From IMG/VR virus record IMGVR_UViG_3300006875_000115, positions 1 through 27,803 of that record: 27,803 bases of DNA. One strand, written 5' to 3'. A program made the translations under genes and the position numbers. The notes beneath the pieces are model-generated. The model saw only the letters and a program-made list of their open reading frames with translations. It ran no database searches and was not told the origin of the DNA. Shown here piece after piece: positions 1 through 27,803 of the stretch. The stretch's first letter is position 1, and every line of letters begins with the position of its first letter. This DNA comes from a virus. Taxonomy: Duplodnaviria; Caudoviricetes.

Positions 1-201
1 CACCACAGTATCATCATTGTATAATCCGGTTAATAGATTATCTTCTCCCGGCTCATATGGGACAGATAAAGTTTTAACTGTTGTAGTTAATGTAGTTTCT
101 CTTTCATTAAATATCGTTTCACTTTTTTCTGTTACAATAAATGTAGTTTCTGTATTAATAAAAACTTCTTTTAGTAGATCATATGTTACATTATATCCCA
201 T
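1..201 (-). CDS. hypothetical protein (partial, runs off window edge)
   Basis: ATG at 201 overlaps the TAA of the upstream minus-strand gene (TAATG coupling). Frame is open to position 1: MGYNVTYDLLKEVFINTETTFIV...DDTVV. Not in the ORF track. Confidence 0.6.
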   Translation of the reverse strand, partial: MGYNVTYDLLKEVFINTETTFIVTEKSETIFNERETTLTTTVKTLSVPYEPGEDNLLTGLYNDDTVV

Positions 202-440
202 TATTCAGTATCCTTTTCTTTATTATTATTATTATCGGCATTATTGTTTATAGATTTTTGTTCAACATATAAAGTTGATATTGCAATAAGATTAATTCCT
301 CCAAGGATTACCAATCCCCAACCAATATCATTGGTGACGACAATACTCTGATAAATGCTCATACTAATACCCATGGTAAAAATAGACAAGCATAATCCAT
401 AAACAATATTAATAAATGCATATTTCATGTTGTTGTTCAT
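201..440 (-). CDS. small membrane protein (two hydrophobic segments)
   Basis: 79-aa ORF with two hydrophobic stretches, downstream of a sigma70-type promoter on the same strand. Confidence 0.6.
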   Translation of the reverse strand: MNNNMKYAFINIVYGLCLSIFTMGISMSIYQSIVVTNDIGWGLVILGGINLIAISTLYVEQKSINNNADNNNNKEKDTE

Positions 441-472
441 TCATCCTATACTTGTTTGATTTCAATTCCCGT

Positions 473-501
473 ATATTACTCCATACTCTATCTAGAGTCA
501 A
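473..501 (-). promoter_or_regulatory. sigma70-type promoter (leftward)
   Basis: Minus strand TTGACT-17 nt-TAATAT, facing the 201..440 gene. Confidence 0.6.
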
Positions 502-545
502 GCGAAAATAGTGGAAAAATATCGTCATTATCCGAAAAATAGTTC

Positions 546-574
546 TTGACAAACTGAATTTATGTTGGTATACT
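546..574 (+). promoter_or_regulatory. sigma70-type early promoter (rightward)
   Basis: TTGACA-17 nt-TATACT upstream of 630..1055; divergent from the promoter at 473..501. Confidence 0.75.
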
Positions 575-629
575 CTGTATGTCAGTTTAGACAGGGATAA
601 TAGTTACTATAGAGAGGGAATTAATTATT

Positions 630-1055
630 ATGAGAGTGAACATTGGACCATATAGAAATGGTAAGGATAAACGACCACGACTAGAATCTGTTAGGATTGA
701 TAATTACGATATCTGGAATGCTGATCATACCTTATCATTGATCATTCATCCTATTCTGGTTAAGATTAGGGAACATAAACAGGGTGTTCCAATGGTGGAG
801 GATGAGGACTTACCTCTTGAAATCACATCCAAATATCCATATGATATCAATGCTCCTATTGAGGATATGATCATTCGCTGGGAATATGTTCTGGATGAAA
901 TGATTTGGACCTTTGACATGATATCTAAGAAGGAAGATACTATAGGATATGATGATAAGGGTGCATTGGATATGGTATTACATAATAAGACCTGGGAACG
1001 TATTAATAATGGGACTAGGTTATTTGGTAAATATTTTTCAGCATTATGGACATAA
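630..1055 (+). CDS. hypothetical phage protein
   Basis: 141-aa ORF with GAGGGA SD and an upstream promoter; no catalytic motif recognised. Confidence 0.75.
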   Translation: MRVNIGPYRNGKDKRPRLESVRIDNYDIWNADHTLSLIIHPILVKIREHKQGVPMVEDEDLPLEITSKYPYDINAPIEDMIIRWEYVLDEMIWTFDMISKKEDTIGYDDKGALDMVLHNKTWERINNGTRLFGKYFSALWT

Positions 1056-1058
1056 ATA
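1051..1058 (+). promoter_or_regulatory. putative T4-type late promoter (CATAAATA)
   Basis: Matches NATAAATA (T4 gp55 consensus is TATAAATA) about 30 nt before the methyltransferase gene; AT-rich background lowers specificity. Confidence 0.4.
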
Positions 1059-1089
1059 TAAAGTTATTTTTTGATTAAGGAATTTAAAT

Positions 1090-1668
1090 ATGCATGAACA
1101 AAGTAAGTCTGCCAAGCGCAGATACAATAACGGTCAATTTCACACTAAGTATTTTAGAGGGTCTGGAATTGATGTAGGGGCGGGAAATGATACATTAGGT
1201 AATCATACTCTTCATTTTCCCTCAATCACTTCTATTAAAGCCTGGGATATGCCTGATGGGGATGCTCAATATTTGGTTACAGTTCCAGATGATGCCTATG
1301 ATTTTCTTCATTCCAGTCATTGTCTGGAACACATGGAAGATTATGGAGTTGCCTTATATAATTGGATTAGAGTAGTTAAATCTGGGGGATATCTAGTTAT
1401 TACTATTCCAGAGGAAAAGATGTATGAGCATGATACGTGGCCATCTAAATTCAATTCTGATCATAAATGGTCATTCACATTAGGTAAGGAATTAAAACTA
1501 CCTAGAAGTGTAAATGTATTGGATATGATTAAGAAGGTAAATCATTCAGTCATTCCCCAGAAAATTGAAATTATTGACGAGTTCTATTTTCCCTATGGCG
1601 GAAATTTCGATCAAACATTACTTCCTAATGTTGAATGTTGTATTGAAATTATTCTGAAGAAGATTTAA
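1090..1668 (+). CDS. class I SAM-dependent methyltransferase
   Basis: Motif I GIDVGAG, YDFLHSSHCLEH and RVVKSGGYLVITIP; AAGGA SD. Confidence 0.85.
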   Translation: MHEQSKSAKRRYNNGQFHTKYFRGSGIDVGAGNDTLGNHTLHFPSITSIKAWDMPDGDAQYLVTVPDDAYDFLHSSHCLEHMEDYGVALYNWIRVVKSGGYLVITIPEEKMYEHDTWPSKFNSDHKWSFTLGKELKLPRSVNVLDMIKKVNHSVIPQKIEIIDEFYFPYGGNFDQTLLPNVECCIEIILKKI

Positions 1669-1669
1669 C

Positions 1670-2506
1670 ATGAGCAATAGAAATATAGGAATTATTCAGG
1701 TTCGTGGAATAGGTGATGCTATTATTGCTTTACCTATTGCCGAATTTTATTCACGGCAGGAAGATTCTACTGTATGTTTCGCTCTTGACAATAGATTTGT
1801 AGATAGTTTTCAGGAAGCCGCGCCATATTGTAAATTCATACCAGTTCCATTCTCATCATTTAAACCAGAATATGGTATTAATAATGAATATTGGTATGAA
1901 TTACCTAAGAATTTATTATATGATGCTGGATGTAATGAGATTATATCATTTCCATTTCATGAATCTCATTTATTGAGTCGTGCCACTGACATTGAACGTA
2001 AATCTCCTGAATTTGATCAATTAATGAATAGACTTCGTGGTGACTATGAATCTAGAATTACTAATTTAGGTTTATATAATCACCTGAAATTTGATGAATA
2101 TAAGTATGCCACCGCGAAGGTTCCATTCAGTAATAAATGGAAATTGAATATTCATCGTAATTTTACCAGAGAATTAGAATTGTATAATAAAGTAGTAACT
2201 AATCCAAATAAAAAGACAGTTGTTTGTCATTTAGAGGGAAGTGATACTAAACTAAATTCTGGTAGTTTTAATTTTGATCCGCGTGAGTATGATATCATTG
2301 AAGTGAAAGCTGGAATAACTGATAATATATTTGATTGGTTATTAGTATTTGAGAATGCAGATATTATCATTACTCTTGATTCTGTCTTCTGTAATCTCAT
2401 TGAACAGTTGAATTTTACCAATAATAAATTCTTCATTAAGAGAAGTTCGATATTCATGACTCCTGTATTGATGAACAATTGGAACTATGTTGAAGTTCGT
2501 AATTAA
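1670..2506 (+). CDS. GT-B glycosyltransferase, GT9/heptosyltransferase-like
   Basis: N-terminal RGIGDAIIALP and C-terminal ADIIITLDS match the GT9 xGDxxxxxP and xxxxxxDS motifs. Confidence 0.65.
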   Translation: MSNRNIGIIQVRGIGDAIIALPIAEFYSRQEDSTVCFALDNRFVDSFQEAAPYCKFIPVPFSSFKPEYGINNEYWYELPKNLLYDAGCNEIISFPFHESHLLSRATDIERKSPEFDQLMNRLRGDYESRITNLGLYNHLKFDEYKYATAKVPFSNKWKLNIHRNFTRELELYNKVVTNPNKKTVVCHLEGSDTKLNSGSFNFDPREYDIIEVKAGITDNIFDWLLVFENADIIITLDSVFCNLIEQLNFTNNKFFIKRSSIFMTPVLMNNWNYVEVRN

Positions 2507-2514
2507 CATAAATA
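2507..2514 (+). promoter_or_regulatory. putative T4-type late promoter (CATAAATA) for the leader-tagged array
   Basis: NATAAATA in the short intergenic gap about 40 nt before the first MISFKNFL gene. Confidence 0.45.
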
Positions 2515-2552
2515 TATAATATTATTAACGTTTAATTAATGGACGAATATTT

Positions 2553-3083
2553 ATGATTAGTTTTAAAAATTTTCTCAGAGAAGAGAAGAAAAATAGTGGC
2601 GATGATATAAACACTCATTATACTCATCTTCCACCAGAACCAGGAACAACACCAATTCCCGATGGTCATATTCGTCTATATCATAGAACTCCCGCATCGA
2701 ATATGAAATCAATAGCAAAAAATGGTTTATCAATAGACCATGCTAAGGGTTATGAAGGACCAAAGGCAATTTATGGGGACCCAAAGGGATTTTATGGAAA
2801 GCCTGGGGATGTTACTGATGGAAGTGTAGATGTTGAATTTCATGTTCCTAAAGAAAAATTTAAAGGAACTATGGTTCATATGGATGAAGTTCCCACTAAA
2901 AATATCATAGCAATTCACCAGAATTGGCATAAGACTGCTCGTTATATTAAAGATGATCCTAAATCTATAAAGGCTGTATTATCAGGTGAACATGACAATC
3001 TTTTAGATGGTAGTGAAGGTGATCAATATAAATATTCAATAAAACATATTAAACATGTTTTTGGAAAATCCAATCATGATTAG
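2553..3083 (+). CDS. putative internal head protein with ADP-ribosyltransferase-like domain
   Basis: MISFKNFLREE leader; LYHRT...N..SI..NGL resembles the H-containing first strand and helix of Tpt1/KptA/PARP-like ART folds. Confidence 0.6.
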   Translation: MISFKNFLREEKKNSGDDINTHYTHLPPEPGTTPIPDGHIRLYHRTPASNMKSIAKNGLSIDHAKGYEGPKAIYGDPKGFYGKPGDVTDGSVDVEFHVPKEKFKGTMVHMDEVPTKNIIAIHQNWHKTARYIKDDPKSIKAVLSGEHDNLLDGSEGDQYKYSIKHIKHVFGKSNHD

Positions 3084-3522
3084 TTTTAAAAACTTTCTCA
3101 AAGAAAATAAAGATGATATGCCTAAATTAATATCTAAATCGTGGGATGTATCTCATATGTCGTCAAATATGGATAGTATTTCAAATGGATTTGAACTTAG
3201 AAGGTTAGGAATATCTTTTGCTAGAAATGGTAGAGAGAGGCCATATTCATCACCAACAGTAAGAGATATGAACGGAAAACGTGGGATGGTAAAAGCAAAA
3301 GTATATGGTTCTGGATTAGATTATGATACTAAATCCCATAAAGAATACATACAAAACCTTCATGATAAACATAATTCAGATGTTGGAGTTATACATGAAT
3401 TACGTAGTCGTGGGGTTGATTGGGTATCTGGATGGAATGGTATAGGACATAGTGATGAATTACATGTATTAAGTCCACATAGAATAAAGATTAAATCACT
3501 AACTCCACTGGACAAACCATGA
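3076..3522 (+). CDS. putative internal head protein, divergent ART-PolyVal-like domain
   Basis: Start reassigned from 3055 to the ATG at 3076 (MISFKNFLKE). VSHMS...GISFA...LRSRGVDWV...DELHVLSPHRIKI parallels the ART-PolyVal layout. Confidence 0.55.
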   Translation: MISFKNFLKENKDDMPKLISKSWDVSHMSSNMDSISNGFELRRLGISFARNGRERPYSSPTVRDMNGKRGMVKAKVYGSGLDYDTKSHKEYIQNLHDKHNSDVGVIHELRSRGVDWVSGWNGIGHSDELHVLSPHRIKIKSLTPLDKP

Positions 3523-3568
3523 TTAGTTTTAAAAATTTTCTCAATGAATCTCAATGGATGTATCATGG
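3519..3568 (+). repeat. 50-nt direct repeat, copy 1 (copy 2 at 4688..4737)
   Basis: atgattagttttaaaaattttctcaatgaatctcaatggatgtatcatgg is 49/50 identical to 4688..4737. Shorter copies of its 5' part occur at 2553, 3076, 5370 and 5885. Confidence 0.9.
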
Positions 3569-4244
3569 TTCAGTTGAACCCAATTTAAAAACTATTGAAC
3601 GCAATAAAAATGATTATTCAACATTAGATACGCAAATAGGTGCCCATTTTGCTGCTGATCCAGAAATTTCTAGGAAATTTGCTAAGGGATTGTATAATCG
3701 TAAAAATAGTGAAGGCGGCAATAAAGGTGCAGTTTATAAAACTAAATCATTAAAAAGATCAGAATTATACGTTGTGCCACAAAAAACCTATAAATGGTCT
3801 GGGCAAAAAGAGGGTGATCAACATGCTGTCGGCGCCCATGTAGTATCTACTGTTCTTGGTCATCCTAAACATAAAGAAATGTTTAAATCCTGGGTTAAGA
3901 ATGCCCGACGGGTTGATGATAAAACAGCAGAGGAAATTCATGATCATTTATCTAGAGGAAAGGCCCCAGCAGATAAGGAAAAATTTGGCCTAGCTGCACA
4001 TAAAGGCAATTCATTTAAATCTTATTTTAAAAATTTTGATAGTGAATTAATGCATGAACCAGAAAAAGGATTTAAAGAAAAAGTAATTAGTCATTATCAT
4101 GATATTATGAAGGCAAAAGGTAAAAAAGGTTTGGTTTATCATAATACGGCTCCAATGGAAAAAGAAGGTGTAAGATCAAAGAAAAATTATATTGTGTTTG
4201 AACCAGAAAAATTAAGCATAGAAAAACATGAGGAAATTAAATAA
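3519..4244 (+). CDS. putative internal head protein, ART-PolyVal-like domain
   Basis: MISFKNFLNE leader; MYHGS, GAHFAADP, KGKKGLVYHN and YIVFEP motifs. Confidence 0.65.
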   Translation: MISFKNFLNESQWMYHGSVEPNLKTIERNKNDYSTLDTQIGAHFAADPEISRKFAKGLYNRKNSEGGNKGAVYKTKSLKRSELYVVPQKTYKWSGQKEGDQHAVGAHVVSTVLGHPKHKEMFKSWVKNARRVDDKTAEEIHDHLSRGKAPADKEKFGLAAHKGNSFKSYFKNFDSELMHEPEKGFKEKVISHYHDIMKAKGKKGLVYHNTAPMEKEGVRSKKNYIVFEPEKLSIEKHEEIK

Positions 4245-4687
4245 TGTCAGCAATATCATCATTTAATAATTTCCTCTATTTACATAAATTATATAAATTA
4301 CCTGTTGATGAGAAATTTGACATAATTGAAGACATGGTAACAAATTTATCTGAAAATTCAAATGTTGATCCAGAAATTATTTGGACTGATTTTGAGAATG
4401 TTGATGATGCTGAATTATTTGAAAGTGCAGCATGGCAACGTAAGGAAGGTAAGAGTGAATCTGGTGGATTGAATAAGAAAGGTGTTGAAAGTTATAGACG
4501 GGAAAATCCTGGTTCAAAATTACAAATGGCCGTAACAACTAAACCAAGTAAATTGAAGAAAGATTCTAAGGCTTATAATAGAAGAAAATCATTTTGTGCT
4601 AGAATGTCTGGCGTTAAAGGTCCAATGAGAAAACCTAATGGCGAACCTAGCAGAAAAGCATTAGCATTACGTAAATGGAATTGTTAG
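4244..4687 (+). CDS. DUF6321-like phage protein
   Basis: AAWQRKEGKSESGGLNKKG...RRKSFCARMSG...ALRKWNC is a recurrent phage domain (recalled as DUF6321), preceded by an acidic N-terminal extension. Confidence 0.65.
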   Translation: MSAISSFNNFLYLHKLYKLPVDEKFDIIEDMVTNLSENSNVDPEIIWTDFENVDDAELFESAAWQRKEGKSESGGLNKKGVESYRRENPGSKLQMAVTTKPSKLKKDSKAYNRRKSFCARMSGVKGPMRKPNGEPSRKALALRKWNC

Positions 4688-4737
4688 ATGATTAGTTTTA
4701 AGAATTTTCTCAATGAATCTCAATGGATGTATCATGG
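4688..4737 (+). repeat. 50-nt direct repeat, copy 2
   Basis: 49/50 identity to 3519..3568. Confidence 0.9.
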
Positions 4738-5377
4738 AACAACATATCCAAAGGAACTTACACATATACAACGAAATGAAAAAAGTATAGATACCGATAA
4801 GGCTATAGGTGCTCATTTTGCTGCTGACCCGGAGGTAGCCAAAAAATTCGCCAGTGGGGTAAATAAGCCTAATTCTAGTAAAGGTGTAGTTTATAAAACT
4901 AAAAGACCAACTAGATCAGAATTAGAAGTAGTTCCGCAGAAAAAAGGACATCAGGATGAAGATTCGGTAGAAACTCATGTGTTTTCTACTGTTTTTTCGC
5001 ATCCAGATAATAAAAATTTGTTTATTAAGTGGCATCAAGATAAATTTAGTTCTACACATGAACAGGCATCTAACATTCATTCTAAACTAATGAATAAAGA
5101 AAATATTCCAGTAGATAAGAAAGAATATGGATATGACCATTCAAATAAAAATACATTTAGGTCATTTATGAATCATCATGGCACATATGCTCGTAATGTA
5201 AATGGTAAATCTATTCATAAAGAAATAATGAGTAAATTTATAGATCATATGAAATCTAAGGGTAAAAAGGGATTAGTTTATAAAAATACACGCCCAGATG
5301 AAACTGAAGGTGCAGATTCTACTAAGAGTTATATTATTTTTGAACCAGAAAAGATGAAGGTAGAAAAACATGATTAG
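4688..5377 (+). CDS. putative internal head protein, ART-PolyVal-like domain (paralog of 3519..4244)
   Basis: Same first 17 residues as 3519..4244; MYHGT, GAHFAADP, KGKKGLVYKN and YIIFEP motifs. Confidence 0.65.
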   Translation: MISFKNFLNESQWMYHGTTYPKELTHIQRNEKSIDTDKAIGAHFAADPEVAKKFASGVNKPNSSKGVVYKTKRPTRSELEVVPQKKGHQDEDSVETHVFSTVFSHPDNKNLFIKWHQDKFSSTHEQASNIHSKLMNKENIPVDKKEYGYDHSNKNTFRSFMNHHGTYARNVNGKSIHKEIMSKFIDHMKSKGKKGLVYKNTRPDETEGADSTKSYIIFEPEKMKVEKHD

Positions 5378-5885
5378 TTTTAGAAATTTTTTAATAGAAA
5401 GAAATGTTGATCCAGAGCAATTAGCGGTAAAAACTGCTAAAATTTATGGTAAAAAAACTAATTATGGTAAATGGTTAAAGGCGGATAAACAGGAAAATAT
5501 TCCATTATCCAATTACAATAAAGGTGAAGTGACTAAGGCAGAAAATAAATTATATAAGTATCATGAAAAATTGGGAATGTTTTCTGATAATACATCAGAT
5601 AGGGTTGAAGCTAATAAAACCTATGAAGGTAAATTTTCAGATAAAACAATGAAAATTAGTGATCTTTATGCGACTCAGCCATTTATACGAACAAGTGATA
5701 GAGAGCAATTAAAAAATAAAATAGACAAAAAGACATCTAGTGATATAATGGTAATTAAACATAATGGTAAACACTATGTTATGGACGGCCATCATACTGT
5801 CATGGCGGCTAAATTTCGTGGAGAGAAAGAAGTTAATGTTAGGCATTTTGATTTAGATGCGGAAACTGCTAAAGGAAAGAAATAA
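5370..5885 (+). CDS. putative internal head protein with ParB/Sulfiredoxin-like domain
   Basis: MISFRNFLIE leader; ISDLYATQ and HYVMDGHHTVMAA match the ParB/Srx DGHH motif. Confidence 0.7.
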   Translation: MISFRNFLIERNVDPEQLAVKTAKIYGKKTNYGKWLKADKQENIPLSNYNKGEVTKAENKLYKYHEKLGMFSDNTSDRVEANKTYEGKFSDKTMKISDLYATQPFIRTSDREQLKNKIDKKTSSDIMVIKHNGKHYVMDGHHTVMAAKFRGEKEVNVRHFDLDAETAKGKK

Positions 5886-6420
5886 TGATTAGTTTTAAAA
5901 ATTTTTAAATGAGTCAAAAGAAAACTTGATGAAATGGTTTGGTAATAGTGTCACACATGAAAAAGGTGTGCCGAAAGTATATTACCATGGCACATCAAAA
6001 GATAAGGATTTTAGTTCATTTAATGTAGGAAGACATGGTGCATGGTTTACATCTAATCCAGAAGAAGCAAGTAGTTATTCTACTGAAAATGACAGTATGG
6101 GTCATACATACTCGCACGAAAAACACACATATGAGAAAACAAATACTAAAAGTAGAGTAATTCCTGCACATATAAAAGCAGAAAATCCACATACTGGCGA
6201 ATTTCCACAAGAATTGAGACACAAAAGTGATAATTATAAAAAAACTCAATCTGACTGGTTTGATACATTAAGAGCTAAAGGGCATGATAGTTGGATACCA
6301 AAAAGTTCTGGTGGCAATTTAGTAGTAGTATTAAAACATGCTAATCAAATTAAATCATCAATTGGTAATAAAGGATCATATGATTCTAATAAGAAAAATA
6401 TTCATGAAGGTTCGGAATAG
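5885..6420 (+). CDS. ART-PolyVal-like protein; leader (5885..5905) out of frame with the domain by 1 nt
   Basis: ATG at 5885 gives MISFKNF then TAA. One extra T in the T5 run at 5902..5906 restores MISFKNFLNESKENLMKWF. The domain has PKVYYHGT, GAWFT, LRAKGHDS and QIKSSIGNKGSYD. Confidence 0.7.
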
Positions 6421-6989
6421 TGTATATTACATTTAGTGCAATTATATCATTTTTATTGGGGGCTTTTGGTAGAAGAATCTGTGGTGGGTTATTTGAAACC
6501 TGGACAAATCTAAAATGGGGACAACCTACTAGACTCTTCTTTGGATTGACCCTAGCAACCGCCGCATTTATCTCAGGAGCGCCTTTATGGGTATCGGCTA
6601 TACTCATTCCCCTAGTCTGGGTAGGGACCACTCTGGGGCTATTTGGTGGGCTTGGAATGGGTCGGGAAGGTAGAGACGAATTACCCAATTATTTTAGTAG
6701 AGTATATTTAAGAGATTTTGGTGCCATGACATTACATGGAACATTATCAATTATACTTCCTTCTATATGGGCATGGTATTTTGGTTATAACGTATTTCCA
6801 ATTATCTTATCAGGATTATTAATTGGATTTTGCTATGAACTTGGATATAGGATTGTTGGTATTAATCCTAGACCAGAACCATTTAATAAACCAGGATGGC
6901 CAAATGGATTTAATGGTTCCCCTGAATGGGGAGAACTAATTTGGGGTGGTGTGAGAGGATTAGGCATTTCAGCCGCAATTTTATCTTGA
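6420..6989 (+). CDS. multi-pass membrane protein
   Basis: GTG start overlaps the previous stop; several Gly/Leu/Trp-rich hydrophobic segments. Confidence 0.7.
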   Translation: MYITFSAIISFLLGAFGRRICGGLFETWTNLKWGQPTRLFFGLTLATAAFISGAPLWVSAILIPLVWVGTTLGLFGGLGMGREGRDELPNYFSRVYLRDFGAMTLHGTLSIILPSIWAWYFGYNVFPIILSGLLIGFCYELGYRIVGINPRPEPFNKPGWPNGFNGSPEWGELIWGGVRGLGISAAILS

Positions 6990-7014
6990 CATCGTGATTT
7001 TAACGTGATATAGA
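6986..7014 (+). promoter_or_regulatory. sigma70-type promoter
   Basis: TTGACA-17 nt-TATAGA upstream of the lipoprotein gene; imperfect -10. Confidence 0.5.
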
Positions 7015-7053
7015 TGGTATCTATAAAATGAAAACATGTAAAGGATTTATATA

Positions 7054-7263
7054 ATGATTAGAATGCTAGTATTTGGAAGTTTATTTGTATTATCGGGATG
7101 TGTTGGATATATTCAACCTAGTCCTTATGCGATAGGTCCTGCATATGTTGCGAGTCCGCGTGTAATTTATCAACCTAGTTATGTTCCTCCTGTATATGGA
7201 AGGCCATATGCTCCCTATAGGTATAGGCATAATCATCCCTATCATAATAGGTATTATCGCTAA
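7054..7263 (+). CDS. small Pro/Tyr-rich lipoprotein
   Basis: Signal peptide ending in a LSG-C lipobox at Cys16; AAGGA SD. Confidence 0.7.
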   Translation: MIRMLVFGSLFVLSGCVGYIQPSPYAIGPAYVASPRVIYQPSYVPPVYGRPYAPYRYRHNHPYHNRYYR

Positions 7264-7517
7264 TGATTAATTCTTCTATCATATCAAGGATAATGAGTGA
7301 TAAATGCGAAACAAAAACATGTAAAATCCGTCTTAATACGAGTTCTACATGTTTAATGATTTATCCATATTTTAATGCATTAGGTGAAATGATATTCTCA
7401 GACTATAACAGATATACTCATAGTTTATATTGTGAGTCATGTAATAAATCTATGAGTGTTGCAGAGTATCTTGGTAAAACTGAAATTTTACAGGAAGTCA
7501 ATTGTAATGATGACTAA
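7263..7517 (+). CDS. hypothetical Cys-rich protein
   Basis: TAATG coupling to the previous gene; CxxxxC and CxxC pairs. Confidence 0.55.
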   Translation: MINSSIISRIMSDKCETKTCKIRLNTSSTCLMIYPYFNALGEMIFSDYNRYTHSLYCESCNKSMSVAEYLGKTEILQEVNCNDD

Positions 7518-7809
7518 GAAACAATTTAAAGAAGTCTTGAATTTTTTGTGTCATATGAAATATACAAATAAAAAATATATGATGTATTTAGAAGTGAGTG
7601 GTAAAGATCGTTACATTATGGGAATGAGGAACGATTTTTTTATTACTCATGGGGATGCATATACGCCAATACAAAAATGGGATCATAGTAATTTTCGTAA
7701 TCCATATGATTTAATTTCGTCTATTAAATTTATCGTTCACAGATATTATAATCTAGATGAAATGATTCACAATATGTCACCTAATTACATTCCACATATT
7801 GTGGATTAA
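7507..7809 (+). CDS. hypothetical protein
   Basis: ORF track starts at 7456; the in-frame ATG at 7507 (or 7510) after CAGGAAG is the more likely start. Confidence 0.5.
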   Translation: MMTKKQFKEVLNFLCHMKYTNKKYMMYLEVSGKDRYIMGMRNDFFITHGDAYTPIQKWDHSNFRNPYDLISSIKFIVHRYYNLDEMIHNMSPNYIPHIVD

Positions 7810-8102
7810 TATTTCAAGTCTGATTGTTCATAATGTATAAGAGTGAAATTGATTTGATCTATTGCTTGTTTAACTGATAGATCAAACCATTCTCCATGTG
7901 AGCGAATATAACTCATATCTTTATGAAGTAACTTTTCATAAAGTCTGGCATTCTCTAATTTCTTCATAAATTTAATTTCTAGTTTTTCTGGATGACCAGT
8001 TTGGAGTTGTTTAACTCGTTTTTCAGGATTGTCACTTATCCCTATTTTACAAGGTGGATTATTAGATTTAGCAGCAGAAATAACATATATGAATTTAGAC
8101 AT
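7806..8102 (-). CDS. GIY-YIG superfamily protein, T5orf172/MUG113-like
   Basis: FIYVI...KIGISDNPEKRVKQLQTG...EKLLH...GEWF. Confidence 0.8.
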   Translation of the reverse strand: MSKFIYVISAAKSNNPPCKIGISDNPEKRVKQLQTGHPEKLEIKFMKKLENARLYEKLLHKDMSYIRSHGEWFDLSVKQAIDQINFTLIHYEQSDLKY

Positions 8103-8103
8103 A

Positions 8104-9204
8104 TTATTGAGTTAGTTCTTTATATAAAGAATCAGTATCGCTTAGTCTAGATTTGGCCGTATTTTTAACTGTTTCATTTTCATCATTTAGGGCCATTTTA
8201 AAATGATGTGGCTCGGCATTTTTATGTTTAATAGCATAATATCTTACTTTTGCATTATCATCTTTTAACATCTTTTCTATATGAGAAGATTGTAGTTTAT
8301 TATTTCTACCTAAATTATATTTTACTAATGGACTTTTATCATCAAGTAATTTATCTATATGAGAAGAATCGATATTATCATGATCACTTATGGTCATTTT
8401 ATCACTTACTGAACCAGTATCAATAATATGATGTATTTGGTTATGACTTAAATTGGGATGATATATTTCTTCTTCCCCGGAATCAGAATATACTTTAGGA
8501 TGAACTTTATACGTTGATAATTCCACTTTATCGGAGCTTAATTTTTTAGCGATGTTTTTAACATGTTCATGAAACCCCTCATGCTTTATTCCATAATGAC
8601 TATCAACATGATATATTCTATGTCCATTTTTGCCAATATAAGGTTGCATAGTTATTCTAGATATTTCTTTTCCCGTGTGATCATGTAAATAAGAAACAAC
8701 TGTCCCATGTTCTACTTCATGGGGTAAATGTTTTTTCATTTTACCAGTATTGAAATTTTTACAAGATTCATTTTCCCATGATTGATTATGAGAGGTTTGA
8801 CCAGCTACACCTTCTGGTGACCGTGTTGTTCTTACTGTTAAACCAGTAAATTTTTTGCCTTGTCTAGTGCCATCAGTAGCATAGGAATTAATAAGATGTT
8901 CTGATATTTTATTTTGTCTTAAAAAAGAACCGAGTCTAATATCTCTATTATATTTATCTTTTATGATACCTTTTTTATAATCATCAATATGGATTTCTTG
9001 TCCTAAATGACGTTCAATTTTTTTATGTATTTCTGATTTATTCATACTATTCGGTAATATTTCTTTTATTTCATCATTACCCTTTCCGAAATAATGATCA
9101 GTATGTAATAATGCCTCTGGGTCACGTTTCCAGGTTCTAACTTGTTGTTTTTCTTTTAAATTTAACTCTTCACGAATAACTAAAAATTTTTTAAAATTTA
9201 TCAT
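8104..9204 (-). CDS. putative internal head protein with C-terminal HEAT/LRV-like repeats
   Basis: MINFKKFLVIREE leader; repeats IDKLLDDKSPLVK, IEKMLKDDNAKVR and FKMALNDENETVK at about 24-aa spacing. Confidence 0.6.
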   Translation of the reverse strand: MINFKKFLVIREELNLKEKQQVRTWKRDPEALLHTDHYFGKGNDEIKEILPNSMNKSEIHKKIERHLGQEIHIDDYKKGIIKDKYNRDIRLGSFLRQNKISEHLINSYATDGTRQGKKFTGLTVRTTRSPEGVAGQTSHNQSWENESCKNFNTGKMKKHLPHEVEHGTVVSYLHDHTGKEISRITMQPYIGKNGHRIYHVDSHYGIKHEGFHEHVKNIAKKLSSDKVELSTYKVHPKVYSDSGEEEIYHPNLSHNQIHHIIDTGSVSDKMTISDHDNIDSSHIDKLLDDKSPLVKYNLGRNNKLQSSHIEKMLKDDNAKVRYYAIKHKNAEPHHFKMALNDENETVKNTAKSRLSDTDSLYKELTQ

Positions 9205-9234
9205 TTTATCCTCAATTAAAATATTACCTTATAT

Positions 9235-9423
9235 TTAGGTAATATTATTTTTAGATTCTGAATAATTATTAGAAAAGAAAGAGGGAGTGTTGCCGCTAAA
9301 GCCACTCCCTCTTTTTAGTTGATTCACTAACTTTCTAGCATTTTTCTTATTTGTATCAAAATGAATAATTTGTTTTGTAGTATTTTCATAAATTTTATAC
9401 TCATCAATAATCTCATACGTCAT
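9235..9423 (-). CDS. small hypothetical protein downstream of gp41
   Basis: 62 aa, overlaps the end of gp41; GSGFSGNTPSFF motif. Confidence 0.6.
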   Translation of the reverse strand: MTYEIIDEYKIYENTTKQIIHFDTNKKNARKLVNQLKRGSGFSGNTPSFFSNNYSESKNNIT

Positions 9424-10855
9424 TTACAAATTCCTCCAATGATTTTCCATTATTAAACTTTTTTCTACTTCCAGTCTTCTTCTTACTAAATTTGTCTTTA
9501 GTATCATCCATGGTAAACCGTGTATTATCCATTACCGGAGTATCATTATCTTCCATGATATTTTCCTGTGCTGATTGATCACAATCATATAACCTCATAT
9601 ATGCCTTATCAATACCTAATACAAATCTCTTATTCTTGTCATTATCAGCATAACGATTTTTCAGTTGTTTAACTAATATTTGCTGTAATGATGCAAGATC
9701 ATCATTTGTTATTAGTGCCGCCATGAAGTCTACAGTCTGTGGTAGGCCCCATGAGTCCGAAGTGTTATCCATCTCCACATCACTGTTCCTAGAGCCTGCA
9801 CGGTTCGTCTGTGTGGCGCTAATGATGCATGTATTCGTCTCTACTGCAAGCCCACGTAATTCCTCGGCAATAGACTTAATGTAAATATATGGATTTGATG
9901 CATGATGGGATTTTAACCTGGAACTTGAACAAATATTAATATAATCAATGAAAATGATATCCGGCGTGAACCCTTTCTTAATTTTTAAATCTTCTAGAAG
10001 GTGTTTGAAGTGTAAAGCATTGGCACCAGTGGTTGGATACTCCTTAATAATTAATTTACCAATACTCTTACTTTTTAATTTATCCATTTTATCTAAATAT
10101 GTTTTTCTAGTCGTATTTGATAGGTCAGATAATGGAATATTAAGAAGATTCGACTCTATTCGTTTGGCAATTTTTACTTCGGCCATTTCCATTGTAATAT
10201 AAAGAACATTATATCCTCTTAGAAATGCCGCAGCGGCCATATGACACATTAATAATGTCTTACCTGTGCCAGTTGAACCCATGAATACATTAATAGATTT
10301 TCTCTCAAATCCACCTTCTGTAATTAGATTCAGCATTTCTAGATCAAATTCAATTTTTTCCTCACAGGTTAAATATGAATTAAATCTGTCATCGGAATCT
10401 TCAAGAAAATTATGTCCAATATTATTGGAGAATTTAATAGCCAATGCATCTTCTAATATCTTGGGAATTGCATTTTTATCAAAATCTTTATTTTCATTAT
10501 TGATGATTTTGATAGAATCCATAATGGCCAGATAAACGGCCCTATCCTGGCAATATTTTTCTGTATTATCTATGGCCCAGGGAACATTAAATTCTGTATC
10601 ATTATTATTTAATTCTTGAAGAAATGATTCACATTCCTTATATTGATTTTCATTTAATGTAGTTAGATTGTCTAATTCTATTTCTAATATTTTACTATTA
10701 GCCAATGTCTTATATTTGAGATAATGATCATTAATAATATTAAAATACGTTTTTCCTGCAATAGATACGAAATACTCTTCTTTTAGAAAAGGTAATACTT
10801 GACGAGAATAATCTTGACTACCAATAAGATAGTCAATAATTAAAGATTCTTTCAT
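9413..10855 (-). CDS. gp41: replicative DNA helicase (T4 gp41-like, DnaB/SF4)
   Basis: Walker A GSTGTGKT, YITMEM, IFIDYINI, SATQTNR and KQLKNRY; synteny with uvsX and gp43. Confidence 0.96.
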   Translation of the reverse strand: MKESLIIDYLIGSQDYSRQVLPFLKEEYFVSIAGKTYFNIINDHYLKYKTLANSKILEIELDNLTTLNENQYKECESFLQELNNNDTEFNVPWAIDNTEKYCQDRAVYLAIMDSIKIINNENKDFDKNAIPKILEDALAIKFSNNIGHNFLEDSDDRFNSYLTCEEKIEFDLEMLNLITEGGFERKSINVFMGSTGTGKTLLMCHMAAAAFLRGYNVLYITMEMAEVKIAKRIESNLLNIPLSDLSNTTRKTYLDKMDKLKSKSIGKLIIKEYPTTGANALHFKHLLEDLKIKKGFTPDIIFIDYINICSSSRLKSHHASNPYIYIKSIAEELRGLAVETNTCIISATQTNRAGSRNSDVEMDNTSDSWGLPQTVDFMAALITNDDLASLQQILVKQLKNRYADNDKNKRFVLGIDKAYMRLYDCDQSAQENIMEDNDTPVMDNTRFTMDDTKDKFSKKKTGSRKKFNNGKSLEEFVNDV

Positions 10856-10871
10856 TTAGTTTCCTATGCTA

Positions 10872-11882
10872 TTATAGTTTATATTTTTCTGATAGGGATT
10901 TTTTGAATTTATCTGTCATTACAGATTTCCAGATTTCATCGTTATTTACGAAATCTTTCGCTCTACGTTTAGGTTCCAGTAGTTCACCTGTTTCCTGGTC
11001 AACAACTTGATACCAACCATTAGAGGGCTTTGCAATGTATCCTAGTTCTAGGGCAATGTCAAGCATTCCAGACCATTTATCAATGCCACCTTCAAAGGTA
11101 ACAGTTAATGGAAATTGTGATTTTTCCTTGACAAATCTGGATTTTTCAATATTGATAATGAATTCATATCCAATTACATCATCACCTTCCTTGGTTTGTC
11201 TTCTTCCAATAATCCAAATATTATCGGCAGAATAATATGGCCCTGTTCCGCCGGATACTACAGCTTTACTATACGTTTCCTGTGTTTGGTAAGTATGATT
11301 GATACCAATTAGTGGAATATCTCGCATATGAAGATAAGGTGTAATCATTCTGAACACTGATTTCAGTGCCTTAGCCCTAGTCATATCCTGGGCACTATTT
11401 TCTTTTAGTGCATCTTCCAATTCTTTCTTAGATGCCATATTACCTAATGAGTCAATTAGAATAGCTACTTCATCTTTCTTACTAATATTACTTACTTGTT
11501 TAATAATATCGAATTTAAGTTCCTCAATATTCATAATTGGAGAATGAACAACTCTATCCTTATCAATATCTGATGCAGCAAAATATTCTTCTGGTGTTCC
11601 AAATTCATTATCATATACTAATCCAACAGAATTATCATTGTCGGATAGAAATCCATTTAACATGGTTAATGCTATTTTAGATTTAAAATGTTTACTTGGC
11701 CCGGCAATAATAGTTACGCCTGAGAATATACCACCATCAACACTTCCAGTTAATGCTAAATTTAGAATAGGAATTTTAGTATCATAAAACTTCTTGGGAA
11801 GAAATACATCACTCTTACTTAGAATTTCAGTATCTTTAAGAGTTGTATTTTTCATTAGTTTTTCTATTAATGGGTTTGCCAT
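10872..11882 (-). CDS. uvsX: RecA-like recombinase UvsX
   Basis: AGPSKHFKS, IDSLGNMASKKE, DMTRAK and VSGGTG. Confidence 0.96.
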   Translation of the reverse strand: MANPLIEKLMKNTTLKDTEILSKSDVFLPKKFYDTKIPILNLALTGSVDGGIFSGVTIIAGPSKHFKSKIALTMLNGFLSDNDNSVGLVYDNEFGTPEEYFAASDIDKDRVVHSPIMNIEELKFDIIKQVSNISKKDEVAILIDSLGNMASKKELEDALKENSAQDMTRAKALKSVFRMITPYLHMRDIPLIGINHTYQTQETYSKAVVSGGTGPYYSADNIWIIGRRQTKEGDDVIGYEFIINIEKSRFVKEKSQFPLTVTFEGGIDKWSGMLDIALELGYIAKPSNGWYQVVDQETGELLEPKRRAKDFVNNDEIWKSVMTDKFKKSLSEKYKL

Positions 11883-11892
11883 AATTTATCCT

Positions 11893-14511
11893 TTAGTTAA
11901 AAAATTCAGCTAATGTATTGATAGGTGGTTTATATTCCCAATTCCAACCAACTACGTCCAGAATGTGTTGAATAGGAGCTATCAATGTTTTTTCAAATTG
12001 TAGTTTATAGTCTATGAATTCATGAATATTTAATTCCTCTGGAAGAACGTCACTGAAACCAATAACATTCTCATGAATCGTATTTGGGACCTTTAAGTAT
12101 ATAAATTTAATCTTATCGCCAGAAAATATACTCTGATATTTTTTATCAAGATTGTTTTTCTTTAGATGATAATTATATAAAATTGATCCTCTTACATGAA
12201 TTGGAGTGCCTTTCTCATATAGACCACTACTAGATATGTAGTTTTCTATGCCATTGACTCCGCGCGGAAATGCCACATCTTCGGGTGGTAATGTATTAAA
12301 TTTTTTGTAACATTCCTGCAAATAATCCTGAATATCTTTCTCATTTTTATTCAGAATAATTTTAATAGAATCCTTAATCATACTTCTACAAACCATAGGA
12401 GTTGATGATTTAACAGCCTCAATTCCCATAATTTTTAGAGTAGGTTCAGAATATCTAACTCCCTCGCTATCCAATACTTGAAGAACATATTTCTTCTTCG
12501 CTACCCACAATCCCTTATCGGCAATTACTTCACGCTTCATACGCATCTTCTGTGAATATACATTTAAATATTCCCCTAGATTGTCATATGATTGCTTGAT
12601 AATTTCCTCTAATTTATCACGACATAACTTATCCAAATAATCTAATTTTGACATGGAAGTATCTTTATAATATACGTCAAGATAAGGTTCGATATTGATA
12701 ACAACAGAATCAGTATCAGATGCAATAATATAATCTACATTTTCAGTATTCAGTTCTTTATTGAGATATATGTTAATGTCATTCTCTACCCATCTAATTG
12801 CTACTTGACCAGATAGAGTGATAGCTTCGGCATTGATGATCTTGAAGTATCTAAAATACTGATTTCCAATTGCACCATATGCAGAATTTAGAAGAATTTT
12901 CTTAGACATCTGAATATTATTAAATCGTGAGATATCATTCTTAGCATTGATATCGCCAGTTTTTTCATATTCTTTCTTTGCCTCAATCATTTTCTTCTTA
13001 TATAATACCCGATCATTATACATTTTCTCCATTAAGTCATAGAAAATGCCCTGATCTTTAATATAAGCCGCACCATTAGCCGTGATTGTCAGATTTAATC
13101 GTTTCAGAAATGATAGATCATACTCCTTACGTAGAATACCATCAACATTTACTTCTGATGCAATTCTTAGTAACGTTTTTAAATCTTCAAGATCATTGTC
13201 TGTATTTGGATTATCTGACATTTCAATTTCATTAATCTTAGTTAGAATATCTAATTTATCAACTAACGTTTCAGGTCCAATATTTGCCTGCATAATTAAA
13301 TGTGGATATAGAGAATCCAGGTCAAATGTCAATACATGTTCATATTTCCCAATTTGTGGTTCCTTAACATAGGCACCAGCATATTGATGGGTTTTATTTA
13401 CATGTTCCTTGGGAGGAATAATAATATTTCTATCATAGAGATAAGTATTAATTACTTGATCCCATACATTAACCGGAGAAAATGTATCTGATAAATTGAC
13501 ATTGGTTTCAAATGCCATAGTGATAACTAAATCTAACAGTTTTTCTTTATCGTTCATTCTCACTATTAGATGAGTATCTTTGATATTATAATCACAAAAT
13601 AATTGAAAATTACTTTTATATAATTCAGACAAATCTTTATATTGAGAATAGTCTAATTTTTTCTCTCCCAATACTACATTTGCGATATGATCTAGTTTAT
13701 ATGTTTCCTGCATAGGGTATGAATATGCGAATTTCTTGAATACCTTCATGAAGTCTAATTGTTGAATTCCAACGATATTGTATGTTTGTTGGACTTTACC
13801 GTTATAGATTTCTTCTCTTTCATGAATGATATTCCAGGGAGATAAACTCTTGGCAACTTCCCATGATAGAATATTTGTAATTCTATTAATGAGATAGGGA
13901 ATATCATAGAAATCAGTATTCCAACCTGTAATAATATCTGGAATATCGAGGCGCCAATGTTCCAGAAACTTGATGATTAAATCAGTTTCACTATTACATT
14001 TTACATACTTTATCTTAATACCATCAACTATACTTTTTGCTGGATCATAGTCGCCTAATCCCCAGCACATATAGTTTTCATTTTTACTACTTTTATATGA
14101 AATGGTAATAATAGGTTGTTTAGCTTCCTTAGCTGATGAGTAACCATTCTCACCCTTGGCAACCTCGATATCAAAAAATCCAATATTAAAATGATTAATA
14201 TCAAACTCAATATTGGAATATTTTCTCATATCCGTCATAAATTGATATATGTAATCTTGCATACCATATATCTTGAAGTTATTCACTTCTTTATATTTTT
14301 TAGTGAATTCCCGTGCTTCTTTTATAGATTCAAATTTCTTTGGTGCTAAATCTATGTAATCTAACGATCTGAATTTAGATTTTGGTTTGTTTGTTTCTAG
14401 AAATAGCGTAGGTTTAAATTTGATATTTTCCTTAATACGCTTACCATCTTTATACCCACGAAATAAAATGTCGTCATAGTGTAAGTCTACTGAACTATAA
14501 AAAAACGTCAT
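11893..14511 (-). CDS. gp43: family B DNA polymerase (T4 gp43-like)
   Basis: Exonuclease FDIE and TGWN..YD; polymerase DLDSLYP, KILLNSAYG, SDTDS, KKKY and KSSTP. Confidence 0.97.
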   Translation of the reverse strand: MTFFYSSVDLHYDDILFRGYKDGKRIKENIKFKPTLFLETNKPKSKFRSLDYIDLAPKKFESIKEAREFTKKYKEVNNFKIYGMQDYIYQFMTDMRKYSNIEFDINHFNIGFFDIEVAKGENGYSSAKEAKQPIITISYKSSKNENYMCWGLGDYDPAKSIVDGIKIKYVKCNSETDLIIKFLEHWRLDIPDIITGWNTDFYDIPYLINRITNILSWEVAKSLSPWNIIHEREEIYNGKVQQTYNIVGIQQLDFMKVFKKFAYSYPMQETYKLDHIANVVLGEKKLDYSQYKDLSELYKSNFQLFCDYNIKDTHLIVRMNDKEKLLDLVITMAFETNVNLSDTFSPVNVWDQVINTYLYDRNIIIPPKEHVNKTHQYAGAYVKEPQIGKYEHVLTFDLDSLYPHLIMQANIGPETLVDKLDILTKINEIEMSDNPNTDNDLEDLKTLLRIASEVNVDGILRKEYDLSFLKRLNLTITANGAAYIKDQGIFYDLMEKMYNDRVLYKKKMIEAKKEYEKTGDINAKNDISRFNNIQMSKKILLNSAYGAIGNQYFRYFKIINAEAITLSGQVAIRWVENDINIYLNKELNTENVDYIIASDTDSVVINIEPYLDVYYKDTSMSKLDYLDKLCRDKLEEIIKQSYDNLGEYLNVYSQKMRMKREVIADKGLWVAKKKYVLQVLDSEGVRYSEPTLKIMGIEAVKSSTPMVCRSMIKDSIKIILNKNEKDIQDYLQECYKKFNTLPPEDVAFPRGVNGIENYISSSGLYEKGTPIHVRGSILYNYHLKKNNLDKKYQSIFSGDKIKFIYLKVPNTIHENVIGFSDVLPEELNIHEFIDYKLQFEKTLIAPIQHILDVVGWNWEYKPPINTLAEFFN

Positions 14512-14526
14512 ATTTTCTCCCGTATA

Positions 14527-15315
14527 TTATCCACTTCCCATACTAAAATCTTGCACAGGATCATTATTTTTCTTTTTCTCGGATACGTCAATAACAATTG
14601 GAATATTTGCTTCACTTTTACCTAAATCATTCTTCAATTCAAGTAAAAGTTCTGGTCCTTTATTATTAGACTTAGTATCGGTATATTCAAGATATACATT
14701 TGAATTTTTTAAATGATGAAGAAATTCGTTATACAAACGTTCTCTATCTGCTAGGCCAATACTACCACCATTGATCAGTTTTGTCAATGCTAATACATCG
14801 CCTTTATCTGCTGGGACGGAACATCCTCTCATTTCCCAATACCAAATAGCACTTAGAACTGCTCCATGTGGAGATAATAGGTAATTTGGATTAGTTACTA
14901 CGTCAATGCCACAGTAATCAGCAAATCTTTGGTAATTATCTTTTCCTGTTAATTGAATTAGTCCGCGCCCGCGATAATTATAACCATCACCAGAATTCTC
15001 ATTACCATTACCCATTCTATTTGCATAAACTCGATTAGCAATTTTAATGGGCTGCCTATGATATTCGCCGGCATAGATTTTAGTAAAATATTTTGGGAAT
15101 ACAATTAATAGTCTATCAGAAGAATAATTTAGATTTTCTTCGACTACACTAAATCCCATGGATTCGTGGCCAACTTGGGATAAAAATCCTGCTAGTTTCC
15201 TATCAGTATTAATTCCATATGAAAATACATTATTTAGGTCAGTTTCATATTGGTCAATTTTAGATGTTTCAGTTCGTGGAAATACTGTTTTAATAATATC
15301 GGTAATTTTACTCAT
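14527..15315 (-). CDS. glycoside hydrolase family 19 endolysin
   Basis: FLSQVGHES, ENLNYS, YRGRGLIQLTG..NY and INGG..GLADR. Confidence 0.9.
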   Translation of the reverse strand: MSKITDIIKTVFPRTETSKIDQYETDLNNVFSYGINTDRKLAGFLSQVGHESMGFSVVEENLNYSSDRLLIVFPKYFTKIYAGEYHRQPIKIANRVYANRMGNGNENSGDGYNYRGRGLIQLTGKDNYQRFADYCGIDVVTNPNYLLSPHGAVLSAIWYWEMRGCSVPADKGDVLALTKLINGGSIGLADRERLYNEFLHHLKNSNVYLEYTDTKSNNKGPELLLELKNDLGKSEANIPIVIDVSEKKKNNDPVQDFSMGSG

Positions 15316-15321
15316 AGCTTT

Positions 15322-15669
15322 CTACTCCATTGTCTGAGAATAAAGATTCCAGCTAAAATTATCTTTTAGAATTGTCTCATTAATAATTACAATAACGGAA
15401 TTATCCAATAATTTTGGTTTAATATATTCTGGATTATAGAATAAATTATGAAATGGTTCCTTACCGTCCTTAGTTGAATTATCATATTCTGTTTTGATAG
15501 TTTTAATCAATCTATCAATGGCAATACCCAATGTATTTCCCTGTACGCCAATATCATAATCTAGACATTCTCCAAGCCATACTCCATTAGTATTATAATA
15601 GAAGACTAGAGTGATGTCATTACTTTTCTCGTCTTTAAGAGAGAAAAACTGAAGAATTTTTTTAAGCAT
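15322..15669 (-). CDS. hypothetical protein, possible HicB-like N-terminal fold
   Basis: VWLGECLDYDIGVQGNTLGIAIDRL resembles the HicB beta-beta-(QG.T..EA) pattern. Confidence 0.45.
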   Translation of the reverse strand: MLKKILQFFSLKDEKSNDITLVFYYNTNGVWLGECLDYDIGVQGNTLGIAIDRLIKTIKTEYDNSTKDGKEPFHNLFYNPEYIKPKLLDNSVIVIINETILKDNFSWNLYSQTME

Positions 15670-15672
15670 GTA

Positions 15673-16218
15673 TTATCCTTTTTTAATTAATCTATTAAAT
15701 TCCATTAGAAATTGAGTTTTTGCCTGTAATGGATTCCAGCCATGAATTTTCACACCTAATGCTTTAGGTTTAATTTGCCATTCTCTATCTGGTTTGCCCA
15801 TTAGACAAATCATTTCATCACCACATATATTAAAATCTACATCCTTAACATTATGTGGTTCCTCTAAATCTAAATTATATTTCCGACATACCGCATCCAT
15901 TAATTTACGTTCCATTTCTTTCCAGCCTGGAATATACTTCTTCAATGGGCTAGGGATATCGGCGGAATATGCCTCTGTAGCGTCGTGTAGAAGCCCCCAG
16001 AGAGCGTTTTTAGGATGGACATGCTGAGATACGATGACTGAATGTTCTGCCACTGAGTAGAAACGTTCAACGTGCCCTGCGTATCGGCAGGTCATACTTA
16101 GTGAATGTGCAATGTCAATAATATCAATTTCCTCTGGGCGAGGGTCTAGAGGATAAAAACATTTACCTGTATAAGTTTGAATCCAGTCGCCAATTCTATT
16201 ATTATCATTATTATTCAT
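15673..16218 (-). CDS. HD-domain phosphohydrolase (YfdR/YfbR-like 5'-deoxynucleotidase)
   Basis: DIAHSLS, YSVAEHS, LLHDATEAY and DIPSPLK. Confidence 0.88.
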   Translation of the reverse strand: MNNNDNNRIGDWIQTYTGKCFYPLDPRPEEIDIIDIAHSLSMTCRYAGHVERFYSVAEHSVIVSQHVHPKNALWGLLHDATEAYSADIPSPLKKYIPGWKEMERKLMDAVCRKYNLDLEEPHNVKDVDFNICGDEMICLMGKPDREWQIKPKALGVKIHGWNPLQAKTQFLMEFNRLIKKG

Positions 16219-16418
16219 TCTATAATTCCTTTTTGATTTGGTTCATTACTATTAGTGCATTTATATTCATGATTATGATGATGTGGACAACGTTTATTCC
16301 CGCATATTTCACATGCATATCTGAAATATTGATACATGTTCTCTATGTTGTCAAGGGAAATTTCTTTAAATTTATTTTTATCATAACAAGTCTGGCAACC
16401 ACAGAAATCCATAATCAT
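16215..16418 (-). CDS. small Cys/His-rich putative Zn-binding protein
   Basis: CGCQTC and CEICGNKRCPH...H...C; ATGA coupling to the HD gene. Confidence 0.65.
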   Translation of the reverse strand: MIMDFCGCQTCYDKNKFKEISLDNIENMYQYFRYACEICGNKRCPHHHNHEYKCTNSNEPNQKGIIE

Positions 16419-16430
16419 AAATACTTCATT

Positions 16431-16883
16431 TTAGAATTTTACAATACCATGTAGATTTGGTGGAGAATAATTTGGTCCTTTTAGAATCTTACCGTCTTCT
16501 CTCTTAATAGCTTTACCATTTTCATCCAATTTACTCATGTTTGATCGCTGAACTTCATCAAAACATGCATCTAGATCAATACCATAGGCATGACCGGCGC
16601 CATATATGACATATAATAAATCAGTTAGTGCATCGGCAATCTCAATCAAATTTTCCTGTGAATCGTTAATAAACTCAGATTCACTTGATAATTCGCCGTT
16701 ATCATTCGTTTCCTCTAACTCTTCTTGTTTCTTCATAGCAACATCTAATTCATCAAGTTCTTCTTCAATTAGATCAAAACGTAATTGACGGATTTTTTCC
16801 ATGGGAAACCTTGCAGTGGTATGAACGTCCTGCTCATACGCCTTCATAAATTCACCAACTTTTTGAAAATTTGTTTTGTTCAT
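16431..16883 (-). CDS. MazG-like (PRA-PH/DR2231-type) NTP pyrophosphohydrolase
   Basis: LIEEELDEL, EIADALTDLLYV, EVQRSNMSK and DGKILKGPNY. Confidence 0.88.
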   Translation of the reverse strand: MNKTNFQKVGEFMKAYEQDVHTTARFPMEKIRQLRFDLIEEELDELDVAMKKQEELEETNDNGELSSESEFINDSQENLIEIADALTDLLYVIYGAGHAYGIDLDACFDEVQRSNMSKLDENGKAIKREDGKILKGPNYSPPNLHGIVKF

Positions 16884-16889
16884 AATAAT

Positions 16890-17300
16890 TTATTTCCCTA
16901 TTGTATATTTTGAAACTAAATTCCAGGAGGATTTTTCACCAAATGGAAGAATTTTAATATTTTTGATAATCTCTTTATCAATATCCTCTTTATAGTTATC
17001 TTTATCTACTGAGATAAGTTTCCAGTCATGTAGTAATTTTACAATATAATTACGTCTATCATAGTCACTAATTTCAATATCTGAAAATTTCTTATCGAGG
17101 ATAAATAATTCTTTAAAATGAAGAATTCCATACATGCCACGTTTATGTAGAATGTGGCAGGATTGATATAAAGTTTTATTTTTATTTGAGGCAATACCAA
17201 TTCTGGTTAGAGTTTCTTTAATTTTTAGAAAATCATTGTCATTGATTTTAATTTCAATGCCGTTTCTACTAAAGACCCTATCATACTCATCACTATTCAT
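16890..17300 (-). CDS. regA: translational repressor RegA
   Basis: DFLKIKETLTRIGIA, LYQSCHILHK.G.Y.I.HFKELF and WNLVSKYTIG; start placed at the ATG at 17300, overlapping the gp62 stop. Confidence 0.95.
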   Translation of the reverse strand: MNSDEYDRVFSRNGIEIKINDNDFLKIKETLTRIGIASNKNKTLYQSCHILHKRGMYGILHFKELFILDKKFSDIEISDYDRRNYIVKLLHDWKLISVDKDNYKEDIDKEIIKNIKILPFGEKSSWNLVSKYTIGK

Positions 17301-17736
17301 TGTTTTCACTTTCATCCTTTTTACTATAACGTTGTTCAATTTGTTTAAATTGTTTTTTCGATAACAATTTATTTATGGTTGATGCACGACGAAGATTGAC
17401 GTTATATGCTCTCGATATGAGACTTAATTTATCGAATACATCCTCGGATTTAGCTGGCCATTTGGTCCACCTATTCTTTTTTCTAATGACATTCATATAA
17501 TATTCATACTGATATTTACGTGGTATTTTATTATTTAAATTCATTTCATTACTATAGAGAATAGTATCTAAGTATAATGAAAATCCTTTATTTACGATGA
17601 ATGCATTATATTCAAGTAATAGTTTTTCAGTTGTGGCTTTACTGGTATCTTTCCCCGATGATATATTCTTAATTACATCAAATACATTCGTTTCCTTATC
17701 AACCGTATTTTTATTATCCACTGAGTTTTGTGTCAT
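17293..17736 (-). CDS. gp62: clamp loader small subunit (gp62-like)
   Basis: YNAFIVNKGFS...EMN...QYEYY...IRKKNRWTKW; position between gp44 and regA. Confidence 0.88.
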   Translation of the reverse strand: MTQNSVDNKNTVDKETNVFDVIKNISSGKDTSKATTEKLLLEYNAFIVNKGFSLYLDTILYSNEMNLNNKIPRKYQYEYYMNVIRKKNRWTKWPAKSEDVFDKLSLISRAYNVNLRRASTINKLLSKKQFKQIEQRYSKKDESENNE

Positions 17737-18007
17737 TGTTCATTATCTTTTTTGGTTTTGGTTTATTTGGAAAAATTGGATCGGATGTTATTTTAATTGA
17801 GCATTTCTTACATACTGTATAATTATTGATATTAATGATTTTATTTTCCTCCGTTACATCAATGAGAGTTACCATTGTGCAAAAATATTTGTATAATGGA
17901 ATATCTTCCTCACATGAAAAACATACTCTGTTTTCCTTTGATTTCTTAATTGGAGAAAGAGATAATAACCTTTCTCCATTAACTTTCATGTATTCTTCAA
18001 AGTCCAT
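17714..18007 (-). CDS. hypothetical Zn-finger-like protein
   Basis: CFSC and CKKC pairs; TAATG coupling to gp44. Confidence 0.6.
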   Translation of the reverse strand: MDFEEYMKVNGERLLSLSPIKKSKENRVCFSCEEDIPLYKYFCTMVTLIDVTEENKIININNYTVCKKCSIKITSDPIFPNKPKPKKIMNNDTKLSG

Positions 18008-18957
18008 TATTTATACTCAATAGTCATTAGTTCGGTTAAGCACGCGGCAAGATTAATTTCCTGGGACGCAACAAATGCTGATTGATATTGATATTTACCA
18101 ATAATTAAAATAGCATCTGGAATTGAGTCTTTCATGCAATGGGATAATAGCAGTTCATATAAGCTATTATATACATTGATACCTAAATTACTGTATAGCT
18201 TGCCAGTATAGTTTCTAATTTCAGTAAAATTCTTGGCCTTTAAAAATGATACTAATGAGGTAACGTCTAGATCGTTTTCCAGAAGTGAATCTAATGTAAT
18301 ATCACCATTAATTGATAGGCCCTGTAGTTTATTGAGAATTCTGCGAAAATCTGGAAAATGTTCCTGAATAATACTTGTCAATGCATTCTTATCGTATTTT
18401 ACACTTTTCTGATCAAGAATATATCTACATTTTTTATAGAATTCCATGGCAATATCAGGAATTTCTTTATTCTTGAATTTAAATTCAATTACATGACACC
18501 GACTATGTAAAGGTTCAATAATTTTATTGAACATATTACAAGTGAGAATGAACCCACAATTGTTTTTATGTTCATCCATAAAGTTTCTTAGAGCGGGCTG
18601 AGTAGAATTATGATTTAGATAGTCAGCTTCGTCTAGAATAACAAATTTACGTTTATCCTTAAATGATACCGTAGATGCGAAATTCTTAATCTCGTTTCGT
18701 AGAGTATCAATGCCGCCATCCATACTACCATTGATCATGATATAGTCAACATCAAGTTGTTCAACAATCGCCTTCGCTACAGTTGTTTTACCGATTCCTG
18801 GGGTTCCTGTGAAAATGAGATTTGGGAAATCTTCACTTGATACGATATTTTTAAGTAAATCCTTGATCCTAGCTGGTAGAATACAATCATCAATAACTCT
18901 GGGGCGATATTTTTCTTCCCAGATAAAACTCTCTATGCTCATATTATTCTTCTCCAT
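18007..18957 (-). CDS. gp44: clamp loader AAA+ subunit (gp44-like)
   Basis: WEEKYRP, GTPGIGKT, ILDEAD, SRC and FPDFRR. Confidence 0.96.
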   Translation of the reverse strand: MEKNNMSIESFIWEEKYRPRVIDDCILPARIKDLLKNIVSSEDFPNLIFTGTPGIGKTTVAKAIVEQLDVDYIMINGSMDGGIDTLRNEIKNFASTVSFKDKRKFVILDEADYLNHNSTQPALRNFMDEHKNNCGFILTCNMFNKIIEPLHSRCHVIEFKFKNKEIPDIAMEFYKKCRYILDQKSVKYDKNALTSIIQEHFPDFRRILNKLQGLSINGDITLDSLLENDLDVTSLVSFLKAKNFTEIRNYTGKLYSNLGINVYNSLYELLLSHCMKDSIPDAILIIGKYQYQSAFVASQEINLAACLTELMTIEYK

Positions 18958-18970
18958 TATATAATTATTG

Positions 18971-19648
18971 TTATTCTGCGTTAGCCGGTGCTACCCAATA
19001 AACTATTGCTTTATCATCACTCTCAAATTGTAGTAATTTAGAAGTTGGAATAGTTGTCACGTAGTTTCTTTTAATTAATTTGAGGTTGTCAATATTAAAG
19101 ACCCGCCTAAAATTAGTAGTAATCTCATCATTAATATTTTTAGTTCCGATTATATAACTACTGGATGTTTTATCTTTATAATTCCCGGCGATAATATTGA
19201 TTTCTCCGGTATCACTATCACCTTCAATAGTAACATCCTTTGATTTTAGAATACTGCAAGCCTTTAGAATATTGTCAAAATCTGAGGAACTAAAATAGAA
19301 TTGTGTGATAACGTCATTAGGAGAAATATCAATTCTCTTATATGGTGAACTGATAATACTATCTACATTAGTAAATGTATATTTTACGGTTTTGTTGTCA
19401 TCTTTCAGAATAACTTGATTTTTAGTAAACTCGGCTTTAGGTTCATTCAGAATTGATAGAATTCCTAGAAATTCATTTAAATCATAGATTGCAAATTCAA
19501 CGGGAATTTCTACATTAACCTTGGCCATTGAAACAATGTTCAATTCCTTTGATCGAGTAGAAACTATATTTCCAGGTTTAAATAGTATTGAGGAATTAAT
19601 AATACTGTAATTCCTCAATACTTCAATTAGATTATTCGTAAATTGCAT
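18971..19648 (-). CDS. gp45: sliding clamp (gp45-like)
   Basis: LRNYSIINSSI, FAIYDLNEFL, NLKLI and C-terminal YWVA; synteny. Confidence 0.92.
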   Translation of the reverse strand: MQFTNNLIEVLRNYSIINSSILFKPGNIVSTRSKELNIVSMAKVNVEIPVEFAIYDLNEFLGILSILNEPKAEFTKNQVILKDDNKTVKYTFTNVDSIISSPYKRIDISPNDVITQFYFSSSDFDNILKACSILKSKDVTIEGDSDTGEINIIAGNYKDKTSSSYIIGTKNINDEITTNFRRVFNIDNLKLIKRNYVTTIPTSKLLQFESDDKAIVYWVAPANAE

Positions 19649-19675
19649 AATATAGACTCCAGTTATTAGTTATAA

Positions 19676-21622
19676 TTAAGTAGTAATCTTTTTATTCTTT
19701 TTTAGTTGATTAACATCGGCAGTTGCGCTTGCTCCTAATTGTGCAAGGTCTGCAAGTGTTCCCCCGAATATGTATGATCCTACATGCTGCAATGCCATCC
19801 AGGGACATAGCCATACTTTACCGCCCATCTTTCTCACATTCTGACAAAAGAAATAATCTTCTGATAGATATCTTTTTGTCTCTGGTTCAATGATACAATC
19901 AAAATATGCAACAATTTCTCTGCTGCCATCGAATGCATCCGTGCGAACATGATCGGGCTTATAACTATACTGTGGATACGCCTCTTTGTAAAGGTCAAAA
20001 GTTTTACGACGAATCATCATAAATCCAGTTCCGGTTTCCAGAACTTCGGCAGGTTCATTAATTTGAATATGAGTAGTATTGCTGGCAGGATTAAAGACAT
20101 AATCTCCAACATATTTATTTAAATTCTCTGGATCGTCATCGGCAAATCCCTTATCGACTGCCATCTTAATTTTTTCCCAGCTAATACAATTAGCAATAAA
20201 AACTGTATTATATAGGAAATTGTGATTATTCTCTACACCAATATCATATTGATCACTATCATAGTCAATTTTCTCTACAGATTCAATTTTAGTAGCAGCA
20301 AATTCTAATCTATCATTATTTAATGGAATGAATTCACTATTTCTATATTTTTCTGGAAGTTTATATTGCATATATTCTGGAATATGTTTTGATATAATTT
20401 GAAAAAATTTATCAGCATCATCATTAACAAATCTTAGTCTTTTATATGTTCTTTTAGTATCGTCATTGGCTGTAGGTTGCATTTCGTCAATACGAATATT
20501 AAATCCATAGGTATTTTTAAAATATTCGACAAGAAGTAATTGATCATCATCAGAAAATCCCTGAGTATTTAATTCACAATAATGTGCAGTATCGCCAGAC
20601 TTCTTTAAACAACCATCATCCATATACCAAAATGCTAAGGCAATATCATTGATGTATGGGATTATGTTCTTTACAGTTTTCTTATTATTTTCAAAAAATA
20701 ATTCTCTGGCATATTTTGTTTGTCCATTGACTATAGACGAAAGTTGAAAAATTTGTGAAGTAGAATATCCAACTGATTTATATTCTCTAATAGTTCCACC
20801 AAAAAGATTTCTTTTATATTCTAGATATTCTTTTTGTTTTTCTCCATGGCTACATGATAATCTATTATCCCTACCGGATATATGGCTATCTCCCATCAAT
20901 GTTCCAATTAACGAAGAAACGACATCTGTATTATATAAAGCCTGTGATCTTACGTTTTCTGGATTTAAAGATGTGTATTTCCCGACCATTTCATCAACTT
21001 TTTTAAATTGAATAGTTGGCCTAAATAAATCTTCAACATATGAAATTTCATGATCATAAGTCATAATCAATTTTTTAGCTTTAGTTGGATGTTTTGATAA
21101 TTTAACTTCAACCCATTTATTATTATTAGGATTTACATGATGTTCTAAAATATTATTCCAGGCAGTTTTACCATTTTCATCAATGGTTAATACTTTTCCA
21201 TTATATTTGTTATCAACAATCCATTTAATTCTTTTGTAACCGTCCTCAGTTAAAATTTTGGCATTTTTATGAATTGATTTTTTTGGATACGGACCGGCTA
21301 ATACATCATATGGAGATTCATCAGACATCATGGCAAGCATAGCAATAACATCATTAGCATTGAAACCAATATCGGCGTCAACGAATAGAAAATGAGTAGA
21401 ATCACTACGTAGAAATTCATCTACACAATAATTTCTTGCGCGGGGAATTAATGATTCGTTGAATAAAGAGTAGAATTTCATTTCTATTCCATATTTCATA
21501 CAAACTGCTGTTAGATCAGATATTGACCTATTATAGATACCAGCACACATGCCCCCATACATTGGCGTGCTAAGAAATAATTTCTTTTTTTGTAGTTCTT
21601 CGTGGGTAATTTTAATTTCCAT
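19676..21622 (-). CDS. GT-A glycosyltransferase-like protein precursor containing an intein
   Basis: Exteins carry TPMYGG, ESLIPRARN, FLFVDAD (DxD), GTGFMMI and YLSEDYFFC; predicted spliced product 285 aa. Confidence 0.8.
   Translation of the reverse strand: MEIKITHEELQKKKLFLSTPMYGGMCAGIYNRSISDLTAVCMKYGIEMKFYSLFNESLIPRARNYCVDEFLRSDSTHFLFVDADIGFNANDVIAMLAMMSDESPYDVLAGPYPKKSIHKNAKILTEDGYKRIKWIVDNKYNGKVLTIDENGKTAWNNILEHHVNPNNNKWVEVKLSKHPTKAKKLIMTYDHEISYVEDLFRPTIQFKKVDEMVGKYTSLNPENVRSQALYNTDVVSSLIGTLMGDSHISGRDNRLSCSHGEKQKEYLEYKRNLFGGTIREYKSVGYSTSQIFQLSSIVNGQTKYARELFFENNKKTVKNIIPYINDIALAFWYMDDGCLKKSGDTAHYCELNTQGFSDDDQLLLVEYFKNTYGFNIRIDEMQPTANDDTKRTYKRLRFVNDDADKFFQIISKHIPEYMQYKLPEKYRNSEFIPLNNDRLEFAATKIESVEKIDYDSDQYDIGVENNHNFLYNTVFIANCISWEKIKMAVDKGFADDDPENLNKYVGDYVFNPASNTTHIQINEPAEVLETGTGFMMIRRKTFDLYKEAYPQYSYKPDHVRTDAFDGSREIVAYFDCIIEPETKRYLSEDYFFCQNVRKMGGKVWLCPWMALQHVGSYIFGGTLADLAQLGASATADVNQLKKNKKITT
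20189..21277 (-). mobile_element. intein with LAGLIDADG homing endonuclease (363 aa, residues 116-478)
   Basis: Block A SIHKNAKILTEDG, block B TYDH, LAGLIDADG-type LIGTLMGDS and LAFWYMDDG, block F YDIGVENNHNF, C-terminal FIAN followed by Cys+1. Removal restores YPKK|CISWEK. Confidence 0.9.
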
Positions 21623-22288
21623 TTAGGTTTCCTTAGAATAATTTTCTCTTGTTATAAATTTGCCGGTCACATCATGGTTCATAATACGACCAACGGCCCA
21701 GTTTTCACCTAAAAATTTATTTAAATCTTCGGGTTTAATTCTTTTATGTTTTCCATCTTTATTGATCCATAGTCTATTATTACAACTGTCTCGATTTTTA
21801 TAATAAGTAGATTTAAATTCTGGATCAATATTATTCATGGCTATTTTAGTATTTTTCTTTATTAGTGCTAGTTGTTCATCGGAATATCTATTGGTAACTC
21901 CTTTAAATATACTTTTCTGAACTCCAATTTTACCTTTGTTCCATGGTGCAGAACCTTTTTTCCTTATAAAATCATCTAAACCGCCAGGATTTCGCTGATT
22001 GAGGAATCGTTTATCCCTAACTATGTTCATTCTTTTAATAACTTTAATTTCCCAAAGTCTAGTAGAAATTTTATCATTAAATTTTTTACGGATTTGAATT
22101 ACATTAGGTTCGCCATGATTTTCTCTAATATTTTTAACTAATTTAGATGAAGTGAAATATTTCTTCCATAAATCACTTGGATTACACCCGGCGGCATATC
22201 TACATCCATAATACCAAAGGTCTAAATTCGACCAACCTATCAGATATGTATATGGTATAGTTTCTTCATTTTCAATATTTGTATAAAT
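21623..22288 (-). CDS. GIY-YIG (Seg-like) homing endonuclease; start codon unclear
   Basis: The frame of the 21623..22030 ORF stays open to 22312 and encodes PYTYLIGW...WYYGCR...YFTSS...E...FLN. C-terminus has PWNKG and WINKDG NUMOD-like motifs. No in-frame ATG/GTG/TTG precedes the nuclease domain; an ATT at 22288 follows GGAG. Confidence 0.75.
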   Translation of the reverse strand: MYTNIENEETIPYTYLIGWSNLDLWYYGCRYAAGCNPSDLWKKYFTSSKLVKNIRENHGEPNVIQIRKKFNDKISTRLWEIKVIKRMNIVRDKRFLNQRNPGGLDDFIRKKGSAPWNKGKIGVQKSIFKGVTNRYSDEQLALIKKNTKIAMNNIDPEFKSTYYKNRDSCNNRLWINKDGKHKRIKPEDLNKFLGENWAVGRIMNHDVTGKFITRENYSKET

Positions 22289-22361
22289 TTTATTAACTCC
22301 ACTTTCACTTAATTATTTCATATTATTTGATTGATATTTTCTTGAGACTTGATTTTCCATA

Positions 22362-22391
22362 TTGACAGGAGTTAACTCTACTGTATATCAT
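22362..22391 (+). promoter_or_regulatory. sigma70-type promoter
   Basis: TTGACA-18 nt-TATCAT upstream of the DNA methyltransferase. Confidence 0.5.
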
Positions 22392-22440
22392 AGTCTGCAA
22401 TATTATATATGAATTCAAATGAACATAATGAGGGAAAAAT

Positions 22441-23076
22441 ATGAGTTTTATTACAACAAATGATGATGCAATGGGAAATTCTAATTTTAAGAGAAATGAA
22501 TTAGATTATTATCCCACACCAAAATGGGTTACTGTTGCCGTAATGGATACTTTACTTAAACATAATCATATTAATCATAATTATTCCATATGGGAACCTG
22601 CCTGTGGTGAAGGACATATGGTAAAGGTATTAGAGGAATATCCTAATCAAGTATTCTACTCTGATATTAAAGATTATGGATATGGACGAGATTTTATTAT
22701 TGGAAATTTCTTATTAGACCAAGGTAAAAATGGCGAATCGTCCTTTTTAAATAAAACCTTTACATCAATTATTACTAATCCCCCATATGGTGATGATGCA
22801 GAGAAATTTATTGAACATGCATTAAAAATTTCCAACAAATTAATTGGTGTTTGTGCATTTCTATTACGTAATGAATATGATTGTTCCAAGGGTCGGGCAC
22901 ATCTTTTTAATCAATATCCATTTGCTCGTAAATTAGTTCTGACAAGCCGACCAAGATGGATTGAGGGATCAACCGGCGCACCACGACATAATTATGCATG
23001 GTATATTTGGGATTACAAATATATAAATAAGTCACCAGTTATTGAATATTATATTAAACCTAAAGATCAGACATAA
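22441..23076 (+). CDS. amino (N6A/N4C) DNA methyltransferase, orphan
   Basis: DYYPTP, motif I WEPACGEG, catalytic ITNPPY; GAGG SD. Confidence 0.88.
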   Translation: MSFITTNDDAMGNSNFKRNELDYYPTPKWVTVAVMDTLLKHNHINHNYSIWEPACGEGHMVKVLEEYPNQVFYSDIKDYGYGRDFIIGNFLLDQGKNGESSFLNKTFTSIITNPPYGDDAEKFIEHALKISNKLIGVCAFLLRNEYDCSKGRAHLFNQYPFARKLVLTSRPRWIEGSTGAPRHNYAWYIWDYKYINKSPVIEYYIKPKDQT

Positions 23077-23101
23077 ATCATAGAAAGTTGGTATTTAGGT
23101 G

Positions 23102-23130
23102 TTGACATGGATGTATGATCTGAGTATAAT
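23102..23130 (+). promoter_or_regulatory. consensus sigma70 promoter
   Basis: TTGACA-17 nt-TATAAT. Confidence 0.85.
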
Positions 23131-23167
23131 GCGTCCATAGAATAAAGGAATGAAGAACCTATGAAAA

Positions 23168-23707
23168 TTGGCTTGGACTAAAGAATCGAGAGAAAAGGCT
23201 ATATTGGCTAAACGATTAAGTGGATATAGTAACCAATTTTCAAAAGCTAAGGCTTTAAATCTCGATATACCAACAGCATATAATAAAAATAAGCCTGGAA
23301 CTTTTAAGGGAAAGAAACACTCCCAAGAGAGTAAGGATAAAATAAGAGAAAAAGCACTATTGTCAGATCATAGAAGATTAAAGAAGAAAATGATCGAATA
23401 TAATGGAATATTGTTAGATTCGACTTGGGAATTAATTTTAGCAAAAAGACTAGATAGTTTAAATGTTAAATGGATAAGACCTAAGCCAATAAAATGGAAA
23501 GATAGTGATGGCGTATTTCATAATTATTTTCCAGATTTTTATCTAGAAAAATATGATTTATATATTGACACTAAAAATCCATATGCATGTATAGTTCAAG
23601 CAGATAAGATAGTGATACTGAAAAATCTCTTGACAAACCTTCTAATCTTGGATAATATCAGAGATATAGAGACATATAACCCAGACGTAACCGAGGTAGA
23701 CTTCTAA
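23168..23707 (+). CDS. putative homing endonuclease: NUMOD3 plus PD-(D/E)xK (TnsA-like) domain
   Basis: FKGKKHSQESKDKI (NUMOD3); DSTWE...YFPDFYL...LYIDTK. TTG start; the ATG at 23161 is 1 nt out of frame. Confidence 0.75.
   Translation: MAWTKESREKAILAKRLSGYSNQFSKAKALNLDIPTAYNKNKPGTFKGKKHSQESKDKIREKALLSDHRRLKKKMIEYNGILLDSTWELILAKRLDSLNVKWIRPKPIKWKDSDGVFHNYFPDFYLEKYDLYIDTKNPYACIVQADKIVILKNLLTNLLILDNIRDIETYNPDVTEVDF
23630..23658 (+). promoter_or_regulatory. sigma70-type promoter inside the endonuclease gene, facing the tRNA-like gene
   Basis: TTGACA-17 nt-TAATAT ending about 20 nt before the RNA at 23681. Confidence 0.6.
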
Positions 23708-23763
23708 TCTATTAAACGTAAATGGAGTTGAAAATGGGGGTTCGAGTCCCTCCGTCTGGGCCA
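23681..23763 (+). tRNA. atypical tRNA-Arg(TCT)-like RNA lacking a normally placed D-arm
   Basis: Acceptor CCAGACG/CGTCTGG plus GCCA; anticodon arm GTAGA-CTTCTAA-TCTAT; T-arm GGGGG-TTCGAGT-CCCTC. Only 8 nt occupy the D-arm position and the variable region is 23 nt. Confidence 0.7.
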
Positions 23764-23779
23764 ATTTAAAGGAAATAAT

Positions 23780-23998
23780 ATGAATAAAAAATTTGAACAT
23801 AAAGGATATTCTTTTTCAATTGATGAAGAACTTGAAAAAGAATTAAATGAAAAATTTTATATAGATGCGAGTAAAGAAATTAAACATGCTATTGATATTG
23901 ATATTTTGACGAATATTAATACAAAAAATAAAATGGAAAATGAAAATAATCATGAAAATCAAATCTTTAATTGTAGGATCATTTCTATTATTGAGTAG
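23780..23998 (+). CDS. hypothetical protein
   Basis: 72 aa with AAAGGA SD. Confidence 0.55.
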   Translation: MNKKFEHKGYSFSIDEELEKELNEKFYIDASKEIKHAIDIDILTNINTKNKMENENNHENQIFNCRIISIIE

Positions 23999-24308
23999 TC
24001 TTTCGTATGCTGCTCCACCAGAAAATGCTGATCCGGCATTGGGACCATTTTTCAAGTCATTAGAAATTCCGGGGACAAACGTATCATGTTGTGATATGTC
24101 AGATTGCCGCCCGGTTGAAGTTAGAATTAATAATAACAAATTAGAGATTTTTACTAATTCTAAGACATTTTCAGATGGAACAAATGAATGGGTGATTGTT
24201 CCAGAGGGTAGAGTTTTAAGCCCAAGAGTAAATCCCGTTGGAGAACCAATAGCTTGTTGGACTAAGGCAATAGGTGTTATTTGTTTTCTAAATGGATCAG
24301 GCGTATAA
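23952..24308 (+). CDS. secreted Cys-rich protein
   Basis: Signal peptide MKIKSLIVGSFLLLSSLSYA-A; SCCDMSDCRP plus two more Cys. Start at 23940 or 23952. Confidence 0.7.
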   Translation: MKIKSLIVGSFLLLSSLSYAAPPENADPALGPFFKSLEIPGTNVSCCDMSDCRPVEVRINNNKLEIFTNSKTFSDGTNEWVIVPEGRVLSPRVNPVGEPIACWTKAIGVICFLNGSGV

Positions 24309-24335
24309 TAATCAATTTTATAAAGGAAATATATT

Positions 24336-25418
24336 ATGGATAAATTAGAACAACATATCGTGCTTATTCGTGATCATAGTATGTCTATGCTATCTCTCGC
24401 ACCAGCAGCAATGAAAGATTTCAATTCACTAATTGATACAATTCGGGAATCGGCAAAAGCTAATAATGTAGATACTACAGTATCAATCATTGAATGTGGT
24501 TCCCCATCTACTGATAGGGTAGATGCACTGTATAGTCCATTTCCGAATACCGGGCGGCGTTCTTATACCGAAAACTTTTTAGTTAATGTAGTTACAAAAT
24601 GTGAAAACATTAATTTCGTATTTAAAATGCTAAATTATAAAACTCCTGGTTCATCGACTCCACTACTAGATTCAGTAGGTAAGGGTATTGAACTAGGTAA
24701 GAAAATTCGTGAGAGTAATAAGAATATTCCAGTTCTGGTTATGACTATTACTGATGGTGGAGAAAATTCATCTTCTAATTGGAATAAGTATTCTATTGCT
24801 AATGAATTTAAAGAATTAGCAAAGACTGATATGTGGACGTTTGCTTTCCGTTGTCCAAAAGGATATTCTCGTCATCTACATTCACTAGGTATTAGTGCTG
24901 GTAATATCATTGAATGGGATCAAACTGAAAAAGGTATGCAAGAATCTACTGCATATACTGAAAGTGCCGTTCGTAATTATTATAATGATCGGACTGACAT
25001 TGGTGCAACATCAACACAAAAATTCTTCGTTGATACTTCTAAACTGAACACATCAACAGTAAAGCGGAAACTTACTCCAAATCCATATAATTCATATAAA
25101 GTATTTAATGTTGCGAATGTGTGTGATATTAAGACCTTCGTAAATGACACTTATGGATATTATCAAATTGGTGATTGGTATTATCAGCTAACTAAGACTG
25201 AAACTCTACAGTCATCCAAGATGATTATTATTCGTGATCGTAAAAATGGTGAAATGTATACTGGACTCGATGCTCGTGATCTGCTAGGATTACCAGAAGT
25301 TGGGCAGGTTAAAATCGTTCCAATCAATACTACGAAATATGACGTATTTGTTCAGTCTCTATCGGTAAATCGGAAGCTGATGCCAAATACTCAAATTATT
25401 AAATATACACGACCATAA
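24336..25418 (+). CDS. von Willebrand factor A domain protein
   Basis: MIDAS DHSMS, TPLLD and ITDGGEN; AAAGGA SD. Confidence 0.85.
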   Translation: MDKLEQHIVLIRDHSMSMLSLAPAAMKDFNSLIDTIRESAKANNVDTTVSIIECGSPSTDRVDALYSPFPNTGRRSYTENFLVNVVTKCENINFVFKMLNYKTPGSSTPLLDSVGKGIELGKKIRESNKNIPVLVMTITDGGENSSSNWNKYSIANEFKELAKTDMWTFAFRCPKGYSRHLHSLGISAGNIIEWDQTEKGMQESTAYTESAVRNYYNDRTDIGATSTQKFFVDTSKLNTSTVKRKLTPNPYNSYKVFNVANVCDIKTFVNDTYGYYQIGDWYYQLTKTETLQSSKMIIIRDRKNGEMYTGLDARDLLGLPEVGQVKIVPINTTKYDVFVQSLSVNRKLMPNTQIIKYTRP

Positions 25419-25429
25419 GGAATTAAACA

Positions 25430-25593
25430 ATGTCAGAAAAATTTATCGTTTACCTAAACGCATCCCATATAGAACCCAATAAATGGGATAAATATCAGTA
25501 TGATACTACAGAAAAATCATGAAATTTCTTGGTTCTGTAAATGTATTAGTTATTATTGATAATACACAATCAACTAAAATTCTAGGACTATAA
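25430..25593 (+). other. two coupled mini-ORFs (25430..25522 and 25519..25593) or one frameshifted 54-aa gene
   Basis: AAGGA SD and ATG at 25430; ATGA overlap at 25519; one more A in the run at 25512..25516 would fuse them. Confidence 0.35.
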
Positions 25594-25618
25594 ATAGAAA
25601 ATAACTTAGGATAATGTA

Positions 25619-25801
25619 ATGTCGAATCTTGAACAAGCTATTAATCTATTGTTTCCAAATTCTGGACCACGGGCACGAGACGTGAAATTTTCTTACGAAT
25701 CTGGTGCCACTGTAGAAAATATGGCACAACAGATTATAGTTTGTTATGAGAGTATGCAAGATGATACTAAAACTATACACAATATAGATAATTTAGTTTA
25801 A
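25619..25801 (+). CDS. hypothetical protein
   Basis: 60 aa with AGGA SD; TATAAATA at 25589..25596 lies upstream. Confidence 0.55.
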   Translation: MSNLEQAINLLFPNSGPRARDVKFSYESGATVENMAQQIIVCYESMQDDTKTIHNIDNLV

Positions 25802-25809
25802 TCAAGTAA

Positions 25810-25886
25810 CTTAGGATGCCAGAAATAGTTATGGGTCAGACTGCAAATCTGAATTAATGCGGATGCAAGTTCCGCTCCTAAGTCCA
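25810..25886 (+). tRNA. tRNA-Cys(GCA)
   Basis: Acceptor CTTAGGA/TCCTAAG, U73, CCA; anticodon arm TCAGA-CTGCAAA-TCTGA; T-arm GCGGA-TGCAAGT-TCCGC. Confidence 0.88.
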
Positions 25887-25919
25887 ATTTCTATCGTTAT
25901 TTACTGCACAGTAAATATT

Positions 25920-26078
25920 TTAAATTTATTCCATTTATAGAAGGTAAGGAAAGATTATATAAAAGAGTAATTTACTTTTATATAATGGGTGCTTGATCAA
26001 TACCTAAACGGAGAATGGGCAGATATTACGTTAACATCAGATACCTCACCGGCCAAGCTATAGATGGAATAAATTTAA
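25920..26078 (+). ncRNA. unclassified multi-stem structured RNA candidate
   Basis: 21-bp closing stem (25920..25940/26058..26078, one G-U) enclosing three helical arms; no ORF. Strand is inferred from G-U pairs and context. Confidence 0.6.
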
Positions 26079-26099
26079 GACAATATAGGAATCAATGAT

Positions 26100-26291
26100 A
26101 TGACAATTTTTAGATTTCTTGTAGTGAATAGGAATAACAATCTTTTGAATAAATTTACCAATTCAAAGGCAGTAGGAATATTTCTATGGGGTAAAAATGT
26201 AGATGACTATATCATCATTAAGAATGATTCTGATGGTGTAAGAGTTGTAAATTTAAATGATTTGAATAGTCCAGTCAAAAAAGGGCAGTAG
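26100..26291 (+). CDS. hypothetical protein (3' end runs into the tRNA-His-like gene)
   Basis: 63-aa ORF with AGGA upstream; stop at 26289..26291 lies inside the tRNA 5' region. Confidence 0.45.
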   Translation: MTIFRFLVVNRNNNLLNKFTNSKAVGIFLWGKNVDDYIIIKNDSDGVRVVNLNDLNSPVKKGQ

Positions 26292-26355
26292 TTTAAATGG
26301 TTAAAACGTCGGACTGTGATTCCGAAGAGTGTCGGTTCGAGTCCGACCGCACCTG
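26282..26355 (+). pseudogene. tRNA-His(GTG) with disrupted acceptor stem
   Basis: Good D-arm GTTT/AAAC, anticodon arm TCGGA-CTGTGAT-TCCGA and T-arm GTCGG-TTCGAGT-CCGAC. Acceptor AGGGCAG/CGCACCT pairs only 4 of 7 in register; no encoded CCA. Confidence 0.65.
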
Positions 26356-26369
26356 ACATAAATAATTAT

Positions 26370-26440
26370 AGTATATTAGTTTATTGGATAAAACACCGTA
26401 TCATACGGTGAAGTTGGTTCGATTCCAACATATGCTTCCA
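26370..26440 (+). tRNA. tRNA-like RNA with 3-nt anticodon loop (identity undetermined)
   Basis: Acceptor AGTATAT/ATATGCT plus TCCA; D-arm GTTT/AAAC; T-arm GTTGG-TTCGATT-CCAAC; anticodon arm CCGTA-TCA-TACGG. Confidence 0.7.
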
Positions 26441-26444
26441 ATAA

Positions 26445-26532
26445 GGGATGGTATACCACTAAAGACGTGGCCTGGACTGTAAATCCAGTGTTCGATTGAA
26501 CTGATAAGGAGCGTTACCTTGACATCCCACCA
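26445..26532 (+). tRNA. tRNA-Tyr(GTA), type II, non-canonical D and T loops
   Basis: Acceptor GGGATG/CATCCC plus ACCA; CTGGA-CTGTAAA-TCCAG; variable arm GTTC-GATT-GAAC; T-loop AGCGTTA. Confidence 0.82.
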
Positions 26533-26569
26533 AATTTTTTATTATTGATTACTATATAAGATACAATAA

Positions 26570-26715
26570 TCCCGGCTAGCTCAATGGTAGAGCACTTGAC
26601 TGTGGGACCAAGCGTAGAATGCAGTTGGGTAGAATATACCCAGCAATGCCGTGCGATACGGCTAGGTCCAAGATTAATCAGGTGGTTGTAGGTTCGAGTC
26701 CTGCGCTGGGAGCCA
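26570..26715 (+). tRNA. tRNA-Asn(GTT) interrupted by a 71-nt structured insert in the anticodon
   Basis: Acceptor TCCCGGC/GCTGGGA plus GCCA; D-arm GCTC-AATGGTA-GAGC; T-arm GTAGG-TTCGAGT-CCTGC. Removing 26604..26674 gives CTTGA-CTGTTAA-TCAGG. Confidence 0.85.
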
Positions 26716-27274
26716 TTTTTATTCTTCTAATCTTTTTCAATACTGTAACGTCAGATACACCTATTGTCTCAGCTATTTTTACTAATGACATAGTTTTATT
26801 CATTTCAATTAAATCATAATTGCTCCAATCTATTTTCTCTCGATTTGATCCAACACATGTTTGAGAACAAAATTTATATTGTGGAGGTTTTATTTTTCCA
26901 CAATGTTTGCATGGAGTTCCTACATTTTCCATAAGTCTTTTATATTGGAAATATTCTTCATCGAATTTTGAATAATTTTCTGGTATTGTTGCACTTCCAT
27001 CATGAATTTCTCTGTGGCAATTAGAACATAGTAATATACATTTTCGTAATTCCTCGGCAATAATATTCCAAGATTTAGGATTAGCTCTAACATCTCCTAG
27101 AGCATGTTCTTTCACTGATGGATCAATATGATGAAATTCTAATGCTGTAATAGATTTATTGTAATTACATATTGAACATTTCCCTCCCATGGATTCAACC
27201 ATTCGTTTTTTAGTTTCATTTCTCCACTTTTTAACTGCATCTGAACTTTTACTCACTATGATCTCCATTAACAA
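26678..27274 (-). CDS. HNH endonuclease with Zn-binding motifs and C-terminal HTH
   Basis: CSIC...LEFHH.DP...KCILLCSNCHREIH; CKHC...CSQTC; SLVKIAETIGVSDVTVLKKI. Antisense to the tRNA cluster. Confidence 0.88.
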   Translation of the reverse strand: MLMEIIVSKSSDAVKKWRNETKKRMVESMGGKCSICNYNKSITALEFHHIDPSVKEHALGDVRANPKSWNIIAEELRKCILLCSNCHREIHDGSATIPENYSKFDEEYFQYKRLMENVGTPCKHCGKIKPPQYKFCSQTCVGSNREKIDWSNYDLIEMNKTMSLVKIAETIGVSDVTVLKKIRRIKMAPSAGLEPTTT

Positions 27275-27317
27275 TGTCTGTTAATATTATATAGGGTTCG
27301 ATGCTTTGATTTTCTTC

Positions 27318-27346
27318 TTGACATCATACATAAGATGGTCTATACT
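27318..27346 (+). promoter_or_regulatory. sigma70-type promoter for the downstream tRNA
   Basis: TTGACA-17 nt-TATACT about 18 nt before the tRNA at 27365. Confidence 0.75.
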
Positions 27347-27364
27347 CCACAAACAATAGAATGT

Positions 27365-27441
27365 GGGTCTGTAGCTTAACTAGTTAAAGCCGTCACCTCA
27401 TAAGTGATTTTATGTCAGTGCAAATCCGACCGGACCTACCA
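27365..27441 (+). tRNA. tRNA with CAT anticodon (elongator Met or Ile2)
   Basis: Acceptor GGGTCTG/CGGACCT plus ACCA; GTCAC-CTCATAA-GTGAT; T-loop TGCAAAT. No initiator features. Confidence 0.85.
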
Positions 27442-27468
27442 AATCTTTATCAATAAAGGAATTATATT

Positions 27469-27803
27469 ATGACAACAGTAACATTACGTAAATCATCAGT
27501 TATTCAGCGGAATATTCAGGCCAAAATCAAGGAACTGAATAATACTATGGATTTTACTTCATGCAATATGGAAATTTGGAATACTAATCCAAATAAATTC
27601 GTTGATGATAATCGTAGGGTAGTCAAAGACAATATTGCTACCATCATTAAATTGCGTGAGGTATTACTTAAAATCCGCATTGATGTCGGTAAGACTAATA
27701 GTGCTGTTGGTATTAATGATTACCTAGCATCACGAGAATTAATTAAACATACTCTATCTAATCTAAATTCTCTCAGGAAATCTGTGCCACAATTAACACC
27801 AGA
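27469..27803 (+). CDS. hypothetical protein (partial, runs off window edge)
   Basis: AAAGGA SD, ATG at 27469, frame open to the end: MTTVTLRKSSVIQRNIQ...; not in the ORF track. Confidence 0.7.
   Translation, partial: MTTVTLRKSSVIQRNIQAKIKELNNTMDFTSCNMEIWNTNPNKFVDDNRRVVKDNIATIIKLREVLLKIRIDVGKTNSAVGINDYLASRELIKHTLSNLNSLRKSVPQLTP

Follow-up and report, generated by a model that had tools for sequence, protein, structure and literature searches.

The window, by which we mean the whole 27.8-kb record analysed, belongs to a T4-like phage, since homologues of gp41, UvsX, gp43, RegA, gp62, gp44 and gp45 are encoded within it; the nearest cultured phages are distant (helicase identity about 51%). The source habitat was freshwater. 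Seven separate ORFs occupy positions 2553-6420 of one strand (+) as an overlapping row, which was unchanged in independent contigs. Gene A (2553..3083; 176 aa) encodes a short N-terminal tag, a putative KptA/Tpt1-like ADP-ribosyltransferase (ART) domain and C-terminal helices. Gene B (3076..3522; 148 aa) carries the tag and a likely ART domain, and gene C (3519..4244; 241 aa) the tag and a predicted ART fold with a helical insert of about 100 residues. These are followed by a DUF6321 gene (4244..4687; 147 aa), whose start resembles the tag but is degenerate, Glu being absent at position 10, by gene D (4688..5377; 229 aa), a tagged paralogue of C, and by a tagged gene for a ParB/Srx-like domain (5370..5885; 171 aa). 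In gene E (5885..6420) the tag (5885-5908) is out of frame with an ART-PolyVal body, the open frame of which starts at 5926. The cargo is small and mostly basic, with pI values of 9.1-9.6 for six proteins and 7.9 for A. The common tag, the DUF6321 gene within the row, the frameshift in E and the C/D paralogy had not been recorded in the first-pass annotation of this DNA.

The tag unit of 30 nt (2553..2582, + strand, with repeats at 3076, 3519, 4688, 5370 and 5885) comprises a start codon, a ten-residue address, a predicted L-x-E protease site and stops in both other frames. Six of the seven genes have the near-identical start M-I-S-F-K/R-N-F-L-x-E, frameshifted in one of them (E). Across six frames of the window it was seen on one further gene only (8104..9204, - strand; 366 aa), which has a variant tag and C-terminal HEAT-like repeats and represents another locus of the same system; all replication and metabolic genes of the window are free of it. 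In the T4 capsid targeting sequence (CTS), according to PMC9026906, residues 4 and 7 serve targeting and residues 8 and 10 processing at L/I-X-E. The tag matches the T4 IPII/IPIII leader MKTYQEFIAE at these four key positions (4, 7, 8 and 10): both have aromatic residues at 4 and 7, followed by L/I-x-E from 8 to 10; exceptions are E (out of frame) and the DUF6321 gene (degenerate). It is conserved in 30 of 31 C/D homologues, in which positions 2, 3, 5, 6 and 9 vary. As a control, the tag pattern was run on 13 kb of T4, where it picked IPII and IPIII only, and on 150 kb of Syn9, where it picked a single ORF. A search with the exact tag DNA pattern returned 1 locus.

Evidence on packaging came, by analogy, from the cultured cyanophage S-CREM2. 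The pattern picks five of its ORFs, and four of these belong to the published virion proteome (52 of 219 proteins), an enrichment with p 0.012, or p 0.0012 among non-structural genes, although the proteome paper itself allows for co-purification. The one remaining tagged ORF was not detected in virions, and the S-CREM2 cargo is unrelated to that of the window. The window is without a head module, and two related fragments that were searched for head genes revealed none; on these the prohead-protease profile PF03420 gave no match and its control was also silent. By analogy with T4, the tag likely loads the proteins into the prohead, from which they would be injected with the DNA. The delivery by the phage that had been proposed earlier is supported as likely delivery in the virion.

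The locus is polymorphic in gene number, order and identity. In relatives the cargo recurs, but gene number and order differ and the junctions lie at the tag: D is followed by the ParB-like gene (window, L004), by B (L006, L014) or by E (L021), after A come B, C or a different cargo, and L001 has one ART at the locus. At 15 of 23 junctions the stop codon of the upstream gene lies wholly inside the next tag. B bodies that are 96% identical carry tags that are 83% identical and resemble those of their neighbours. One contig of run X11 joins position 5387 to 5902 and thus drops the ParB-like gene tag-to-tag; three of four such joints have 23-35 letters on the short side. Tag identity was 0.887 within loci and 0.826 between loci (p 4e-4), compared with 0.859 for same-cargo pairs, kinship not being controlled in these figures. 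We infer crossing-over inside the 24-30 nt of tag DNA, which would also supply the stop codon of the upstream gene. In the window each effector domain lies in a separate ORF. The one fusion seen is in the relative L019, a two-domain ParB::A protein with a possible cleavage-site remnant at the join. This fusion looks secondary.

The first-pass annotation had proposed five ART-like domains from first-strand His motifs. All quoted motifs were found at their ORFs (LYHRT 2553, VSHMS 3076, MYHGS 3519, MYHGT 4688, YYHGT 5926, and DGHH in the 5370 protein), as were the presumed catalytic-strand motifs DELHV, KNYIV, KSYII and NLVVV and the ending QIKSSIGNKGSYD. The VSHMS gene starts at 3076, its ORF being listed from 3055. 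A G-x-x-F strand is present in four proteins (GISF in B, GAHF in C and D, GAWF in E); the late x-P segment is missing in E. Placed by the register of strand motifs rather than by model coordinates, the putative active-site residues read H-Y-none in A, H-S-E in B, H-H-N in C, H-H-S in D and H-W-N/L in E. The different targets or inactive decoys that the first-pass annotation suggested from the catalytic-strand residues are a possible meaning of such variation. None of the five has the H-Y-D triad of ART-PolyVal, and A, C, D and E are without an acid at the usual last-strand position. The first-strand His and the pocket residues are invariant within each ART-like family. The profile search suggested at the time separates E, an ART-PolyVal (PF18760) member with 58.9 bits against a cut-off of 31.2, from A, B, C and D, for which no ART family was found in Pfam, PHROGs or NCBIfam (no PF18760 match at E 0.1). 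When the PDB was searched by sequence with alignments A2-A6, no meaningful match emerged. The predicted models of C and A match ART folds, which together with the score of E puts the motifs beyond chance; these matches have Z scores in the middle range, and no Foldseek match in the PDB had E < 0.001.

For gene A the best structural match is KptA (Z 7.4, rmsd 3.2, 76 aligned, 22% identity), with His44 and Tyr74 as candidate pocket residues and a last strand lacking an acidic residue; the model supports a KptA-like ART fold. The match covers the KptA NAD-binding domain, but A lacks the N-terminal RNA-binding lobe of KptA/Tpt1 and has C-terminal helices of its own. Gene B has invariant His27, Ser47 and Glu128, the last in 18 of 18 homologues. 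It matched ART-PolyVal clusters in the Atlas (0.92), sharing 162 of 256 features where true family members typically share 170. Profile comparison (hhalign) of B with C/D and with E was not significant (probability 0.8% and 0.1%), and a PDB sequence search with B was without a match. Motif register and Atlas match weakly suggest an ART fold in B.

Genes C and D are paralogues with 46% identity. The model of C (pLDDT 89.5) has the catalytic domain of diphtheria toxin as its top match (Z 8.8, rmsd 3.5, 135 aligned), and its match list is filled by ART-fold proteins including AcrIF11 (Foldseek E 0.007; Z 5.0, rmsd 4.7, 121 aligned) and a cyanophage ejection protein. The putative pocket contains His16 and His43, and a loop Glu214 is invariant in 31 of 31 C/D homologues. 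An ART fold is supported for C by the model and would extend to D by homology. Comparison of the C/D and E profiles gave 89.6%, but the aligned part includes the common tag. With gene C as query, tblastn found no cultured phage, and a search of assembled-genome contigs found no locus.

The out-of-frame tag of E includes a run of five T (5902-5906). In the relative L021, E is intact and in frame (178 aa). An assembly error was considered as the cause and rejected, since contigs of the runs X1 and X2 (both possible sources), X3 and X5 and the locus L005 have the same letters without a difference; the listed pieces of X4 do not cover the site, and the runs are all 2017 freshwater, possibly from one campaign. 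E would here be made without the tag or at a low level and would therefore mostly not be packaged. A viral contig search with E or B found no locus.

The 5370 protein, read previously as ParB/Srx, has a sub-threshold match to ParBc_2 (E 0.0017; 18.9 bits, cut-off 23.6); the match to a ParB-like PHROG had E 0.002, and there was none in a PDB sequence search. The arginine of GxxR is absent in the window, L004, L008 and L021 (GHHT) and present in L012 and L013 (GHHR). Loss of this arginine served as a no-binding control in PMC12704722.

The varied order of the cargo, with junctions at the tag, together with the enrichment in S-CREM2 virions makes an internal-protein locus most likely. To judge from the sequences, it would be a polymorphic locus like the IP loci of T4, carrying enzyme domains from the pool of polyvalent proteins. 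Because the tag is shared and resembles the leader by which T4 loads proteins into its head, the tagged proteins probably enter the cell along with the DNA, as an exchangeable set of anti-host tools. We consider it probable that the tagged genes are reshuffled at the tag, that the products are loaded into the prohead and the tag is cut, and that ART domains are injected against the host. The first-pass annotation had instead taken the row for one polyvalent protein broken into single-domain units. Its link to polyvalent-protein domains holds: homologues of A, B and E occur in proteins of 875-4044 aa (A in ORFs of at least 800 aa at 14 of 24 loci inspected, B in 10 of 37 family representatives above 1000 aa, E in a 2387-aa protein), the best viral structural match of C is a 1022-aa protein annotated ParB/Srx, and one ParB::A fusion exists. 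Breakage of a single ancestor is nevertheless very improbable: start and tag are present on each unit, order and content vary freely, and at least four unrelated lineages have contributed the domains. No protein or locus was found with them fused in row order, and the closest homologues are stand-alone in searches limited to 0.55-1.75x query length.

That the proteins are packaged and injected yet mostly non-catalytic, as binders, NAD sinks, decoys or basic core filler like the stoichiometric IP inhibitors of T4, appears unlikely. The acid missing from the last strand of four of the five ART-like proteins and the arginine missing from the ParB-like protein (PMC12704722) would fit it, as would T4 Ip1-3, which inhibit GmrSD enzymes with one-to-one specificity. 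However, the first-strand His and pocket residues do not vary within a family, Glu128 of B and the loop Glu214 of C/D are kept in all homologues, and AcrIF11 works with non-canonical H-F-H-D residues. Alternatively, the tag might be a leader that multiplied by duplication, and the tagged proteins might act late in the cytoplasm, for example against superinfecting phage or as a transcription switch like ModA/ModB. Near-identical tag DNA could indeed spread through recombination alone, and E persists in this strain without an in-frame tag. Selection, across distant phages with differing DNA, for the four residues that count in the T4 CTS, the S-CREM2 enrichment and the restriction of the tag to genes outside replication and metabolism render this reading quite improbable.

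With injected ART domains as the preferred reading, the row genes would be co-transcribed late. Among the datasets listed with the locus sequence, none was of RNA. The tag would load each protein into the prohead, and cleavage behind Glu10 by the head protease would release the ART-fold domains, which would then enter with the DNA and modify host molecules within the first minutes of infection. B, which keeps His/Ser/Glu, and C/D may carry out NAD-dependent transfer onto host defence proteins, the helical insert of C/D possibly being the target reader, as predicted for AcrIF11. The substrates of A may, as for KptA, be the phosphate ends of nucleic acids, the ParB-like protein may be a non-catalytic binder or decoy, and E of this strain, untagged or scarce, would stay mostly unpackaged.

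The T-even IP loci (PMC9026906, PMC3012670, PMC12373910) are likewise polymorphic, with unrelated small basic cargo behind a ten-residue leader that is aromatic at 4 and 7, aliphatic at 8 and Glu at 10. Their cargo consists of small GmrSD inhibitors, whereas the window has ART/ParB-fold domains in seven overlapping genes with junctions in tag coding DNA. T4 Alt is also an ART that travels in the head and is injected after processing by gp21, as is predicted here from the genes, but Alt is one large enzyme of the R-S-E type with RNA polymerase as its target and not five small His-type domains. In T-even phages, Repoila in 1994 reportedly ascribed IP shuffling to flanking promoter repeats. Polyvalent proteins join 2-15 domains per chain (Iyer et al. 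2017, PMC5512222); they share with the row the ART and ParB-like domain pool, the predicted virion delivery and, through E, ART-PolyVal itself, and differ in that each tagged gene has one domain and the triads are not H-Y-D (PMC5512222). AcrIF11, like C a small phage ART in which the residues are non-canonical and a helical region is variable, is a structural neighbour of C without a sequence match to it, and is not known to be tagged or packaged. The literature searched contained no account of an ART array with such tags or of an ART panel shuffled at a tag.

More tentatively, as a reasonable possibility, we propose that the 30-nt tag unites capsid address, protease site and a self-punctuating recombination site, with a start and with stops in the other two frames. 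The row would then be an integrase-free cassette array in which any captured domain immediately acquires translation, termination, packaging and injection, giving large T4-like phages a combinatorial ART panel against different host defences; loss of the stop at a tag would yield fused, nascent polyvalent proteins. This offers a testable route for gain, loss and fusion of injected cargo, and would make tagged internal proteins of T4 and giant polyvalent proteins two delivery ways for one domain pool. The tag also provides a simple sequence rule for listing proteins that uncultured T4-like phages may inject. Here the list holds four or five putative ART families that differ from one another and have atypical active sites, which makes them candidates for novel anti-defence enzymes comparable to AcrIF11.

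Upstream of the row, 45 nt 5′ of gene A, lies ATAAATA (2508..2514, + strand), a possible late-promoter-like box of the T4 type, for which the evidence is weak. The box also lies 42 nt 5′ of the first gene in L006 and L020. It is not enriched in the window (14 observed, 33 expected), and the exact motif precedes just 4 of 13 tagged genes in one list checked. By eye, TAAATA is visible upstream of many other tagged genes and also of two early genes.

Seven plus-strand ORFs, abutting or overlapping, fill positions 2553 to 6420 of the window. Five are ART-like genes, here called A (start at 2553), B (3076), C (3519), D (4688) and E (body from 5926); a DUF6321 gene (4244–4687) precedes D and a ParB-like gene (start at 5370) precedes E. 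Every motif quoted for them in the first-pass annotation was found in these ORFs. Six of the genes begin with a ten-residue leader, M-I-S-F-K/R-N-F-L-x-E (the tag), and the start of the DUF6321 gene is a degenerate form of it. Searched in six frames, the rest of the window lacks the pattern apart from a variant heading a minus-strand gene (9204–8104) for a protein of 366 aa that contains HEAT-like repeats. Relatives of this protein, with 460–588 aa and a varying number of repeats, adjoin the helicase gene or lie among tagged genes.

The tag resembles the capsid targeting sequence of T4, where IPII and IPIII begin with MKTYQEFIAE. Residues 4 and 7 of the T4 leader are described as directing packaging, and residues 8 and 10 as directing gp21 cleavage after L/I-X-E (PMC9026906). 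The window tags retain all four positions, as do 30 of 31 C/D homologues (the window's own C counted). In 13 kb of T4 the pattern picked only IPII and IPIII, missing IPI with its longer leader, and in 150 of the 177 kb of Syn9 it matched one ORF. For cyanophage S-CREM2, whose published virion proteome comprises 52 of 219 proteins (PMC10665884, Table 3), two patterns set in advance picked five ORFs, four of them in the virion list (p 0.012; strict pattern, two of two). The same paper cautions that such proteins may co-purify with virions, and the result supports the tag class, not the window's proteins directly. In S-CREM2 (locus L070; gp6, gp12–15) the non-structural genes detected in the virion lie together in a single block on the reverse strand, and most have tag-like starts. 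At another locus (L061:3296–6983) an A homologue lies amid small genes sharing a different leader, P-x-Q/H-P-R-x-P-K-G, which suggests that a different phage lineage has a second system of tags.

The five genes had been read as ARTs from their motifs, and this reading held unevenly: for E by profile search, with a score over the ART-PolyVal cut-off, for C and A by structure models, and least for B. The C model, built with 31 homologues, reached a pLDDT of 89.5. In a comparison of this model with 48,161 solved chains the catalytic domain of diphtheria toxin came first (Z 8.8, rmsd 3.5, 135 residues aligned), and the titles of the 50 matches listed are nearly all ART toxins, PARPs, RES, DarT, Arr and Tpt1 enzymes, which we take to be ART-fold members. 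The exceptions are a cyanophage pre-ejectosome chain, one uncharacterised protein and the anti-CRISPR 6KYF, which is AcrIF11 (bioRxiv 2024.08.26.609590). Only one of these 50 matches has a Z of 8 or above and Foldseek on the PDB gave none with E under 0.001, so the argument rests on the uniformity of the list. Among viral models 19 Foldseek matches passed E 0.001; the best was a 1022-aa phage protein annotated ParB/Srx (E 7e-13, TM 0.68), and ART-PolyVal entries ranked 7 and 9. D is 46% identical to C. The A model (pLDDT 76.7) best matched the NAD-binding lobe of KptA/Tpt1, and its family-assigned Atlas neighbours belong to PARP, Arr and Tox-ART-HYD1 (0.89–0.90). B has an Atlas similarity of 0.92 to ART-PolyVal clusters, and His27, Ser47 and Glu128 are invariant in 18 of 18 aligned homologues (short ones picked from 45 found); profile comparisons with C/D and with E gave no significant match, and B is the weakest ART case of the five.

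The triads, assigned by an inferred strand register, are H-Y-none (A), H-S-E (B), H-H-N (C), H-H-S (D) and H-W-N/L (E), whereas polyvalent ARTs are described with H-Y-D (PMC5512222). A loop glutamate is invariant among C/D homologues. In C/D the ART fold carries inside it helices of about 100 residues, which we liken to the variable helical region of AcrIF11, to which a model assigns a part in target recognition (bioRxiv 2024.08.26.609590). For the proposed ParB/Srx domain the profile match scores under the cut-off, and Thr replaces the GxxR arginine, mutation of which serves as a no-binding control (PMC12704722).

The row had been described as a polyvalent protein broken into single domains. 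A homologues lie in ORFs of at least 800 aa at 14 of 24 loci (31 less seven apparent duplicates) and in ORFs of at most 200 aa at nine, several of the latter with T4-like or other leaders. In the B family, ten of 37 representatives are longer than 1000 aa, with partners including MuF and LPD1, and phage Dfl-JY45 has its E homologue within a protein of 2387 aa. These large homologues of A, B and E place the domains in the polyvalent pool. The strict tag occurs in none of the 37 B-family representatives; of B's eight closest homologues two carry it and five another short leader. Close-homologue searches were length-limited, and fused C/D relatives were reachable through few other searches, including viral models. 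The row is most likely an assembly of tagged single units drawn from that pool rather than a broken protein. A 154-kb contig carries P0012, P0025 and P0041, closely homologous to B, C and D; two were named from a Candidatus Levybacteria bin, and it is probably a phage contig binned there, giving no host assignment.

Relatives carry the same cargo in other arrangements: A-C-DUF-D-B-new (L006), A-B-C-D (L007), (C/D end)-E-ParB (L021), ParB-C (L008), ParB::A fusion-new-C (L019), A-new-C (L020) and, with flanking genes as in the window, a lone C (L001). Different cargo follows one and the same gene end, and the switch point is the tag. Where B bodies are 96% identical, their tags share only 83% identity, each B tag equalling its neighbours' tags. 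Across 28 genes at nine loci (window E excluded), tag likeness was 0.887 for the 34 pairs within loci, 0.826 for the 275 between loci and 0.859 for the 45 with the same cargo, with a permutation p of 4e-4 that ignores kinship. A 427-nt contig of metagenome run X11 joins 5387 to 5902, losing the ParB gene and placing a tag in frame with E; three more joints, in run X7, have short sides of just 23–35 letters and carry little weight. The tag DNA starts ATGATTAG, its other two frames both hold stops, and at 15 of 23 junctions the upstream stop lies fully within the next tag, with a one-base overlap in seven more. We infer crossing-over inside the tag as the simplest reading of the shuffling.

The fusion at L019:85–1125 joins ParB-like protein and ART A in frame (346 aa) behind a single tag, with 'VNEE' at the join, possibly a leftover protease site; a side reading is that a polyvalent-like protein with two domains is forming here. 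Tagged cargo at L019:1112–1735 and L020:557–1219 has no Pfam or NCBIfam match; by its first strand with Arg (YRG), its YF-T motif and a Glu late in the sequence (NEIGV/HEIGV), it looks like an R-S-E-type ART. Four more tagged genes (L006:4033–4494, L018:9606–10214, L010:64–618, L018:5140–5601) have no family matches; two hold a ParB/Srx-like HEGRNR motif, and by eye one is GNAT-like and one ART-like. At L018 the tagged genes number about eight and form two rows. DUF6321, with 529 records, is very common in cyanophages and pelagiphages and C-terminal in many unrelated proteins; ahead of the domain the window's gene (4244–4687) encodes a protease-site-like 'LFES'.

In E the tag runs for seven codons before a stop, and the reading frame of the body is a different one. 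The frameshift letters are identical in four runs and at L005, and E is intact (178 aa) at L021; in this strain E is therefore an allele that is broken or has no tag. Before the stop, A-AAT-TTT (5897–5908) fits the X-XXY-YYZ pattern of −1 slippery sites, and slippage could yield a portion of E with its tag; intact tags contain these bases too, so the shape need not be programmed.

Repoila is said to have described polymorphic IP loci in T-even phages in 1994. We propose that the row, with a weak promoter-like box at 2508, is likely read late in infection as one coupled operon. Each product would bind the prohead core through its tag, the head protease would remove the ten residues, and the processed proteins would enter the next host along with the DNA. 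There the proposed task of B, C and D is to ADP-ribosylate host proteins; defence proteins would be the most plausible targets, on the model of the three T4 Ips, each described as blocking a distinct GmrSD (PMC12373910). A may act on nucleic-acid ends, and a decoy role for the ParB-like protein is a speculative possibility. T-even phages are known to carry IP loci that are tagged and polymorphic (PMC9026906, PMC3012670, PMC12373910), head-packaged ARTs have been proposed to be widespread (PMC9503650), and PMC13326640 gives background on IPI only. The tagged array is real; a description of a tagged array with several ARTs, or of shuffling via the tag, was not found in the literature covered, which includes few subscription papers.

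The window, a 27.8-kb virus record, has T4-type replication genes on the minus strand (profile matches to gp41, UvsX, gp43, RegA, gp62, gp44 and gp45); for the helicase the closest cultured phages are cyanophages (about 51% identity), and the runs in which window DNA was found are freshwater metagenomes. The array flanks (1090–2506 and 6420–6989) are conserved. Flanking genes encode a SAM methyltransferase, a protein of 278 aa that matched no family and by eye resembles glycosyltransferases, and a membrane protein of 189 aa present too in L001, L006 and L021. On the minus strand an intein with a LAGLIDADG endonuclease interrupts a glycosyltransferase-like gene (19676–21622), and in relative G001 UvsX and DNA polymerase are apparently split by similar elements. 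A GH19 endolysin gene (14527–15315, minus strand) is inserted just upstream of the DNA polymerase, and 24336–25418 encodes a vWA-like protein of 360 aa (phrog_26613).
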